A stretch of 64,000 nucleotides of DNA from Bryobacterales bacterium (GCA_963836425.1 CAWIJJ010000007.1:178851-242850), one strand, 5' to 3'; numbered from the stretch's first letter, positions 1 to 64,000 are shown. Program-made: numbers and translations. Notes: generated from the letters alone by a model not told the origin.

Positions 1-797
1 GGCTCGCCCGTCGGCACCCGCCGGATCCGCCGCATCGCCCCTTCGATCTCATCGTAGGCATCCTGCCGCTTACCGGGTTTGGCTTTCGCAATGATCATCA
101 GCCGGTTCACCTGCGGGTACCGGCTCTCCGCCGTCCGCAGCGGCACTACGATCGCGTTGTCCATCCCGTTCTCGCCGAAAAACCCGCCCTTCGCCTTCGC
201 CATCACCCCGATAATCGTGTACTCCGCGCCGTCCACCATCATCGTCCGGCCCATCGCGTCCCCCGCCGGGTACAGCGATTCCGCCACGTTCGCGCCGATC
301 ACCGCCACGTGCGCCCCGCGCAGGTTCTCCTCCGGCGTGAAGAAACGGCCCGCGTCGAAATCCCGCGGCGAGATCTGGTCCATATTGGGCGAATAGCCCG
401 CCAGTTGGATATTCTCCGATTCGAAGCCCGGCACCCGCGCCGTCACCGGGTGACCGCTGATCACCGCCGGAATGAACAGCTCCTGCCCTACGTCTTCCAC
501 CGACGTGCACCAGCGCCGGATGATCTCCGCGTACTCCGGCTCTAGGGGCCGCCGCTTGCGCTCCTTCGGCGGTTCGAAACCCGGGTCGCCCGACGTCTTG
601 TACAGAAAGATGTTATCCGGCCCCAGCTCCTGAAAAAACGTCACCACGCCCTGCCGCAGCCCCGTCAGCAGCGACGCCACCGTCACTACCGTCGTGATCC
701 CGATGACGATGCCCAGAATCGTGAGCAGCGACCGGAAGCGATGTGTCCACACCGCCCCCAGGGCCATATTCATGTTTTCCGCGGCGCTGACGTTCAT
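1..797 (-). CDS. ABC transporter permease, MacB/FtsX family (N-terminal part; 3' end lies outside the window)
   Basis: Own minus-strand translation from the ATG at 797-795: MNVSAAENMNMALGAVWTHRFRSLLTILGIVIGITTVVTVASLL... This gives an N-terminal TM helix followed by a MacB-type periplasmic domain, paralogous to the adjacent gene. It is absent from the ORF track because no stop falls inside the window. The start codon directly abuts the stop (798-800) of the upstream gene. Confidence 0.75.
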   Translation of the reverse strand, partial: MNVSAAENMNMALGAVWTHRFRSLLTILGIVIGITTVVTVASLLTGLRQGVVTFFQELGPDNIFLYKTSGDPGFEPPKERKRRPLEPEYAEIIRRWCTSVEDVGQELFIPAVISGHPVTARVPGFESENIQLAGYSPNMDQISPRDFDAGRFFTPEENLRGAHVAVIGANVAESLYPAGDAMGRTMMVDGAEYTIIGVMAKAKGGFFGENGMDNAIVVPLRTAESRYPQVNRLMIIAKAKPGKRQDAYDEIEGAMRRIRRVPTGE

Positions 798-2072
798 CTA
801 TTCCGCCCTCAACGCCACCACCGGGTCCAGCCGCGCCGCGCGCGATGCCGGATACCACCCCGACACAATCCCCACCACGCTCGATACCGAGATCGCCAGG
901 ACTACATAACCCAGCGTGATCCGCATCGAAATCTCGAACAGCCGGGCCAGCAATGCCGTCAGTACCGCGCCCCCGATGATCCCCAGCGCGCCCCCTACCA
1001 CCGAAAGCGCCACCGCCTCGATCAGCACCTGGAGCATGATGTCCCCGTGCCGCGCCCCCAGCGCCTTCCGGATCCCGATCTCCCGCGTCCGCTCCGTCAC
1101 GCTCACCAGCATGATGTTCATGATCACGATCCCGCCCACCACCAGCGAGATGCACGTCACCGGCACCACGATCGCCGCGATCATCCCCAGCACCTGGTCG
1201 ATAAACCCGCGGATCGCGTCCGGCGTCAGTGTGTCGAAATTGTCCGGCTCGCCCGGCCTCGTGTGGAATCGCGTGCGCAGCGCCACCCGCGTCTCGTCCA
1301 GCGCCGACTCGAGATCGAGGCCGCTTCCCGGCTTCGGCCGCCCGAACAGCGAAAAACCGTTCCCCGGTCCCCAGATGCGCGCAAACGCCGACGCCGGAAT
1401 GTACAGTGCATTATCCTGGTCGCGTCCGAATGCCGAACCCAGCTTTTCCAGCACCCCGATCACCGTGAAATCGATCCCCTTGATGTGTATCGTCTGATTG
1501 AGCGGCGAACTCCCGGCCGGAAAAAGCGTCGTCCGCACCGTTTCTCCGATCACCGCCACATACGCCCGCGTTCGGTCCTCCTGCGGCGTGAAGAACCGCC
1601 CGTCCACCACCACAATGTCCCGGATGCTCGCCAGTTCCGATGCCGCCCCGATGATGGACGTGTCCTCCACCGTCAGGTTCTCCCGCGTCACGTCCGCCAT
1701 CTGGTTGCGGTACGGGCTGTACAGAATGCTGTCGCCGTTCACCTGTTCCAAAAACTTCGCATCGTCGCTCCGGATCGGCTTGTTCCGCTTGATCCGCTCG
1801 AACAGCTCGCGCCGGCTCAGCCGCCCCGTGGCCGCGATCTGCGCCACCAGGAACGATTCCGACCCGAATGCCTTGGCCGTGCTCTGTTCCGCATACAGCC
1901 CCAGACCCGAAATCGCCGCCCCCACCAGCACCACGCTGCCCACCCCGATAATCACGCCCAGCAGCGTCAGGAAACTGCGCAGCTTGTGGCCGCGGATCGA
2001 TTCCAGGGCCAGCCGGAAGGCATTGTTGAATTGTTGCCGGAACCGGGTGGTCCCGGCATCAGATTGAGGCAT
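798..2072 (-). CDS. ABC transporter permease, MacB/FtsX family
   Basis: 424-aa ORF. The N-terminus ...ESIRGHKLRSFLTLLGVIIGVGSVVLV is the typical MacB N-terminal TM. A large periplasmic domain follows, then a C-terminal FtsX-type 3-TM bundle (RTREIGIRKALGA..., ...GWYPASRAARLDPVVALRAE). Confidence 0.9.
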   Translation of the reverse strand: MPQSDAGTTRFRQQFNNAFRLALESIRGHKLRSFLTLLGVIIGVGSVVLVGAAISGLGLYAEQSTAKAFGSESFLVAQIAATGRLSRRELFERIKRNKPIRSDDAKFLEQVNGDSILYSPYRNQMADVTRENLTVEDTSIIGAASELASIRDIVVVDGRFFTPQEDRTRAYVAVIGETVRTTLFPAGSSPLNQTIHIKGIDFTVIGVLEKLGSAFGRDQDNALYIPASAFARIWGPGNGFSLFGRPKPGSGLDLESALDETRVALRTRFHTRPGEPDNFDTLTPDAIRGFIDQVLGMIAAIVVPVTCISLVVGGIVIMNIMLVSVTERTREIGIRKALGARHGDIMLQVLIEAVALSVVGGALGIIGGAVLTALLARLFEISMRITLGYVVLAISVSSVVGIVSGWYPASRAARLDPVVALRAE

Positions 2073-2116
2073 TGCTCTTATTCCAGAATAACGTAAGATG
2101 AAGTTCGACCACCCCG

Positions 2117-2482
2117 ATGCCCCTTAGACTCGCTTATTCGACTCTCTTCCTGCTCGCCCTGATTGCAGTTTTTGTGGTCTGGTCCCAAGTCGGCGGCCAG
2201 GGACATCTCGACCTCGTGCCCTGGTATCTCAAGCTGGGCCTCGGTTTCGGCGCGGCCTTCGCCGCAACTAAAGCAGCCGCGGCTTCCGCTGCCCGTGACG
2301 CTGCCTGGAACAGCAACACCCTCAGGTGGATCGGCATCCTGCTCGCCTTGCTGCTCGCCTGCGGCCTGGTCACTTACTACATGCATGTCTACGGCGAAGA
2401 AGAGGAGGAGCAGACCGACGAAACCATTAGTTACTGCCCCGCGCCTATAACTCCCCCAGGTTACACATCGCACGCCGGCTAG
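2117..2482 (+). CDS. hypothetical small membrane protein with acidic C-terminal tail
   Basis: 121-aa ORF with three hydrophobic helices (LFLLALIAVFVVW, LGLGFGAAFAA, IGILLALLLACGLV) followed by a YGEEEEEQTDE tail. No family recognised. Confidence 0.45.
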   Translation: MPLRLAYSTLFLLALIAVFVVWSQVGGQGHLDLVPWYLKLGLGFGAAFAATKAAAASAARDAAWNSNTLRWIGILLALLLACGLVTYYMHVYGEEEEEQTDETISYCPAPITPPGYTSHAG

Positions 2483-2807
2483 CCCGCTCCGCCCCCACTT
2501 CCGTCACCACGATCCGGTCGCCCTCGTGCAGAAACTGCCGCAGAATCTCCTTAAGCTGCGCCGCCGAGTGCGTGCTGTGCAGCGCCCACTGATTCGCCAG
2601 CACCTGGCGCGCCTCGAACGTGCGCAGCCGCGCATGAAACGAAGCATAATCGAAGGGTTGCAACAGATCGCACGAAACCAGGTAAAGCTTCAATGGCACG
2701 ATTTCAGTATGGCGAATAAAAGGCGAAAATGCAATCGGCGAGTGCCTTTCACCCGCACCGGGGCACACCAATTTCCTTGCGCAGTTGACACCGGGGCGTC
2801 CGATCAT
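2445..2807 (-). CDS. small hypothetical protein with a ferredoxin-like (Cas2/VapD-like) sequence pattern
   Basis: Maximal ORF is 120 aa. A shorter 84-aa version starting at GTG 2699-2697 (VPLKLYLVSCDL...) is more plausible. Pattern: YLVSCDL ... ARQVLANQWAL ... AAQLKEILRQFLHEGDRIVVTEV. No CRISPR or other cas genes in the window. Confidence 0.4.
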   Translation of the reverse strand: MIGRPGVNCARKLVCPGAGERHSPIAFSPFIRHTEIVPLKLYLVSCDLLQPFDYASFHARLRTFEARQVLANQWALHSTHSAAQLKEILRQFLHEGDRIVVTEVGAERASRRAMCNLGEL

Positions 2808-2844
2808 TTATTGTGGCCTCGAACTAAATAACTCGAGGTGTCCC

Positions 2845-4329
2845 ATGCACAAACGCCTCCGCCTCGCCGGATGCGCTCTCTCAGCGCTGCTGGTCTGCGG
2901 ACTTCCCTCCGCCCTGTCCGCCCAGACGGATACTTCCGGTTGGACCGCCGCCCAGGACCATCAAAACATGATGGACCAGCTCGGAATCCGCAAACTGCGT
3001 TCCGGGCCGAGTGGCAACGAGAGCGCGCCGAATCACGCCAATTACGATCCGGCGCTCGCCAACCCGTTTCCGAATCTTCCCGACGTGTTGAAGCTCAAAA
3101 ACGGTAAAAAGGTCACCTCCGCCAAAATGTGGTGGGACCAGCGGCGTCCGGAAATCGTCGAGGATTTCGATCGCGAAGTTCTCGGCCGCGTTCCCAAGGT
3201 GGTTCCCAAAGTCACCTGGACCGTAACCAAAACGGTCCAGGACACGATCGCCGGCCATCCCGTCACCGGCAGGCGCCTCGTCGGACACCTCGATAACTCC
3301 GGCTTCCCCTCCATCAACGTGGACATCTCGCTGATCCTCGTCACACCGGACAACAGCGCCGCGAAAGCGCCCGTGATGATGATGTTCCGTGGTGGCGGCC
3401 TCCCGGGCGAGCCCCCACCCACTTTCCCGGGACGCGGCCCCGCCGGTGCTGGACGCGGTCCTGCTGCCCCCGGACGCGGCCCCGCCGGACCCCCGCCCGC
3501 GGCTGCTTCCGCCGACCCGCCCGCTACCGAACAACTGATTGCAGACGGCTGGGGCTACGCTTTCCTCAACCCCTCCAGCGTCCAGGCCGATAACGGCGCC
3601 GGCCTCACCAAGGGCATCATCGGCCTCGTCAACAAGGGCCAGCCCCGCAAGCCCGACGATTGGGGCTCTCTCCGCGCCTGGGCCTGGGGCGCCTCCCGCG
3701 CTTTGGATTACCTCGAGACCGATCCCACTGTCGACGCGAAACACGTCGGCATCGACGGCGTCTCCCGCTACGGCAAGGCCGCCCTCGTCACCATGGCCTA
3801 CGATCCGCGCTTCTATATGGTGCTGGTCGGATCGAGCGGTGAAGGCGGCGCCAAGCTCCATCGCCGCAACTGGGGCGAAGCGGTCGAGAATCTCACCGGC
3901 TCCGGCGAGTATCACTGGATGGCCGGCAATTTCCTCAAATACGGCGCGGAAGAGTCCGACTTCGGCAGCAAGAACGCCGGCGATATCCCCGTAGACGCCC
4001 ACGAACTGATCGCGCTCTGCGCACCCCGCCTCACCTTTATCAGTTACGGCGTGCCCGAGAAGGGCGACGCCAAATGGCTGGATCACCAGGGCAGCTACAT
4101 GGCCGCCGTCGCCGCCGGACCCGTCTTCCGCCTGCTGGGCGCGAAGGACCTGGGCACCTCCGACGACTACAACAAAGAGGTCATGCCCGCCGTCAACGTG
4201 AGCATGCTCAACGGTCAACTCGCCTGGCGCCAGCATGACGGCGGTCACACCGACGGGCCCAACTGGAAATATTTCATTCCCTGGGCCGACAAGTTCATGA
4301 AGCGGACCCCGCCGCGGAAAACCCCATGA
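2845..4329 (+). CDS. carbohydrate esterase family 15 (4-O-methyl-glucuronoyl methylesterase), secreted
   Basis: Signal peptide MHKRLRLAGCALSALLVCGLPSALSAQ. CE15 nucleophile motif GVSRYGKAAL (G-x-S-R-x-G-K). C-terminal WRQHDGGHTDGPNW carries the catalytic His region. I moved the start to the ATG at 2845 inside track ORF 2785..4329. Confidence 0.85.
   Translation: MHKRLRLAGCALSALLVCGLPSALSAQTDTSGWTAAQDHQNMMDQLGIRKLRSGPSGNESAPNHANYDPALANPFPNLPDVLKLKNGKKVTSAKMWWDQRRPEIVEDFDREVLGRVPKVVPKVTWTVTKTVQDTIAGHPVTGRRLVGHLDNSGFPSINVDISLILVTPDNSAAKAPVMMMFRGGGLPGEPPPTFPGRGPAGAGRGPAAPGRGPAGPPPAAASADPPATEQLIADGWGYAFLNPSSVQADNGAGLTKGIIGLVNKGQPRKPDDWGSLRAWAWGASRALDYLETDPTVDAKHVGIDGVSRYGKAALVTMAYDPRFYMVLVGSSGEGGAKLHRRNWGEAVENLTGSGEYHWMAGNFLKYGAEESDFGSKNAGDIPVDAHELIALCAPRLTFISYGVPEKGDAKWLDHQGSYMAAVAAGPVFRLLGAKDLGTSDDYNKEVMPAVNVSMLNGQLAWRQHDGGHTDGPNWKYFIPWADKFMKRTPPRKTP
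3430..3492 (+). repeat. three in-frame tandem 21-bp units encoding GRGPAGA/GRGPAAP/GRGPAGP inside the CE15 gene
   Basis: GGACGCGGCCCCGCCGGTGCT / GGACGCGGTCCTGCTGCCCCC / GGACGCGGCCCCGCCGGACCC read directly in the sequence, in frame with the CDS. Confidence 0.9.
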
Positions 4330-5135
4330 TCGCCCTGAAAAAAATCTTCCTGCTCACCGCCCTCGCCGGCGCCTGCTTCGCGCAGCGGCCCGCCCCCGTC
4401 CCAGCCGACCAGCCCGCCGCCCGCACCGACCCCAATTCCGCCGCCGCCCACGCGCAGCTGCTCGAAAAGGCCAAGGCGGGCCGCGTCGACCTCTACTTCG
4501 AAGGCGACTCCATCGCCCGCCGCTGGGGCGCCACCGATTATCCCGAACTGCTCGCCAACTGGAAGCAGAATTTCTTCGGCTGGAACGCCGGCGATTTCGC
4601 CTGGGGCGGCGACACTACCCAGAACATCCTCTGGCGTCTTGAAAACGGCGAACTCGATGGCGTTCACCCCAAGGTCATCGTCCTGCTTGCCGGCACCAAT
4701 AATCTGGGCCGCATTCCCCCCGGCGCCGGGGACGCCAAGGTCGAGGACGTGACCCGCGGCCTCGCCGCCATCCTGCGCGTCATGCGCGAGAAGGCGCCCG
4801 AAGCCACCATCATCGTCACCGCCATCTTCCCCCGCAACGACAATATGGCCCTGGTGCCCGTGATCTACCGCATCAACGCCAACCTCGCCAAAATGGCCGA
4901 CGGCCGCCGTATCCGCTACCTCGACATCAACCCGCGCCTCGCCGGCCCGGAAGGCCGCTTGTTTGACGGCATGATGAATCCCGACAAGCTGCATCCCGCG
5001 CTCCCCGGCTACCAGGTGTGGGCCGACGCCCTCAAGCCGCTCCTCACCGAACTGCTCGGCCCCCCGGCCAAAGAAGATCACGCGCCGCCGCCCACCGGCG
5101 ATCCCAGCGCCCGCCCGAAGGCCGCCCAGCCCTGA
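4326..5135 (+). CDS. SGNH/GDSL-family hydrolase (PAF-acetylhydrolase-like esterase), secreted
   Basis: Signal peptide MIALKKIFLLTALAGACFAQ. SGNH blocks present: GDSI (block I), LLAGTNNLG (block III), PDKLHP (block V, DxxH). The ATG overlaps the CE15 stop (ATGA at 4326-4329). Confidence 0.85.
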   Translation: MIALKKIFLLTALAGACFAQRPAPVPADQPAARTDPNSAAAHAQLLEKAKAGRVDLYFEGDSIARRWGATDYPELLANWKQNFFGWNAGDFAWGGDTTQNILWRLENGELDGVHPKVIVLLAGTNNLGRIPPGAGDAKVEDVTRGLAAILRVMREKAPEATIIVTAIFPRNDNMALVPVIYRINANLAKMADGRRIRYLDINPRLAGPEGRLFDGMMNPDKLHPALPGYQVWADALKPLLTELLGPPAKEDHAPPPTGDPSARPKAAQP

Positions 5136-5213
5136 CCGCCCCGCCCCGCACCGACCACCACGCGCGGGTGAGATGAACGCTGGCGCACGCATTCAGGTCC
5201 GCTGTCGTGTGCG

Positions 5214-6491
5214 TTGTGCAACGTTACTCCAAATGCCATCGTCCACTCTACTGTGACTCCAGGTCCCCAGAGGTTTATTGTCCCTGCACTCCTCCTGAAC
5301 CTGCTGGTGGCCGCAAGCTGCGGGCAGAACGACCACGCCGCCGCCGCGCGCCCCCCTGTCGCTCCCGTCGTTGTCGCCGATGTGCGCCAGATGCCCGTGC
5401 CCCTGGAAATACGGGCCATCGGCAACGTGGAGGCGAATTCCACCGTCGAAATCAAATCGCAGGTGTCCGGTCAGCTTCAGAAGGTCTTTTTCACCGAAGG
5501 CGACGAGGTTCGCGAGGGCCAGCTCCTGTTCCAGATCGATCCCCGCCAGTTGCAGCAGGCCGTCAGCGAGGCCGAGGCGGCGCTCGAGAACGCCAACGCC
5601 ACCGTCGGCCAGGCGCAGGCGAACTACGAGCGCGACCTCGCCCAGGCGAAGAACGCCCGCTCCCAGGCCGACCGCTACGCCCAGCTTGCAACCCAGGGCA
5701 TCATCTCCCGCGAGGCCAACGAGAACTATCACACCCAGGCCGACGCTGCCGAACGTGTGGCCGCCGCCTCCAAAGCCGCCATCGCCAGCGCCGCCTCCAA
5801 CGTGCGCGCCGCCGCCGCCCGCCTCGCCGACGCGAAGCTTCAGCTCGCGTACGCCAGCATCGAGGCCCCCGTCTCCGGAAAAACCGGCAAGCTCGCCGTC
5901 AAGCCCGGCAACCTCGTGCAGGCCAATTCCGCCACTCCCCTCGTCGTCATCGCCCAGCTGGCGCCCGTCTTTGCCAACTTCACCATCCCCGAGCAGCAGT
6001 TCTCCCTCATCCGTTCCTACGCCTCCCGCGGCAAACTGACCGTTCAGGCCTACCCCGGCAATAATTCGCCGGACGCGGGACCGGTAAGCACTCCCGCTGT
6101 CGGAACCCTCGACTTTTTTGACAACCAGGTGGACACCAGCACCGGCACCATCCTGCTCCGCGCGCGCTTTCCGAATACCGACCACCGCCTCTGGCCCGGC
6201 CAGTTCGTCAACGTGGTCGTCCGCCTCGACGTCCCCACCGCCACCGTCATCCCTACCGCCGCCGTCAGCAGCGGCCAGAACGGCCGCTATGTCTTCGTGG
6301 TGAAGCCCGACCTCACCGCCGAGCAGCGCACCATTCAATCCTCCCGCGACTACCAGGATCTGACCGTCGTCAATTCCGGCGTTGCTCCCGGCGAGCGCGT
6401 GATCGTCAGGGGCCAGTTGCGCGTTCAGCCCGGCTCCAAAGTCGAAATAGTCAAGGACAATCAGCAGCAAGGAGCGGCACAGACCCAATGA
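5214..6491 (+). CDS. efflux RND transporter periplasmic adaptor subunit (MFP, AcrA/MexA-like lipoprotein)
   Basis: Lipobox-like LLVAASCGQ. Barrel-sandwich/coiled-coil signature VEIKSQVSGQLQKVFFTEGDEVREGQLLFQIDPRQLQQAV...ANYERDL. The stop overlaps the start of the pump gene. Confidence 0.9.
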   Translation: MCNVTPNAIVHSTVTPGPQRFIVPALLLNLLVAASCGQNDHAAAARPPVAPVVVADVRQMPVPLEIRAIGNVEANSTVEIKSQVSGQLQKVFFTEGDEVREGQLLFQIDPRQLQQAVSEAEAALENANATVGQAQANYERDLAQAKNARSQADRYAQLATQGIISREANENYHTQADAAERVAAASKAAIASAASNVRAAAARLADAKLQLAYASIEAPVSGKTGKLAVKPGNLVQANSATPLVVIAQLAPVFANFTIPEQQFSLIRSYASRGKLTVQAYPGNNSPDAGPVSTPAVGTLDFFDNQVDTSTGTILLRARFPNTDHRLWPGQFVNVVVRLDVPTATVIPTAAVSSGQNGRYVFVVKPDLTAEQRTIQSSRDYQDLTVVNSGVAPGERVIVRGQLRVQPGSKVEIVKDNQQQGAAQTQ

Positions 6492-9400
6492 ACATCACAG
6501 GTTTCTTCATCCGGCGCGCCATCACGACACTGCTCGTCATGACCGCGGTCTGCGTCTTCGGCGTCCTGGGCTACATCGGCCTGCCCGTCAGCGACCTTCC
6601 CAATATCGACTTTCCCACGATATCGGTGAACGCCAGCCTGCCCGGTGCTTCGCCCGAAACCATGGCCAACACCGTGGCCACGCCTCTTGAACGCTCCTTC
6701 ACGTCCATTCAGGGCGTCTCCTCCATCAATTCCACCAGCAGCATCGGCCGTACCCAGATCACCCTCCAGTTCGACCTCAACCGCAACATCGACGCCGCCG
6801 CGCAGGACGTCCAGTCCGCTATCTCCTCCGCTGCCCGCAACCTCCCCCAGAACATGCCGCAGCCGCCCTCCTTCCGTAAAGTCAACCCGGCGGAATCGCC
6901 CGTGCTCTACCTGGGCGTGAGCTCTTCCACCCTGCCCCTCTCGGAAGTGGACGAGTATGCCGAAATCACCATGGGGCAGCGGATCTCCACCGTCAATGGC
7001 GTGGCTCAGGTCTCCGTCTACGGCTCGCAGAAATACGCCGTGCGCGTGCAGGCCGACCCCGATGCCCTCGCAGCCCGCCAGATCGGAATTGACGATCTCC
7101 GCGCCGCCATCGCCGCCGGCAACCCCAACCTTCCCTCCGGCACCCTCAGCGGCTCCAGCAAAGCCTACACCCTCGACACCACCGGCGCCATCTCCACCGC
7201 CGCCCAGTTCCGCCCCATGATCGTCGCCTACCGTCAGGGACGCCCGGTCCGCCTCGACGAAGTCGCCCGCGTCTCCGACAGCGTCGAGAACGACAAAAAC
7301 GCGAGCTGGTTTAACGGCGAGCGGTCCATCATTCTGGCCGTGCAGCGGCAGCCCGGCACCAATACAGTCGAAATCGTCGATGGTATCCGGGCCCTCTTCC
7401 CCATGCTTGAGGCACAGATGCCCGCCGGCATCAAAATGGGCATCCTGTTCGACCGCTCGCAGCCCATCCGCGAATCCATCGCCGACGTCAAGTTCACCCT
7501 CATCCTCGCCATCGTCCTGGTGGTCGCCGTTATCTTCGTCTTTCTTCGCAATCCTTCCGCCACCATCATTCCCAGCCTCGCCGTCCCCATTTCCATCCTC
7601 GGCACGTTCGCGGTCATGTCCCAGCTCGGCTACACGCTCGACAACCTCTCCGCCATGGCCCTCACCTTGTGCGTCGGCTTCGTGGTGGACGACGCCATCG
7701 TGGTCCTCGAGAACATCGTGCGTCATCGCGAGATGGGTAAGGACCGCATGCAGGCCGCGCTCGACGGCTCCCGCGAAATCACCTTCACCATCATTTCCAT
7801 GACCGTCTCGCTGGTCGCCGTCTTTATCCCCGTGCTCTTCATGGGTGGCATCGTCGGACGCCTCCTGCGCGAGTTCGCCGTCGTCATCTCCTGCGCCATC
7901 CTGGTTTCCGGCGTCGTCTCCCTGACCCTGACGCCGATGCTCGGCAGCCGCTTCCTCAGGCACCAGCACTCGCATGAAACCGGCCCCCTCTTCCGCTGGT
8001 CGGAACGCCAGTTCGACCGCCTCCTCCGCGGTTACGAATTCACTCTCCACGCCGTTCTCCGCCGGCGCTTCATCACCCTGCTCGCCGCTTTCGGCGTCCT
8101 CTTCCTGACCGGCTGGCTGTTCGTCAAAATTCCCAAAGGCTTCTTCCCCACCGAGGACCAGGGCTTTCTCACCGCCACCACCGAGGCCTCCGAAGATACT
8201 TCCTTCGACCAGATGGTGATCTACCAGAAGCAGGTGGCCGAAACCATCGCGCGCAATCCCAACGTCGCCGCCTATCAGTCATCGGTCGGCGGCGGACCGA
8301 GTGCCGGAGGCTTCAACAGCGGCCGCGTCTTCATCCGCCTCAAAGATTCCCGCGAGCGGCCCAAAGCCGAAGTCGTCGTGCAGCAGCTTCGCCGCGAGCT
8401 GAGCCGCATGCCCGGCGTCAACACCTTCATCCAGGTGCCGCCCGCCATCCGCATCGGCGGCTCGCTCAGCAAAAGCCTCTACCAGTTCACCCTCCAGGAC
8501 ATCGAATTTCAGAACCTTTATGAGTGGGGTCCGCGCGTCGAAAAGCGGATGGAGCAGATCCCCGGCCTCCAGGACGTCACCACAGACCTCCAGATCGCCA
8601 GCCCGCAAATCACCGTCCAGATCGACCGCGACCGCGCCCGCGTCCTCGGCGTCACCCCCACCGACATCGAGAACACGCTCTACAACGCGTACGGCCAGCG
8701 CCAGATCTCCACCATCTACAGCTCCAGCGACCAGTACTACGTCATCCTCGAGGTGCTCCCGCAATACCAGCGCGACCCGGTGGCCCTTTCGAGCCTCTAC
8801 GTGCGCAGCAGTTCCGGCGGCACCGCCGCCAACGGCCCGGCCCTTGTCCCCTTGTCCGCCGTCGCCACCCTGAAGCAGGACGTCGCGCCCGTCCAGGTAT
8901 CGCACTACGGCCAGTTGCCCGCCGTTACCATCTCCTTCAATCTCGCCCCTGGCGTCTCCATCGGTGATGCCGTCCAGCGCGTCAACGACGAGCTGCGGCA
9001 GATGAACCTGCCCGCCACCATCACCACCACGTTCCAGGGCACCGCCCAGGCTTTCGAGGAATCCCTGCGCAACACCTGGATCCTCCTCGGCGTCGCCATC
9101 TTCGTCATCTACCTGGTGCTCGGAATCCTGTACGAGAGCCTCATTCACCCCATCACCATCCTCTCCGGCCTGCCCTCCGCCGCCCTCGGCGCTCTCGTGA
9201 CCCTGATGATCTTCGGCATCGACCTCAACATCTATGCCATCGTCGGCATCCTGCTCCTGATCGGCATCGTCAAGAAGAACGCCATCATGATGATCGACTT
9301 TGCGCTCGACGCCCAGCGCCGCGAGCGCAAGCCGCCCGAGGAGGCCATCTTTCAAGGCGCCGTCCTGCGCTTCCGCCCCATCATGATGACCACCCTGGCG

Positions 9401-9637
9401 GCGCTGTTCGGAACCCTTCCCATCGCTCTCGGCCTCGGCGCCGGAGCCGATTCCCGCCGCCCCCTCGGCCTCGCCGTTGTCGGCGGTCTCATGGTCTCCC
9501 AGCTTGTGACCCTCTACCTGACGCCGGTCGTCTACCTCTATCTCGAGAGAGCCCAGGGCGGCCTCGGCCGCTGGCGCTCCGGCCGCCGCAGGAAGACGGT
9601 CAGGACCATGCCCGCTCCTGAGCCCGTGGCCCAATAA
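6488..9637 (+). CDS. efflux RND transporter permease (AcrB/MdtB-like, 12 TM)
   Basis: 1049-aa ORF. Starts MNITGFFIRRAITTLLVM (typical RND N-terminus). Conserved TM4 region GFVVDDAIVVLENIVRH. Duplicated architecture with two large periplasmic loops. Confidence 0.95.
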   Translation: MNITGFFIRRAITTLLVMTAVCVFGVLGYIGLPVSDLPNIDFPTISVNASLPGASPETMANTVATPLERSFTSIQGVSSINSTSSIGRTQITLQFDLNRNIDAAAQDVQSAISSAARNLPQNMPQPPSFRKVNPAESPVLYLGVSSSTLPLSEVDEYAEITMGQRISTVNGVAQVSVYGSQKYAVRVQADPDALAARQIGIDDLRAAIAAGNPNLPSGTLSGSSKAYTLDTTGAISTAAQFRPMIVAYRQGRPVRLDEVARVSDSVENDKNASWFNGERSIILAVQRQPGTNTVEIVDGIRALFPMLEAQMPAGIKMGILFDRSQPIRESIADVKFTLILAIVLVVAVIFVFLRNPSATIIPSLAVPISILGTFAVMSQLGYTLDNLSAMALTLCVGFVVDDAIVVLENIVRHREMGKDRMQAALDGSREITFTIISMTVSLVAVFIPVLFMGGIVGRLLREFAVVISCAILVSGVVSLTLTPMLGSRFLRHQHSHETGPLFRWSERQFDRLLRGYEFTLHAVLRRRFITLLAAFGVLFLTGWLFVKIPKGFFPTEDQGFLTATTEASEDTSFDQMVIYQKQVAETIARNPNVAAYQSSVGGGPSAGGFNSGRVFIRLKDSRERPKAEVVVQQLRRELSRMPGVNTFIQVPPAIRIGGSLSKSLYQFTLQDIEFQNLYEWGPRVEKRMEQIPGLQDVTTDLQIASPQITVQIDRDRARVLGVTPTDIENTLYNAYGQRQISTIYSSSDQYYVILEVLPQYQRDPVALSSLYVRSSSGGTAANGPALVPLSAVATLKQDVAPVQVSHYGQLPAVTISFNLAPGVSIGDAVQRVNDELRQMNLPATITTTFQGTAQAFEESLRNTWILLGVAIFVIYLVLGILYESLIHPITILSGLPSAALGALVTLMIFGIDLNIYAIVGILLLIGIVKKNAIMMIDFALDAQRRERKPPEEAIFQGAVLRFRPIMMTTLAALFGTLPIALGLGAGADSRRPLGLAVVGGLMVSQLVTLYLTPVVYLYLERAQGGLGRWRSGRRRKTVRTMPAPEPVAQ

Positions 9638-9855
9638 ATGCGGCCAGTCAGAGGAATCTGTGGGTCATCTTGAAGAGGTGTTGTTCCACTCGGTGCTTGC
9701 GCAGGCGCCGATCGTCATTGAGGTCGCGAATGAACTCCCCGCCCATAGTTCATAAGTCGTGAGCGCGTTTCCAGAACCGCCGGGCTGTCCTCCGGTATCT
9801 AACTAACTGGATTCAGGCGACCAGGACGCGTTCTCGCGTTTCGTCTCACCTTTTA

Positions 9856-9884
9856 TTGACGCATCATATCTTTGGTGATATGAT
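9856..9884 (+). promoter_or_regulatory. sigma70-type promoter candidate: TTGACG-N17-TATGAT
   Basis: TTGACG at 9856-9861, exactly 17 nt of spacer, TATGAT at 9879-9884. It lies in a visibly lower-GC intergenic stretch about 150 nt upstream of the ATG at 10033, which has a canonical AAGGAG at 10021-10026. Confidence 0.5.
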
Positions 9885-10032
9885 CCTGTCGTTCTTCAAT
9901 AAAGTGGGTATTTTGCGCACGATTGTTTAGTAAGGAAACGTCTCTCCGGGTTATTGCCGCTTCTAAGGCGCTCGGTGCTTTTCTCTCTCTGAATAGCGCC
10001 TGTTTAGGTTCCCCAAAACGAAGGAGTTCTTC

Positions 10033-10983
10033 ATGAGTCAATTCACCGTCGTAACAAAATTATGGCCCACCGGCGCCAGCCTCGATCTAGGCACTGATGA
10101 GACTACGCTCACCGTTCCCCCCAGCGCTTCATTCAACCGGCACGCCGCTAACTTCGTCGTCTCGCCGGACGGAACACATAACTATCAGTTCCTTTTCTGG
10201 AACACCGGAAGACACGTGACCAACAAGCGCCATGTGCATTGGGATTTCAGCGTGGGCGGCTGGGGAATCTGGACAGCCACCAAGTGGTATGGCACTCCAG
10301 GAGGCACTGGTAGTCAGCCCTGGGTCGACGTGGAACCGTTCACCATCGGCGGCGACGCGTTGATTACCGGCAGTGGCACGGCCATCGATGCGGCCGCAAG
10401 CACCTTTGCGGCCGGGGCCTTTCCATTCTCGGGCAACGACCACCAGATTGGCACAGCCGGCGGGGCTGTGACCGTGGTGGCAAAGGACCCCTTCGCGTCT
10501 CTGGACTTTGCCGGTTGGGATCAATTGATATTTGGCGGCGACGATAGCGGCCAGTTTAATGAATCCGATGCAGGCGGCGGCCCCGGTTCTCCCAGCTTCT
10601 TCCCTGCTGGCAGCGGACCGTTTCATGTCAACCAGAATGCTGGCGCGAACCTTCTGGCGCTCTATGGAAACCACGTCCGGTCGGGTCTTGGCAGCATTCT
10701 CGCGAACATAGGCGACATCCTCACCAAACCCGGGCCGATCAGCCGCGTCGATCCCTCGCCCGAGGATCGCCTCCGCCTGGCGATTCTGGAAGGGCTCTTA
10801 CTACAAACGAGACCCGGCGTCGGGGAGACCGCGGCTCTGCAAGCCCTCACTCAAGCCGCGCCGGGCATGAGCCTCAGTGACTTGAATGCGGCTCTCAAGT
10901 CGGTGCAAACTACCATTGCGCTTGGCAACACCACAATCTCCGCTCTTCAGGCGCAAATCAAGGCGAAGACCCCGGTCAAGTGA
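10033..10983 (+). CDS. hypothetical protein, no recognisable family (beta-rich N-terminal half, helical C-terminal tail)
   Basis: 316-aa ORF with a strong SD (AAGGAG, 6-nt spacing). No signal peptide or TM. Codon usage is visibly less GC-biased than in neighbouring genes. The stop overlaps the start of the radical SAM gene. Confidence 0.7.
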   Translation: MSQFTVVTKLWPTGASLDLGTDETTLTVPPSASFNRHAANFVVSPDGTHNYQFLFWNTGRHVTNKRHVHWDFSVGGWGIWTATKWYGTPGGTGSQPWVDVEPFTIGGDALITGSGTAIDAAASTFAAGAFPFSGNDHQIGTAGGAVTVVAKDPFASLDFAGWDQLIFGGDDSGQFNESDAGGGPGSPSFFPAGSGPFHVNQNAGANLLALYGNHVRSGLGSILANIGDILTKPGPISRVDPSPEDRLRLAILEGLLLQTRPGVGETAALQALTQAAPGMSLSDLNAALKSVQTTIALGNTTISALQAQIKAKTPVK

Positions 10984-12557
10984 TGTCTGGCGCGGCGCGC
11001 GTGCTGCTGGTCGGATTTCAAGACCAGGACAATCTCGGACTCGGCTATCTTGCCGGCAGCCTGCGCGCCGCCGGTCACGACGTTCGCATCTCCACGTTTG
11101 AGGCGGATTTCATTCCCCTGCTGCGTTTGGCGCGGGAATGGAATCCGCACGTCATCGGTTTTTCGCTCATCTTCCAATTCATGGCGCCGGAGTTCGGTCA
11201 AACCATCCGAGAGCTGCGTGCCGGCGGTGTGACGGCGCACTTCACCATGGGCGGCCATTACGCTTCGTTTGCGCCCGAAACCCTTCTCGAACTGATTCCC
11301 GAACTGGACAGCGTAGTTCGCTTCGAAGGCGAGCGCACGCTGGTGGAGTTGACGTGGTCGATTGTCGCGGACCAGCCATGGCGCGGCATCCGCGGAATCG
11401 CCTGGCGCGATGGCGGCATTGTGCATCAGACACCGCCGCGGGAGGATCCGGTAGACCTCGACGCTATGCCGTGGCCGGAGCGCACCGATACGGGCTACCA
11501 CCGCGGCTCCATACCGACAGCCTCGGTGCTGGCGTCGCGCGGCTGTCCCTATAAATGCTCGTTTTGTTCGATCATCACTTTCTACGACGGCAATAACACC
11601 CGGGGCCGCCGCCGGCGAAACCCGATTCGCGTGGTGGACGAAATTGAGCATCTCGTCCGGGATCGGGGAGCCCGACTGATCCTGTTCCAGGATGACGACT
11701 TCCTCGCTGGCGGCCCCGACGCGCGCAGATGGGCTCTGACAATCGCGCAGGAACTGATCGGGCGGGGATTGAATCGTCAGATGCGCTTTAAGCTCTCGTG
11801 CCGCTCGGATGAAGTGCGCGAGGAAGTGTTCGTGCCGCTCATCGAGGCGGGCCTCGCGCATGTGTACATGGGTGTGGAGGCGGGGGACCCGGACGCGCTG
11901 AAGACCCTGAACAAGCACATAACGCCCAGCGTGCACTTGCGCGCTGGCCGCATTCTGCGGGACCTCGATGTGAGTTTCGATTTCGGATTCATGTTGCTCG
12001 AACCCTGGAGCACCATGTCTACGGTGCGCAACAATCTGCATTTCCTCCGTGAATTCTGCGCCGGCGGTTACGCAGCCGCGGGATTCTGCAGGACTCTGCC
12101 GTATGTCGGCACGCCTATGGAGCAGCGCATGCGGGCCGAAGGCCGGCTCGTGGGTCCGGCGCTCGAAGCCGATTACCGTTTCCTCGACGCCCGCCTGGAC
12201 GCGTTATGGGATTTTTCACTGGCCGCCTTCGCCGGGCGAAACTACGGAAAAAACGCCGTCTGGGATCTTCTGCGCGGACTCTTGTTCGAAGCGCGGTTGG
12301 ATTACCCGGATCGGCCTTACGACCCCGAATTCCTGGCCGGCGCCCGCACGCTCACCGATGCGTCTAACTCGCTGATGATCGATGTTGCCGAGGAGGCCCT
12401 CGATCACATCGAGTCGATGGAAAAGCCCGATGCCCGCGATCCGGCGTTGATCCGGCTGGCGCGCGTCTCACGGGAAGAAAATGAACGTATACGCGGCATG
12501 CTGTCGGCGTTGTGGAGCGCCCACCCTCGCTTGATTGCGGACGCGCTCTTCCGCTGA
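10980..12557 (+). CDS. B12-binding-domain radical SAM protein (class B radical SAM) with a ~150-aa helical C-terminal extension
   Basis: N-terminal Rossmann-like cobalamin-binding region VLLVGFQDQDNLGLGYLAGSLRAAGHDV...VIGFS. Radical SAM cluster motif ASRGCPYKCSFCS (CxxxCxxC). The start (GTG 10980 or ATG 10983) overlaps the upstream TGA (10981-10983). Confidence 0.85.
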   Translation: MMSGAARVLLVGFQDQDNLGLGYLAGSLRAAGHDVRISTFEADFIPLLRLAREWNPHVIGFSLIFQFMAPEFGQTIRELRAGGVTAHFTMGGHYASFAPETLLELIPELDSVVRFEGERTLVELTWSIVADQPWRGIRGIAWRDGGIVHQTPPREDPVDLDAMPWPERTDTGYHRGSIPTASVLASRGCPYKCSFCSIITFYDGNNTRGRRRRNPIRVVDEIEHLVRDRGARLILFQDDDFLAGGPDARRWALTIAQELIGRGLNRQMRFKLSCRSDEVREEVFVPLIEAGLAHVYMGVEAGDPDALKTLNKHITPSVHLRAGRILRDLDVSFDFGFMLLEPWSTMSTVRNNLHFLREFCAGGYAAAGFCRTLPYVGTPMEQRMRAEGRLVGPALEADYRFLDARLDALWDFSLAAFAGRNYGKNAVWDLLRGLLFEARLDYPDRPYDPEFLAGARTLTDASNSLMIDVAEEALDHIESMEKPDARDPALIRLARVSREENERIRGMLSALWSAHPRLIADALFR

Positions 12558-12560
12558 TCA

Positions 12561-12598
12561 GGCGGTGGCCCGCCGCGGATGAATGGCGGTGGCCCGCC
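12561..12598. repeat. two copies of a GC hairpin motif GGCGGTGGCCCGCC, 24 nt apart, just after the radical SAM stop
   Basis: GGCGG-TGGC-CCGCC at 12561-12574 and again at 12585-12598. No U-tract follows, so it is not a classical intrinsic terminator. Confidence 0.6.
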
Positions 12599-12988
12599 TC
12601 CTCGAACTCGCCTCCTACCACTCAAGCTGTCCTCCTGAGGCTGCGTCAGACTGAACGGCGAATGAGTCCTGAGTCGCGATTCGCCGTAGCTCTTGTTGCC
12701 CGCCGCCGAGCCATCCCCGATACTGGATACCGGCATCCGGTGTGGCCGTTCGCCGCGCTGCACCTTCCACATGGAGATCCGCCCTGGTTCAAGTTGCACC
12801 CAACGGAGATCTGCGACGGTTTCGTCTACAAGTTGAGAGAGAGAAAGTCGAACGGGGCGATTATCCCGATGAACGCTTGGACGGGCCCAACCTCTGGCGA
12901 CTCAAGTCCGGCGACCGCGTCGCCTGGGTCGGAGCGGATCGCGGCGAACGCCACGCGGTCAACGCCAACAACGCCGCAGATGAAACTG

Positions 12989-13396
12989 CTAACCCGGCCG
13001 CTGTTCTGATGCGGGACGGCAGCGGGCCTCGAACGCCTGCGTGAGCGCCGGCTTCGACATCGTGCCCGACGCCACGGAGAGCACCAGATCGACCAACTCG
13101 TCCTCGCTGAAGTCCGGTTCCCAATCGTTAATCAAGAGGAACGTGATGGCGGCGTTCGCGCCCGTCCGCTTGTTGCCGTCCACGAACGGGTGGTTCTGGC
13201 AGATATGAAACAGGTAGGCTGCGGCCATCGAGGGAATGGACGAGTGCAGGAACTCCCCGCCGAATGTCGCCATAGGCGTGGCCACCGCCGATTCCAGGCC
13301 GGCAGGATCGCGAACGCCGTCCGACCCGCCGTACGCCTCGATTTGCTGCGCGTGGATTTCCAGGACCTCGTCCAGCGTCAGGAATAGTGGGTCCAT
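12989..13396 (-). CDS. doc: type II toxin, Doc (death-on-curing) / Fic family
   Basis: 135 aa. N-terminus FLTLDEVLEIHAQQIEAYGG. Fic/Doc active-site motif HPFVDGNKRTG. Confidence 0.9.
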   Translation of the reverse strand: MDPLFLTLDEVLEIHAQQIEAYGGSDGVRDPAGLESAVATPMATFGGEFLHSSIPSMAAAYLFHICQNHPFVDGNKRTGANAAITFLLINDWEPDFSEDELVDLVLSVASGTMSKPALTQAFEARCRPASEQRPG

Positions 13397-13404
13397 GCCG
13401 TCGA

Positions 13405-13632
13405 TTATTCAGCGAGTTTCTTGAATGCTTTGCCGTAACGCTTGTGCGCGGTGCGCTGCGCTGCCTCGAACTTCTGCCGTCTCTCAGACTGCTGCGCCGG
13501 TGCGACGATCAGTCGGTGCCCGTCCGTGCTGATATCGAGCGGGGTCTCAGAATCGATCTTTAGCAGGTCGAGAATCGGCCGGTCGATCACCAGCGCCAGG
13601 CTGTTGCCATGTCGCGTAAGCTTCTTCACCAT
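13405..13632 (-). CDS. AbrB/MazE/SpoVT-family antitoxin partner of Doc
   Basis: MVKKLTRHGNSLALVIDRPILDLLKID... is the swapped-hairpin AbrB-type signature. GGAG lies 5 nt upstream of the ATG at 13632. It ends 8 nt before the doc start. I trimmed the start from track ORF 13405..13722. Confidence 0.85.
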   Translation of the reverse strand: MVKKLTRHGNSLALVIDRPILDLLKIDSETPLDISTDGHRLIVAPAQQSERRQKFEAAQRTAHKRYGKAFKKLAE

Positions 13633-13865
13633 AAGGTCTCCCCGTACTTCCATTGTATCCCCAATGGATATACATCGCGGCGTGAAACCAACTTCGGGGC
13701 GGCGGCGCCAAACCTCTGCCACGCAGGATCGAACGCCTTTAAGTAGCTGGCGATGGCCGTGAAGGACGAGACGAACAGCGATTCCTACTTGGGCCGCAGC
13801 GACAACGCCGCCTTCGCCAACGTGGGAATCCCTTGCACCACGGTTTCAGTCACGCTAGCAGCGTC

Positions 13866-14630
13866 CTACAGCCCCGGAATCCGCAGCCGCAGCGACCGCG
13901 CCTGCCGCTCGCTCACCACAATCTGCGTCGCACCCGCATCCGCCATCACCAGCAGAAACCCGCTCTTGAAGTACGGCTGAATCTCCCGGATCCTTCCCAG
14001 GTTCACCAGCACTTCCCGCCGCGCCCGGAAAAACTGCTCCCGCGGCAGCCCCGCTTCGAGTTCGCCCAACTGGTAATTCACCCAGTACGTCTCCGCCTCC
14101 GTATGCGCCCGGACAATCCCGTCCTCCACCTGGAACCACAGCACCTGTTCGGGCGGCAGCAGCACAGACCGGTCGCGCTTCCGTCCCACAATCTGCCGCA
14201 GCACCCGCGGACCCTCCGCCGCCGCCCGCGTCAGCCGCTCCTGCTCCTTCTGCCGCTCGCCCCCCGAGGCCGCCAGCCTCACCGCGCGCTCCACCGCCTG
14301 CGCCAGCCGCTCCGGCTCCACCGGCTTCAACAGGTATGCCAGCGCGTTGGCCTCGAATGCCGCCAGTGCGTGCTGGTCGTAACCGGTCACGAAGATCACC
14401 AGGGGCGGAGTGGCCATCCGCGGCATGCACCGCAGCAATTCAAATCCCGTGAACCCCGGCATCTCGATATCCAGGAACAACAGGTCCGGTTGCCCCCGCT
14501 CCACCGCGTCCAGCGCCTCCGGGCCGTCCCGCGCCTCGCCCGCCACTTCGATTTCCCGGTGCACCGCCAGCAGCCGCTTCAGCCGCGCCCGCGCCGGCTC
14601 CTCATCGTCGATGATCAGGCTCCTCAGCAT
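13866..14630 (-). CDS. LytR/AlgR-family response regulator (REC + LytTR DNA-binding domain)
   Basis: MLRSLIIDDEEPAR...DLLFLDIEMPGFTGFELL...FVTGYDQHAL...YLLKP is the receiver domain. The C-terminal part ...FFRARREVLVNLGRIREI... is LytTR. Start moved to the ATG at 14630 inside track ORF 13866..14852. Confidence 0.9.
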   Translation of the reverse strand: MLRSLIIDDEEPARARLKRLLAVHREIEVAGEARDGPEALDAVERGQPDLLFLDIEMPGFTGFELLRCMPRMATPPLVIFVTGYDQHALAAFEANALAYLLKPVEPERLAQAVERAVRLAASGGERQKEQERLTRAAAEGPRVLRQIVGRKRDRSVLLPPEQVLWFQVEDGIVRAHTEAETYWVNYQLGELEAGLPREQFFRARREVLVNLGRIREIQPYFKSGFLLVMADAGATQIVVSERQARSLRLRIPGL

Positions 14631-16540
14631 CCGCTGCCCGCTCGCGGAATCCGCACCGTCACCCGCGTCCCTCCGCCCTCCCGCTCCTCCATCCGCACGC
14701 TCGCCCGGTCGCGATACAGCGTCTCCAGCCGGTCCGCCACATTCCGCAGACCCATCCCCTCGCTCTCCGCCGCCCCCTTTCTGCCCGGTCCCATGCCGTC
14801 GTCCTCTACCACCATCCGCACTCCGTCCGCCTCCGCCTTCGCCGAAATCCAAAGCCGCCCCGGCCCCGGCTTCGGTCCCAGCCCGTGCTTCAACGCGTTC
14901 TCCACCAGCGGTTGCAGAATCAGCGACGGAGCCATTTCATCCTCCACCCCGGGCTCCACCTCGATCCGCACCTCCAGCCGGTCCCCGAACCGCGCCTCTT
15001 CGATGTGCAGGTACGCGCGCAGGAATTCCACCTCGTCCCGGATCGTCGTCAGCGGCCGCGCCGAATGCGCCAGCAGGTGCCGGAAGACGTTCGCGAGCCG
15101 CAGGGTCATCGTTTCCGCCCGCTGCGGGTTGCGCACGATCTGGTCCGCCACCGTGTTGAGCGCGTTGAACAGGAAATGCGGATGGATCTGCGCCCGCAGC
15201 GCGCGCAGCTCCGCTTCCGTGATCTGCTGCTCCAACAGCGCCTCCCGGCTCTGCCGCTCCGCCGCCTCCCTCTCCCTCCCCAGCGCGTCCAGCCGCGCCC
15301 CGCACAGCGCCCCTGCCGACCGCAAATAGTTCAGATCCTGCATCACCAGCCCCGGGCGCGACGGCCCCGGCATCACGCGCAGCGTGTGCGTCACCTTGCC
15401 GCCCGTTGACACCGGCGCCGCCACCTCCGCGTTCTCCAGTTCCACCACCTCTCCCTCCAGCAGCTCGTGCGGCAGCCCCGGCTCCATCGCCTCCACCCGC
15501 GCCGACTCGAGCTCCATGGGCCCGCGCACCGCCTCTTCCACCGCTCCGAAGATCGCGCCCTCCGCCGTCAGCCCGGTCAGCCGCGCGGCCAGCTCCCGGC
15601 GCGCCCCGGCGTAGTCCGGCACACGGAACAGCCATTGGGTCACCCGCGTGCTCAACCGGTCGTCCACCAGCGTGAACGACAGCAGCAGCGCGTTCGCCAG
15701 CGCCATCATGCACAGGATGTGAACCGCCTGCGGGTACTCGGACCGCATCGCCAGATCGCGCAGGAACGACGACTGCATCGCCCCCACCAGGATCGACGCC
15801 CACGTTCCCGCCAGCAGAATGCGCACCCCGTACCGCACGAAGACGTCCGCAAACCGAAACCGCGCGAACAGAAAAAAGGAGCACAGGATCCCCAGCAGGA
15901 TCAGGTGCGACAGCACGAATCCGAAGCCGTGGCCGCGGGCCTGCGCGGGCAGCATCGGCCCAGCCGTTATCATCGCCGACATGGCCGCCGCCGCCAGCAC
16001 GATCGCCAGCGAGGGCACGCGGATGGCTGACGGAACCGCCGCCTTCCGCAGCCCGGTCCACGCGCCCGCCGCCAGCCACACGGTGGCGTTGTAGGTCGCC
16101 CACAGGCGCGCGTTCGCCGGCGCCGGAAAAGGCGCGTTGAGCAGCGGCCCGCTCCATATCACCGCTCCCAGCACTGCCGCCGCCGCCCGCGCTCCCGCCG
16201 CCACCCGCCGCGCCGCCCGCGCCCGTCCCGCCTTCTCCGCGTACGGCCGCCACACCGCCAGTACCGGAATCGGGAACACCAGCACGCCCGTGTACTGTAT
16301 CGCCTGGCCCAGCAGAGTCCAGCGCGAACTGCTCCCCGCAACCGTGGCCGCCGCCAGCCCGCCCACGCTCCACAGCAGCCCGCACACCGCGAATACCACG
16401 TTCGCCGGCTGCGATCCGGGCAGCCGTGAGGCGCGTAGAGCCAGAGCCAGCAGCAGCACCGTCAGAAACAGCCCGGCGCTGTAGCCGATCAGATCGCCCG
16501 TGAAATACGCGCTCGCCGCCGATCCGTGCAATGCACCCAT
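14624..16540 (-). CDS. sensor histidine kinase, LytS/YehU type (multi-TM N-terminus + His_kinase + HATPase_c)
   Basis: 638 aa. About 8 hydrophobic helices. Then ELRALRAQIHPHFLFNALNTV (the LytS-type phosphoacceptor box) and an ATPase domain (ENALKHG...DDGMGPG...GMGLRNV). The stop overlaps the start of the response regulator gene. Confidence 0.9.
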   Translation of the reverse strand: MGALHGSAASAYFTGDLIGYSAGLFLTVLLLALALRASRLPGSQPANVVFAVCGLLWSVGGLAAATVAGSSSRWTLLGQAIQYTGVLVFPIPVLAVWRPYAEKAGRARAARRVAAGARAAAAVLGAVIWSGPLLNAPFPAPANARLWATYNATVWLAAGAWTGLRKAAVPSAIRVPSLAIVLAAAAMSAMITAGPMLPAQARGHGFGFVLSHLILLGILCSFFLFARFRFADVFVRYGVRILLAGTWASILVGAMQSSFLRDLAMRSEYPQAVHILCMMALANALLLSFTLVDDRLSTRVTQWLFRVPDYAGARRELAARLTGLTAEGAIFGAVEEAVRGPMELESARVEAMEPGLPHELLEGEVVELENAEVAAPVSTGGKVTHTLRVMPGPSRPGLVMQDLNYLRSAGALCGARLDALGREREAAERQSREALLEQQITEAELRALRAQIHPHFLFNALNTVADQIVRNPQRAETMTLRLANVFRHLLAHSARPLTTIRDEVEFLRAYLHIEEARFGDRLEVRIEVEPGVEDEMAPSLILQPLVENALKHGLGPKPGPGRLWISAKAEADGVRMVVEDDGMGPGRKGAAESEGMGLRNVADRLETLYRDRASVRMEEREGGGTRVTVRIPRAGSGC

Positions 16541-16638
16541 CAGGATAGGCGAGCCCGCCGCGACAATCCACTGCCCCCGCCCCGGCGCGGAATTTCAGGC
16601 TTGAGCGATGATCCGGTGCGATGAGCGTCTGCGGTGGA

Positions 16639-16953
16639 TTATTTCTTCGGCTCGCCGAAGACGTAAACCTTCTCGTCCGGGCGGACGAGTTTCAAGCGGT
16701 TCCGAATCTCCAGTTCCTGCTCTTCGCTATTGTCGTTCAGGCGGTGCAGGTGTTCCCGCTTACGCTCGATCTCTTTCGCGAGTGCCTCGTTGCGCTGTTC
16801 CAGTTCGTGGATCTGCGCCTGCTTCTCCATCAATGCGCCTATTCCGCGGGGACCACGCAACTCAATCACAGCATAACTGGCGAGCGCCAGAAACGCGATC
16901 ACATAGACAAAGCGTGTTACAGGTGCTTTCATCTTACTCAGGGCCTGGAACAT
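16639..16953 (-). CDS. ftsB: septum formation initiator family protein (FtsB/DivIC)
   Basis: N-terminal TM (FVYVIAFLALASYAVI), then a coiled coil QIHELEQRNEALAKEIERKREHL and the C-terminal motif EIRNRLKLVRPDEKVYVF. An alternative start is the ATG at 16932. Confidence 0.8.
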   Translation of the reverse strand: MFQALSKMKAPVTRFVYVIAFLALASYAVIELRGPRGIGALMEKQAQIHELEQRNEALAKEIERKREHLHRLNDNSEEQELEIRNRLKLVRPDEKVYVFGEPKK

Positions 16954-16996
16954 AATGGTAGCATCGCAGCCGCCGGAAGCTCATCCATTTTTTCCA

Positions 16997-17329
16997 ATGA
17001 CGGATAAGATTGTTATTCTCTGTACCTGTGGCTCGGAAGCCGACGCCGGCCGCATCGCCCGCGCCCTGGTGGAGGACCGCCTTGCGGCCTGTGTCAACGT
17101 CATCCCGCACATCGCCAGCACCTATCGGTGGAAGGACCACGTGGAAACCGCCGCCGAGTGGCTCCTCGTCATCAAGTCTTCGCGCGCCCTGTTTGCCGCC
17201 CTCCGCTCCGCCGTGGAGCGGCTCCATCCCTACGAGGTTCCCGAATTGCTCGCGCTCCCGGTCCTGGACGGCTCCGCTCCGTACCTCGCCTGGCTCGACG
17301 AAAGCCTCCAGGGTGCGGCCGGACAATGA
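16997..17329 (+). CDS. cutA: divalent-cation tolerance protein CutA
   Basis: MTDKIVILCTCGSEADAGRIARALVEDRLAACVNVIPHIASTYRWKDHVETAAEWLLVIKS... matches CutA1 along its whole length. Start moved to the ATG at 16997. Confidence 0.85.
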   Translation: MTDKIVILCTCGSEADAGRIARALVEDRLAACVNVIPHIASTYRWKDHVETAAEWLLVIKSSRALFAALRSAVERLHPYEVPELLALPVLDGSAPYLAWLDESLQGAAGQ

Positions 17330-17994
17330 GTGCTCCCGGCCGTCCCCTGGCCCTCATCTTCGACATGGATGGCGTTATCGTTCACTCCAACCCCGAGCAC
17401 TGCGCCGCCTGGATCGACTTCAACCGGCTCTACGGCCTGGAAACCACGCCCGAAATGCTCGCCCGCATGTACGGCAAGCGCAATGACGAGATCGTGCGCG
17501 ACTATTTCGGCGCCCACCTGAGCGATGCCGAAATCGCCCGCCGCGGCCGGGAAAAGGAGACGCTCTATCGGCGCCGCGTGACCGGCCGCGTCGGCGAGAC
17601 CCTCGTCCCCGGCATCAGGCAATTCCTCGATTCCTGCCGCCGCCTTCCCCTCGCCATCGCCACCAATGCCGAACCCGCAAACGTGGACCTCATCCTCGAA
17701 GAGTCCGGACTTCGCCCCTATTTCAGCGTCGTCGTGGACGGCCACCAGGTCTCGCGCCCCAAGCCGCATCCCGACGTTTACCTGAAGGCCGCCTCCCTCC
17801 TCGGCGTGCCGCCCCGAAATTGCGTCGTTTTCGAGGATTCCGAGTCCGGTGTCGCTGCCGCACTTGCGGCCGAAATGCAGGTTATCGGTTTGCGTACCAC
17901 TCATGGCTACTTGCGGGGTACTAGTATTACCGTAGATAATTTCAGGAGCGAGTTGCTGCGCGAATGGATGAAAGCCCAAGTCGCGGCCGTTTGA
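17326..17994 (+). CDS. HAD-superfamily hydrolase, beta-phosphoglucomutase-like subfamily IA
   Basis: HAD motif I LIFDMDGVIV, motif II ATNA, motifs III/IV KPHPDVYL...VVFEDSESGV. The ATG at 17326 overlaps the cutA stop (ATGA). Confidence 0.8.
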   Translation: MSAPGRPLALIFDMDGVIVHSNPEHCAAWIDFNRLYGLETTPEMLARMYGKRNDEIVRDYFGAHLSDAEIARRGREKETLYRRRVTGRVGETLVPGIRQFLDSCRRLPLAIATNAEPANVDLILEESGLRPYFSVVVDGHQVSRPKPHPDVYLKAASLLGVPPRNCVVFEDSESGVAAALAAEMQVIGLRTTHGYLRGTSITVDNFRSELLREWMKAQVAAV

Positions 17995-20351
17995 CCTTCC
18001 TTCGGTGGTTGGCAGTTATTTTTCTGCTGGCCGCCCCCGGAATCGCTGCGCCTGCGCCCCCCCGTCCCCTCACTTTGCAGCAGTTGAACGAACGCGACCC
18101 GGCTGCCGCGTTTGCTCCCCGCCACCTCGGCGAATCCGTCACCATCCAAGGCGTTGTCAACAGCCGGGTTCACATTTTCAAGAATTTCCAGCTCGTCTCC
18201 ATCCAGGATTCGGACTGGGGCGGTTTCCTGCTGCTGCCGCCCGGAGATTCGCGTCTCGCCTCCAGCCTGCCCGGCGATGAGTTGCGCGTTTCCGGCGAGG
18301 TCGTCCTTCAGGACGGCGTCGGCATGGTCAAGCCCTCGTCCATCGAACAGGTCGGCCGGCGCAGTCCGCCGCTCCCCGTTACCGTTTCCCTCCGCGAGCT
18401 TGACGGATTCCGCCACATCGGCCGGCTGGTTCGATCCGGTGGAAGAATCACTGCAACCGGGGAGAACCCCAACGGCAGCTACCTGAAGCTCGACCTGCCC
18501 TCCCCCATTACCGTCTTCCTGCCCCGATCTTCCGAAACCGCGCCGTTGATCTCCGGTTTCGACATTCACTCCCAGGTCAAGGTCACCGGCGTGGCCTTTC
18601 AATTCCGCGCCAGTCCGCCGTACAACAGCTATTTCCAGATTCTCGTCGCGGATTCTTCGCAAGTCGCCGCCGTCGCGACGGATTTCCGCGTGAGTGCGGC
18701 GGTGGTCATCGCCGTGGGGGCCGTGATCCTGCTGATTGCCTACCTGTTCTGGAATCGGGAACGCCGCTCCTCCCGGCAGCGCGAGCGGCTTCGCAATTCC
18801 TATCAACTCGGTGAAGAGCTGCTGAGTGCCTCCTCCACCGGCATCATTCTGGAGCGGCTCTCCGAATCCCTGCCCACGATTCTGGGCGTCAGCGGCGTCC
18901 AGCTTTACGTTCACAACCGGTCCGCCAAGAGCCTGGACACCGTCCCTCGCCAAAACGAGGAGGTGCTCGCCATTTCGCTCTCGGCCCCTCCCGGAGGTCC
19001 CCGGTCCGGCGCCGTAGCCTGCTTCCATTACCGCACCCTGCTGGTAATTCCGGACGTCGAACGCAGCCCGTTTCCGGCCGGCAAAGCCATCGGTCCATTC
19101 CCTAAATCCATGCTCTTCGCGCCCATGGTGGCGCAGGGCGAGATGATCGGCGTTCTCGAACTCGACCAGAACGACCGCGCGCGCGATTTCGACGCCGGCG
19201 ACCAGGAACTGGCGCAGCACTTCGCCAATCAGGTCGCCGTCGCCGTCCGCCTGCTCGATCAGCGGCTCGTCCAGGAGCAGCTCTTCCGCACCGAGAAAAT
19301 GGCCGCCGTCGGCCGCCTGATCTCGGGCGTCGTTAACGAGCTGCAAGCCCCGCTCGCGTCCATTTCCGACCTCGCCGGCCGCGTCGTCGAATCGGTCCGC
19401 TCGGGTCCCGCCGAGCGTGACGTGCTGGCCCTCGCCGCCGAAGCCCGTAAGGCCTCCGGAATCGTTGCGCGGCTCGTCTCGTTTGCCGCGGCCGAGCAGG
19501 CCGAAGCCCGGCAGGTCGCCATCGGCCCTCTCCTGCATAACCTGATCGAGTTTCGTGAGGCCGATTGGAAAGCTTGCGGCATCCGTGTCCAGGACCTGAC
19601 CGGCAGCGAGCAGGTCACCGTGCTCGGTTCACACGGCCAGTTGGAGCAGGTCTTCCTCAACCTGCTGGTGCACGCCGAGCAGGCCCTTGCCGAGGCCTCC
19701 CAGAAGGTGATCGGTATCCGCACCAGCGTGCTTGCCAAGCGGATCATCGTGGAGATCTCCTTCACCGCTCCCGCGCGCTGGTGCAAGGCCGAAGAGACCG
19801 CCGCCGTGCTGGGCGTCACCCGCAGCGTGATCGCCGGGCACGGCGGAGAAGTCCGGCTCATCGAAAAAGCCAATACCGAGCCCCGCTTCGAAGTGGAACT
19901 GCCGGTTGCCGGCCGGGAACGGCAAGGGGGCGCCGCCGCTTCGCGCAACCCCGCTGTGGCCGACCCGGGCCGCAAGAATACCGCCCTCCTGATCGAGCCC
20001 GACGAGGCCGCCCAGCGCCAGTTGGTCGCCCTGCTCACCTCCCGCGGCTACCGCGCCGTCCCCGTCGAGAACGCCGACAACGGCCTCGAACTCGCTCACC
20101 GCCTCCGCTTCGACGTTGCCTTTTGTTCCGTTCACGCGCCCGGCCTGAACTGGGTCGAGCTGTCCGAGCGCATGCACTCCCGCGTCGGCGGTTTCGTGCT
20201 CGTCAGCGACGGCTACAACTCCGAGCTCATCGCCGACTTCGAAGGCGACCACCGTTTCGTGCTCCCCAAGCCATTCCAGGAAGCGGAACTGGACCGCATC
20301 CTGAGGAACATCGAACCAACCCTGAAGGCGATCCGGTCCGGCGCCGCCTGA
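17964..20351 (+). CDS. membrane-anchored GAF sensor histidine kinase with a degenerate C-terminal receiver domain
   Basis: 795 aa. Signal/TM, extracytoplasmic domain, second TM (AAVVIAVGAVILLIAYLFW), GAF-like region, H-box-like FRTEKMAAVGRLISGVVNELQAPL, ATPase (HGGEVRLIE...). The C-terminal REC-like domain has Ser at the expected phospho-Asp position. Confidence 0.8.
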   Translation: MDESPSRGRLTFLRWLAVIFLLAAPGIAAPAPPRPLTLQQLNERDPAAAFAPRHLGESVTIQGVVNSRVHIFKNFQLVSIQDSDWGGFLLLPPGDSRLASSLPGDELRVSGEVVLQDGVGMVKPSSIEQVGRRSPPLPVTVSLRELDGFRHIGRLVRSGGRITATGENPNGSYLKLDLPSPITVFLPRSSETAPLISGFDIHSQVKVTGVAFQFRASPPYNSYFQILVADSSQVAAVATDFRVSAAVVIAVGAVILLIAYLFWNRERRSSRQRERLRNSYQLGEELLSASSTGIILERLSESLPTILGVSGVQLYVHNRSAKSLDTVPRQNEEVLAISLSAPPGGPRSGAVACFHYRTLLVIPDVERSPFPAGKAIGPFPKSMLFAPMVAQGEMIGVLELDQNDRARDFDAGDQELAQHFANQVAVAVRLLDQRLVQEQLFRTEKMAAVGRLISGVVNELQAPLASISDLAGRVVESVRSGPAERDVLALAAEARKASGIVARLVSFAAAEQAEARQVAIGPLLHNLIEFREADWKACGIRVQDLTGSEQVTVLGSHGQLEQVFLNLLVHAEQALAEASQKVIGIRTSVLAKRIIVEISFTAPARWCKAEETAAVLGVTRSVIAGHGGEVRLIEKANTEPRFEVELPVAGRERQGGAAASRNPAVADPGRKNTALLIEPDEAAQRQLVALLTSRGYRAVPVENADNGLELAHRLRFDVAFCSVHAPGLNWVELSERMHSRVGGFVLVSDGYNSELIADFEGDHRFVLPKPFQEAELDRILRNIEPTLKAIRSGAA

Positions 20352-20371
20352 ACGTGCTCACGCGCGAATTT

Positions 20372-23227
20372 TCAGTTGCCCGCCCGCTGCGCAAGCGACA
20401 GCGCCAGCCCCGACAATCTCTTCGACGTATACGGTTTTGGCAGGAAAGCCTTCACCTGCTGTCCGGCGAACCGCCCCATCGTCTCGTGTTCGCTATAACC
20501 GCTCGATACGATAATCGGCACCTCAGGCAGCAGCTTGCGCAATTCCGGCAGGACTTCGTGCCCGCTCCTTCCGGGCATGCTCAGATCGAGCAGCACCAGC
20601 CCCACCTCCGGGTGCCGCCGGCACATCTCGATCGCGGCCGCGCCGTTCGCCGCCGCCAGCACCTGGAAACCGCTGCGCTCCAGCGTCTTTGTCGCGAACT
20701 GCCGTACCGACTCCTCATCGTCAATAACCAGGACCGTTGCGGCGCCGGTCGCGGCCGGAGCTTCTTCCGCCACCCCGGGCGAGACCTGCCCGCGCGCCGG
20801 AAAGTACAGCGTGAAACACGTGCCTTGGCCGGGTGCGGTCGCGAGCTTCAGCGCCCCCCGGTGGGCGCGCACGATTCCGCTTACCGCCGCCAGGCCCAGG
20901 CCCCGCCCGGCAAATTTCGTCGAGAAGAACGGATCGAAAACCCTCGTCCGCGTGACCGCGTCCATTCCCGGTCCCGAGTCGCGCACTTCGAGGAAAATGT
21001 ACTGCCCCTCGTGCAACTCCCCCACTGCCAGTTCCTGCCGCGCCGCGCCCTCTTTCACTTCCTCAATTCCAGTGCGCACCGAAATGCTGCCCGCTTCGGA
21101 CCCGATGGCTTCGGCTCCGTTCAGCACCAGGTTCATCACTGCCTGTTGAACCTGGCTGCGATCCGCCTCGACGACAGGCAGATGCGGCTCCAGCTCGAAA
21201 TGAAGCTCTATTTTTCTCGAGATCGAAGGCTGCATCAGGCCGCGCATTTGGGCCGCAACATCCGAAAGATCCAGAGCCTCGATATAGAACGTCCCCTTGC
21301 CGGCGTACGCCAGCAACTGCCGGGTCAAATGTGCGGCCCGCTCGCCCGAGATCAGGATCTCTTGCATCAGCTCGCTCGCCGGATGCCCCGCCGGCAGTTC
21401 CTCCTGCGCCAGGCTCGCGTTGCCCAGCACCCCCACCAGCAGGTTATTGAAATCGTGAGCCACACCTCCCGCCAGCATCCCGATGCTCTCCAGCTTGTAC
21501 GTCTCGCGCAGGCGTTCTTCGGCGCGCCTCAACTGCGTGATGTCCAGGTTGATTCCCGCCCAGCAGACGATCTCGCCGCGCTCGTCCCGCACCGGCACAC
21601 CGCGCGCCAGCACCCTGTGCTGCTGCCCGTCCGCCCCGCGGAATCGATGTTCCGTGTCCCACGCGGCTCCCCGTTCGACGCATTCTTTCCACGCCGCGAC
21701 GGTGCGCTCCCGCTCCTGCGCGTCCAGCGCGTTGCTCCAGCCGAAATTCGAGCACTGCTCTTGCGTGATTCCCAGCAGCTTCAGGAAGGATTCGCTCGCG
21801 TACGTGCAGCGCCCCTCAAGATCGCAGACCCATACCCCGTAATCGATCGACTCCCCGATCGCGCGGTATAGCCGCTCGCTCTTCCGCAGCCGTTCCTCGG
21901 CCCTCCGCTGCTCGGTGATCTCTTCGATCGATACGCTGACGGCAATCACCTGCCCCTGCTCGTCCTTGATCGGTACCCAGCGACTGCACCAGTGCCGCAC
22001 CTGCCCCGGATCCGCCGAGGTGGAGCCGCTCATTTCCACATCGAACAGCGGCTCGCCCGTCTCGACTACCTTCTCGAGCGCCTCCGCCGCCTGCGGACCA
22101 AATTCCGGAATCACCTCCGAAAGCCTCTTGCCGGTATGCGCCTCCGGCGAAAGTCCGTTGATATCCGCTAACCGCCGGTTGATCCGTATCCAGCGCAGAT
22201 CCCGGTCAAGTACGCACAGCCCGACCGGCGCGGACTCGTAGATGGCTTCGATCTCGGCAAGTTGCCGCTGCAGTTGTTGCGCACTTTGCTTGAGAGTCTC
22301 CTGCGCCCGCTTCGACGCGGTGACCTCATGGACAAACACACTCACGCCGATGAAGCCGCCTTCGGCGTCGCTCACCGGGTCGTAACTGGCCAGCCAGAAG
22401 CGCTCCTCCCCGGGGCGCGCGGCCGTCATGCCCCGGATCTCGACATCGTGAACCGGCTCCCGCTTGTCGATCACCCGCCGGAAGATCGGTTCCAGTTGCG
22501 GCCAGAGCTCGGGCACGACTTCCGGTACCTTGCGCCCCACCGCCTCGGCGGCAACGACTCCGTCAATCTCCGCCATCCGTTGATTGACCCGGACAAATCG
22601 GTACTCCGCGTCCACCAGGGCCATCCCTGCCGCCGCGTTGCGGTACAGCGATTCGATTTCGATGAGCTGCCGCGTAACCGTGCGGTTCAGTTCCAGCAGG
22701 GCTGCTTCGCTGGCGCGCAGCGCCTCCTCCATGCGCCTTCGGTCTGTGATTTCGCAGACCACACCTCCCACCCTTGTTTCGCCTCCCGGTGTCTCCACCG
22801 GAAACCACGTCAGGGACCAGTGGCCCGTTTCTTTCGTATTTCCGGCAACGCTGCCGGTGACGTCCCGATCGAAAACCGGCGCTCTCTTTTCGAGCACCTG
22901 CTTGCAGGCTTCCCGCACCTGGTCCGCGACAAACGGCACAACTTCATCCACGCTCTTGCCGACATGTTCCTCTGGCGACAGTCCGTTCATCCCGGCCAGA
23001 TGCCGGTTGACGGCGAGATAGCGCGAATCGCTGCTGAGGAACCCCAGCCCTACCGGCGCCTGGTCAAGAAGCCGGACCAGTCCGGCCAGCGCCTGGTGCT
23101 CCTCCCCGGCGCCGTCTGCGCTTATGCCCAGCCGTTCCACTTGCGATTCCAACTCCGCGATGCGCTGGCGGAGCAGCCGGTTCTCCTCGTGCGGCGACGG
23201 GCCGGCTGGTTCGGTCGGTAACGCCAT
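20372..23227 (-). CDS. multi-PAS hybrid sensor histidine kinase/response regulator
   Basis: At least four PAS/PAC repeats, with a recurring ...EITERKRAEE/ITQLRRAEERL linker pattern. HisKA region GGVAHDFNNLL, then HATPase_c (DSGPGMD...GRGLGL). Canonical REC: VLVIDDEESV...LVLLDLSMPG...SSGY...LPKP. Start moved to the ATG at 23227 (MALPTEPAG...). Confidence 0.9.
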   Translation of the reverse strand: MALPTEPAGPSPHEENRLLRQRIAELESQVERLGISADGAGEEHQALAGLVRLLDQAPVGLGFLSSDSRYLAVNRHLAGMNGLSPEEHVGKSVDEVVPFVADQVREACKQVLEKRAPVFDRDVTGSVAGNTKETGHWSLTWFPVETPGGETRVGGVVCEITDRRRMEEALRASEAALLELNRTVTRQLIEIESLYRNAAAGMALVDAEYRFVRVNQRMAEIDGVVAAEAVGRKVPEVVPELWPQLEPIFRRVIDKREPVHDVEIRGMTAARPGEERFWLASYDPVSDAEGGFIGVSVFVHEVTASKRAQETLKQSAQQLQRQLAEIEAIYESAPVGLCVLDRDLRWIRINRRLADINGLSPEAHTGKRLSEVIPEFGPQAAEALEKVVETGEPLFDVEMSGSTSADPGQVRHWCSRWVPIKDEQGQVIAVSVSIEEITEQRRAEERLRKSERLYRAIGESIDYGVWVCDLEGRCTYASESFLKLLGITQEQCSNFGWSNALDAQERERTVAAWKECVERGAAWDTEHRFRGADGQQHRVLARGVPVRDERGEIVCWAGINLDITQLRRAEERLRETYKLESIGMLAGGVAHDFNNLLVGVLGNASLAQEELPAGHPASELMQEILISGERAAHLTRQLLAYAGKGTFYIEALDLSDVAAQMRGLMQPSISRKIELHFELEPHLPVVEADRSQVQQAVMNLVLNGAEAIGSEAGSISVRTGIEEVKEGAARQELAVGELHEGQYIFLEVRDSGPGMDAVTRTRVFDPFFSTKFAGRGLGLAAVSGIVRAHRGALKLATAPGQGTCFTLYFPARGQVSPGVAEEAPAATGAATVLVIDDEESVRQFATKTLERSGFQVLAAANGAAAIEMCRRHPEVGLVLLDLSMPGRSGHEVLPELRKLLPEVPIIVSSGYSEHETMGRFAGQQVKAFLPKPYTSKRLSGLALSLAQRAGN

Positions 23228-23339
23228 GTGTGATCCACAATAGTATCCGAAACGGCGGCGGGAAGTTATCCGGGGAAGTTGCGGGGATTGACTTCGGGAG
23301 AGATTTATCCGAATAATCAGGCACACCCGGAGGTATGCC

Positions 23340-23513
23340 ATGACGCCCATGAACGCGAACTATCCCCAGCACCCGGACCAGAAGCTTTCCGGAATCGGCG
23401 CTACCGAAGATCAGATGGATATGCGCGACACCATCCCGCAGCGCAACGACCGTTGGGGCAGCAAGATCGAAGACATGGCCGGCACCGGCGAGGTGGATTC
23501 CGCCGGCGGCTAA
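23340..23513 (+). CDS. hypothetical 57-aa acidic hydrophilic protein
   Basis: Own translation: MTPMNANYPQHPDQKLSGIGATEDQMDMRDTIPQRNDRWGSKIEDMAGTGEVDSAGG. GGAGG lies 7 nt upstream of the ATG. It is below the 60-aa cut-off of the ORF track. Confidence 0.35.
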   Translation: MTPMNANYPQHPDQKLSGIGATEDQMDMRDTIPQRNDRWGSKIEDMAGTGEVDSAGG

Positions 23514-25838
23514 TGATACAGCAGATACTTCGCGCGCGTTGCCAGGAAAGGTTCGAGCGCGTCGGTAAGTAACGTCTGAATGCTGCGCGGATCCTCGCCC
23601 GCCTGCATTCGCCGGATTACGTCGTCGCTGCCGATGAGACGTTTCGACGCGGCAAAGTCGATCTTCCCCGGGTATAACTTCTCGAGCGCCACCGCCAGTT
23701 CCAATCCCAGCCGCGAGGCATCGTACAACTCGCGGTTGGTCAGTTGGAACCGGACACCCTCCACCCGCTTCCCTTTGAGGTTCGAATCCGTGGGCGTGAA
23801 TGCGGTGGGATACACGCGAATTCCCGGTATCATCCGTTTGTTGAGGTAAGCGGCCAGTTCCCGTCCGTCGATGAATTCCGCTCCTACCTGTTCGAAGGGC
23901 GAGTCCGTGCCGCGCCCCACCGAATAGTTGGTCGAATACTCGAGCATGGCCAGCGCCGGATAGAGCGTGGCCGCTTTCAGGCTGCGGATATTGGGCGAAG
24001 GGTTGACCCACGGCAGATTGGTCGAATCCAGCCAGTCCCCGCGATTCCAGTCCTGCATCGGAATCACCGTCAGGGCTGCGCCGATCCGGTTCTCGCCGTT
24101 GAACAGGCCCGCCAGTTCTCCGATCGTCATCCCGTGGCGTAGCGGCAGCCCGGCAAAATAGCCGACGAAACTGGTGTTGGCCGCATCGAGCGGCGGCCCT
24201 TCCACGTGCACCCCGGTAATCGGGTTGGGCCGGTCCAGCACGTAAAACGGAATCCGCGCTTTGGCCGCCTCCTCCATCGCGTAAGCCATGGTGCTGACAT
24301 ACGTGTAGAAGCGCGCGCCCACGTCCTGAATATCGAAGACCAGCACGTCGATGCCTTCGAGCGACCGTGCCGTGGGCCGGCGGCTGTCGCCGTACAGGCT
24401 GTAGATTTTGATGCCGGTGGCCGGGTCCACGGCATCGGCAATGCCGGAGCGGTCCTCGGTGCCGGCGATGCCGTGCTCCGGGGAGAACAGGGCGGCCACC
24501 TGGATACCCGCCTGCCGCATCGCGTCCACGTTGCGGCGGCCCTCCCGGTCGATACCCGTGTGATTCGTAATCAGCCCCACCCGCTTGCCCGCCAGCGGCT
24601 GAAACTTCCGCGCCTCCAGCACGTCGAGCCCGGTCTGCGTGTTGCCGTTGCGCGCCACCACGCGCCGCGCGCCCGCGCCCACCTGGGTTTCGTTGTAGCC
24701 CGTGAGCGCGATGGTCTGCACGGTAGAGCCCGTGCCCGCCGCCGCGATGGTGGCCACGCGCGCGCGCAGCGGAACCATCGACGGGCGCCCGTCGATATGA
24801 ACGCTGTTGGCAAGCAGGATGACGAACGTGCGCGTGATCGGGTCGATCCAGATGGAGGTGCCGGTGAACCCCGTGTGCCCGTACGAGCCGATCGGAAACA
24901 GCTCGCCGCGGTTCGAAGAATGGGGCGAGTCGATATCCCAGCCGAGCCCGCGCAGAATCGGCTGGTCCGGCGGTGTCTGCGGCTCGGTGAATTTACGGAT
25001 GGTGAGCGGGCTGAACACACGCACGCCCTTCAGTTCGCCGCCGTTCAGCATCATCTGTGCGAACAGGGCGAGGTCGTCGGCCGTGGAGAAGAGCCCCGCG
25101 TGCCCGGCCACGCCGCCCATGTTCCGCGCAGTGGGATCGTGCACCACCCCGCGCAGCGGCGGTGTCCTCCGGTTCTCCCGCTCGGTAGGCGCAATGCGCG
25201 GGCGCAGCGAGGCCGGCGGCTGGAACATCGAGTCTTTCATCCCCAGCGGAACGAACACGTTCTCACGGGCGTAATCGGAAACCAGCTTGCCGCTCAACCG
25301 GTGAACGATCTCCCCCAGCAGAATGAAATTGATGTCGCTGTAGACGTAGTTGGTGCCCGGAGGTCCGCCGGGCGCGAACGTGCACGCCAGTTGGATGCCG
25401 TGCTGATATCCGCTCCAGGGCACCTTTCAGAGGCACGTCAGGCTGAAGTCCGGAAAAGTGCGTAAACAGGTTGCGCAGCGTGATGTCGGTCTTGCCGCCC
25501 ATGAATTCCGGAATGTAGTCGGTGACCTTGTCGTTCAACCGGAAGCGGCCCTGCTCGAACAGCTTCATCATCGAGGAGGTGGTGGCGATGACCTTGGTGA
25601 GCGAGGCGACATCGAAAATCGTGTCCACCGTCATGGGTTCGCGCACCGGATAGAGGGCGCGGCTGCCGTAGGCCTTGCGGTAGACGATACGGTCGTTGTG
25701 CCCGACGATCAGAACCGCGCCGGGAAGCTTCTTTTCGGCGATCGCACGGTTGATCTCATCGTCGAACGCCGGGCCGCCGGGAAACGTCTGGGCGCACAAA
25801 GCGGCCCCGAACAAAGCGGCGCAGCAGAGGAATTTCAT
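23510..25838 (-). pseudogene. secreted beta-lactamase-family (AmiE-like) serine hydrolase fused to a DUF1343/NamZ-like domain, interrupted by one apparent frameshift
   Basis: Track ORFs 25263..25925 and 23510..25423 are two halves of one gene. The first carries the signal peptide MKFLCCAALFGAALCAQ and the SxxK motif ASLTK. The second continues the beta-lactamase fold (...YVYSDINFILLGEIV..., HTGFTGTS) and then a full DUF1343 domain (GLITNHTGID...PEHG...DIQDVGARFYTY...). The reading frame changes near 25,424-25,436 (...HFSGLQPDVPLK | PWSGYQHG...). Confidence 0.8.
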
Positions 25839-25848
25839 ATATCTTCCA

Positions 25849-27120
25849 TCATACCCGCGGCTGCTTTGCCGACACCAATTCGCCCGCCTGGCGCAGTTCC
25901 GGGAACATCCAGGCCCACAGCGCAACCACCGCCAGCGTGCCCAGCCCGCCCAGGATCACCGCCGGAACCGTGCCGAACCACTGCGCCGTCACGCCCGATT
26001 CGAACTGCCCCACTTCGTTCGAGGTGCCGATAAAGATTCCGTTCACCGCGCTCACCCGCCCGCGCATCCCGTCCGGCGTGCCCAGTTGCACCATCGTGTG
26101 GCGCACGATGACGCTGACCATGTCGAAGGCGCCCGCCGCCATGAGCGCCGCGAAGGCCACTACCAGCGTGCGGGAAAAACCGAAGATCACGATGCACACT
26201 CCGAAGCCCGCCACGCACCACAGCATCGCCGCGCCCGCGCGGCGCCGCAGCGGACGGTGCGCCACCACGATCGCCATCAGCACCGCCCCGATGCCCGGCC
26301 CGCTGCGCAGCACGCCCAGCGCAAACGCGCCCGCGTGCAGAATCTCGCGCGCGTACACCGGCAGCAGCGCCACCGCGCCGCCCAGCAGCACCGCGAACAT
26401 ATCCAGGCTGATGGCGCCCAGAATCAGCTTGTGGCTCCAGATGTAGCGCAGGCCGTCGAGGACCACGCCAATGGAGGCCGTGCCGCGCGCCTGCTGCGCA
26501 ACCTGCACCCGGATTCGCGACACCATAAAGAGAGCCGCCAGGTAGCTCACGGCCGCCGAAACATACACCGGAATCGGACTGCCCGCCGCGCCGTACAGCA
26601 GCCCGCCTATCATCGGCCCCGCCACCATCGCCCCTTGAAACACCGACGAGCCCCAGGCCACCGCGTTCGGAAAGTGCTCCACCGGTACAAGCTGCGGCAT
26701 GAAGGACTGGTTGGCCGGACCGTTGAACGCCCGCACCACCCCGTTGAGCAGCAGCACCGCGTAGATCGGCGCCACGCTCGCCAAACCGCGCCAGGCGAAC
26801 AGCAGCAGCATGGCCGAACAGAGCGTATATCCGGCGCAGCAGAACAGCAGAATCATGCGGCGCGAGAAGCGGTCCGCGGCGTGGCCGCCCACCAGGAACA
26901 GAAAAATGCCGGGCAGGAATTGGGCCAGCCCCACCAGTCCCAGGTCGAAAGGCCGGTGCGTCATGCCGTAGATCTGCCAGGCGACCGCGACCGCCTGCAT
27001 CTCGGAGGCGCCGGTCGAAAGCAGCCGTGCCAGCATGAAAAACCGGAACTGTGGATAGCGGAAGGCCACCCGGCCTTCCGAAGCGCTAGCGGATATGGAG
27101 CACCCCGACCATCGCTCCAT
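25849..27120 (-). CDS. MFS transporter (EntS/MFS_3-like)
   Basis: 12-TM pattern. N-terminus FRYPQFRFFMLARLLSTGASEMQAVAVAWQIY and GGHAADRFSRR (MFS motif A-like). Start moved to the ATG at 27120 within track ORF 25849..27378. Confidence 0.85.
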   Translation of the reverse strand: MERWSGCSISASASEGRVAFRYPQFRFFMLARLLSTGASEMQAVAVAWQIYGMTHRPFDLGLVGLAQFLPGIFLFLVGGHAADRFSRRMILLFCCAGYTLCSAMLLLFAWRGLASVAPIYAVLLLNGVVRAFNGPANQSFMPQLVPVEHFPNAVAWGSSVFQGAMVAGPMIGGLLYGAAGSPIPVYVSAAVSYLAALFMVSRIRVQVAQQARGTASIGVVLDGLRYIWSHKLILGAISLDMFAVLLGGAVALLPVYAREILHAGAFALGVLRSGPGIGAVLMAIVVAHRPLRRRAGAAMLWCVAGFGVCIVIFGFSRTLVVAFAALMAAGAFDMVSVIVRHTMVQLGTPDGMRGRVSAVNGIFIGTSNEVGQFESGVTAQWFGTVPAVILGGLGTLAVVALWAWMFPELRQAGELVSAKQPRV

Positions 27121-27163
27121 TGTACGCGGGCGGCTGGGTGCTAAAGTGCAACGGAAAGGCCGC

Positions 27164-27880
27164 ATGAGAACCGTTGCCGGAATCGTCCTCGCCGCCGCCG
27201 TGTTCCTCCTTTGGCCGCGGCGCGCCGATCCGCTGCCCGGTTTTCCCCATGTTTTCCTGTGGGCCTGGGAGCGCAGCGAGAACCTGGATTTCATCGACCC
27301 CCATTCGACCGGTGTCGCCTTTCTCGCCCGCACCGTGTTTCTCTCCGAACGCAACGTGTCCGTGCGGCCACGCCTCAACCCGCTTCGCTACACCCCGGGG
27401 GCTGTACTGATGGCCGTCGTGCGCGTCGAGTCCGACCGCACGCCGCTGCCCGCTGCGGCGCCTGCGGCCGAAGCCGTCGCCGCGGCCGCCGGCATCCCGG
27501 GCGTTCGCGCGCTTCAAGTGGATTTCGATGCCACCCTGTCGCAACGGAGTTTCTACCGCGAGGTCCTTCAGCGGATTTCGAAAAGGCTGCCGGCTGGGAT
27601 GCCCCTCTCCATCACGGCGCTGGCCTCATGGTGTGAAGAGGACAACTGGATCGAGGGCCTGCCCGTGGCCGAGGCCGTCCCGATGCTGTTTCGCATGGGC
27701 CCCGGGGAACAGCCGCGCCGCGATTTCCGTCCCGCTCTCTGCCGTTCGAGCGTGGGTGTATCCACCGATGAGCCGCTCCCTGGGCCGCCCGCGGCCGAGC
27801 GGCTGTACATTTTCAATCCGCGTCCCTGGAACCGTTCCGACTTCCGGTACGCGATGCGCGAGGTGCGCCGATGGCGCTGA
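27164..27880 (+). CDS. hypothetical exported/anchored protein
   Basis: N-terminal hydrophobic segment MRTVAGIVLAAAVFLLW. No motif I can name with confidence. Its 3' end overlaps the next gene start by 10 nt. Start moved to the ATG at 27164. Confidence 0.5.
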   Translation: MRTVAGIVLAAAVFLLWPRRADPLPGFPHVFLWAWERSENLDFIDPHSTGVAFLARTVFLSERNVSVRPRLNPLRYTPGAVLMAVVRVESDRTPLPAAAPAAEAVAAAAGIPGVRALQVDFDATLSQRSFYREVLQRISKRLPAGMPLSITALASWCEEDNWIEGLPVAEAVPMLFRMGPGEQPRRDFRPALCRSSVGVSTDEPLPGPPAAERLYIFNPRPWNRSDFRYAMREVRRWR

Positions 27881-29815
27881 AACGTGGACTCCTGATGCTG
27901 CTTGCGGTACTTGTGCTGACCGTGCCGCTGGAACTGCCGGGCTGCGGCGGCGGGCCCGCCCAGGCCCTCTTCGTTTTGTCAGGGGGGCCCGAAAACGCAG
28001 AGGAATTCGCCGCCGGGCAGTTGGGTGTGTTGCGCCCCAGCTATCGCCCGCGCTACCTCGTCATCGCGTACCGCTACCTGACCGGTGTGGGTTTGAACGA
28101 GAAGGAACGGGAAGCCATTTTCGCTCCCATGGAAACGGCGGGCGACGCCCAGCCGTGGAACAAAGCCCGGGCGGCGCTGGCTTTGCCTGCTGCGCCTCCG
28201 GCGGAGGGGTACCTGCCGGTGAGCGCCGAGGGCTATCTCCAGATTCAACTCAATTGCGGATCCGATGCCTTCCGCACCGCCGCGCTCACCTTGCAGGACC
28301 GCGAGCGCCGTTTCGGATCCTCGAGCCCGCTGTTCCGCGACTGGGTGCAGGCGCAGGATATGGTGTTTTCCAATTGCGCCGGCCCCGGATCCATTCCGCA
28401 GCCCGCATCGGAAGCGGACCTGCGCGCCGATCGCGAATACCAGATCGCCGCCGCCAAATTCTACGCGCGCCGGTTCGATGAGGCCCGCGCGGATTTCGAG
28501 CGCATCGCCCAGGACCCCGAATCGCCGTGGAGAAACAGCGCGCCCTATCTGGCGGCGCGTTGCCTGATCCGCGACGGGAAATTAACCGAAGCCGAAGAAC
28601 GCCTCGAGCTCATCAGGAACGACCCGTCTCTTGCGGCCTGGCACGAACCCGCCCGCCGGCTTCGTAACTTCGTCGTGATGCGAACGCGGCCGGCCGAACG
28701 CCTCCACGAACTGGCCGAAGCCCTGGTGCGCCCCGGCTCGGAACAGACCCTCGCGCAGGACCTGATCGACTACACCCGCGCCGGAGAAGCGAGCCCGCCG
28801 CGCACCGACGACCTCTCCGACTGGATCGCCGCCTTCCGCGCCGGCGACCACGAGCACGCGCTCGAGCGGTGGCGTTCGACCGGCAGCGTCGCCTGGCTGA
28901 TCGCGGCCCTCGACGGCACGCCCGCCCTGCTCGCCGAAGCGGCCAAAGTTCCGCCCGGCTCGCCGGCCTACGCCACCGTTTCCTACATGACGATACCTTT
29001 GCTGCCCGAGTCGCGAGGCGCGAAGCAAGGCAGACGCATTGTTGGGGATGAACCTGCCCGCCTCGGCGCACAACCTGTTTCTGGCGGAACGGATGCGGCT
29101 CGCGCGCGACTGGGCCGAGTTCGTCCGCTACGCGCCGCGCCGTCCCGTCGGAGTCTCCTGGTACGACGGCGAAGCCGCGGGCGCGCAGGCCGGAGAGTAC
29201 CTCGACCGCGATTCCGCCGCGGTCATGAATCAATACGTTCCCCTCTCCCGGCTGAAGCAGGCCGCGACTGCCAAATGGTTGCCCGAAAACGTACGGCGGG
29301 AATTGGGACGGACGGCATACGCGCGCGGCGTGGTGCTGGCCGCGTCGCCCGCTTTCGCGGATGTGCTCAACCTGCTGCGGTCTCCGGGCCTCAGCCCGTG
29401 GGTGCGGCAGGGTTTCGGCCGCCAGTCCGATCCGTTCGGGAACAGCGGCGTCAAGAACATACCAGGCAGGCTGGATCCGTTTCGCGACAACTGGTGGAAT
29501 CCGGCCGAACCCGCGGCGGCCGAGGTGCCCGAATTCCTGAGCGCGGCCGAGCGGCGCCGGGCCGCACTCGAATGGGAGAAGCTGAAGCGACTGCCTCCGG
29601 CGGTGAACTGGCTGGGCGCGCAGACACTGGCCTGGGCGGTTGCCCATCCCGAAGATCCGCAGGTTCCCGAGGCGCTGCACCTGGTGGTGCGGGCCTCCCA
29701 CTATGGGCCCAAGGACGAGCAGAGCGGCAACTTCTCACGGCGCGCGTTCGAACTTCTTCACCGCCGGTATCCAACCTCGGAATGGACGGCGAAGACGCCC
29801 TACTGGTACCAGTGA
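27871..29815 (+). pseudogene. hypothetical lipoprotein (helical-repeat-like), interrupted by one apparent +1 frameshift
   Basis: Signal peptide with lipobox-like LELPGC. Track ORF 27871..29847 turns into Arg-rich nonsense after ...SPAYATVSYMTIPLL. The sensible continuation (...SREARSKADALLGMNLPASAHNLFLAERMRLARDW...TSEWTAKTPYWYQ) lies in the +1 frame (track ORF 29039..29815). The junction is about 28,991-29,012. Confidence 0.65.
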
Positions 29816-29816
29816 A

Positions 29817-30150
29817 AATCGCCGTGCGGGCAGCAGGCCGCCAATGATTGGCGGTTTGGGCAATTTCGGCCAAGAAAACAAAGCACTTGCGAGACGCAGC
29901 CCGCCAATGTTGGCGGTTACCGCCGTCCAAACCGCCGCGGAATGCTCCGCGGCCTGGGGGCGGGCGACGGCTGGCGCCACGGTGAATTGGCGATGAGAAT
30001 TGCCGTGTGGGCCGCAAACCGCCAATGTTGGCGGTCTGCCTGGATTCAGCCGTTGAAAGCACGCCACTTAGCGTAGGTAGGCCGCCAATGTTGGCGGTTA
30101 CCGCCGTCCGAACCGCCGCGGAATGCTCCGCGGCATGGGGGCCGGACGGG
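29817..30150. repeat. diverged tandem duplication (~181-bp period) of a REP-like element containing two GC-rich hairpins
   Basis: CCGCCAA-TG(A)-TTGGCGG occurs at 29838-29854, 29901-29916, 30019-30034 and 30082-30097. The long motif CCGCCAATGTTGGCGGTTACCGCCGTCCRAACCGCCGCGGAATGCTCCGCGGC occurs at 29901-29953 and 30082-30134, and contains a second hairpin GCCGCGGA-ATGC-TCCGCGGC. The unit starts AAT(C/T)GCCGTG(C/T)GGGC recur at about 29817 and about 29998. Confidence 0.85.
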
Positions 30151-31570
30151 GTCGCGGCGGGGCGGCCCTGGGCGCGCTGCCGCTGCCGAAGCGCTGCGGG
30201 TTGCGATCCACGTTCGGATTGCGCGCGGCCGGGGTCGAGAATTCCGAATCCCGGTAGGAGCCGGGCTTGCTCGCGTACTTGGAATCTTTGAAACCGCCGT
30301 TGCGGTCGAAGGTGCTGCCGGAATAGCGCTGCTGGGTGGTTGCGCTGCCGGTGCCGTACTGCGGGCGGCTGCTCTGCTGGCCGTAGTAGGTCTGGTTGCG
30401 CTCGCGCGAGGTGCGGTAGCCTTCCCAATCGCCGCGGTCCACGGGGCGGTAGTCGCGGTTGAAGAGGAGGTCGCGAAGCAGCGCGTATTGTCCGTAGAAG
30501 ACCCAGAAATCGCGCCCGTCGCGGCGATCCCAATAACCGTACTGGTTGCGCTGGCCGGGCGGCGCGACGTAGGCGAAGCCCGCGGGCTGGGCGGTGCGCT
30601 CGGCTTCGGAATCGTATTTGCCGGAGCCCTTGTGCTCGATCGCCATCCCCAGGTTCGGCTTCATCGAGTCGAAGGCGGACCGGGAGACTTCCACCCACTG
30701 ATCGTCCGAAGTAGTCTTGCCGTCGCGGGTGGTGATGGTGCGGATCTTTTCGGCGCGCCGGCTCTGGTCGAGATCCACCAGCACCTTGTCCCACACGGTG
30801 TATAACTGACCGGTCAGGGCGGTGAGGGAGGCGGATTCCCGCGGCAGCCTGGCGGCGGAGTTGTGCAGCGTATCGGCGGCGGTGAGCAGGATGCCGAAAT
30901 CGAGGCCGTCGAAGTGCCCGGCGGCGGCCAGGCGGCGCTCGCCGGCCGACTTCTGCCACAGGTCCTCGCTTTGCGCAGCCGCGTTGCGCAAGGCGGCCAG
31001 CCGCGCTTCCAGGTCCGACTTTTTCTCCGGCCAATCGGTGGAAGCTTTCTGAACGGCAGTCGCTACCGGGGACAGATCGAAGGCGTGGACCGCGGCGTAA
31101 TCGCGCTCCATTTGAGCGAGCGTCTCGGGCAGGTTGCGCTTGAGTTCGACCCAATGCGCCGCCTGCTGCCGCACCGACGAAGCGCGGCGTTCGGCGGCGG
31201 TGCGCAAAGGCCGCTCGTGCGCGAGCAACGCTTCGGCGCGCGCGCGGTCCGCGCGGCGGTTCGCCTTTTCGAGCGCGGCAAGCTGTTGGACGTCCTGGCC
31301 GGCCGATGCGAGATCGGACGAAGCGGCGGCGAGGGCGGCGGGCCACCCGTCGTCGGCGGCGATGGAAGCGAACAGCGCGGGCTCGGCCTGGAGATCGCGG
31401 TTCACCTCTTCGCGTGCGGACGCGACGGCGGCCTGCGTGGAGGGATAGGCCGAGCGCTCGGCGGCAATCTGCGTCCGGACGGCGCGGGGCAGATTGTCCA
31501 GCCCGGCGAACGGAATGACGGCCATCAGCGTGCCGAGCAGCGCCGCCAGAAACTTCAAAGGACCCTTCAT
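30098..31570 (-). CDS. hypothetical exported protein, last gene of the PspA operon
   Basis: 490 aa. N-terminal signal/anchor MKGPLKFLAALLGTLMAVIPFAG. Long Ala/Arg/Glu-rich helical region. A conserved-looking core ...GFAYVAPPGQRNQYGYWDRRDGRDFWVFYGQYALLRDLLF. A Ser/Gly/Arg/Tyr-rich disordered tail. It starts 5 nt after the DUF4178-like gene stop. Confidence 0.7.
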   Translation of the reverse strand: MKGPLKFLAALLGTLMAVIPFAGLDNLPRAVRTQIAAERSAYPSTQAAVASAREEVNRDLQAEPALFASIAADDGWPAALAAASSDLASAGQDVQQLAALEKANRRADRARAEALLAHERPLRTAAERRASSVRQQAAHWVELKRNLPETLAQMERDYAAVHAFDLSPVATAVQKASTDWPEKKSDLEARLAALRNAAAQSEDLWQKSAGERRLAAAGHFDGLDFGILLTAADTLHNSAARLPRESASLTALTGQLYTVWDKVLVDLDQSRRAEKIRTITTRDGKTTSDDQWVEVSRSAFDSMKPNLGMAIEHKGSGKYDSEAERTAQPAGFAYVAPPGQRNQYGYWDRRDGRDFWVFYGQYALLRDLLFNRDYRPVDRGDWEGYRTSRERNQTYYGQQSSRPQYGTGSATTQQRYSGSTFDRNGGFKDSKYASKPGSYRDSEFSTPAARNPNVDRNPQRFGSGSAPRAAPPRPRPAPMPRSIPRRFGRR

Positions 31571-31575
31571 TTTTG

Positions 31576-32214
31576 TTACACCTTGTCGCGGTAGATCGTG
31601 ACGTCCCCGGTGGCGACACCGTGGTACATGGTCACCGCGAACGGTTCTCCCTCGGCCTTGCGAATGGCCAGCAGGCCGCGGCCCTTCTCTTCGCGGAACT
31701 CCCAGTAGTAGAAGCGGAGCGGCTGCGGCTGGTCATCGCGCCTGGCCTGGCCTTCCCGGCTCAGGCGGTATAGCCAGATCTTGCCGTCGAACTCGAAAGA
31801 GTCGCCGGTATTCTGGCGTTCGTCCATCTGGGCGAGGTCGTCTTCGGAAACCCCCAGATCCTCGATGGTGAGGACGCGCGGGTCGGTTTGCACGGCCACG
31901 TCTACCTGCTCTTCGTTGGCCACGCGCAGGGCGGCGCGGCGTTCGCGATAGGGACCGCTGATCTCCGTCCAGGCGCGCGAGCCGGCCTGGTAGGAGGTGG
32001 TGCGGTCGGCCGTGAAATCGAGATCCGTCATCTCGTCACCCGCGCCGGAAACGGAAATCACGTCGCCGGTGCGGGCCTGGGTCGGTTTGAGGTTGGCGAG
32101 ATCGGGCAGCGGCAATCCCTTGGCCGCCGGCGCAGCGGGTTTCTTCTTGAATATCTGCACCAGCACGAGCACCAGGAGAATGGCGAGCGCGATTTCGGTG
32201 CCAAAGGTAATCAT
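31576..32214 (-). CDS. membrane-anchored DUF4178/YjfK-like protein
   Basis: MITFGTEIALAILLVLVLVQIF is a TM helix, followed by a beta-rich domain (...GDVISVSG...WTEISGPY..., ...FEFDGKIWLYRLS...YYWEF...). Start moved to the ATG at 32214, 4 nt after the pspA stop. The track ORF 31576..32439 over-extends into pspA. Confidence 0.55.
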   Translation of the reverse strand: MITFGTEIALAILLVLVLVQIFKKKPAAPAAKGLPLPDLANLKPTQARTGDVISVSGAGDEMTDLDFTADRTTSYQAGSRAWTEISGPYRERRAALRVANEEQVDVAVQTDPRVLTIEDLGVSEDDLAQMDERQNTGDSFEFDGKIWLYRLSREGQARRDDQPQPLRFYYWEFREEKGRGLLAIRKAEGEPFAVTMYHGVATGDVTIYRDKV

Positions 32215-32218
32215 CGGA

Positions 32219-32983
32219 TTAGGCGTTGTTGGCTTTGATCCCGCCGGGCGCCGGAAGTTCCTTGGGCATGGACGGCGGTGCCGGCCTGGGTTTGGATAGA
32301 AGGCGCTCGGACTTGAGCGCCTCGAGTTCGGCATCCACGCTCTTGCCGCCAAGCTGGGCAAACTGTTTTTCGAGGTCGTCGTCCTTGCCGGCGCTGGCAA
32401 GCTGGTCAAAGGCCTGCGCGGTGGCCTCTTCCTTGGCAACGGTTTCCTGGAAGCGGTTCAGGGCGGCGAAGGCGTTGTCGGCGTTGCCCACTCCGGCCAT
32501 GGCTTCGGCCACTTTGCGCTGGGCGGTCGCGGCGTTTTTGCGCGCCACCAGGGTCATCGCCGTGCGCTCGCCCTCTTCGATTTTCCGCTTGAGCTCCTGC
32601 ACCTGCGACTTCAGCTTCTCGCTGGTGGTGCGGGCCTGCTCGACGGCGGATTGCATGGAAGTAACCTGCTGGTCCGACTCGCCCTTGCGGGCCAGCGCGC
32701 GGCGGGCGAGATCTTCGTTGCCGGCGTCGAGCGCGAGGGCGGCGCGATCCTTCCATTCCTGCGACTGCCGCACGTACTTCTGGTATTCGGCGTCCAGGCG
32801 GTTGTAATTGCTCATGGCCACGGCGGAGGCGCGCACCACGTTGACGAGCTCGGTTTTCATGTCGGCCACCGTCTGCTTCACGGTGGCTTCGAAGTTGGCG
32901 TCCTCGATGGCGTCGATGCCCTGGTTCGCGCGTCCGCGCACAACCCGGCCCATGCGGCTGAATATATCCGATAGAAATGCCAT
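32219..32983 (-). CDS. pspA: PspA/IM30 (phage-shock protein A / Vipp1) family protein
   Basis: MAFLSDIFSRMGRVVRGRANQGIDAIEDANFEATVKQTVADMKTELVNV... The sequence is coiled coil almost throughout, with ...ARRALARKGE...LKSQVQELKRKIEE...ARKNAATAQRKV..., all typical of PspA/IM30. Confidence 0.9.
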   Translation of the reverse strand: MAFLSDIFSRMGRVVRGRANQGIDAIEDANFEATVKQTVADMKTELVNVVRASAVAMSNYNRLDAEYQKYVRQSQEWKDRAALALDAGNEDLARRALARKGESDQQVTSMQSAVEQARTTSEKLKSQVQELKRKIEEGERTAMTLVARKNAATAQRKVAEAMAGVGNADNAFAALNRFQETVAKEEATAQAFDQLASAGKDDDLEKQFAQLGGKSVDAELEALKSERLLSKPRPAPPSMPKELPAPGGIKANNA

Positions 32984-32996
32984 TGTTTCTGCTCCG

Positions 32997-33416
32997 TTAC
33001 TTTCCGAGATCGCCCACCAGCGAGGCGGCGCTGATCACATCCACCAGCAGGAAATGCACGCAGGAAAGAATGTCGTCCTGGTCGTCGGCGCCCAGGTCCT
33101 GCAATTTGCAGAAATTGTTGAGGGTCACCGCCGCCTGGCCGGACCCGGCGTCGTAGAGCTGGAAGTAAGAGGTGGAAATGCCGTTGCCGGCATCGAGCAT
33201 CTTCTCCATGATGGGCGGCGTGATGGCGGATCTGGGGACCACGACACAGACTACGGAAAAGTACAGGATGTCCCCTTCCAGCACCACCTGGATGGCGACG
33301 CCGCTTTCCGGCTCCCGGAGTTTCAGCGAGTCGGGCGCCGTCTCGGAGATTTCGTATCCCTTCTCCGCCAGGAGTGCCTGGATTTGCCCGATTTGCGGGC
33401 TGGTTGTGGCTGTCAT
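32997..33416 (-). CDS. small cytoplasmic YjfI/YbjN-like (type III secretion chaperone-fold) protein, first gene of the PspA operon
   Basis: 139 aa from the ATG at 33416 (MTATTSPQIGQIQALLAEKGYEISE...VVLEGDILYFSVVCVVVP...). The size, acidic character and alternating beta/alpha pattern resemble the DUF2170/YbjN-type proteins that precede yjfJ-type pspA genes. The assignment is tentative. Confidence 0.4.
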   Translation of the reverse strand: MTATTSPQIGQIQALLAEKGYEISETAPDSLKLREPESGVAIQVVLEGDILYFSVVCVVVPRSAITPPIMEKMLDAGNGISTSYFQLYDAGSGQAAVTLNNFCKLQDLGADDQDDILSCVHFLLVDVISAASLVGDLGK

Positions 33417-33556
33417 AGGTATGGAACGCTCTCTTTCATGGTACGCGCGCCCGGCGGCGGTTGTTCCGCGAATCGGCACGGCGGCGTGGATTCCGCGTCA
33501 CCATTCTAGCTGCCGCGGGAGCCGGTGAGAAGCGGCGCGCGTGGCATAATCCGAGT

Positions 33557-34249
33557 ATGCAAATCACGTGGCTGGGGCACGGGACGTTCGAGTTCCGGCT
33601 GCCCTCCGGACAAGTCATCGTCATGGACCCGTGGACGGATGGCAACCCGGTCTACCCCAAGGGACACACCATTGAACGCGTGGACACGATCTGCATCACG
33701 CACGGCCATTTCGATCATATTCACGACGCGGTGCCGCTGGCGAAGAAGTTTACCCCGGAAGTGGCGGCGATTTTCGAAACCTGCACCTGGCTCGAAAGTA
33801 AGGGCGTGGCCAACACGCGCCCGATGAACAAAGGCGGGTCGCAGAAGCTGGGCGAAGTTACGGTGACCATGACCCACGCCGTGCACAGTTGCGGCATCAC
33901 CGATGGCGACCGGATTGTGTACGGCGGCGAAGCGGCAGGCTACGTGATGACGTTCGGGGACGGGCGGAAGCTGTACTTTTCCGGCGACACCAACGTGTTT
34001 TCGGACATGGCGCTGATCGAGCAGCTTTATCAGCCGGAACTCGCATTTCTGCCGATCGGCGACCTGTTCACGATGAGCCCGCACGAAGCGGCGCTGGCCT
34101 GCCGGCTGCTGAAGCCGAAGAAGGTCATCCCGATGCATTTCGGCACGTTCCCGCCGCTCACCGGGCGGCCGGAAGCGTTGCGCGAGCGGATCAAAGATAC
34201 GGGCATCGAGGTGTGGGCGCTCGAGCCCGGCAAAACCGTGGAGTGGTGA
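33557..34249 (+). CDS. UPF0173-type metal-dependent hydrolase (metallo-beta-lactamase fold)
   Basis: MQITWLGHGTFEF...VDTICITHGHFDHI (HxHxDH motif) ...FSGDT...IPMHFGTF. Start moved to the ATG at 33557. Confidence 0.8.
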   Translation: MQITWLGHGTFEFRLPSGQVIVMDPWTDGNPVYPKGHTIERVDTICITHGHFDHIHDAVPLAKKFTPEVAAIFETCTWLESKGVANTRPMNKGGSQKLGEVTVTMTHAVHSCGITDGDRIVYGGEAAGYVMTFGDGRKLYFSGDTNVFSDMALIEQLYQPELAFLPIGDLFTMSPHEAALACRLLKPKKVIPMHFGTFPPLTGRPEALRERIKDTGIEVWALEPGKTVEW

Positions 34250-34256
34250 TTTTCGT

Positions 34257-34718
34257 TTAGCGCGAGACGATCCAGAACGCGGCGATGACGGCGATGGCGT
34301 CTTCGAGCAGCGCGATGGGCAGGTCTTTGCCGCCGGTGGCTTTTACCAGGCGGCTGCGGAATTCGTAGCCGCCGAGCGTGCCCGCGACGGCGCCCAGCGC
34401 TCCCACGATCGCACCGGCGACCATGAATCCCGCGGGCAGTCCCAAGGCGCCGCCACAGAACGCGCCGACTGCGATGCGCGCGCCGAAGGGAAGCGGCGCT
34501 TTGCGGCTCGGCGTCTTCGGCAGCTTGTCATTGATCAGCTCGCCGAGGGCAAGAACGGTAAAGATGTAAGGTGCGGCCGCGTACCCCAGGAACGCGAGCA
34601 CCGTGTTTTCGAGGTGCAGCCAGCCCAGGCGCGCGGCCCAGCTTACGGCCGCGAGCGGGGTCATGCTACGCAGCCCGGCTACCACACCAAGCAGGAAACC
34701 CAGCAGAAGTGTCGGCAT
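34257..34718 (-). CDS. DUF4126-like integral membrane protein
   Basis: 153 aa, four Gly/Ala-rich TM helices (LLLGFLLGVVAGLRSMTPLAAVSWA..., ...LGELINDKLPKTPSR...). Confidence 0.6.
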   Translation of the reverse strand: MPTLLLGFLLGVVAGLRSMTPLAAVSWAARLGWLHLENTVLAFLGYAAAPYIFTVLALGELINDKLPKTPSRKAPLPFGARIAVGAFCGGALGLPAGFMVAGAIVGALGAVAGTLGGYEFRSRLVKATGGKDLPIALLEDAIAVIAAFWIVSR

Positions 34719-34764
34719 GGTTTCCTATTGCATCACATGCGGGTTCCGGTAGCATGGAAAGAGT

Positions 34765-37700
34765 TTGTCTCAAAACGCGAGCGACGTCCTCAGCCTGTTT
34801 CAAGCGCCGGTGCGCGGCTGGTTCGAAGCGGTATTTCCCGCTCCGACGCGGCCGCAGAGCCTGGGCTGGCCGTCCATCGCGCGCGGCGAGTCCACCCTGA
34901 TCCTGGCGCCCACGGGCACGGGAAAGACGCTGGCAGCGTTTCTTTCCTGCCTCGACCGGCTGATGTTCGCGCCGCCGCCCGCGCCCGACCGCCGCTGCCG
35001 CGTGCTCTACATTTCGCCGATCAAAGCGCTGGCCGTGGACGTGGAGCGCAATTTGCGCGCGCCGCTCGCCGGGATCGCGCAGGAGGCGCGGCGCCTGGGC
35101 GTGGAGTTTCACGAACCGGCGGCGGCCATCCGGACGGGCGACACGCCATCGGCGGAGCGGGCGCGCTTCTCGCGGCACCCGTCCGACATCCTGATCACAA
35201 CGCCCGAATCGATTTACCTGCTGCTCACCTCGAATGCGCGCGAGGCGCTGCGGTCCATCGAAACGGTGGTGATCGATGAAATTCACGCGCTGGTTCCGGT
35301 GAAGCGCGGGTCGCACCTGGCGCTCTCGCTCGAACGGCTGGAACACCTGTGCGGGCGCAGGCTGCAACGCATCGGCTTGTCGGCGACGCAGCGGCCGCTC
35401 GACGAGGTGGCGCGATTTCTGGGGGGAGCGGAGGAGGCGCCGGAAGCCGAGCCGCCGCGCTACCGGCCGGTGACCATCGTGGACGCGGGCGAGCCGAAGC
35501 GGCTGGACCTGCGCATCGAAGTGCCGCTCGAAGACATGTCGCGGCTGGACGAACTGGACGAACTGCCGAGCGGCCCGGCGTCGCAGGGTCCGGTGCGGCC
35601 GTCCATCTGGAGCGCGATTCATCCCAGGCTGCTCGAAGCGGTGCGGGCGCACCGTTCGACGCTGATCTTCGTCAACAGCCGGCGCCTCGCGGAGCGCATT
35701 TCGGGAGCGGTGAACGATCTGGCTGGGGAGACGCTGGTGCGCGCGCATCACGGCAGCGTGGCGGCGCCGCAGCGCAAGGACATCGAGGACCGGCTGAAGA
35801 TGGGCACGCTGCGCGGGCTGGTGGCCACTTCGTCGCTCGAACTCGGCATCGACATGGGGGCCATCGACCTGGTGATCCAGATCGAAGCGCCGCCCTCGGT
35901 GACGAGCGGAATGCAGCGCGTGGGCCGCGGCAGCCACCGCGTGGGGGGCACCAGCGAGGCCGTGATTTACCCGAAATTCCGCGGCGACCTGGTGGCCTGC
36001 GCGGCCATCACGCGCGCCATGTACGAAGGCAAGGTGGAGGCGGCGCATTATCCGCGCAATCCGCTGGACGTGCTGGCGCAGCAGTTGGTGGCCATGGTGG
36101 CGATGGAGCCGTGGAGCGCGCCGGACCTGCTGGCGGCGGTGCGGAAGGCGGCGCCGTTCACCGGCCTGGCACGCACCACTTTCGAAAGCGTGCTGGATAT
36201 GCTGTCCGGCCGCTACCCTTCCGACGAATTCGTGGAACTGCGGCCGCGCATCACCTGGGATCGCGGGGCGAACCGGCTGACGGCGCGGCAGGGCGCGGGC
36301 CGCGTGGCCATCACGAACGGCGGCACGATTCCGGACCGTGGGCTGTACGGCGTGTTTCTGGCGGGCGCAACGAAGGGTGCGCGAGTGGGCGAACTGGACG
36401 AGGAGATGGTGTTCGAGAGCCGCGCCGGGGACACGATCATCCTGGGCGCTACGACGTGGCGGATCGACGACATCGCGCGCGACCGGGTAGTGGTTTCGCC
36501 CGCGCCGGGCGAGCCGGGGCGCATGCCGTTCTGGAAGGGCGACAATCCGGGCAGGCCCGCGGAGTTCGGGCGGCAGATCGGGGAAATGACGCGCGAACTG
36601 CTGGAGATGCCCCGGCCGGTGGCGTACGCGCGGCTGGTGGAGCAGCACAGCCTGAATGCCAACGCCGCCGAGAACCTGCTGCGCTACCTCGAAGAGCAGC
36701 AGGCCGCGGCGCACCGCGTGCCGAGCGACCGCGACATCCTGGTGGAACGCTACCGGGACGAACTGGGGGACTGGCGGATCTGCGTGCTCTCGCCGTTCGG
36801 CAGCCGGGTGCACGCGCCCTGGTGCATGGCGGTGACGGGGAGGCTGCGCGCCGAGCGCGGCCTTGACGTGGAATCGATGTGGACCGACGACGGCTTCGTG
36901 CTGCGGCTGCCGGATTCCGAACAGCCGCTTGAAACCGAGTGGCTGCTGCTGCGGCCTGCCGAACTCAGGGACCTGGTGACGCGGCAACTGGGCAGCACGT
37001 CGCTGTTCGCGGCGAAATTCCGCGAAGCCGCGGGGCGCGCGCTGTTGCTGCCGAGGCGGCGCCCGGGTATGCGCACGCCGCTGTGGCAGCAGCGCAAGCG
37101 GGCCGCGGACCTGCTGGCGGTGGCGTCGCGATATCCGGCGTTCCCGATCGTGCTCGAGTCCTACCGGGAGTGCCTCAGCGACGTGTTCGACCTGGCGTGC
37201 CGCGGCCGAAGTGCTGCGCGGCATCGAACACGGCCGGGTGCGGGTGACCACGCACGATTCGCAGAAGCCGTCGCCGTTCGCGTCGGCGCTGCTGTTCGGC
37301 TACATCGCCAATTACATTTATGATGGCGACGCGCCGCTGGCGGAACGGCGCGCGCAGGCGCTGGCCATCGACCAGTCGCAGCTCGAGGAGATTCTGGGCA
37401 GCACGGATCTGCGCGAGTTGCTGGACAAGGCGGCGATCGAAGAAGTGGAGTCGCAGCTTCAGGCCACGGATCCGGATTACCAGGCGCGGCATGCGGACGC
37501 GGTGCACGACCTGCTGCTGAAGCTGGGAGACCTGACGGCGGAGGAGATCCGCGCGCGCAGCGCCAACGAAGTGGCGGCATCGGCGGTACAGGAACTGGCG
37601 GCGTCGCGGCGGGCGGTGCGGGTGCGGATTGCGGGGGAGGCGCGGTACATCCCGGCGGAGTACGCGGCCCGGTATCGCGACGGGCTGGGCACGCCGCTGC

Positions 37701-39352
37701 CGCCGGGACTGGCAGATGCGTTTCTGGAACCGGTGGCGCACCCCCGGCACGAGCTGATCCGGCGGTATGCGCGCACGCACGGGCCGTTTCCGAGCAGTGA
37801 GCCCGCGGCGCGTTTCGGGTTGCGCGCGGAGGATGTGGAAGCGGTGCTGAAGGCGCTGCACGCCGCCGGGAAGCTGCTTGAAGGCGAGTTCCGGCCGGAC
37901 GGCATTCACCGGGAGTGGTGCGACCCGGACGTGCTCCAGCAGATTCGCCGCAAGACGCTGGCGCGGCTGCGGCGCGAGGTGGAGCCGGCCGCGCAGCGCG
38001 CCTTCGCCCGAATGTTGACGCGCTGGCAGGGAGTGACGACGCCGCGTCGCGGTGTGGATGCGCTGCTCGACGCGATCGAACTGCTGCAAGGGGCGGCGCT
38101 GCTGGTTTCCGAGCTGGAGCGCGAGATCCTGCCGGCGCGGGTGGCCGGGTACACGCCGGCCGACCTGGACGTGCTGCTGGCGTCGGGGGAAGTGGTGTGG
38201 GTGGGGAAGGAAGCGAGCGGCGAGCGGGATGGGCGCATCGCGCTGTACCTGGCGGAATCGCTGGCGCGATTGCGTCCGCCGCCAGCGGCGCCGGAGGCGG
38301 ATGCCGCGCCGCTATCGGAGCGGGCGCGCGCGATCGAAGAATACCTGGGGCAGATGGGCGCGTCGTTCTTCGCGGCGCTGCACCAGGCTGCGGGCGGCGG
38401 GTATCCGGGGGAAACGGTGGACGCGTTGTGGGAACTGGTGTGGGCGGGCCGGATCACCAACGACACGTTTCATCCGGTGCGCAACCTGCTGCGTCCGGCG
38501 CGGGCCGAGCGGCCGCGGGGCACGGCGCGCGACGGCCCGCCGGGCTCGCCCGAATTTCTGCGGCGGCTGCGGGCGCGCACGGGACACAGCAATGCCGGGG
38601 AGGGCCGGTGGTCGCTGGTGGCGCAGCGCGCGGGCGGCGCGGTGACGGCGACGGAGTGGAGCGCGGCGGCGGCGCAGCAACTGCTGGTGCGGTACGGGAT
38701 CGTGATGCGGGAAACGGCGCTGGCGGAGAACGTCCCGGGCGGCTATCCGGCGGTGTATCCGGCGCTGCGGACGATGGAGGAGAGCGGCTGGATCCGGCGG
38801 GGGATGTTCGTGGCGGGGCTGGGCGCGGCGCAATTCGCGATGACCGCGGCGGTGGACATGCTTCGCGCGATGCGCGCGGATCCGGAGCGGCCGGAGGCGG
38901 TCCACCTGGCCGCGTCCGACCCGGCCAATCCGTACGGCACGCTGCTCGGGTGGCCGCGCGCGGAAAGCGAATCGCACTCGATGGCGAGGGCCGCGGGCGC
39001 GTCGGTGATCCTGGTGAACGGGGAACTGGCCGCGTTCCTGCGGCGGCGCAATCCGGCCATCCGCGTGTTCCTGCCGGAGAACGAGCCGGAACGAAGCCGT
39101 GCGGCCAGGGAACTGGCGCGCAAGCTGGCGGAAGTGGCGGCGAAGCGGCAGGCGGTGCGCAGCGGATTGATGGTGGCGTCGATCAACGACGAGCCGGCGC
39201 GCGATCATTTGCTGGGACGGTACCTTGAAGAGGCCGGCTTCGTGGACACGGTCTACGGGTTCCAGATGCGGCGCGGGCTGCCGGTGGTGGGTGGTTTGGA
39301 ACCGGATCCGGAAGACGACTCCGAGGAAGAGACGGAGCCGGAGACCGCCTGA
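34765..39352 (+). pseudogene. lhr: ATP-dependent helicase Lhr (~1,529 codons), with one apparent +1 frameshift
   Basis: Motif I ILAPTGTGKT, DEIH box VVIDEIH, motif VI QRVGRGSHR. A long Lhr-specific C-terminal region follows. Track ORFs 34765..37323 and 37211..39352 join at about 37,195-37,205: ...ECLSDVFDLA | AEVLRGIEHGRVRVTTHDSQKPSPFASALLFGYIANYIYDGDAPLAERR. Confidence 0.85.
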
Positions 39353-39353
39353 G

Positions 39354-40157
39354 GTGCCGGAAGGCGACACAATCTTCCGCGCCGCGCGCACGCTGCACCG
39401 GGCGCTTGCGGGCGACGTGGTTACACGCTTCGAGACGGTGCTGCCGCTGCTGGCGCGGGTGGACCAGGACGCGCCGCTGGCCGGGCGGACGGTGGAAGCG
39501 GTGGCGGCGCACGGCAAGTGGATCGAGATGCGTTTTTCCGGCGGGCTGATTCTGCTGACCCACATGCTGATGAGCGGAAGCTGGCACATTTATCGCCCGG
39601 GCGAGCGGTGGCAGCGGGCGCGGTATCACATGCGCATCGTGATCGAAACGGCGCGGATGACGGCGGTGGCGTTCAACGTACCGGTGGCCGAGTTTCACAC
39701 GGAGGAATCGCTGGGCCGTCGCAAGGGCTTCAAGGACCTGGGTCCGGATCTGCTGGGGGAGGGCTTCGACGGGGAGGCGGCGATGGCGAATCTGCGGGCG
39801 CGGCCGGAGCTGGAAGTGGGGCCGGCGCTGCTGCGGCAGTCGCTGCTGGCGGGGATTGGGAACGTGTTCAAGTCGGAGATCTGCTTTGCGGCGGGGGTGA
39901 ATCCGTTTCGGAAGATGGGGTCGCTCAGCGAGGCGGAACTGGCGGCGCTGGTGCAGCACGCGCGGGAAATGTTGGCGGCGAACGTGGTAGCGGATAGCGG
40001 CCATTTCCGGCAGACGCGGCGGCGGGCGCAGCCGTTCGAGCGGCTTTGGGTTTACGGGAGGGACGGGCAGGCGTGCCGGCGCTGCGGGACGCGGATCGAG
40101 GTGCGGAAACAGGGGGAGGATGCGCGGGTGACGTTCTGGTGTCCGGCGTGCCAGTAG
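39354..40157 (+). CDS. nei: Fpg/Nei-family DNA glycosylase / AP lyase (endonuclease VIII-like)
   Basis: A GTG start gives (M)PEGDTIFRAA, i.e. the catalytic Pro2-Glu3. H2TH region LLRQSLLAGIGNVFKSEICF. C-terminal zinc finger CRRCGTRIE...FWCPACQ. It starts 1 nt after the lhr stop. Confidence 0.9.
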   Translation: MPEGDTIFRAARTLHRALAGDVVTRFETVLPLLARVDQDAPLAGRTVEAVAAHGKWIEMRFSGGLILLTHMLMSGSWHIYRPGERWQRARYHMRIVIETARMTAVAFNVPVAEFHTEESLGRRKGFKDLGPDLLGEGFDGEAAMANLRARPELEVGPALLRQSLLAGIGNVFKSEICFAAGVNPFRKMGSLSEAELAALVQHAREMLAANVVADSGHFRQTRRRAQPFERLWVYGRDGQACRRCGTRIEVRKQGEDARVTFWCPACQ

Positions 40158-40216
40158 GGCAGGCGGCGCGCACCGAACGTGCCCGGGATGTTTCTGCAAC
40201 CGCTGCCGGGCGGGAC

Positions 40217-40643
40217 CGGTTTGACATCGATGCCCGTGTTGGCGATTCGCCGGGCACCGCGCAGCAGATACGAGAACGTCTCAAAGCTCTGCTGGCCGAG
40301 CGATTCCAATTAGTAACTCACACCGAGAGTAAAGAGCAGAGCGTGTACGTGTTGGTTGTGGCGAAGAATGGGCCTTTGTTGCGTGAGGCGAAACCGGATG
40401 CGAGCCCCATGATCCGCAAACGTGGGGCATCATCGTTGGAGAAGCCGAACTCGAGCCGGCACCAGCGTCAGGGCTCCACTCCAGATGAATGCTGCCCGCA
40501 GCGACGTTCCCACCGCACCTGATCCCGGCGGCCCCACTTTGTTTTCCGCGTTGCAGGAGCAACTCGGGCTGCGTCTCGAAGCCCAGAAGGCGCCGGCGGA
40601 AATACTCGTCATCGATCATGTTGCGCGACCGTCGGGGAACTAG
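40217..40643 (+). pseudogene. 5'-truncated, frameshifted remnant of a TIGR03435-family (Acidobacteria-expanded, Solibacter-type) protein
   Basis: RFDIDARVGDSPGTAQQIRERLKALLAERFQLVTHTESKEQSVYVLVVAKNGPLLREAKP lies in one frame. The family-typical C-terminus LFSALQEQLGLRLEAQKAPAEILVIDHVARPSGN lies in the +1 frame. The N-terminal ~100 residues and signal peptide are missing. Confidence 0.7.
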
Positions 40644-40673
40644 CGCTGATGCACAAGGTGCTAAGATTCGGCT

Positions 40674-42152
40674 GTGAAAGTAGTGGTTTGGCTGTTCTGC
40701 GCCGGCGCACTTGCCGCGCAGACGGTCACGGTGACAGGCAGCGTCACGAACGCGATCACGCATGAGCCGCTCGGGGCGGTTTCGGTGGGCCTGTTCTCCA
40801 GCGGCTCGTTGCTCGGTGCGAACAGCGAGGGTTCGGGCAGGTTTCGCATCCCGAACGTGAAGGCCGGACTATACCGGGTGGTTGCGTCGCGGGTAGGGTT
40901 CGAAATGGCGGAAAGGGAGCTCCGCATCGAAGAGGGCGGCGACCCGCCGGCTTTCGAACTGGCGATGAGGCCCTGGCCGGGGCTGCGGGGGCGGGTCCTC
41001 GACGCGGAGCGGCAGCCGGCGGCGCGGGTGCGGGTGCGGGCGAACGACCCGGAGAACGCTTCAGGTGTGGTCTACGAAGTCACAACGGATGCGGAGGGCC
41101 GTTTCGCTTTCGAGCGCATGCGGCCGGGGCAGTATCTTTTAGTGGCCTTGCCGCCGGCGGGCGGGAACGAGGCGCGGCCGACGGAAGTCGCGCCGACCTG
41201 GTTCCCCGGCATGACGGACCGGCGCGACGCGCCGGCGGTGCCGGTTGCGGCGGGCGACGACCTTTCCGGCTTCGAGATCGTCCTGCGCGCGGTGCCGGTC
41301 TTCCACCTCTCCGGGAGGGTGGTGGACGAGCGCGGAGACCCGGCGGCCGGGGCGACGGTGGAGACCGGCCTGGCGGCGCGCAAAGCTACGGTGCGCGAGG
41401 ACGGCACCTTCGACCTGGAGCGGGTGCGGCCGGGCGAGGGGACTCTGCGGGCCGTGTGGCATCGCGGCGAGGTGGAATTGCGCGGATTCGCGACTGTGGC
41501 GGTGGGCGGACACGATGTGGAGGACCTTGCGGTGCGGGTGGCGCCGCCGGTTGCCGTCTCGGGCGAGATCGAACTCAACGGGCAGCCGGGACACGAATGC
41601 GAGGGCAAGGCGATTTTGGCGCCAGTGGACGGACTGGGAGAGAGGGCCGATGCCGAATTCAGCGGGAGCGGCATCCGGTTCGAGCGCGTCTATCCGGGGC
41701 GATACCGGCTGATCGTGGAGCCGGGATGGAAGTGGGGGCGGCACTACCTGGACTCGGTGCGGCTGGGCGAACGGGACATCACGCTGGATGAACTCGCGGT
41801 CGTACCCGGAATGACGCCGTTTCGGGTGGCGCTGAGAACGGGCGGTGGACGCGTGCGGGGTACGGTGGAGAACGGGGCCGAGGGGCTTGTGGTGCTGATG
41901 CCCCAGGAGGAACGGCTGCGGTTCCGGCCATTTATCGTGGTTTCAGCCATCGAGGGCGGGACTTTCGCTCTCGATAACGTACGGCCGGGAGACTACTACG
42001 CATTCGCGTTGCGAGGCAGCTTCAATTCCGACGAGATGCACAATCCCGCGTACGCGCGGGCTTTCCTTGAAGGCGCGAAGACATTACGGCTGGAGCGAGA
42101 CGGCACCGCAGTAGCGACCCTGGTGTATGTGAAGGCGGGCTCCTCTCAATAA
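40674..42152 (+). CDS. secreted carboxypeptidase-regulatory-like (CarboxypepD_reg) repeat protein
   Basis: Signal peptide (GTG start) MKVVVWLFCAGALAAQ. Repeated units of the type VTGSVTNAITHEPLGAVSV...GRFRIPNVKAGLYRV and GRVLDAERQPAARVRV...DAEGRFAFERMRPGQYLL. Confidence 0.75.
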   Translation: MKVVVWLFCAGALAAQTVTVTGSVTNAITHEPLGAVSVGLFSSGSLLGANSEGSGRFRIPNVKAGLYRVVASRVGFEMAERELRIEEGGDPPAFELAMRPWPGLRGRVLDAERQPAARVRVRANDPENASGVVYEVTTDAEGRFAFERMRPGQYLLVALPPAGGNEARPTEVAPTWFPGMTDRRDAPAVPVAAGDDLSGFEIVLRAVPVFHLSGRVVDERGDPAAGATVETGLAARKATVREDGTFDLERVRPGEGTLRAVWHRGEVELRGFATVAVGGHDVEDLAVRVAPPVAVSGEIELNGQPGHECEGKAILAPVDGLGERADAEFSGSGIRFERVYPGRYRLIVEPGWKWGRHYLDSVRLGERDITLDELAVVPGMTPFRVALRTGGGRVRGTVENGAEGLVVLMPQEERLRFRPFIVVSAIEGGTFALDNVRPGDYYAFALRGSFNSDEMHNPAYARAFLEGAKTLRLERDGTAVATLVYVKAGSSQ

Positions 42153-42239
42153 CCCGGGGGACGTCACCTGGCTAAGTACATAACTTCTGAAACAGTGAAG
42201 TAAGTGAAACCTGTGCTTAGGTGCAGGATGGCGGGACAG

Positions 42240-42737
42240 TTACAGCGCCTTCAGAGTCAGCCGGCGGACGCCCTCCAGGGTGATGCCATAGACGAGGTGT
42301 GCGGCGAGGGCCTGAGCATGTTGCCACAGGGGTGTTTGCGCGGGCTTTTTCGCCAGGCCGAGCGCGGGAACAGCGACTTCATCGCCGAGGGCCCAGGCGG
42401 CTGCCCCATAGGCGCTCCCAAATCCCGCCCTGGTGGCTTCGTTCTTTTGCGCCAGGCCACCGTACAGCGCGCCAATTCCGGCGCCGTAGGCGTAGTGCAC
42501 CAGAGGCCCGGCCGATTCCTTTTCCTTTGCCGAGAGTTCATGACCCAGTTCGGACGAGACTCTCTCCGCTGTCTTGACGGTGGCATCCTCTCCCTGACCT
42601 TCGTGCGGATCGGTACGGCCTGAAGCGCGGGTTATCAGGGACTGAAACCGTGTCATAATCCACGACGCGGCCAGGCCGCCGATGGCACCTGCGATGACGC
42701 CTTTGTAGACTTTGGGTTGACGATTTCGGAAGTACAT
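42240..42737 (-). CDS. hypothetical membrane protein (Gly/Ala-rich helices)
   Basis: 165-aa ORF with helices GVIAGAIGGLAASWIM, PLVHYAYGAGIGALYGGL, FGSAYGAAAWALG, ALAAHLVYGITL. Family not confidently recognised. Confidence 0.5.
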   Translation of the reverse strand: MYFRNRQPKVYKGVIAGAIGGLAASWIMTRFQSLITRASGRTDPHEGQGEDATVKTAERVSSELGHELSAKEKESAGPLVHYAYGAGIGALYGGLAQKNEATRAGFGSAYGAAAWALGDEVAVPALGLAKKPAQTPLWQHAQALAAHLVYGITLEGVRRLTLKAL

Positions 42738-42826
42738 ACGGTGAATATCGGCAACGGAGTGGCCAGTGTGCGATCGGCTGCAATCGCGGCTTCGACAATG
42801 GATATTATCGAGATGGAGGCCCGAGC

Positions 42827-43279
42827 ATGAACAAGATCACACCGTTTCTGTGGTTCAACGACAACGCCGAAGAAGCTGCGGAGTTTTATCTCTCGGTATT
42901 TCCGGAAGCGAGGAAGGTGGGCGAGCTGCGTTCGAGCGGCGTGGGGCCCTGGCCTGCCGGAAAGATCGCGACCATCACCATCGAACTTATGGGCCAGCAA
43001 ATGACGTTCCTCAACGGCGGTCCGGGGCAGGCGCTCACGCCGGCGTTTTCGTACTCCGTTGCGTGCAAGGACCAGGCCGAGATAGACCGCTACTGGGACA
43101 AGCTGCTCGAGGGTGGCAAGCCCATGGCATGCGGCTGGCTGACGGACAAGTTCGGGTTGTGCTGGCAGATCGTGCCGGTGGAGATTGGCGAGATCCTGAA
43201 GCATCCCAAAGCGATGGCCGCGATGATGGGCATGGTGAAGTTCGATATCGCCACGCTGAGAGCCGCGGCGAAGGAGTAA
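42827..43279 (+). CDS. VOC/glyoxalase-superfamily protein, PhnB-like (3-demethylubiquinone-9 3-methyltransferase domain)
   Basis: MNKITPFLWFNDNAEEAAEFYLSVFP...ITIELMGQQMTFLNGGP...DQAEIDRYWDKL...CGWLTDKFGLCWQIVP is characteristic of this family end to end. Confidence 0.85.
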   Translation: MNKITPFLWFNDNAEEAAEFYLSVFPEARKVGELRSSGVGPWPAGKIATITIELMGQQMTFLNGGPGQALTPAFSYSVACKDQAEIDRYWDKLLEGGKPMACGWLTDKFGLCWQIVPVEIGEILKHPKAMAAMMGMVKFDIATLRAAAKE

Positions 43280-43494
43280 GGGCGAGGGCGTTTCGGGCAA
43301 CCGCTCCGTACTGCCGTCGCGGCTTTGAGACTTTTGACGCGGAGGCAGGACGGAGATTCGCCGCCGATAGACGCCGCGCGGCTGGTGAGGCTATGATATT
43401 ATCCGCCATACCCGGAGCCGCGCGCTGACACGCACGCGGCCCGGCGGACCGTGTTACGGCCTGGTGCGAGGAATCTTCCAGAAGGAGGTCGCTG

Positions 43495-44220
43495 ATGTCC
43501 CTGAGTAAGAGAGCGACCGCGGAGTTCGTCGGTACGTTTTGGCTTGTGTTCGGGGGCTGTGGCAGTGCGGTTCTCGCTGCTGCATTTCCAGGTTTGGGCA
43601 TCGGCTTCCTGGGTGTGGCTTTCGCGTTCGGTTTGACCGTTCTCACGATGGCGTACGCCATCGGCCACATTTCCGGTTGCCATCTGAATCCGGCCGTTTC
43701 TATCGGCCTGGTGGTGGGAAAGCGTTTTTCGGTTTCAGACCTGTGGGCATATATCGTCGCGCAAGTGGCGGGCGCAATTGTCGCCGCGGGCGCGCTCTAT
43801 GTAATCGCGAGCGGCAAGGCGGGATTCGATCTGGCGGGCGGATTCGCGTCCAACGGATATGGCGCGCATTCGCCGGGCGAGTACTCGCTGGTCGCGTGCC
43901 TGGTGGCCGAGGTAGTGCTGACGTTCATGTTCCTTATGATCATCCTGGGCGCAACCGACCGTCGCGCGCCGCAGGGGTTCGCGCCTATTGCGATCGGTTT
44001 GGGTTTGACGCTGATTCACCTTATCAGCATTCCGATCACGAATACATCGGTGAATCCGGCACGCAGCACGGGACCGGCATTATTCGTTGGCGGCTGGGCA
44101 TTGCAGCAGCTCTGGCTGTTCTGGCTGGCGCCGATTGCAGGCGGCGCACTGGCGGGCGTCATTTACCCGGCAGCGTTTGCGGAGCCGGAGCCTGACAAGA
44201 GGGCGGCCGCGGCTCGCTGA
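43495..44220 (+). CDS. aqpZ: aquaporin Z
   Basis: [21 protein letters not shown]. Both NPA boxes are present ([10 protein letters not shown] and NTSVNPARS). AGGAGG lies upstream of the ATG. Confidence 0.95.
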
Positions 44221-44223
44221 GAT

Positions 44224-45579
44224 TCAAAGCTTTTTGGCGAGGCGGTAGATGAATTCGCAACCCTGGTAGAAGGAGTCCACGCGGAGGCGTTCGTCTTTGC
44301 CGTGCATGCGGACGTCGCCTTCGTCGATGAACATGCCGGTGTTGCCGTAGGTTGGGATGCCGGCGGCGCGCAGGGGGCGGCCGTCGGTGCCGCCGGTTTC
44401 AAGGACGGGGATGAGGGTCACTCCGGGCCAGACCTGGCGGGCGGCGGCTTCGATGGCGCCGATGACATCGGGACGGAGCGGGGAAGCGGGGCTGGCGGGC
44501 GCGGGGCGGGCGGGGGTGACGGCGACCTGCGGGTCGGCGACGACGCGGCGGATGGCGGCCTCGACCTCGGCGGGATTGTCGCCGGGGAGCAGGCGGCAGT
44601 TTACGGCGGCGTGGGCGGATTGGGGCAGGGCGTTCTCGGCGTGGCCGCCGGTGATCTGGGTAGCGATGCAGGTGGTGCGCAGGATGGCGTTGTAAAAGGG
44701 CGAGGCGCTGAGGCGGCGCACGGCCGCGGCACCGGCGCCGGATGCGACGGCACGCATATCGGCCGCGACCTGGCCGGATTCGAGGGCGGCGCGCTTCGAG
44801 AAATAAGCGCGCGTGGTTTCGATCAGGCGGGCGGGAAAGTCGTAAGCAGCGATCCTGGTGAGGGCGGCGGAGAGGCGGTAGATGGCGTTGTCCTTTTCAG
44901 GCAGGGAACTGTGGCCGCCCTTGTTTTTCACATCGAGAAAGAGGGTGTGGTAGAGCTTTTCGCTGGTGACGACTTCGAGGGTGAGGGGCTTGCCGTTGCG
45001 CAGGGTGCCGCCGCCGGAATCGACGTTGATGCAGAATTCCGAATCGATCAGGTCGCGGCGATTGCGGAGCAGCCAGTCGACGCCGTTGGCGATGCCGCTT
45101 TCTTCGCCGGCGGTGAGGGCGAGGATGAGGTCGCGGGAGGGGCGGTAGTTCTCCTTCTTGAGGCGGATGAAGGCGGCGGCGAGGGCGGCGGCGGCATCCT
45201 TGTCGTCCTGGGTGCCGCGGCCGTAGAAGAAGCCGTCGCGCTCGAGGAAGGTGAACGGGTCGAAGCTCCAGTCTTCGCGCCGGGCTTCGACGACGTCGAG
45301 GTGCGCATTGAAGAGGACGGGTTTGGCGGAGCCGGCGCCGTGGAGGCGGACCACAAGGTTGTGATGTTTATCGTCGGCGCCGGCGACGACTACGTCGCTT
45401 TGGGCGTAGCCGGCGGCGAGCATGCGTGCGGCGAGTTTGCGGGAGACGCTGGTGATGTCGGCGCCGGGATCGACGGTGCGGGCTTCAACCAGCTCTCGAA
45501 AGATCTCGCGCGCGAGCGGCCGGTTTTCCTGCCCGGCCAAAGGAAGCGCGAGCAGGAGAAACAGCGCGGCGGTTCGCAT
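44224..45579 (-). CDS. secreted M20/M25/M40-family metallopeptidase
   Basis: Signal peptide MRTAALFLLLALPLAGQ. Metal-binding blocks FNAHLDVV, GRGTQDDK, LTAGEESG. Confidence 0.8.
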   Translation of the reverse strand: MRTAALFLLLALPLAGQENRPLAREIFRELVEARTVDPGADITSVSRKLAARMLAAGYAQSDVVVAGADDKHHNLVVRLHGAGSAKPVLFNAHLDVVEARREDWSFDPFTFLERDGFFYGRGTQDDKDAAAALAAAFIRLKKENYRPSRDLILALTAGEESGIANGVDWLLRNRRDLIDSEFCINVDSGGGTLRNGKPLTLEVVTSEKLYHTLFLDVKNKGGHSSLPEKDNAIYRLSAALTRIAAYDFPARLIETTRAYFSKRAALESGQVAADMRAVASGAGAAAVRRLSASPFYNAILRTTCIATQITGGHAENALPQSAHAAVNCRLLPGDNPAEVEAAIRRVVADPQVAVTPARPAPASPASPLRPDVIGAIEAAARQVWPGVTLIPVLETGGTDGRPLRAAGIPTYGNTGMFIDEGDVRMHGKDERLRVDSFYQGCEFIYRLAKKL

Positions 45580-45582
45580 GGG

Positions 45583-46215
45583 TCAGAACCAATAGCTTAC
45601 ACCTATGGTTGGGGTGAACTGCTGGAAGAGGCCGCGGTCGGTGGCGCCCTCGGCTGGGGTGAAGACGGTGCGGGGGAAGGGCGAGATGTAGTCGTGGAAA
45701 TCGGCGCGCAGGAGCATATGGTCGAGCAGGCGGTATTTTACGCCGAAGCCGAGGCTGGTGACGAACTTCCACTGGTTCTGGCGCATGAGCGTGGCGAACT
45801 GGTCGAGGGGCTGATCGGCGGGCTCGGGTCCGGTGGTGCGGTAGAATTTGCCGCCCGCGCCCACGGCGACGTAGGGGCGGAGGCGGTGGGTGGGATCGTA
45901 GACGTGCACCAGCAGATCGTAGACGAGGGTGTGGGACTGGCCCTGGATCTGCACCTTCTGGCTGCCGGCTGACAGAAAAGGATCGCCGTCCTGGTAAAGG
46001 TAGCGGATTTCACCGGCGAGATGTTCGTGAAGATCCTCACCGACGACGACGCCGGCAACGAAGCGGTTGCCGATGCCGGCGGTGGCCTGCGCGCCGGCTC
46101 CGTTGACCCGCACATTGCGGTTCCAACCGTATCCGATGACCCCGCCGAACTCCCATTGGCCTTGCGCGTAGCAGGCGGCCAAACAGACGAATCCCACCAG
46201 AAGTTTGTACCTCAT
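45583..46215 (-). CDS. outer-membrane beta-barrel protein (OmpA-N/OmpW-like small barrel)
   Basis: Signal peptide MRYKLLVGFVCLAACYAQ. Alternating-hydrophobicity strands. Terminal aromatic signature ...IGVSYWF. Start moved to the ATG at 46215. Confidence 0.75.
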   Translation of the reverse strand: MRYKLLVGFVCLAACYAQGQWEFGGVIGYGWNRNVRVNGAGAQATAGIGNRFVAGVVVGEDLHEHLAGEIRYLYQDGDPFLSAGSQKVQIQGQSHTLVYDLLVHVYDPTHRLRPYVAVGAGGKFYRTTGPEPADQPLDQFATLMRQNQWKFVTSLGFGVKYRLLDHMLLRADFHDYISPFPRTVFTPAEGATDRGLFQQFTPTIGVSYWF

Positions 46216-46257
46216 GCTTGCAGTAGACACTACTTTCGGGGGATGCCGCAATCCGGG

Positions 46258-47157
46258 TCAGGCGGGCTCGGGGTGAACCGTAACATCGGCGCGGGGGACG
46301 GACTGCTGGATGGCGGTTTCGATGGTTTCGGTCAACTCGTGGGCTTGGGCGAGGGTTTGATTACCGTCCACGAGAACGTGGAGGTCGATGAAGAGGACGG
46401 CGCCGGAGTAGCGGGTGCGGACGCTATGGCAGTTCTGCACGCCGGGGACGGCTTCGACGATCTGCACGATTTCGCGCTCCATGCCTGGAGGCGCGGTGTC
46501 GAGCAGCGCTTCCACGGTCCGGCGGCCGAGCTGGAGGCTGACCCAGACGACGACTGCCGAGACGCCGAGGGCGGCGACGGCGTCGGCATTGCGGAGCAAA
46601 GAGAGGGACGGGAACCACTCGCCGGTTTTGACGGCGAACAGGCCGAGGATGACGACGGCGGAACTCCAGATATCGGTTTCAAAGTGCAAGGCGTCGGCCT
46701 CGAGGGCCTGGCTGTGATAGCGTTTGGCGACGCGGGCGAGCACGCGGGAGCGGGAGATGTCGATGGCGATGGAGGTGAACATCACCGCGAAAGACCAGAG
46801 AGTGACTTCGACGTGCTGGTCGTGGAACATGAGGCGATGGATCGCCTCCCAGACGATCCAGCCGCAAGTGACCAGCAGGAGCAGGGTTTCGATCATGGCG
46901 GAGAGGTTCTCGACCTTGCCGTGGCCGTAATTGTGGCTGCTGTCCGGGGGCCGGCCGGCGATGCGGATGGCGATCCAGGTGACGCCGGCGGCCACCAGGT
47001 CGAGGCCGGAGTGCGCGGCTTCGGCGAGGATTCCGAGACTGCCGGTGGCAATACCGACGACGAACTTGAATGCCGTGAGCCCGATGGCGGCGAGCAGGGA
47101 GGTCAGCGCGGCTGATCGCTTCTCGCGCTCCTCAGTCAGCGATGGTGAATGCGTCAC
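46258..47157 (-). CDS. cation diffusion facilitator (CDF) family transporter
   Basis: GSLGILAEAAHSGLDLVAAG (TM2 HxxxD site), HNYGHGKVENL, and a second site HFETDIWSS. A C-terminal cytoplasmic domain follows. Confidence 0.85.
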   Translation of the reverse strand: MTHSPSLTEEREKRSAALTSLLAAIGLTAFKFVVGIATGSLGILAEAAHSGLDLVAAGVTWIAIRIAGRPPDSSHNYGHGKVENLSAMIETLLLLVTCGWIVWEAIHRLMFHDQHVEVTLWSFAVMFTSIAIDISRSRVLARVAKRYHSQALEADALHFETDIWSSAVVILGLFAVKTGEWFPSLSLLRNADAVAALGVSAVVVWVSLQLGRRTVEALLDTAPPGMEREIVQIVEAVPGVQNCHSVRTRYSGAVLFIDLHVLVDGNQTLAQAHELTETIETAIQQSVPRADVTVHPEPA

Positions 47158-47181
47158 CCGCCATCAGGCTAACACGGACCG

Positions 47182-48435
47182 TTACCGCTCGATGCCGAGC
47201 TGGGCGGAAACCCTGACGAGCGCGGTGATCAGCCGGTCCACATGTTCTTCGGTGTGGGCGGCGGTGACGGAGATGCGCAGCAGGTTCTGGGCGGCGGCGG
47301 GGCGCAGAACCGGGTTGATGTAGATGCCCTCCTCGAGCAGGGTTTTGCAGAGGCGGCAGAGGTCCAGTTCGCGGTCGATGACGACGGGAACGATGGGCGT
47401 TTCGCCGGGGAGCACATTGAAACCGCGGGCGCGCAACTCGTCGCGCAGCACGGAGGAGACGCGCTGGAGGCGATGGCGGCGCTCCGGTTCCTTCTGCATG
47501 ATATGGAGGGCGGCGGAGACGGCGGCCACCGACCCGGCGGGGAGGCTGGCGGAGAAGACGAACGGCCGGGCGGTATGTTTCAGGTACTCGACGACGGCCT
47601 TTTCGGCGGCGATGAAGCCGCCGACCGAGGCGAGCGACTTGCTGAAGGTGCCCATGACGATGTCGATATCATCGAGAACGCCGAGGTGCTCGGCGGCGCC
47701 GGCTCCGGTGGGTCCGAGAACGCCGATGCCGTGGGCTTCGTCCACGTAGACGCGCGCGCCGTAGGGTTTGGAGAGGGCGAGGATGCCGCGAAGGTCGGCG
47801 ATATCGCCTTCCATGCTGAAGACGCCTTCGGAGACGACCAGGATGCGCTCTTCCGGCGGGCAGTTTTCCAGGCAGCGCTCGAAGTGCTCCATATCGTTGT
47901 GGCGGAAGCGCATGGTACGCGCCGGGGAGCGCAGGGCGCCTTCCACCAGGCTGGCATGGAGGTTGTGGTCGCAGATCATGACGTCGCCCTTTTCGGTGAG
48001 GGCCGAGAGGGTGGCGTAGTTGGCCTGAAATCCGGTACCGAATATAATGGCGGCGTCCTTGCGGACGAAAGCGGCCAACTCGGCTTCGAGCTTGACGTGG
48101 AGATCCAGGGTGCCGTTCAGGAGGCGGGAGCCGCTGCAACCGCTGCCGTATTTGCGGGTGGCCTGAGCGGAGGACTCCTTCACTTTGGGATGGGTGATGA
48201 GATCCAGGTAATCGTTGGATCCGAACATCAGGACCTTCCGTTTGCCCATGCGAATCTCGCCTGGGCCACAGCCTTCCCGGTCGCCAAAGACCTCGAAATA
48301 CATGTACAGACCGGCTGCCTGCAGATCACTGGGACGAGTGAAATTACGGCACTTTTCGAATAGGTCGTTCGAAACGTAACCCTTTTTAATTCCTGTGATT
48401 TCGCTACTGGGAACGCGCATGGTCGTCAGTTCCAT
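47182..48435 (-). CDS. spt: serine palmitoyltransferase-like alpha-oxoamine synthase (PLP-dependent)
   Basis: MFGSNDYLDL, SGCSGSRLLNGT, RFRHNDMEHFERCL, SEGVFSMEGDIA, DEAHG. The PLP-lysine block GTFSKSLASVGGF and the block RPFVFSASLP track my recollection of the Sphingomonas Spt sequence (GTFSKSVGTVGGF, RPYIFTASLP, RFRHN) much better than BioF or Kbl. Confidence 0.8.
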   Translation of the reverse strand: MELTTMRVPSSEITGIKKGYVSNDLFEKCRNFTRPSDLQAAGLYMYFEVFGDREGCGPGEIRMGKRKVLMFGSNDYLDLITHPKVKESSAQATRKYGSGCSGSRLLNGTLDLHVKLEAELAAFVRKDAAIIFGTGFQANYATLSALTEKGDVMICDHNLHASLVEGALRSPARTMRFRHNDMEHFERCLENCPPEERILVVSEGVFSMEGDIADLRGILALSKPYGARVYVDEAHGIGVLGPTGAGAAEHLGVLDDIDIVMGTFSKSLASVGGFIAAEKAVVEYLKHTARPFVFSASLPAGSVAAVSAALHIMQKEPERRHRLQRVSSVLRDELRARGFNVLPGETPIVPVVIDRELDLCRLCKTLLEEGIYINPVLRPAAAQNLLRISVTAAHTEEHVDRLITALVRVSAQLGIER

Positions 48436-49541
48436 TCATAGATTCTGTAGTTTTTGTACCGCTGTGCGCCCATTACTTTGATGGAGCGATTCATCAATAC
48501 GTTATCTTCCAGGACCCACGACATCTCGCAATCGCCATAGCCCAGCCTGCGGGCATTTTGAACCAGGTTGGCATAGAACGCGGCCCCCACGCCGGCAGCG
48601 CGGTATTCTTCGACCACGCCTAATGCCAACACCCGTACACGCTTTATCAATCGTTGATAGTACAGGATTTTCAGCAACCCCGTGGGAAATAGTTTGCCCT
48701 CCGCGCGCTTGAGCGCCTGATTAATATCGGGGAGGGCGAGAGCGAAGCCGACCACTTTTCCGTGGATTTCGCCGATGAGCACGAGATCAGGTTTCAGGAT
48801 CTGCTTCATCTCCTTGGCCATGAGGAAAAACTCCTCGCGGGACATGGGGATGAACCCCCAGTTGCGGCTCCACGCCCGGCCGTAAATTTCCCAGACGCAC
48901 TCGACGTCGGCGGCGAACCTCTTCCTGTCGATGGGACGGACGACGAGGGAATGTTTTTCCACAGCGATTTTCGCGACCTGTTCGATTTTCTCGAGGTTGA
49001 TGGTCTGGGCGTTACCGAAGTACGCGACCAGGTCTTTGGCTTTGCGCAGTCCGGCCTGCTCGAGGAGCGCGGCGTAATAGGGCGGGTTGTACGGCATCAT
49101 GACCATGGGCGGCGAGTCAAAACCTTCGACGAGCAGACCGCACTCATAGTTAGTGGACGGATTCACCGGACCGCGGAGGCAGGTTGCGCCGCGCGCGGCA
49201 GTCCACTCGCGGGCGCGGGTGAGAAGGGACGCGGCGACGGCGGGATCGTCTACCGATTCGAAGAATCCGAAAAACCCCGCATTTTCTTCGTGAACGCGGT
49301 TGTGGGTGCGGTCGATGATGGCGGCGATGCGGCCTACGACCTCTCCGTTGCGGCGGGCAAGGAAGAACTCGGCCTCGGCGTTTTGGTAGAACGGGTGCTT
49401 TTCACGGTCGAGCAATTCCCGCACGGCGAGGCGCAGGGGCGGGACCCAGTTGGGGTTGCCGTGATAAAGCCGGTAAGGGAGCTCGACGAAGGCTCTCAGC
49501 CCGCGTTTTCCGCTTATCGCTTCAACTTCAACGCTTTGCAA
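48426..49541 (-). CDS. ~370-aa GNAT-fold acyltransferase (candidate bacterial ceramide synthase)
   Basis: The C-terminal half has the GNAT core ...GKVVGFALALPD...VRVLALGVVEEYRAAGVGAAFYANLVQNARRLGY...WVLEDN. It overlaps spt by 10 nt and the PAP2 gene by 14 nt. The functional call is inferred from context. Confidence 0.55.
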   Translation of the reverse strand: MQSVEVEAISGKRGLRAFVELPYRLYHGNPNWVPPLRLAVRELLDREKHPFYQNAEAEFFLARRNGEVVGRIAAIIDRTHNRVHEENAGFFGFFESVDDPAVAASLLTRAREWTAARGATCLRGPVNPSTNYECGLLVEGFDSPPMVMMPYNPPYYAALLEQAGLRKAKDLVAYFGNAQTINLEKIEQVAKIAVEKHSLVVRPIDRKRFAADVECVWEIYGRAWSRNWGFIPMSREEFFLMAKEMKQILKPDLVLIGEIHGKVVGFALALPDINQALKRAEGKLFPTGLLKILYYQRLIKRVRVLALGVVEEYRAAGVGAAFYANLVQNARRLGYGDCEMSWVLEDNVLMNRSIKVMGAQRYKNYRIYEWN

Positions 49542-50403
49542 GAGCGGAACCCCCTTCGGCCAGAATGCTGTACAGGATAGGTCCAGTCCAAATCAGAAAA
49601 GCCGCGAGGATGGCCCCAGCCATCAGGTCCACCGTGTAGTGATATCGAAGATAAACTGTAGCAAAAATGATGCAAACGGTGTAGACCAAATACGCTTTGA
49701 AAAGGCCTTTCGATACCAGGCGGCTGCCCCAGCAGGCGAGGATGGTGAGCTCGGTGTGGCCGCTCGGAAAGCAGTCGTAGTGGGCGGATTCGAGGCGGTC
49801 GAGGGTGGACTGCATGGCGGCGAACATCCAGTCGCCGCGGAGGGGGATGTGTTGCAGGGAGGCCAGGAGGAAGCGCGGGCCGCGCGCCGGCACAAAGAGG
49901 TAGCCGATGTAGGAGGTCAGGAAGCCGAGGGCAATCAGGAAGGCCATGTACTGGAACGCGGCGAAGTCGCGGCGGCGCCAGATGAGGAAGGGCACGAGGA
50001 GAACGGCGGGGATGAACAGGGTATAGACGATTTGGAGAAACTCGGTAAGGGCGGGGAATTGAATACGTTCCAGCCATACGGTGGGGTGGGCGCCCCAGAT
50101 GCGGTAGTCGAGGTCGGCCAGCCAGCGGTCGGCGCTGCTATGGCGGATGGCGGGGATGAGGACGGCCATTTCCTTGTAACAAGAGGCTACGTAGGGAAGG
50201 GGATACCAGTTCCGGAAGATCCAGGTAGTGGGGTTGGGACGCTTGATCTCGAACAGCGCCAGGGCGGTAGCGGCCAGGTGCACGGCGAGTTGAAGTCCGG
50301 GTTTGGGGAGAGCGGACCACCAGCCAACGATCAGCGAAGAGGCAAAGAGCAGGTAGGCGAGGATGATCTTGTCGACGGGCCAGAAGCGGGTGCCGGCGGG
50401 CAT
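49528..50403 (-). CDS. PAP2-superfamily membrane phosphotransferase of the sphingomyelin-synthase / IPC-synthase type
   Basis: Six-TM protein from the ATG at 50403 (MPAGTRFWPVDKIILAYLLF...). Catalytic motifs HYDCFPSGHTELT and RYHYTVDLMAG match the SMS D3 (S-G-H-T) and D4 (H-Y-T-x-D) signatures. Confidence 0.75.
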   Translation of the reverse strand: MPAGTRFWPVDKIILAYLLFASSLIVGWWSALPKPGLQLAVHLAATALALFEIKRPNPTTWIFRNWYPLPYVASCYKEMAVLIPAIRHSSADRWLADLDYRIWGAHPTVWLERIQFPALTEFLQIVYTLFIPAVLLVPFLIWRRRDFAAFQYMAFLIALGFLTSYIGYLFVPARGPRFLLASLQHIPLRGDWMFAAMQSTLDRLESAHYDCFPSGHTELTILACWGSRLVSKGLFKAYLVYTVCIIFATVYLRYHYTVDLMAGAILAAFLIWTGPILYSILAEGGSALAKR

Positions 50404-50408
50404 TGGTC

Positions 50409-51368
50409 CTAGTAGTTTAGCCAACCGGCCTCCTTGTACCAGGACAGGGTGTGAGCGAGGCCGTCGCCGATGGAAGTAGCGGCGGCGAAGCCGAGGTCGG
50501 CGGCTGCCCTCGACGGATCGCAGGTCCAATGGGGGAAGAGCGCTTCCCGGATTTTGTCCCGGGAAACGATACCGGGGCGGCGGCGCATGCGGGACCAGCA
50601 TTCGGCGGCGAGTCCGGTGGCGAAAGCGAGCGGAACGGGCACGGTGACGGTGCGGGGACGGCGGCCCACGATGGCGGCGGCGGCGGCGCCGAACTCGCTC
50701 CAGGTGAGGGCCTTGGGATGGGACAGGAAATACGCTCCCCGGGCCTGGGGGTGACGCGCACACGTGATGAGTCCGCGGACCAGGTCGTGGACGTAGATGG
50801 CGCTGAACCAGCGGGGTCCGCCGGCGATTTCGACGACGAGCCCGCGGCAGACGGACTGGAGGAGCTGGAAAACGTCGGTATCGCGAGGTCCGTAGACGAC
50901 CGGCGGCCGCACGATGACGGCATCAGGGATAGCTGCGAGGACGGCCTGTTCGCCCTGGAGCTTGGAAATGCCGTAATGGGTGACGGGATTGGGTCCGGCA
51001 TCCTCGCGGAGGGGGGCGCCATCGGGACTGGGACCGATGGCGGCAAGAGAGCTGACGTGGACGAAACGGAGCGGGCGGCCGGCGGCTGCGCGCGCGAGAT
51101 TTTCAGAGGCGGCGGCGTTACCCGTATAGTATTCGGCGGGCGCAAGCGCTTTGGTAGTGCCGGCGAGATGAATCACGGCATCGACGCCTTCGAGGGCCTG
51201 GGGGAGGGAGCGGGGGCTGGACAGGTCGGCCAGGACGACTTCGGCGGCGGAAGGCAGGGCGGTGCGGGCCGGGCGGCGGAGCAGACAGCGGACGCGTTCG
51301 CCGGAGGCGCAGAGGGTTTCGACGAGGTGGCCGCCGATAAAGCCGGTGGCGCCCGTGACCAGAATCAC
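50409..51368 (-). CDS. NAD(P)-dependent epimerase/dehydratase-family (extended SDR) protein (candidate ceramide/3-keto reductase)
   Basis: MILVTGATGFIGGHLV is the Rossmann motif. YGISK is the YxxxK catalytic dyad. The ATG overlaps the upstream gene stop by 4 nt. Confidence 0.8.
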   Translation of the reverse strand: MILVTGATGFIGGHLVETLCASGERVRCLLRRPARTALPSAAEVVLADLSSPRSLPQALEGVDAVIHLAGTTKALAPAEYYTGNAAASENLARAAAGRPLRFVHVSSLAAIGPSPDGAPLREDAGPNPVTHYGISKLQGEQAVLAAIPDAVIVRPPVVYGPRDTDVFQLLQSVCRGLVVEIAGGPRWFSAIYVHDLVRGLITCARHPQARGAYFLSHPKALTWSEFGAAAAAIVGRRPRTVTVPVPLAFATGLAAECWSRMRRRPGIVSRDKIREALFPHWTCDPSRAAADLGFAAATSIGDGLAHTLSWYKEAGWLNY

Positions 51369-51988
51369 TGGGGTGCGTTGCGGAAGGCGACTTCACCGAA
51401 ATAGCTTTCCGCGACGGTCCCGGTATGTTGAGAGTTGACCTGGAGCCGCAGACCTTTCACCCGCGGCGCCGGTTTCCCGTAGGCTTTCTGGTAATCTTCG
51501 GCGACGTTGTGGGATTCGGGAATCCAACGGTTCAGGCCGGCCGGGCCCGACTGACAGACCATGGCAAAGATGCGCACGAACGGAATAGAGCTGGCGTTCT
51601 GGAAGATACCTTGGGGAGCGGTGGAATCCCAGATGTAAGTGAGCACGCGGCGGTCGCTAAAGGCGACCAGGACCTGGGCGGCCTGATCGTCGGTGGCGGC
51701 ACGGCGAAAATCGCCGCCCTCGGGAAGCCGGGTGACCTTCCACTGCCAGTTCAGGAAAGGGGTTTCGGCGGGGTCGATATCGAGGCTGCGTTCCAGGGCG
51801 AAGGAAGCTTTGACACTTTTGAGGTGAAGACAGCCGGGCTCTTCGGAGGTGCAGACGGAAACGCGAGGAGTGCCGCGGTTGACCTTGAGCGCCCAACCGG
51901 AGGGCAGGCGGCCGCTGGGGAGGTTAGCGGCATCGAGCACGATGATGGCCAGTTGCGCCGGACGTGCGGCGGACAGGCACAGGAGCAC
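51365..51988 (-). CDS. DUF3047-like exported protein, first gene of the sphingolipid operon
   Basis: 207-aa ORF (GTG start; the hydrophobic leader may extend further upstream but I see no ATG). Motifs: WALKVNRGTP..., PFLNWQWKV..., DDQAAQVLVAF. The family call is from memory of the DUF3047 pattern. Confidence 0.5.
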   Translation of the reverse strand: MLLCLSAARPAQLAIIVLDAANLPSGRLPSGWALKVNRGTPRVSVCTSEEPGCLHLKSVKASFALERSLDIDPAETPFLNWQWKVTRLPEGGDFRRAATDDQAAQVLVAFSDRRVLTYIWDSTAPQGIFQNASSIPFVRIFAMVCQSGPAGLNRWIPESHNVAEDYQKAYGKPAPRVKGLRLQVNSQHTGTVAESYFGEVAFRNAPQ

Positions 51989-52168
51989 TGTAAAAACGCG
52001 CAGAAGGTTCCTCAGATAACCTCGCAGACCGGCCCGCGGAGACGAGCGCTTCTACATCCAATACTATCGCATCGCTTCGCTTGACGCGGTGAGGAACATT
52101 CCGGTTGCGGGGGCTAGTGGCGGAGGGATGTGGGGAAGGGCGGCCCCTGTTATGATGAGGATTACTTC

Positions 52169-53005
52169 ATGAAGGCATTACTGGAAACGCTCCAGCGCGG
52201 GGACAAGGATTGGGAACTTGTACAGGCCCTGGACCCGGCCCGCCTGCCGAAGCATATCGCCGTGATCATGGACGGCAACGGACGTTGGGCCGGCAGGCGA
52301 CGGCTGCCGCGGGTGGCAGGGCACAAGGCGGGGGTGGTCCCGGTACGGGTAACGGTGGAAACCTGCGCGCGCCTGGGTGTGAAGGTGCTGACGCTTTACG
52401 CCTTCTCGGTAGAGAACTGGAAGCGGCCCCGGCACGAGGTGGAAACGTTGTGGCGGCTGCTTCGCTACTATCTGCGGCAGGAGTTGCCTGAACTGCAAAA
52501 GCACGATGTCCGGCTGCAGGCCATCGGCAGGCTGGACGCGCTGCCGCCGCAGGTACGGCGGGAACTCGATTCGGCAGTGGAAGCGACGTCGGCGAACCGC
52601 GGGCTGCTGGTGAACCTGGCCATCAATTACGGGGGGCGCGCGGAGATCGTGGATGCGGTCAACTCGATTCTGGAGATGGCGCGGCTGGACGGCAGCATTG
52701 CGACGTTGAAGATGGACGAGGACCTGATCGCGACCAGCCTGTACACGGCAGCGTGCCCGGAGCCGGACCTGCTCATCCGGACGTCGGGGGAGATGCGCAT
52801 CAGCAATTTTCTGCTGTGGCAGATTGCGTATGCCGAGTTGTACGTCACCGAAACGCTGTGGCCGGATTTTTCGCGGACCGACCTTCTCGAGGCTTTGCTG
52901 GCGTACCAGAAGCGCGACCGCCGCTATGGCGGGCTGAGCGCCGTTGAACTCGACGGCGGAACGGATTCCGACGCGGATCTGATCGAAGCCCTCCGTTCCT
53001 CATGA
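52169..53005 (+). CDS. uppS: isoprenyl transferase (undecaprenyl-diphosphate synthase)
   Basis: PKHIAVIMDGNGRWA, LTLYAFSVENWKRP, IRTSGEMRISNFLLWQIAYAELY. Start moved to the ATG at 52169. Confidence 0.95.
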   Translation: MKALLETLQRGDKDWELVQALDPARLPKHIAVIMDGNGRWAGRRRLPRVAGHKAGVVPVRVTVETCARLGVKVLTLYAFSVENWKRPRHEVETLWRLLRYYLRQELPELQKHDVRLQAIGRLDALPPQVRRELDSAVEATSANRGLLVNLAINYGGRAEIVDAVNSILEMARLDGSIATLKMDEDLIATSLYTAACPEPDLLIRTSGEMRISNFLLWQIAYAELYVTETLWPDFSRTDLLEALLAYQKRDRRYGGLSAVELDGGTDSDADLIEALRSS

Positions 53006-53775
53006 AGCGGATTCTGACCGCGCTGGCCCTGATCCCTATCGTTGTCTACGTGGTGTTGTGGGCGAACGAGTGGATTTTTCTGGGGGTGGTGGCGCTGGTG
53101 GCGTGCCTGTGTTACCGCGAATACGACGGGATTGCGGGCGCGTACGGATTCGGGCCACCGGGACCGGTGGGATACGGCGCCGGGCTGCTGATCCTCTTTT
53201 GGCAGGGCGATCCATGGCTGCTGCTGGTGCTGCTGGCTCCGCTGGCGCTGGTGCTGGTGATGCGGGCGGAAAACCTGGCGCAGTCGCTGCCGCGGGCGGC
53301 GATGCTGATAGCGGGCGTGGTTTATGTTTACGGCTGCTGGCGCTGTGCGGTCGCGCTGCGGGAAGCGAACCGGCACTGGCTGATGTTCGCGCTGCTGGTG
53401 AACTGGGTGGGGGACATCGGCGCGTACTACGTGGGGCGCACTCTGGGACGGCACAAACTGGCTCCGCGGGTGAGTCCGAACAAGTCGTGGGAAGGTGCGG
53501 CGGGTTCGGTGGCGGCTTCGCTGCTGATTGCGTGGCCGTACCTGCTGCGCTTCATACCCGGGCTCGGCGTGGCTGCGGCGGCGCTGCTGACGGTGGCGTC
53601 GAACGCGACCGGGCAGGTGGGGGACCTGGCGGAATCGGCGATGAAGCGGGGCGCGGGAGTGAAGGACAGCGGCGCCATCCTGCCGGGGCACGGAGGGTTT
53701 CTGGACCGGGTGGACAGCACGCTTTTTGTGCTGCCGGTGCTTTACGCGCTGGTCCGCCTGCTGAATCCGGCGTAG
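53002..53775 (+). CDS. cdsA: phosphatidate cytidylyltransferase
   Basis: SPNKSWEGAAGS and the CdsA signature GDLAESAMKRGAGVKDSGAILPGHGGFLDRVDS. The ATG overlaps the uppS stop. Confidence 0.95.
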   Translation: MKRILTALALIPIVVYVVLWANEWIFLGVVALVACLCYREYDGIAGAYGFGPPGPVGYGAGLLILFWQGDPWLLLVLLAPLALVLVMRAENLAQSLPRAAMLIAGVVYVYGCWRCAVALREANRHWLMFALLVNWVGDIGAYYVGRTLGRHKLAPRVSPNKSWEGAAGSVAASLLIAWPYLLRFIPGLGVAAAALLTVASNATGQVGDLAESAMKRGAGVKDSGAILPGHGGFLDRVDSTLFVLPVLYALVRLLNPA

Positions 53776-55730
53776 GCCGCGGCGAGCAAGCCGGCGAGCG
53801 CGGCGCAACTCAACCAGCGGCAGAGGCGCGATTCCCAGCCGCCGTCATAACGGAGTTCCACAAGGCAAGCGCCGTCGCAGGCGGGCGCGATCCACATCAG
53901 GCCGAGGCCGTCTTTGTGAACGCGGGTGCTGCGGCCGTTGGCTGTGGCTTGCCAGCCGGGATGGTAGTTAACCTGGACGGTCAGGGCCTGGCCGTGCGAC
54001 AGGGGAGTGCGGACAGTGAAAAGATTTCTCCCTTGCCACGAGGATGCGGCCGTTGGAAGCGACGGATCGTCGAGGGCCGCCACGTAGCGCTGCAGATCCG
54101 CGACATCCTCGGGGGTGGCGGGCGGCCTGGACACGAGCGCGGCTTGGGGGACGACGTGGGCGAAGCCGGGTTCACGCAGCGGGACGCGGTAGATGGTGAC
54201 GCCGTCCTCGCTCCACAATGCGGGCAGGAGCCCGTCGAACTTGGCTGGATGGGTGAAGCCTTTCCAATACTCGCGGCTGCCGGGAGAACTCACTCCCACG
54301 GCGCCGGTGCCGAAGGCTTTCAGCCAGAGCAAGGAGTTGCGCGCATCTTCTTCCGCCGTGCCTCCGCCGAATACGATGGCGGCATGGCCGTACTGCTGCA
54401 TCAGGTTGGCGGCCATAGTGAAGGAGCCGCCGCCGTACTGCGAAACATCGGAGAAGGCGTTGGCCCATTGTCCAACCGATCCCGGCAGGTAGACGCGGGT
54501 GCCCGCGAGATGTTCGCCTGTCCAGACGGCGGCGCGGTATTCCACGGTTCGCGTGACGTCAATGGGGAAGGTGAAACTCTTTTCGAAGCGGCGATAGGCG
54601 ACGGTCTGCTCGAAGGCGAGCGCCAGCAGTACCAGCACCAGCGCGCGCCTGGCGACGGCGGGGAAACGGTCCACTACGCTGCGCAGGGCAAAGACGGAAA
54701 GCAGGGCCAGGGCCAGTTCGAACTCGAGCTTGTAGCGGCCGGGCTGCGGGAGAAAGTGGCGGTTACCGAGAGCACCCATGAGGGGAATGCTGCCGGTGAG
54801 CCAGGCAAAGAGGGCGAAGAAGTGCAGGCGGCGGTCCTTGGTCCACCGGGCCAGGTAATGCCAGAGAACCATCCATCCGGCAACTGTGACGGCGAGGGCG
54901 GTGACCGAACCGGGGTTCCAGCCATCGACGTCGCTGTCGGCGGCCATGGTCCGAATGGCGCGGATTAAAGAGGGCGACAGGTAGGGAGACGCCAACGCAT
55001 AGGCCCAGGCGGCGATGGCCGCGGCGAGAGCGAGGTTGCGGCGCCAGTCCACCCGGCCCATGACGAACAGGAGGCACAGGGCAGCCATAGCGGCCTGGAC
55101 CACGCCGAAGACGCTGGCGAGGGCCATGGCGGCGGCGGTGGCGGCTGCGGCGGCGGTGTACGCGATTCGCCGGGTCTCAAGAGCGCGCCACAGGAACAGG
55201 ATCAGCAGGGGCAGCAGGGCGAGAGCGGCGGCGTGCGGGGTATCGTCCCAAACGGAGATGAGGAACAGGCGGCGGGCCTCTCCGATCTTTCCGATTCCGA
55301 AGCCGCCGTCGGGGAGCAGGAGTTGGGTGGGGGAGAGGAGAGAGTAGGCGAGGGCGGCGGCGAAGCTGTAGGCGGGCGAGCCGGACAGTCGCCAGAGGGC
55401 GAAGAAAAGCGCCAGCGGACCGAGCAGGTAGACGAATCCGGAGACGGCGAAGAAGGCCTGGTCGACGGGCAGGCGGAGCAGCGCGGAGTACGCGGCGGTG
55501 GCGGCCGGCACAAGCGGAGAATAGGCGGCTTCGAAGGGGATGCCGGCGTCCCAGAAGGGAAACCATCCACCGCTCCACCACGAGCCCTGCGCCAGGCGCG
55601 CGAGACCGATCCAGGTTCCGTGCATGGCGTTCATGTGTCCGGCGCGGGCCGTGAACAGGTCGCGACAGATGTAGAGATTGACCCACAGGAGCGCGGCGGC
55701 GCAGGCCGCGGGGGCCAGGGCTTTGCGCAT
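53742..55730 (-). CDS. large polytopic membrane protein with C-terminal extracytoplasmic domain (possible GT-C-fold glycosyltransferase)
   Basis: 662 aa. About 11 TM helices in the first 400 residues, then a soluble domain and a terminal TM. It lies directly downstream of the TolC-like gene. The function is not established from sequence alone. Confidence 0.5.
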   Translation of the reverse strand: MRKALAPAACAAALLWVNLYICRDLFTARAGHMNAMHGTWIGLARLAQGSWWSGGWFPFWDAGIPFEAAYSPLVPAATAAYSALLRLPVDQAFFAVSGFVYLLGPLALFFALWRLSGSPAYSFAAALAYSLLSPTQLLLPDGGFGIGKIGEARRLFLISVWDDTPHAAALALLPLLILFLWRALETRRIAYTAAAAATAAAMALASVFGVVQAAMAALCLLFVMGRVDWRRNLALAAAIAAWAYALASPYLSPSLIRAIRTMAADSDVDGWNPGSVTALAVTVAGWMVLWHYLARWTKDRRLHFFALFAWLTGSIPLMGALGNRHFLPQPGRYKLEFELALALLSVFALRSVVDRFPAVARRALVLVLLALAFEQTVAYRRFEKSFTFPIDVTRTVEYRAAVWTGEHLAGTRVYLPGSVGQWANAFSDVSQYGGGSFTMAANLMQQYGHAAIVFGGGTAEEDARNSLLWLKAFGTGAVGVSSPGSREYWKGFTHPAKFDGLLPALWSEDGVTIYRVPLREPGFAHVVPQAALVSRPPATPEDVADLQRYVAALDDPSLPTAASSWQGRNLFTVRTPLSHGQALTVQVNYHPGWQATANGRSTRVHKDGLGLMWIAPACDGACLVELRYDGGWESRLCRWLSCAALAGLLAAAYAGFSRRTSA

Positions 55731-55745
55731 CAGTGCTCCAGCAGA

Positions 55746-57686
55746 CTACTGCCGGGGCGCAGCAGCCGGGGGCGGTTGCGGGGCCGGCGGGTTGGCGGGG
55801 ATTGGGCTGGGCGGCCGCGATACCACTCCGCGATAGGCTTCGTCGATCGAAACGTCGTGGTTGGTCAAAATCTGTCCGGTGGAGCGTTCGAGGTCCACGG
55901 TCGCCTTGGCGTAAGCGGCTTTGGCCGCCACCTCATTCGATTCGGCCAGGGTGAGGGCCTGCTGGTCCTGAATCACCAGGTAGATGGTGGACGCTCCGAG
56001 CTCCAGTTTCTTCTGCTCCGCATCCAGGGTCTGGGCCTGCAAGGTGCGCTGTTTGGTCGCGTTCTGATACTGGGCGCGGGCCTGGGTCAGGGCGATGAGG
56101 GCATTCTGCACGTCGACGCGCACCTGGTTTTCCTGGCGCTGAAGGCCGAGCTGCTGCTGGCGATAGGTGAGCTCGTCGTTCACCACCTGGGCCTGGGCGG
56201 TCCGGTTGCGGAGCGGGATATTCAGGTTGAAGCCCATGCCGTAGTTGGGGAAGTTGCGCGCGAACAACTGGCTGAGCACGGTTCCATATCCGCCGACGAA
56301 GAAGGGATTGTTGCTGTGAACCGTTCCGGCGGGAGCGGGGAGCAGGTTGGGCTGTCCGGCGAGGGCGTTGTTGGTGAGGTTCACGAACAGGTCCACGGAA
56401 GGCAACAGCGCGCTCTTGGAGCCTTTGATGGTCAACTCCTGGTTGCGCATCTGAATCCTGGTTTGGGACAGCTCGGGGCGCGAAGAGAGCGCCATCGCCA
56501 CCATGTCCTGGATGGGCGAAACAGGCTCCACGGCGGGGATGTTGATCTGGTCGGTGGGGATGATGTGGGCGGCGGCTATGGAGGGGCTGGCCACGCCGGT
56601 GCGGCTGAGGGCCGTCTTCAGGATCGTTTCCTGCTGGAGCACGCGGGTCTGGGCGAGGGTGAGCTGCTGTTCGCTCAACGCCACCTGGGCCTCGGCGCGC
56701 GTGACCTCGATGGGCGCCAGGGTGCCGACTTCCACCTGGAGCTGATTGTCCTGAAAAAGCTTGGTGGCGGAGGCGACGGCCTCGCGGGCCACACGGACGT
56801 TTTCGTTGAAAGCGACCAGGTCCCAATAGAGGTTCATGATGGCGGCGACGGTGGTCTGCACCTGGAGCTTGAAGGTGAGGTCGGAGACCTCGCGGTTGTT
56901 GCGGGCGATCTTGATCTGGCGCGAATTGACACCCGGTCCGAAGCCCTGCAAGAGGCGCTGGGTGACGGAAAGGGCGAGCGAACCGCTGGTGGACGGGTTG
57001 AAGTCGTTGCGGAGACTGTTGCTGGTGACCGAGTTGTTGTTCATCCCGAGGTTGACCGAAGTGCCGGTCAGGAAGCCTTTCTGCACGCCGAAATTGCGGA
57101 TGTCCTGGCGCTGGATGAGGAAGTTGGTGCCGGTGATGAAGGCGCTGCTCTGGGGTGTTGTATTGTGGGCCCAGCTGAGCGTGCCGGTGAGGACGGGGTC
57201 GAGGTTGGGAATTGCGGGCCCGGTGTTGCCGCCGCCCGCGCCTCCGCCTCCGGCCACGGCCGTGCTCTGGAGGGGCGCTCCCACTGCGTTCACCGAGGCG
57301 CTGCTCGGTCCGGAGGTGACGGCGGTTGAGATGTTGCGGGCCGAGGCGCCGGCTTCGGAGGCAAAGATGGCCGTGTCGGCAATCTGCGGACCGTAGCGCT
57401 GGATGGCGATGTCGAGATTGTTCTCGAGCCCGAGGGCGATGGCGTCCTGCAAGGAGAGATAGAGATTTCCGCCGCGCAGCAGTTGTTCGATGCGGCCGGA
57501 GTTGGCCAGGCTGGGAGGCGGAATTTCGGGCGCATGGTAGGGATTGGTGAACCTGCCGATGAGGCCGTGGGATTCGCGCTGGCTGAGCGGACCGACAGCC
57601 TGTGGCGGATTGGGCGCGTCCGCCGCAAATACTCCAGTGGGCGCCGCCAGAATCACGGCGCATAGTAAAGACAGATGGCGTTTCAT
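55746..57686 (-). CDS. TolC-family outer-membrane efflux protein
   Basis: Signal peptide MKRHLSLLCAVILAAPTGVFA. LSLQDAIALGLENNLDIAIQRY is the typical TolC N-terminal repeat start, and the second repeat begins VSPIQDMVAMALSSRPEL. A Gly/Ala/Ser-rich insertion follows the first helix. Confidence 0.85.
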   Translation of the reverse strand: MKRHLSLLCAVILAAPTGVFAADAPNPPQAVGPLSQRESHGLIGRFTNPYHAPEIPPPSLANSGRIEQLLRGGNLYLSLQDAIALGLENNLDIAIQRYGPQIADTAIFASEAGASARNISTAVTSGPSSASVNAVGAPLQSTAVAGGGGAGGGNTGPAIPNLDPVLTGTLSWAHNTTPQSSAFITGTNFLIQRQDIRNFGVQKGFLTGTSVNLGMNNNSVTSNSLRNDFNPSTSGSLALSVTQRLLQGFGPGVNSRQIKIARNNREVSDLTFKLQVQTTVAAIMNLYWDLVAFNENVRVAREAVASATKLFQDNQLQVEVGTLAPIEVTRAEAQVALSEQQLTLAQTRVLQQETILKTALSRTGVASPSIAAAHIIPTDQINIPAVEPVSPIQDMVAMALSSRPELSQTRIQMRNQELTIKGSKSALLPSVDLFVNLTNNALAGQPNLLPAPAGTVHSNNPFFVGGYGTVLSQLFARNFPNYGMGFNLNIPLRNRTAQAQVVNDELTYRQQQLGLQRQENQVRVDVQNALIALTQARAQYQNATKQRTLQAQTLDAEQKKLELGASTIYLVIQDQQALTLAESNEVAAKAAYAKATVDLERSTGQILTNHDVSIDEAYRGVVSRPPSPIPANPPAPQPPPAAAPRQ

Positions 57687-57770
57687 TTCAGGCATGGATG
57701 CACTCCCGACCCGCATTTCCCTGTGAGACTTCGAAGCTCAGGTATAAGTTCAATGTTATGCTAGCGCTTT

Positions 57771-58364
57771 GTGAAGCCGCAAGCCGACGCGATTCTGGAC
57801 CTGTTCCGCTCCACGGGCGCCTACCTCGAAGGGCACTTCCGCCTGACCAGCGGGCTGCACAGCGGCGTTTACCTGCAATGCGCCCTGGTGTTGCAGCATC
57901 CGGGAGCGGCGGAAGAACTGGGACGTCTGCTGGCGGAGCAACTTCGGGCGGCAGCGCCGGGGCGGATCGACCTGGTGGTTTCGCCGGCGCTGGGCGGAAT
58001 CGTGATCGGGCACGAGGTGGCGCGCGCCCTGGGCACGCGCTTCCTGTTCACGGAGCGCGACCCGGCCACCAAACAGATGCTGCTGCGCCGCGGCTTCACG
58101 GTAGCGCCGGGCGAGGTGGCGGTGGTGGTGGAAGATGTAATCACCACGGGGGGCAGCACGCAGGACGTGATCCGCACGTTGCAGGAAGGCGGGGTGACGG
58201 TGGCCGCCGCGGGATCGATTATCGACCGGAGCGGCGGACGCGCGGATGTGGGGATCCGGCGGGTGGCCCTGGCAACGATGGAGATGGCCGCGCATTATCC
58301 GGAGGAGTGTCCGCTGTGCCGGCAGGGACTTCCAGTGTTCAAGCCGGGCTCGCGCCCGGTGTGA
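57771..58364 (+). CDS. pyrE: orotate phosphoribosyltransferase
   Basis: GHFRLTSGLHSGVYLQC and the PRPP-binding loop VAVVVEDVITTGGST. GTG start. Confidence 0.9.
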   Translation: MKPQADAILDLFRSTGAYLEGHFRLTSGLHSGVYLQCALVLQHPGAAEELGRLLAEQLRAAAPGRIDLVVSPALGGIVIGHEVARALGTRFLFTERDPATKQMLLRRGFTVAPGEVAVVVEDVITTGGSTQDVIRTLQEGGVTVAAAGSIIDRSGGRADVGIRRVALATMEMAAHYPEECPLCRQGLPVFKPGSRPV

Positions 58365-59092
58365 TGCGGCGCATCAAGATCACGCTGGCGTACGACGGCG
58401 GTCCTTTCCACGGGTGGCAGGTTCAGCCCGGGCTGCCCACGGTGCAGGGTGTTCTCGAGGAAATTGTGTCGGGCATCGAGGGGAGGCCGGTGCACGTGGC
58501 GGGTTCGGGGCGTACGGACGCGGGCGTGCACGCGCTGGGACAGGTGGCCGCCTTCACCCTGTCCAACCCGATTCCGCTGACCAACCTGCGGCGCGCGGTC
58601 AACCGGCTGCTGCCGGCCGCGGTCCGGGTTCTTTCGGCCGAAGAGGCGCACGCCGACTTTCATCCTCGCTTCCATGCGCTTGCGAAAACTTACGAGTATC
58701 GCATCTGGCGGGCGGAAGTCTGTAGCCCTTTCGAGTGGCCGTACGTGTACCATCATCCTTACCCGCTGAACGAAGACAGTATGTGCCGGATGGCGGCGGC
58801 GTTTGAAGGGGAGCAAGATTTCACGGCCTTTGCGGCTTCCGACGAGCGCGACGCAGAGGGCCGCTCGAAGGTCCGCACGGTTTTTTCCTCGCGGGTGGAA
58901 CGGAGTCCGGGACGGCTGGTGTACCGGGTGCGCGGCAGCGGCTTCCTGAAACACATGGTTCGCAACCTGGTGGGCACGCTGATCGAGGCGGGGCGCGGAA
59001 ACATTGCGGACCTGGACCGGCTGCCGGCGCGTTCGGGCCCGACGGCGCCGGCACGCGGACTGTTCCTGGTCAACGTGGAGTATCCGGAATGA
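58364..59092 (+). CDS. truA: tRNA pseudouridine(38-40) synthase
   Basis: MRRIKITLAYDGGPFHGWQVQPG...VAGSGRTDAGVHALGQVA (catalytic Asp motif). The ATG overlaps the pyrE TGA (TGATG). Only the last 242 codons of track ORF 57602..59092 are real. Confidence 0.95.
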   Translation: MRRIKITLAYDGGPFHGWQVQPGLPTVQGVLEEIVSGIEGRPVHVAGSGRTDAGVHALGQVAAFTLSNPIPLTNLRRAVNRLLPAAVRVLSAEEAHADFHPRFHALAKTYEYRIWRAEVCSPFEWPYVYHHPYPLNEDSMCRMAAAFEGEQDFTAFAASDERDAEGRSKVRTVFSSRVERSPGRLVYRVRGSGFLKHMVRNLVGTLIEAGRGNIADLDRLPARSGPTAPARGLFLVNVEYPE

Positions 59093-59751
59093 CCGCGCAG
59101 GAAGTGCTCGACTCGCTGCGGGCGCACGCGAATCCCGCCAATGTGGCCGGCATGGCGCGGTACGGGATCAACACGGAAGGGACGCTGGGCATTCCGATAC
59201 CGGTGCTGCGCGGGCTTGGCCGCAAGGTGGGGCGCGATCACGCGCTGGCGATGGAGCTGTGGGATTCGGGCATTCACGAGGCGCGGATTCTGGCGAGCCT
59301 GGTAGCCGATCCGGCTCGCATGACGCGGCGCGAGGCCGACCGCTGGGTGCGGGATTTCGATTCCTGGGACGTGTGCGACCAGGTGTGCGGCAATCTCTTC
59401 CGGTACACGCCGTTTGCGATGGAGAAGGCGACCGCGTGGGCGCGCGGCAAGCCGGAGTTTACGCGGCGGGCCGGCTTTTCGCTGATGGCGGGGCTGGCGG
59501 TGAAGGCGAAGGACGCGGCGGACGGGCATTTCGAAAGCTTGTTCCCGTTCATTGTGGAGGCCGCGACGGATGAGCGGAACATGGTCAGGAAGGCCGTGAA
59601 CTGGGCGTTGCGGCAGATTGGAAAGCGCAATGCGCGGCTGCGCGCGAAGGCCATCGCGGCGGCGGAGGAGATTGCCCGGATCGATTCGCGCGCGGCGCGC
59701 TGGATCGCCTCGGATGCGCTGCGGGAACTGCGCCGCTGCGGGACTCGGTAG
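59089..59751 (+). CDS. DNA alkylation repair protein (AlkD/HEAT-repeat family)
   Basis: ...GMARYGINTEGTLGIPIPVLR...LWDSGIHEARILA...WDVCDQVC...ERNMVRKAVNWALRQIGKRN is typical of the DNA_alkylation family. Confidence 0.75.
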   Translation: MTAQEVLDSLRAHANPANVAGMARYGINTEGTLGIPIPVLRGLGRKVGRDHALAMELWDSGIHEARILASLVADPARMTRREADRWVRDFDSWDVCDQVCGNLFRYTPFAMEKATAWARGKPEFTRRAGFSLMAGLAVKAKDAADGHFESLFPFIVEAATDERNMVRKAVNWALRQIGKRNARLRAKAIAAAEEIARIDSRAARWIASDALRELRRCGTR

Positions 59752-60106
59752 CGGCCGGCGGCATTGCCGATGAGGCCGCGGCAACTCCGGGCGACGGGCG
59801 GTCGAAACGAGTTGGCCCCTTTATGTAATAAGACAATCCCCGGCCCGACCGGTGTCTCGTGCTCGACAGTCAGACACCTGTAAAGGGTTCATGCGGGAGG
59901 TGGGCCTACCACTTCCGTGAACGCCGTTTGGGGACCGCATTGGTCGGGCGATGGGAATGGCTTTTCATGCTGCAACACGTGAAGTCGTCTCGCGCTTGCA
60001 GCCGCTGACGGCGCCGCGCTATGCTTCGGAAAGGTCAATACGGGCGGCTGGGCAAACCGCTGAGCTACGCGGGGAGGGAGAAGAAGCTGGGTACCGCCAC
60101 GACAAC

Positions 60107-60832
60107 ATGAACGGACCTCGCGACTTTGCCACCACCCACTGGAGTCTCGTGCTGGCGGCAAAACCCGACCAGGCGAGTGAGACACTCGCCCGAACGGCGC
60201 TTGAGGAGCTTTGCAGAGCTTACTGGTATCCGCTGTACGCCTTTGTGCGCGATCGCGGATATTCATCCGAAGACGCACAGGACCTCACCCAAGCGTTCCT
60301 TGCACGAATCGTCGAAGAAGGCGGATTCACATCCGCGAACCCGGAGCGGGGCCGGTTTCGTTCTTATCTTCTGGGTGCGATGAAGCACTTTCTGGCGAAC
60401 GAATGGCATCGGGCGCAAACGCAGAAGCGCGGCGGCGAGGTGCGGTTCATCGAGTGGGACATGCTCGATCCCGAGGCACGATACGCCGGCGCAGCGAAGC
60501 CATCGGAGGACCTGGAACTGCTCTTCGATCGCGATTGGGCGCTGGAGACAGTGGACGGAGCACTGCATGCCCTCCGCGACGAAATGGTGAAAGCGGGCAA
60601 AGGCGAACAGTTCGACGTACTGAAGGGCAGTCTCACCGGAGACGAGAAATTGCCCCGCGATGAGATTGCCGCGCGGCTGGAAATGAGTGAGGGCGCCGTC
60701 AAGGTTGCGGTGCACCGACTGCGGCAGCGTTATCGCAATCTGCTGCGCAATGCGGTTGCCGCGACGGTAGGCAATGCAGCGGACCTCGAAGATGAAATGC
60801 GCTATCTGGCGAATGTTCTAAGGAGACTGTAA
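60107..60832 (+). CDS. ECF-type RNA polymerase sigma factor (kinase-associated, ECF43-like)
   Basis: From the ATG at 60107: MNGPRDFATTHWSLVLAA...ALEELCRAYWYPLYAFVRDRGYSSEDAQDLTQAFL (sigma region 2). Then ...IAARLEMSEGAVKVAVHRLRQRYR (region 4 HTH). A Ser/Thr kinase gene follows immediately. Confidence 0.8.
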   Translation: MNGPRDFATTHWSLVLAAKPDQASETLARTALEELCRAYWYPLYAFVRDRGYSSEDAQDLTQAFLARIVEEGGFTSANPERGRFRSYLLGAMKHFLANEWHRAQTQKRGGEVRFIEWDMLDPEARYAGAAKPSEDLELLFDRDWALETVDGALHALRDEMVKAGKGEQFDVLKGSLTGDEKLPRDEIAARLEMSEGAVKVAVHRLRQRYRNLLRNAVAATVGNAADLEDEMRYLANVLRRL

Positions 60833-60889
60833 CCTCCCGGCCGGTTCCTTTCAGGAAGACGTAAAGGAACCAAGCCAGGAGATGGATAG

Positions 60890-63540
60890 ATGAACGTGCC
60901 GGAAAAGAAAAATGCCAGCGATGTGGGGCGGTGATTCCCTCGACTTCGACCGAGGAGCTCTGCCCAGCTTGTCTTCTTGTCAGGCGCCTTGGAGCCGTCC
61001 GATGACCAGGCCGAGACCATCACGGTAGCGCCGGCAGGGCCGCTCTCTCTGCACGGGCCGTCGGAATTCCCTTGCGAATTCGGCGACTACCGGTTGCTGG
61101 GGCTGCTCGGGCGCGGCGGAATGGGCGCCGTGTATGAGGCCGAGCAACTCTCTACCGGCCGCCGTCTGGCTCTGAAGATGCTCGGGCGGCAGCTCGATTC
61201 GCCGGACATGCGCCAGCGGTTTCTGCGCGAAGGCCGCCTCGCGGCGCGTGTCAACCATCCGAATAGTCTCTACATTTTCGGCAGCGAGGAAATCGAAGGC
61301 CACCCCGTGATCACGATGGAGATCGTCGGTGGCGGCACGCTCAAGGACAAACTCAAGCAACGCGGCCCTCTGCCCGTGAAAGAGGCGGTGGACGCCATTC
61401 TCGAGGTCATTTCCGGCCTGGAATCCGCCTTCGCGAACGGCGTGCTCCACCGCGACGTCAAGCCATCCAACTGCTTCGTCTCACCCGATGGTTCGGTGAA
61501 GGTGGGTGATTTCGGCCTATCGGTTTCTACGCTGGCCAAGACCGACACCTTCGTAACGGCTCACGGCGTGAAGATCATGGGTACTCCGGCCTTTGCCTCG
61601 CCCGAACAGTTGCGGGGTGACACGCTGGACGTGCGCGCCGACATCTACTCGGTTGGCGCCACGCTGTTCACGCTGCTTACCGACCGGCCGCCGTTCGAAG
61701 GAGATAACGCGGTTCAGGTGGTGGCCAACGCCGTCAACCAGGAGCCGCCGCCGTTGGATGAATTGCGGAAAGACGTGCCGCCGGCACTGGCGCGGGTCGT
61801 CCGTCGCTGTCTCGCCAAAGAACCGGACCGGCGCTACACCAGCTACGCCGCCCTGCGAAACGCACTGCTACCCTTCAGTTCGAGGGAACCGGAGCCGGCG
61901 TCCATGAAGGTCCGGGCGTCCGCCGGCTGGATCGATTACTTAATCGCCTTTTTGCCCGCCTACGTGACGCTGATGTTCGTAGTGGGAGCTGAGGAGTTCC
62001 TCTATCGACCTGTTGTCGAACGCACTCTGTACTCCGCCAGATACTACTTCCTTTTCTTCGGCCTCGGCTTCCTCTACTTCAGCATCTTCGAGGGGATCTG
62101 GGGCGCCGGGCTCGGCATGTGGCTCAAGGGGTTGCAGGTCGTTCGGCGAGACGGCCGCCGGCCAGGAGTTGGCCGGGCCTTGCTGCGGATCTTCATCCCC
62201 ATTCTGTCGGTCGAAGGTGTCCGGATGCCCCTATCGATGGTGCTGTTTCCCAACACCGATTGGACCGTGCTTCAGATCGTGATGTTTATCAGTAGTTGCC
62301 AACATCTGCGGTTGGATTCCGGCCTTGTTGACGTTGACGGCGCGGCGGGAGAACGGCTTTGCCACCGTATGGGACCTCGCCAGCGGAACCAGGGTAATCG
62401 TGAAGCCGAAGGGCACGAAGCGGCCGTCGATTGAACCTGTAGTCCAGGCGGAGAATCCGCCCACCGGCGCAAATTCGCTCGGGCCCTACCAGATCGTTGA
62501 GGAGATGATTCCTGGGAAGTGGATCCTTGGCGTGGACCCCGTGCTGCGCCGGCCGGTCTGGCTGCTGCGGACCGCATCGGAGCTCTCCCGCGCGCGGCGA
62601 GACGTCGCGCGGCCCGGCCGTCTGCGCTGGCTCCAGAAGGTCGAAGCGGATGGAGCCGCCTGGGATGCCTTTGAGGCAATTCCGGGAGTGCCGTTTTCCG
62701 GTTTGGCCGAAGGCAGGAAACACGTGCCCTGGTCCACCCTTCGCCACTGGCTCCATGATCTGGCCGCGGAACTATGGGCTGCCACAGGAGATCAGACCTT
62801 GCCCGCGGCGCTGAGCCTCGACTATGTCTGGATCACGGCGGACGGACGCGCCGTCCTGCTCGACGAACCCTGGCCTGACGTCAAAGCCCCTGCCGAGACC
62901 ATCCCGGTAGGCGACCTCGCCGGTCAGCAGCGCTTCCTGAACCTTGTCGCCGCCTGCGTGGAATCCACGAGTCTGCCGCTTCACGCCAGACCCGTGTTGC
63001 GGAACCTCAAAGATGGGAAGTTGGAGAAGCTGAGCTTCCTCACCGGCACGCTTCGTGGACTGCTCGACCGGCCGGCGGAGGTTGGGAGGGGAATTCGAGC
63101 GGGCGCGATCTTCATGCTGCCCCTCTACATTTGGATCATGTTCTTTGTCGGATACTTCCAGGACAAGCCGTTGAACGAACCGCTGAGCGCGATCGTCTTC
63201 GTCTCCGCCGTCATCCTTGCGGGCGCCGCGCTCATCCAACTCCTGGAGACTCCCATTCCGCAGCACCGTCGGCCACGCGATCTTCCGGTTGGCGGTGATC
63301 AACGCCAAAGGGGCGCCGGCCTCCCGATCGCACCTGCTGGTTCGTTGGGCGATCATTTGGCTGCCGCTGTTGCTACCCGCGGCGCTCGTGGCTCTGTGGT
63401 TGGACAGAGTTGAAGGGATCGCTGTAGTCTTCTTTTTCCTGCTGCTTCTCCTGTGGGTCGGCGCGGCGGCTTACGTCGTCGTTAATCCCCACCGCGGATT
63501 CCACGACCGGCTGGCGCGGACTTGGGTTGTGCGACAGTGA
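60890..63540 (+). pseudogene. Zn-ribbon / Ser-Thr protein kinase / double-RDD membrane protein, broken by at least four frameshifts
   Basis: Pieces: MNVPEKK (frame 2); KCQRCGAVIPSTSTEELCPACLL (frame 1); the kinase domain in track ORF 60977..62434 (GRGGMGAVYEA, ALK, HRDVKPSN, DFG, GTPAFASPE) plus the first RDD domain; the middle domain in track ORF 62325..63413; the second RDD domain in track ORF 63217..63540 (...NPHRGFHDRLARTWVVRQ). Total length minus the net indels gives an integral 883 codons. Confidence 0.75.
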
Positions 63541-63647
63541 GGCGCGGACAAGCCGACCAGAGTCGAAAGCTCGTCTTCAGCGCAGCCCGGACTGCTCAAG
63601 GGAACCCTGTTCGCAACGTCGTGCTCCGAAGTATTACACTTCGAGTC

Positions 63648-64000
63648 ATGGTGAAAAAGGGCATTCTGGGCCTGATCCTCGTCTCCACGGCATTGGCGGC
63701 GGGGCCGGCGCGCATCATTTTCGACACGGACATGGGGAACGACGTGGACGATGCGATTGCGCTGGCGGTGCTGCACGCGCTCGAATCGCGCGGCGAATCG
63801 CGGCTGCTGGCGGTGACGCTCAGCAAGGCCGATGGCTACGGCGCGCCGTTCGTTTCGCTGTTCAACCAGTACTACGGACGGCCGGACATTCCGATCGGCG
63901 TGGTGCGGAACGGAAAGACGCCGGAGGACGGCAACTACACCAAAGCCGTCGCGGGGCTGCGCAAGCCCGACAATTCGCCGCTGTACCCGCGGCGGGTCGC
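63648..64000 (+). CDS. inosine/uridine-preferring nucleoside hydrolase family protein, secreted (5' part; runs off window)
   Basis: Own translation from the ATG at 63648: MVKKGILGLILVSTALAAGPARIIFDTDMGNDVDDAIALAVLHALESRGE... It contains the N-terminal DxDxxxDDxxAL metal/ribose-binding motif. Confidence 0.7.
   Translation, partial: MVKKGILGLILVSTALAAGPARIIFDTDMGNDVDDAIALAVLHALESRGESRLLAVTLSKADGYGAPFVSLFNQYYGRPDIPIGVVRNGKTPEDGNYTKAVAGLRKPDNSPLYPRRV

Follow-up and report, generated by a model that had tools for sequence, protein, structure and literature searches.

Ceramide Synthesis Genes in Caulobacter and Related Gene Clusters

The ceramide pathway of Caulobacter crescentus comprises the serine palmitoyltransferase Spt (CC_1162), the ceramide synthase bCerS (CC_1154/CCNA_01212), CerR (CC_1164/CCNA_01222), AcpR, and AasR (Olea-Ozuna 2021; Stankeviciute 2022; PMC9386255; PMC11087976). 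The locus analyzed here lies within a stretch of 64,000 nucleotides from a Bryobacterales bacterium (GCA_963836425.1, CAWIJJ010000007.1:178851-242850; hereafter the window) and resembles the Caulobacter system in that genes for an alpha-oxoamine synthase (AOS), a YghO-type GNAT protein, and an NDUFA9-like SDR protein are clustered, with dihydroceramide as the expected product. Unlike in Caulobacter, the block encodes neither a dedicated ACP nor an acyl-ACP synthetase, so that acyl-CoA probably serves as the acyl donor, as it does for Bacteroidota-type Spt. In addition, the Spt candidate of the block falls on the Bacteroidota/Actinomycetota branch of the tree rather than on the 'Rhodobacteria' branch, and genes for a PAP2_3 and a DUF3047 protein are located inside the block. 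In Caulobacter, head groups are provided by other enzymes, namely those of the CPG pathway and ceramide kinase.

The Spt/bCerS/CerR triad is already known in many phyla, and the AOS-GNAT-SDR combination was found to recur in Streptomyces, Rubrobacter, Nonomuraea, Aureispira, E. coli, and Sphingomonas. The closest relatives of the core outside Acidobacteriota are the triads of Streptomyces sp. NBC_01001, Rubrobacter radiotolerans, Nonomuraea gerenzanensis, and Aureispira anguillae, which show 42% (AOS), 38-45% (GNAT), and 31-42% (SDR) identity to the block proteins. Like the block, these triads are contiguous and lack an ACP, but their gene order is AOS-GNAT-SDR instead of SDR-PAP2-GNAT-AOS. 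None of the four has a PAP2_3 or DUF3047 gene; other accessory genes are present instead, in Rubrobacter one for a member of the LTA-synthase family and in Streptomyces one for a protein with a condensation domain.

The first-pass annotation had left open whether such an arrangement has been described for Acidobacteriota. Going by the title of their 2024 paper (Front Geochem 2:1400278), Halamka et al. reportedly found ceramides in Solibacter usitatus, which belongs to the same family (Solibacteraceae), and this lipid class equals the predicted product of the core genes of the block. In contrast, the incorporation of a candidate Aur1-like transferase and a DUF3047 protein into the cluster looks undescribed. 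One packed, widely conserved block joins three bacterial ceramide enzyme families, an Aur1-like membrane protein, and an exported protein, and it provides a tangible genetic entry point to sphingolipids in a phylum that ranks among the most abundant in soil. Those parts of the first-pass reading that computation could address all held up. We estimate a probability of about 0.75 that these genes form a co-expressed operon by which this soil acidobacterium synthesizes a sphingolipid de novo.

Organization of the Five-Gene Block

Five packed, co-directional genes had been proposed on the minus strand at positions 47182-51988. All five open reading frames are present, in the order DUF3047, SDR, PAP2, GNAT, and AOS, and their junctions (4-nt overlap, 5-nt gap, 14-nt overlap, and 10-nt overlap) as well as the quoted motifs GATGFIG, YGISK, GTFSKSLASVGGF, RFRHN, and RPFVFSASLP were recovered from the sequence. 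The genome, described as acidobacterium-like, is that of an acidobacterium of the family Solibacteraceae. Pfam searches assigned the proteins to DUF3047, Epimerase, PAP2_3, Acetyltransf_1 (weakly), and Aminotran_1_2, respectively.

Two genes have alternative starts. The PAP2 frame is open to 50763, beyond the ATG, and a TTG at 50424 with GGAGG 4 nt upstream would make the gene overlap that of SDR by 16 nt; this start was called in the nearest relative, and the window's own gene call (P0241) corresponds to the 291-residue form. For AOS, the second ATG (48420) is used in the nearest relative, giving 412 residues. Judging from the gene layout, a promoter of the block could only lie in the intergenic 141 bp (51989-52129) that separate it from the divergently oriented uppS-cdsA genes. 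A consensus scan detected no promoter-like site in this region, and the region-wide site counts were at chance level. A search for public sequencing runs of this organism yielded none.

Conservation of the Block in Acidobacteriota

A survey of gene neighborhoods across Acidobacteriota, as suggested by the first-pass annotation, returned 80 loci, the S. usitatus genome itself not being among them; 66 loci from different genomes had enough flanking sequence on both sides to be testable. The order DUF3047-SDR-PAP2-GNAT-AOS was kept in 59 of these 66, an arrangement far beyond chance. The block occurs in Bryobacterales, Solibacteraceae, Terriglobia, and Acidiferrales MAGs, including MAGs labeled Candidatus Solibacter, and amino acid identities of the block proteins ranged from 47 to 98% in the scanned loci (ranges read from the table). 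Among the exceptions, DUF3047 was missing in four loci, SDR in two, and PAP2 together with DUF3047 in one.

It could be argued that the five genes are mere neighbors and that DUF3047, and perhaps PAP2, have unrelated envelope roles and are kept in place by genomic inertia. The four loci without DUF3047 and the one that keeps the triad without PAP2 and DUF3047 fit this explanation, as does the occurrence of DUF3047 in unrelated contexts in Proteobacteria and Fusobacteriota. Moreover, three unrelated co-directional genes downstream of the block are packed just as tightly in the window, encoding a CDF transporter (46258-47157, 24-nt gap to the block), an OMP beta-barrel protein (45583-46251), and an M20 peptidase (44224-45579). 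These downstream genes, by contrast, are conserved in the nearest relative only, and the flanking genes vary between the other loci. The PAP2 gene lies inside the block and DUF3047 at its head, not at a variable edge, and both positions are constant across genomes in which the cassette proteins are only ~50-70% identical and the flanks unrelated. We therefore regard mere neighborhood as very improbable.

The Alpha-Oxoamine Synthase Resembles Serine Palmitoyltransferases

The last gene of the block (47182-48435) encodes an AOS of 417 amino acids, for which a relationship to Spt rather than to BioF or Kbl had been proposed. Several lines of evidence agree with this proposal. The NCBIfam model for Spt (CFB type) scored highest (449.9 bits), ahead of BioF (371 bits) and Kbl (334 bits), and the best relative in the PDB was the SPT of Sphingobacterium multivorum (341 bits, the next match scoring 256 bits). 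In a neighbor-joining tree, the protein was placed within the clade of characterized Spt enzymes with 95% bootstrap support, apart from BioF and Kbl. Furthermore, the catalytic residues of Sphingomonas SPT have aligned counterparts in His160, Asp232, His235, Thr263, Lys266, and Arg387. Based on these comparisons, AOS is a candidate Spt of the Bacteroidota/Actinomycetota type that operates without a dedicated ACP, and it would form 3-ketosphinganine from serine and a long-chain acyl thioester.

The substrate specificity of this family is not readable from sequence, and the protein might use alanine, glycine, or cysteate in place of serine, leading not to a canonical sphingolipid but to a 1-deoxy-ceramide, a sulfonolipid-like compound, or another N-acylated amino-alcohol lipid in which the 1-hydroxyl for head-group attachment might be absent. 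In line with this, the score for Spt is below the equivalog cut-off of 640 bits, all other NCBIfam equivalog cut-offs are missed as well, and the score of a cysteate-C-fatty acyltransferase (237 bits) is near those of the Sphingomonas SPTs. Alanine use by bacterial Spt enzymes, yielding 1-deoxyceramides, is described in the supplement of one study (PMC11334938). However, the closest characterized relative is, by a wide margin, a genuine SPT, the residues for catalysis and carboxylate binding are retained, and the gene is linked to that of an Aur1-like enzyme, a type which requires the 1-hydroxyl group. The ceramides named in the title on S. usitatus also argue for serine, and we consider a different amino acid substrate quite unlikely.

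The GNAT and SDR Proteins Are Candidates for bCerS and CerR

The GNAT protein (48426-49541, 371 amino acids) had been likened to bCerS. Pfam Acetyltransf_1 matched it only weakly (30 bits, residues 217-347), and more than 7,900 homologs were present in the protein collection. Full-length identities to YghO-family acyltransferases of spt clusters support the proposed relationship, with values of 34-44% in E. coli (YghO, 36%), Sphingomonas (34%), and Streptomyces and Rubrobacter (41-44%), complemented by 45% in Nonomuraea and 38% in Aureispira. The genes of all these homologs adjoin those of an Spt-like AOS and an SDR; on the 11.85-Mb replicon of Nonomuraea, the best SDR match is located directly next to the best GNAT match.

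The SDR protein (50409-51368, 319 amino acids) matched Pfam Epimerase with 111.6 bits, and its relatives in the PDB include NDUFA9. It carries the GATGFIG and YGISK motifs and is homologous to the 'epi'/CerR proteins encoded next to spt in Sphingomonas, E. coli, Streptomyces, and Rubrobacter. Identities amount to 33% for the Sphingomonas parapaucimobilis protein, whose gene adjoins acpR-spt, 28% for the ECD_02852-type protein of E. coli, and 38-42% for the Rubrobacter and Streptomyces SDRs; a Bacteroides SDR is 28% identical. The yghO gene (ECD_02850) and ECD_02852 are given as the same genes as CC_1154 and CC_1164, respectively, the E. coli and Sphingomonas genes are equated with Caulobacter genes required for dihydroceramide synthesis, and SPT activity was shown for the E. 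coli enzyme (PMC9386255). The two proteins are thus candidate members of the bCerS and CerR families, the link to Caulobacter being transitive via the E. coli and Sphingomonas homologs. An N-terminal signal peptide was not found on the SDR protein, although the CerR of Caulobacter reportedly resides in the periplasm (PMC11087976), a point that counts against the overall reading.

In the proposed pathway, the GNAT protein would attach the amide-linked acyl chain and the SDR protein would act on the long-chain base or on the oxidized ceramide, reducing its 3-keto group to give dihydroceramide. The order of acylation and 3-keto reduction is disputed even in Caulobacter. That the core genes lead to ceramide is, in our view, highly probable.

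The PAP2 Protein Is a Candidate Head-Group Transferase

The PAP2 gene (49528-50403) encodes an integral membrane protein of 291 amino acids counted from the ATG, previously proposed to be of the IPC/sphingomyelin-synthase type. Pfam PAP2_3 (63 bits) matched it better than PAP2 (35.8 bits) or PAP2_C (25.3 bits), and the invariant motifs CFPSGHT and YLRYHYTVD provide a His-His-Asp triad. As in Aur1, the inositol phosphorylceramide synthase of yeast, in BT_1522, and in the animal sphingomyelin synthase/SMSr family, the PAP2_3 domain and the PSGH and HYxxD motifs are combined with the absence of KxxxxxxRP, the phosphate-binding C1 motif of phosphatases. The position of the phosphatase 'SR' is occupied by 'AT' ('ST' in Aur1), and the C3 arginine is absent. 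In a Foldseek search with an AF2 model (pLDDT 75, low at residues 176-211 adjoining the active site), the best match was an Aur1-ceramide complex (9vj4_A, TM 0.65/0.67), followed by Aur1-Kei1 (9ivc_A, TM 0.60/0.53) and human SMSr (8ijq_A, TM 0.45/0.49). The linkage to ceramide synthesis genes is another feature shared with the Aur1 type, and in Bacteroides the Aur1 homolog BT_1522 is required for phosphoinositol dihydroceramide formation (PMC9246714), an example of bacterial use of such an enzyme. On the other hand, the identity to Aur1 is only about 19-20%, with a family profile match over 150 residues of marginal significance (E 0.017), and unlike in yeast no Kei1-like subunit is present. 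An inositol-phosphate synthase gene was not seen adjoining the block.

Most bacterial members of the PAP2 superfamily are phosphatases, and the core might therefore be combined with a lipid phosphate phosphatase acting on ceramide-1-phosphate, a long-chain-base phosphate, undecaprenyl pyrophosphate, or lipid A 1-phosphate, in which case the end product would be free ceramide or otherwise non-phosphorylated. Public annotations as 'membrane-associated phospholipid phosphatase' point in this direction, as do the lowest E-value in the PDB profile search, obtained for LpxE (0.0045), an additional match to PgpB, and the word ceramides in the S. usitatus title. The LpxE and PgpB matches, however, are confined to the C2-C3 motifs (60-70 residues), compared to 150 residues for Aur1, and in the Foldseek E-value ranking all phosphatases, such as PgpB (8bm3_A, E 0.55, TM 0.44/0.52), were behind Aur1 and SMSr. 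The preference for PAP2_3 over the generic PAP2 family, the missing C1 motif and C3 arginine, and the location of the gene between the cerR and bcerS candidates in 59 of the 66 loci are further arguments against a phosphatase, to which we assign a low probability.

A head-group transferase is the reading that the domain assignment, the weak Aur1 profile match, and the modeled fold moderately favor. According to its positive-inside loops, WRRRDF and SRLVSKGLFK, the protein is predicted to expose the PSGH and HYTVD motifs, and with them the His-His-Asp site, on the periplasmic face. There, the enzyme would move a phospho-alcohol from a glycerophospholipid donor onto the 1-hydroxyl of ceramide with release of diacylglycerol, giving a ceramide-phospho-X, with X standing for the alcohol. 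Aur1 and sphingomyelin synthases likewise transfer their head groups with diacylglycerol release.

The DUF3047 Protein

The first gene of the block (51365-51988) encodes a protein of 207 amino acids as readable, which matched Pfam DUF3047 with 106.9 bits. An exported protein had been predicted, and an exported or periplasmic beta-jelly-roll protein is consistent with both the signal-like N-terminal segment LKKLLL...QARTS of its homologs and the all-beta sandwich of the AF2 model (pLDDT 82). Foldseek returned FAP20 and GH11/GH12 jelly rolls with TM scores of about 0.55 and nothing specific. Outside the block, DUF3047 occurs fused to an OmpA domain, in agreement with export, but no consistent lipid context was seen for DUF3047 genes there. 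A functional link to the pathway appears somewhat more plausible than its absence: at the periplasmic face the protein might modify the head group, handle lipids, or act as an accessory subunit. A stop codon has destroyed the ancestral start in the window (ATG TAG, compared to ATG GAG in the nearest relative), so that the reading frame can only begin at the GTG at 51988, with a truncated signal peptide.

Organization of the gene block

The block consists of five minus-strand genes, which an ORF listing placed at exactly the coordinates proposed in the first-pass annotation. In the order of transcription, they encode a DUF3047 protein (51365-51988, 207 aa, Pfam DUF3047 with 107 bits), an SDR (50409-51368, 319 aa, Pfam Epimerase with 112 bits), a PAP2 protein (49528-50403, 291 aa when started at ATG, Pfam PAP2_3 with 63 bits), a GNAT acyltransferase (48426-49541, 371 aa, Pfam Acetyltransf_1 with 30 bits, matched in the C-terminal half only), and an alpha-oxoamine synthase (AOS; 47182-48435, 417 aa, Pfam Aminotran_1_2 with 203 bits). 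The four junctions, a 4-nt overlap, a 5-nt gap, a 14-nt overlap, and a 10-nt overlap, were reproduced, and all motifs previously quoted were found in the encoded proteins. The earlier observation is real, and its interpretation as a cassette for ceramide and head-group synthesis is supported by the analyses reported here.

Several start codons allow alternatives. The open frame of the PAP2 gene extends up to 50763 and contains a TTG start at 50424 with a GGAGG sequence 4 nt upstream. This start corresponds to the gene call in the nearest relative, a Solibacteraceae MAG, whereas the gene call of the window itself is the 291-aa form. For AOS, the second ATG is an alternative start. The DUF3047 gene of the nearest relative starts with ATG GAG AAG, whereas the window has ATG TAG AAG, i.e., an in-frame stop at codon 2 (51989-52050, minus strand). 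As a consequence, DUF3047 can begin only at the GTG at 51988 in the window, which shortens the signal-like N-terminus of its product. Possible explanations are a genuine truncation, the use of a non-canonical start, and a sequencing error. Scans for promoters and terminators gave site counts at chance level, and no hits were obtained when the window was scanned for tRNAs and Rfam families. A search for public sequencing runs that cover this region retrieved none. A single transcription unit is indirectly supported by the overlaps between stop and start codons and by the conservation of the block.

Conservation of the block in Acidobacteriota

In a scan limited to one genome per species, relatives of the GNAT protein were encoded at 80 loci, 79 of which were labelled as Acidobacteriota (Bryobacterales, Bryobacteraceae, Solibacteraceae, Candidatus Solibacter, Terriglobia, Acidiferrales). 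The nearest relative was the Solibacteraceae MAG with 87% identity. The conservation of the five block proteins and of four flanking ones was analyzed by tblastn, and the order DUF3047-SDR-PAP2-GNAT-AOS recurred across the loci. When only the 66 loci with sufficient flanking sequence on either side were counted, all five genes were present in the same order in 59. DUF3047 was missing in four and the SDR in two of the 66 loci, and a single one lacked both PAP2 and DUF3047, keeping SDR-GNAT-AOS alone. The same block was also found on an 8.67-Mb MAG contig. The flanking genes for a CDF transporter, an OMP beta-barrel protein, UppS, and CdsA were found again only in the nearest relative. The recurrence of the block is strong evidence that it represents a functional unit.

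The only locus with another label (L020, DATJYJ010000482.1) was assigned to Verrucomicrobiia. It carries a block with 70% GNAT identity that is indistinguishable from the Bryobacteraceae versions, and it is nearly identical to a locus labelled Acidiferrales (L077). A binning or labelling error is likely here, rather than gene transfer.

Candidate enzymes for ceramide synthesis

The triad of Spt, bCerS, and CerR was established in Caulobacter and has been inferred in nine and later in forty phyla (PMC11334938). The ceramide core of the block contributes a further lineage to this known pathway, which dozens of phyla are inferred to possess.

Among the NCBIfam models, AOS scored best with NF047600 for Spt of the CFB type (449.9 bits), followed by BioF (371), the beta-proteobacterial Spt (369), and Kbl (334). 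The best score is below the NF047600 cut-off of 640, and none of the alpha-oxoamine synthase models reached its own cut-off. The protein is a distinct lineage outside assignment by NCBI rules. In the PDB, the SPT of Sphingobacterium multivorum ranked first with 341 bits, followed by a Thermus BioF/Kbl enzyme (256), the Sphingomonas SPTs (~240-247), cysteate acyltransferase (237), Kbl (~215), and BioF (~210). Residues His160, Asp232, His235, Thr263, Lys266, and Arg387 of AOS align with the catalytic residues His159, Asp231, His234, Thr262, Lys265 (the PLP-binding lysine), and Arg390 of Sphingomonas SPT. The position of Arg378 in the latter enzyme is occupied by Leu both in AOS and in the E. coli SPT, which is active. 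A neighbor-joining tree (388 columns, 200 bootstraps) was calculated with BioF and Kbl of E. coli MG1655 and without HemA, CqsA, and CFAT. AOS was placed within a clade comprising all Spt sequences (95% bootstrap support), where it shared a sub-clade (78%) with S. multivorum SPT and proteins of Aureispira, Rubrobacter, and Streptomyces. BioF and Kbl of E. coli and the Thermus BioF/Kbl enzyme were located outside the Spt clade, which means that AOS does not cluster with BioF or Kbl. The tree and the PDB ranking agree with the initial view of an Spt-like protein distinct from BioF and Kbl. Judged by these comparisons, AOS is a candidate serine palmitoyltransferase, which is predicted to condense L-serine with a long-chain acyl thioester.

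The GNAT protein belongs to a very large and strongly conserved family, with more than 7,900 homologues in the protein collection at E ≤ 1e-5, the best 120 of which are at least 70% identical. NCBIfam holds no model for this family, and a PDB sequence search yielded only chance-level GNAT matches. The key step for its assignment was a tblastn search against annotated plasmid and chromid records. GNAT showed 36% identity to E. coli YghO over its full length (residues 4-369), 34% to the GNAT encoded in the Sphingomonas cluster, and 34-45% to unnamed GNATs of Sphingomonas, Streptomyces, Rubrobacter, Nonomuraea, and Aureispira. YghO was the sole GNAT match in the chromosome-sized E. coli records. 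In all matched records of these six genera, the gene for the GNAT relative was accompanied by genes for an SDR of the epimerase family and an aminotransferase resembling Spt. The full-length homology to the YghO family and this linkage are in line with the bCerS type proposed at the outset. In PMC9386255, the legend to Figure 9 names “aca: CC_1154, yghO ECD_02850, ..., DRN02_007910” among the genes required for dihydroceramide synthesis. GNAT is a supported candidate for the bCerS family, its link to Caulobacter CCNA_01212 being transitive, via the E. coli and Sphingomonas homologues and PMC9386255.

The SDR carries the motif GATGFIG at residues 6-12 and YGISK in addition to its Pfam Epimerase match, and its PDB relatives include the NDUFA9 subunits of complex I. 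Its identity to the SDRs of spt clusters is 33% for Sphingomonas, 28% for E. coli, 42% for Streptomyces, 38% for Rubrobacter, and 31% for Aureispira, and both features fit the epimerase/NDUFA9-like CerR type suggested before. On the 11.85-Mb replicon of Nonomuraea, the best SDR match is located directly beside the best GNAT match. The top NCBIfam model, HpnA, remained far below its cut-off (124.7 versus 367.65). Since both GNAT and SDR are homologous to proteins of spt clusters, neither is unrelated to bCerS and CerR. The same figure legend of PMC9386255 also names “epi: CC_1164, ECD_02852, ..., DRN02_007875” as required for dihydroceramide synthesis. An assignment of the SDR as a CerR candidate is supported by homology, again transitively via the E. 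coli and Sphingomonas proteins and PMC9386255. Caulobacter CerR is reported to be periplasmic and Spt and bCerS cytoplasmic, the export route of CerR itself being undefined (PMC11087976). The acidobacterial SDR has neither a signal peptide nor a TM segment, and its Rossmann motif starts at residue 6.

The PAP2 protein as candidate head-group transferase

Head-group attachment to ceramide is poorly known in bacteria. In Bacteroides thetaiotaomicron, the Aur1 homologue BT_1522 is needed for phosphoinositol dihydroceramide (PMC9246714). In the literature that was searchable, no bacterial ceramide phosphoethanolamine or phosphoglycerol synthase was found to have been identified, BT_1522 (inositol) aside, and no account was found of either PAP2 or DUF3047 as part of a ceramide gene cluster in bacteria.

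The PAP2 protein of the block exceeded the PAP2_3 gathering score of 27 with its 63 bits, scored 35.8 with PAP2, and stayed just below the threshold of PAP2_C, the family of the SMS C-terminus (25.3 versus 27). PAP2_3 was recorded for most of its homologues. A PDB search with the single sequence found nothing. With a profile built from 19 members of the family, yeast Aur1 was retrieved (E 0.017-0.027) in an alignment spanning some 150 residues. The matches of this profile to the phosphatases LpxE and PgpB were confined to a stretch of 60-70 residues containing the C2 and C3 motifs. The motifs CFPSGHT and YLRYHYTVD are invariant among 39 homologues and contribute a His-His-Asp triad (H216, H255, D259). 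The phosphatase C1 motif KxxxxxxRP is absent from these homologues, and where phosphatases have their C3 arginine they carry “AT”, which aligns with “ST” of Aur1 and “ER” of LpxE. From what is established for these families, a triad without the C1 motif or the C3 arginine separates transferases from phosphatases.

An AlphaFold model built on these homologues (pLDDT 75, pTM 0.74) was compared with the PDB using Foldseek. Aur1 with ceramide ranked first (9vj4_A, E 8e-4, TM 0.65/0.67), Aur1-Kei1 second (9ivc_A, TM 0.60/0.53), and human SMSr with ceramide third (8ijq_A, TM 0.45/0.49), whereas PgpB and acid phosphatases (PhoN) followed below Aur1 and SMSr by E-value. A phosphatase function is considered improbable. 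Family membership, motif pattern, and the top-ranking folds bear out the sphingomyelin/IPC-synthase type assigned in the first-pass annotation, and we estimate a probability of roughly 0.6 that PAP2 is a ceramide phospho-head-group transferase, which would move a phospho-alcohol from a glycerophospholipid onto ceramide. From the charged loops WRRRDF and SRLVSKGLFK we infer that both motifs lie on the periplasmic side, which is the usual orientation in the PAP2 superfamily.

spt clusters of other phyla

The clusters fetched from other phyla differ in composition and order: yghO, acyl-AMP ligase, SDR, ACP, and AOS in E. coli, SDR-ACP-Spt followed by lptFG-desaturase-GNAT in Sphingomonas parapaucimobilis, and AOS-GNAT-SDR in Streptomyces and Rubrobacter. 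The gene order in Sphingomonas exactly matches the locus-tag steps in PMC9386255. Adjacency of the GNAT, spt, and cerR genes was found in the window, in 59 of the 66 acidobacterial loci, and in clusters of three other phyla. PAP2_3 and DUF3047 were absent from all spt clusters fetched from other phyla.

The actinobacterial triads are followed by a gene for an LTA-synthase family protein in Rubrobacter (L085:9227-11296) and for a condensation-domain protein in Streptomyces (L084:10045-11292). These differing accessory genes suggest lineage-specific head-group or tailoring steps. Genes annotated as lptF and lptG are located in or beside the spt clusters of E. coli (L082:2343-4489) and Sphingomonas (L083:5282-7575), which hints at a dedicated sphingolipid export route in those proteobacteria. 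No equivalent of lptF or lptG was found in the acidobacterial block.

In Bacteroides finegoldii (L088:5706-7669), a gene for a CerR-like SDR (28% identity, E 5e-40) overlaps a PAP2 gene (23%, E 7e-10). The pair is located outside the known inositol-lipid cluster; the pairing was not seen in Parabacteroides distasonis (L093). As a hint only, the B. finegoldii PAP2 protein may be the sought-after enzyme of Bacteroides that makes non-inositol phospho-dihydroceramide.

DUF3047 and a possible periplasmic-face module

Homologues of the DUF3047 protein start with a signal-like segment. A structural model (pLDDT 82) shows a beta-jelly roll, whose nearest solved folds are FAP20 and the GH11/GH12 glycosidases (TM ~0.55), giving no specific functional lead. 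A PDB match to an “exported protein” (0.043) was gone once a profile was used. The family comprises 2,566 representative clusters at E ≤ 0.001. In one homologue (P0458), DUF3047 is fused to an OmpA peptidoglycan-binding domain, which supports a periplasmic location. Another (P0449) carries an endonuclease/exonuclease/phosphatase domain, which is a weak hint; that half of P0449 yielded no PDB relative, and a “sphingomyelinase-like” function was discarded for this reason. In P0425, the C-terminal part of DUF3047 is fused to an epimerase-family SDR, probably as a read-through of the 4-nt overlap. The neighbourhoods of DUF3047 genes in Methylocystis, Ilyobacter, and Nitratireductor were unrelated and showed no common theme. 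The sole argument for a role of DUF3047 in the pathway is its fixed place at the head of the block, which holds even for the most diverged cassettes sampled.

Tentatively, PAP2_3 and DUF3047 might form a hitherto undescribed periplasmic-face module in the acidobacterial ceramide cluster, although we consider this combined assignment rather doubtful. PAP2_3 would be an Aur1/SMS-type synthase of ceramide-phosphoethanolamine, -phosphoglycerol or -phosphoinositol, DUF3047 an accessory subunit or a head-group-processing enzyme, and, by extension, the PAP2 protein of B. finegoldii would make the non-inositol lipid of Bacteroides. If it were an accessory subunit, DUF3047 would be functionally analogous but unrelated to Kei1, the subunit of Aur1.

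The Aur1-like enzyme and DUF3047, built into the cluster, appear to be the new part and open head-group synthesis to direct tests. With the block, a particular enzyme becomes the candidate for head-group attachment, and DUF3047, a domain of unknown function, is tied to a defined pathway for testing. Acidobacteriota, especially Bryobacterales/Solibacteraceae, are among the most abundant soil bacteria, and the conserved five-gene block is an easily recognised marker for ceramide capacity in soil metagenomes. Ceramides in soil were correlated with an Acidobacteriota ASV (PMC9969633) and have apparently been reported in one isolate of the same family, Solibacter usitatus (Halamka et al., 2024).

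Flanking genes and lineage-specific extensions

Downstream of the synthase gene, three further minus-strand genes follow, encoding a CDF cation-efflux protein (46258-47157, after 24 nt), a small OMP beta-barrel protein (45583-46251, gap of 6 nt), and an M20 peptidase (44224-45579, gap of 3 nt). They were considered as block members and rejected, since their conservation does not extend beyond the nearest relative; they may be co-transcribed with the block although they are outside the conserved unit. Upstream, uppS and cdsA (52130-53775, plus strand), the genes for undecaprenyl-diphosphate synthase and CDP-diacylglycerol synthase, are divergent to the block, an adjacency of lipid genes present only in the window and the nearest relative. 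They are followed by a minus-strand ORF of 662 aa (53742-55730), the 3′ end of which overlaps that of cdsA by 34 nt. Its product has no Pfam match and looks membrane-embedded, with an N-terminal half that by eye is rich in hydrophobic stretches. In the nearest relative, a DDE transposase gene occupies the corresponding place.

In about 21 loci (L017:1725-3449, L092:4165-4938, and others), a co-directional gene for a HEAT-repeat protein whose N-terminus holds a membrane segment is located just upstream of DUF3047, and in about 16 loci rpoC is found further upstream of it; both genes are absent from the window. In seven acidobacterial loci (L020:8374-10068 and six others), a gene for an ArnT/PMT_2-like GT-C glycosyltransferase starts about 25 nt after the synthase gene and may extend the block by a lipid-glycosylating function in certain lineages.
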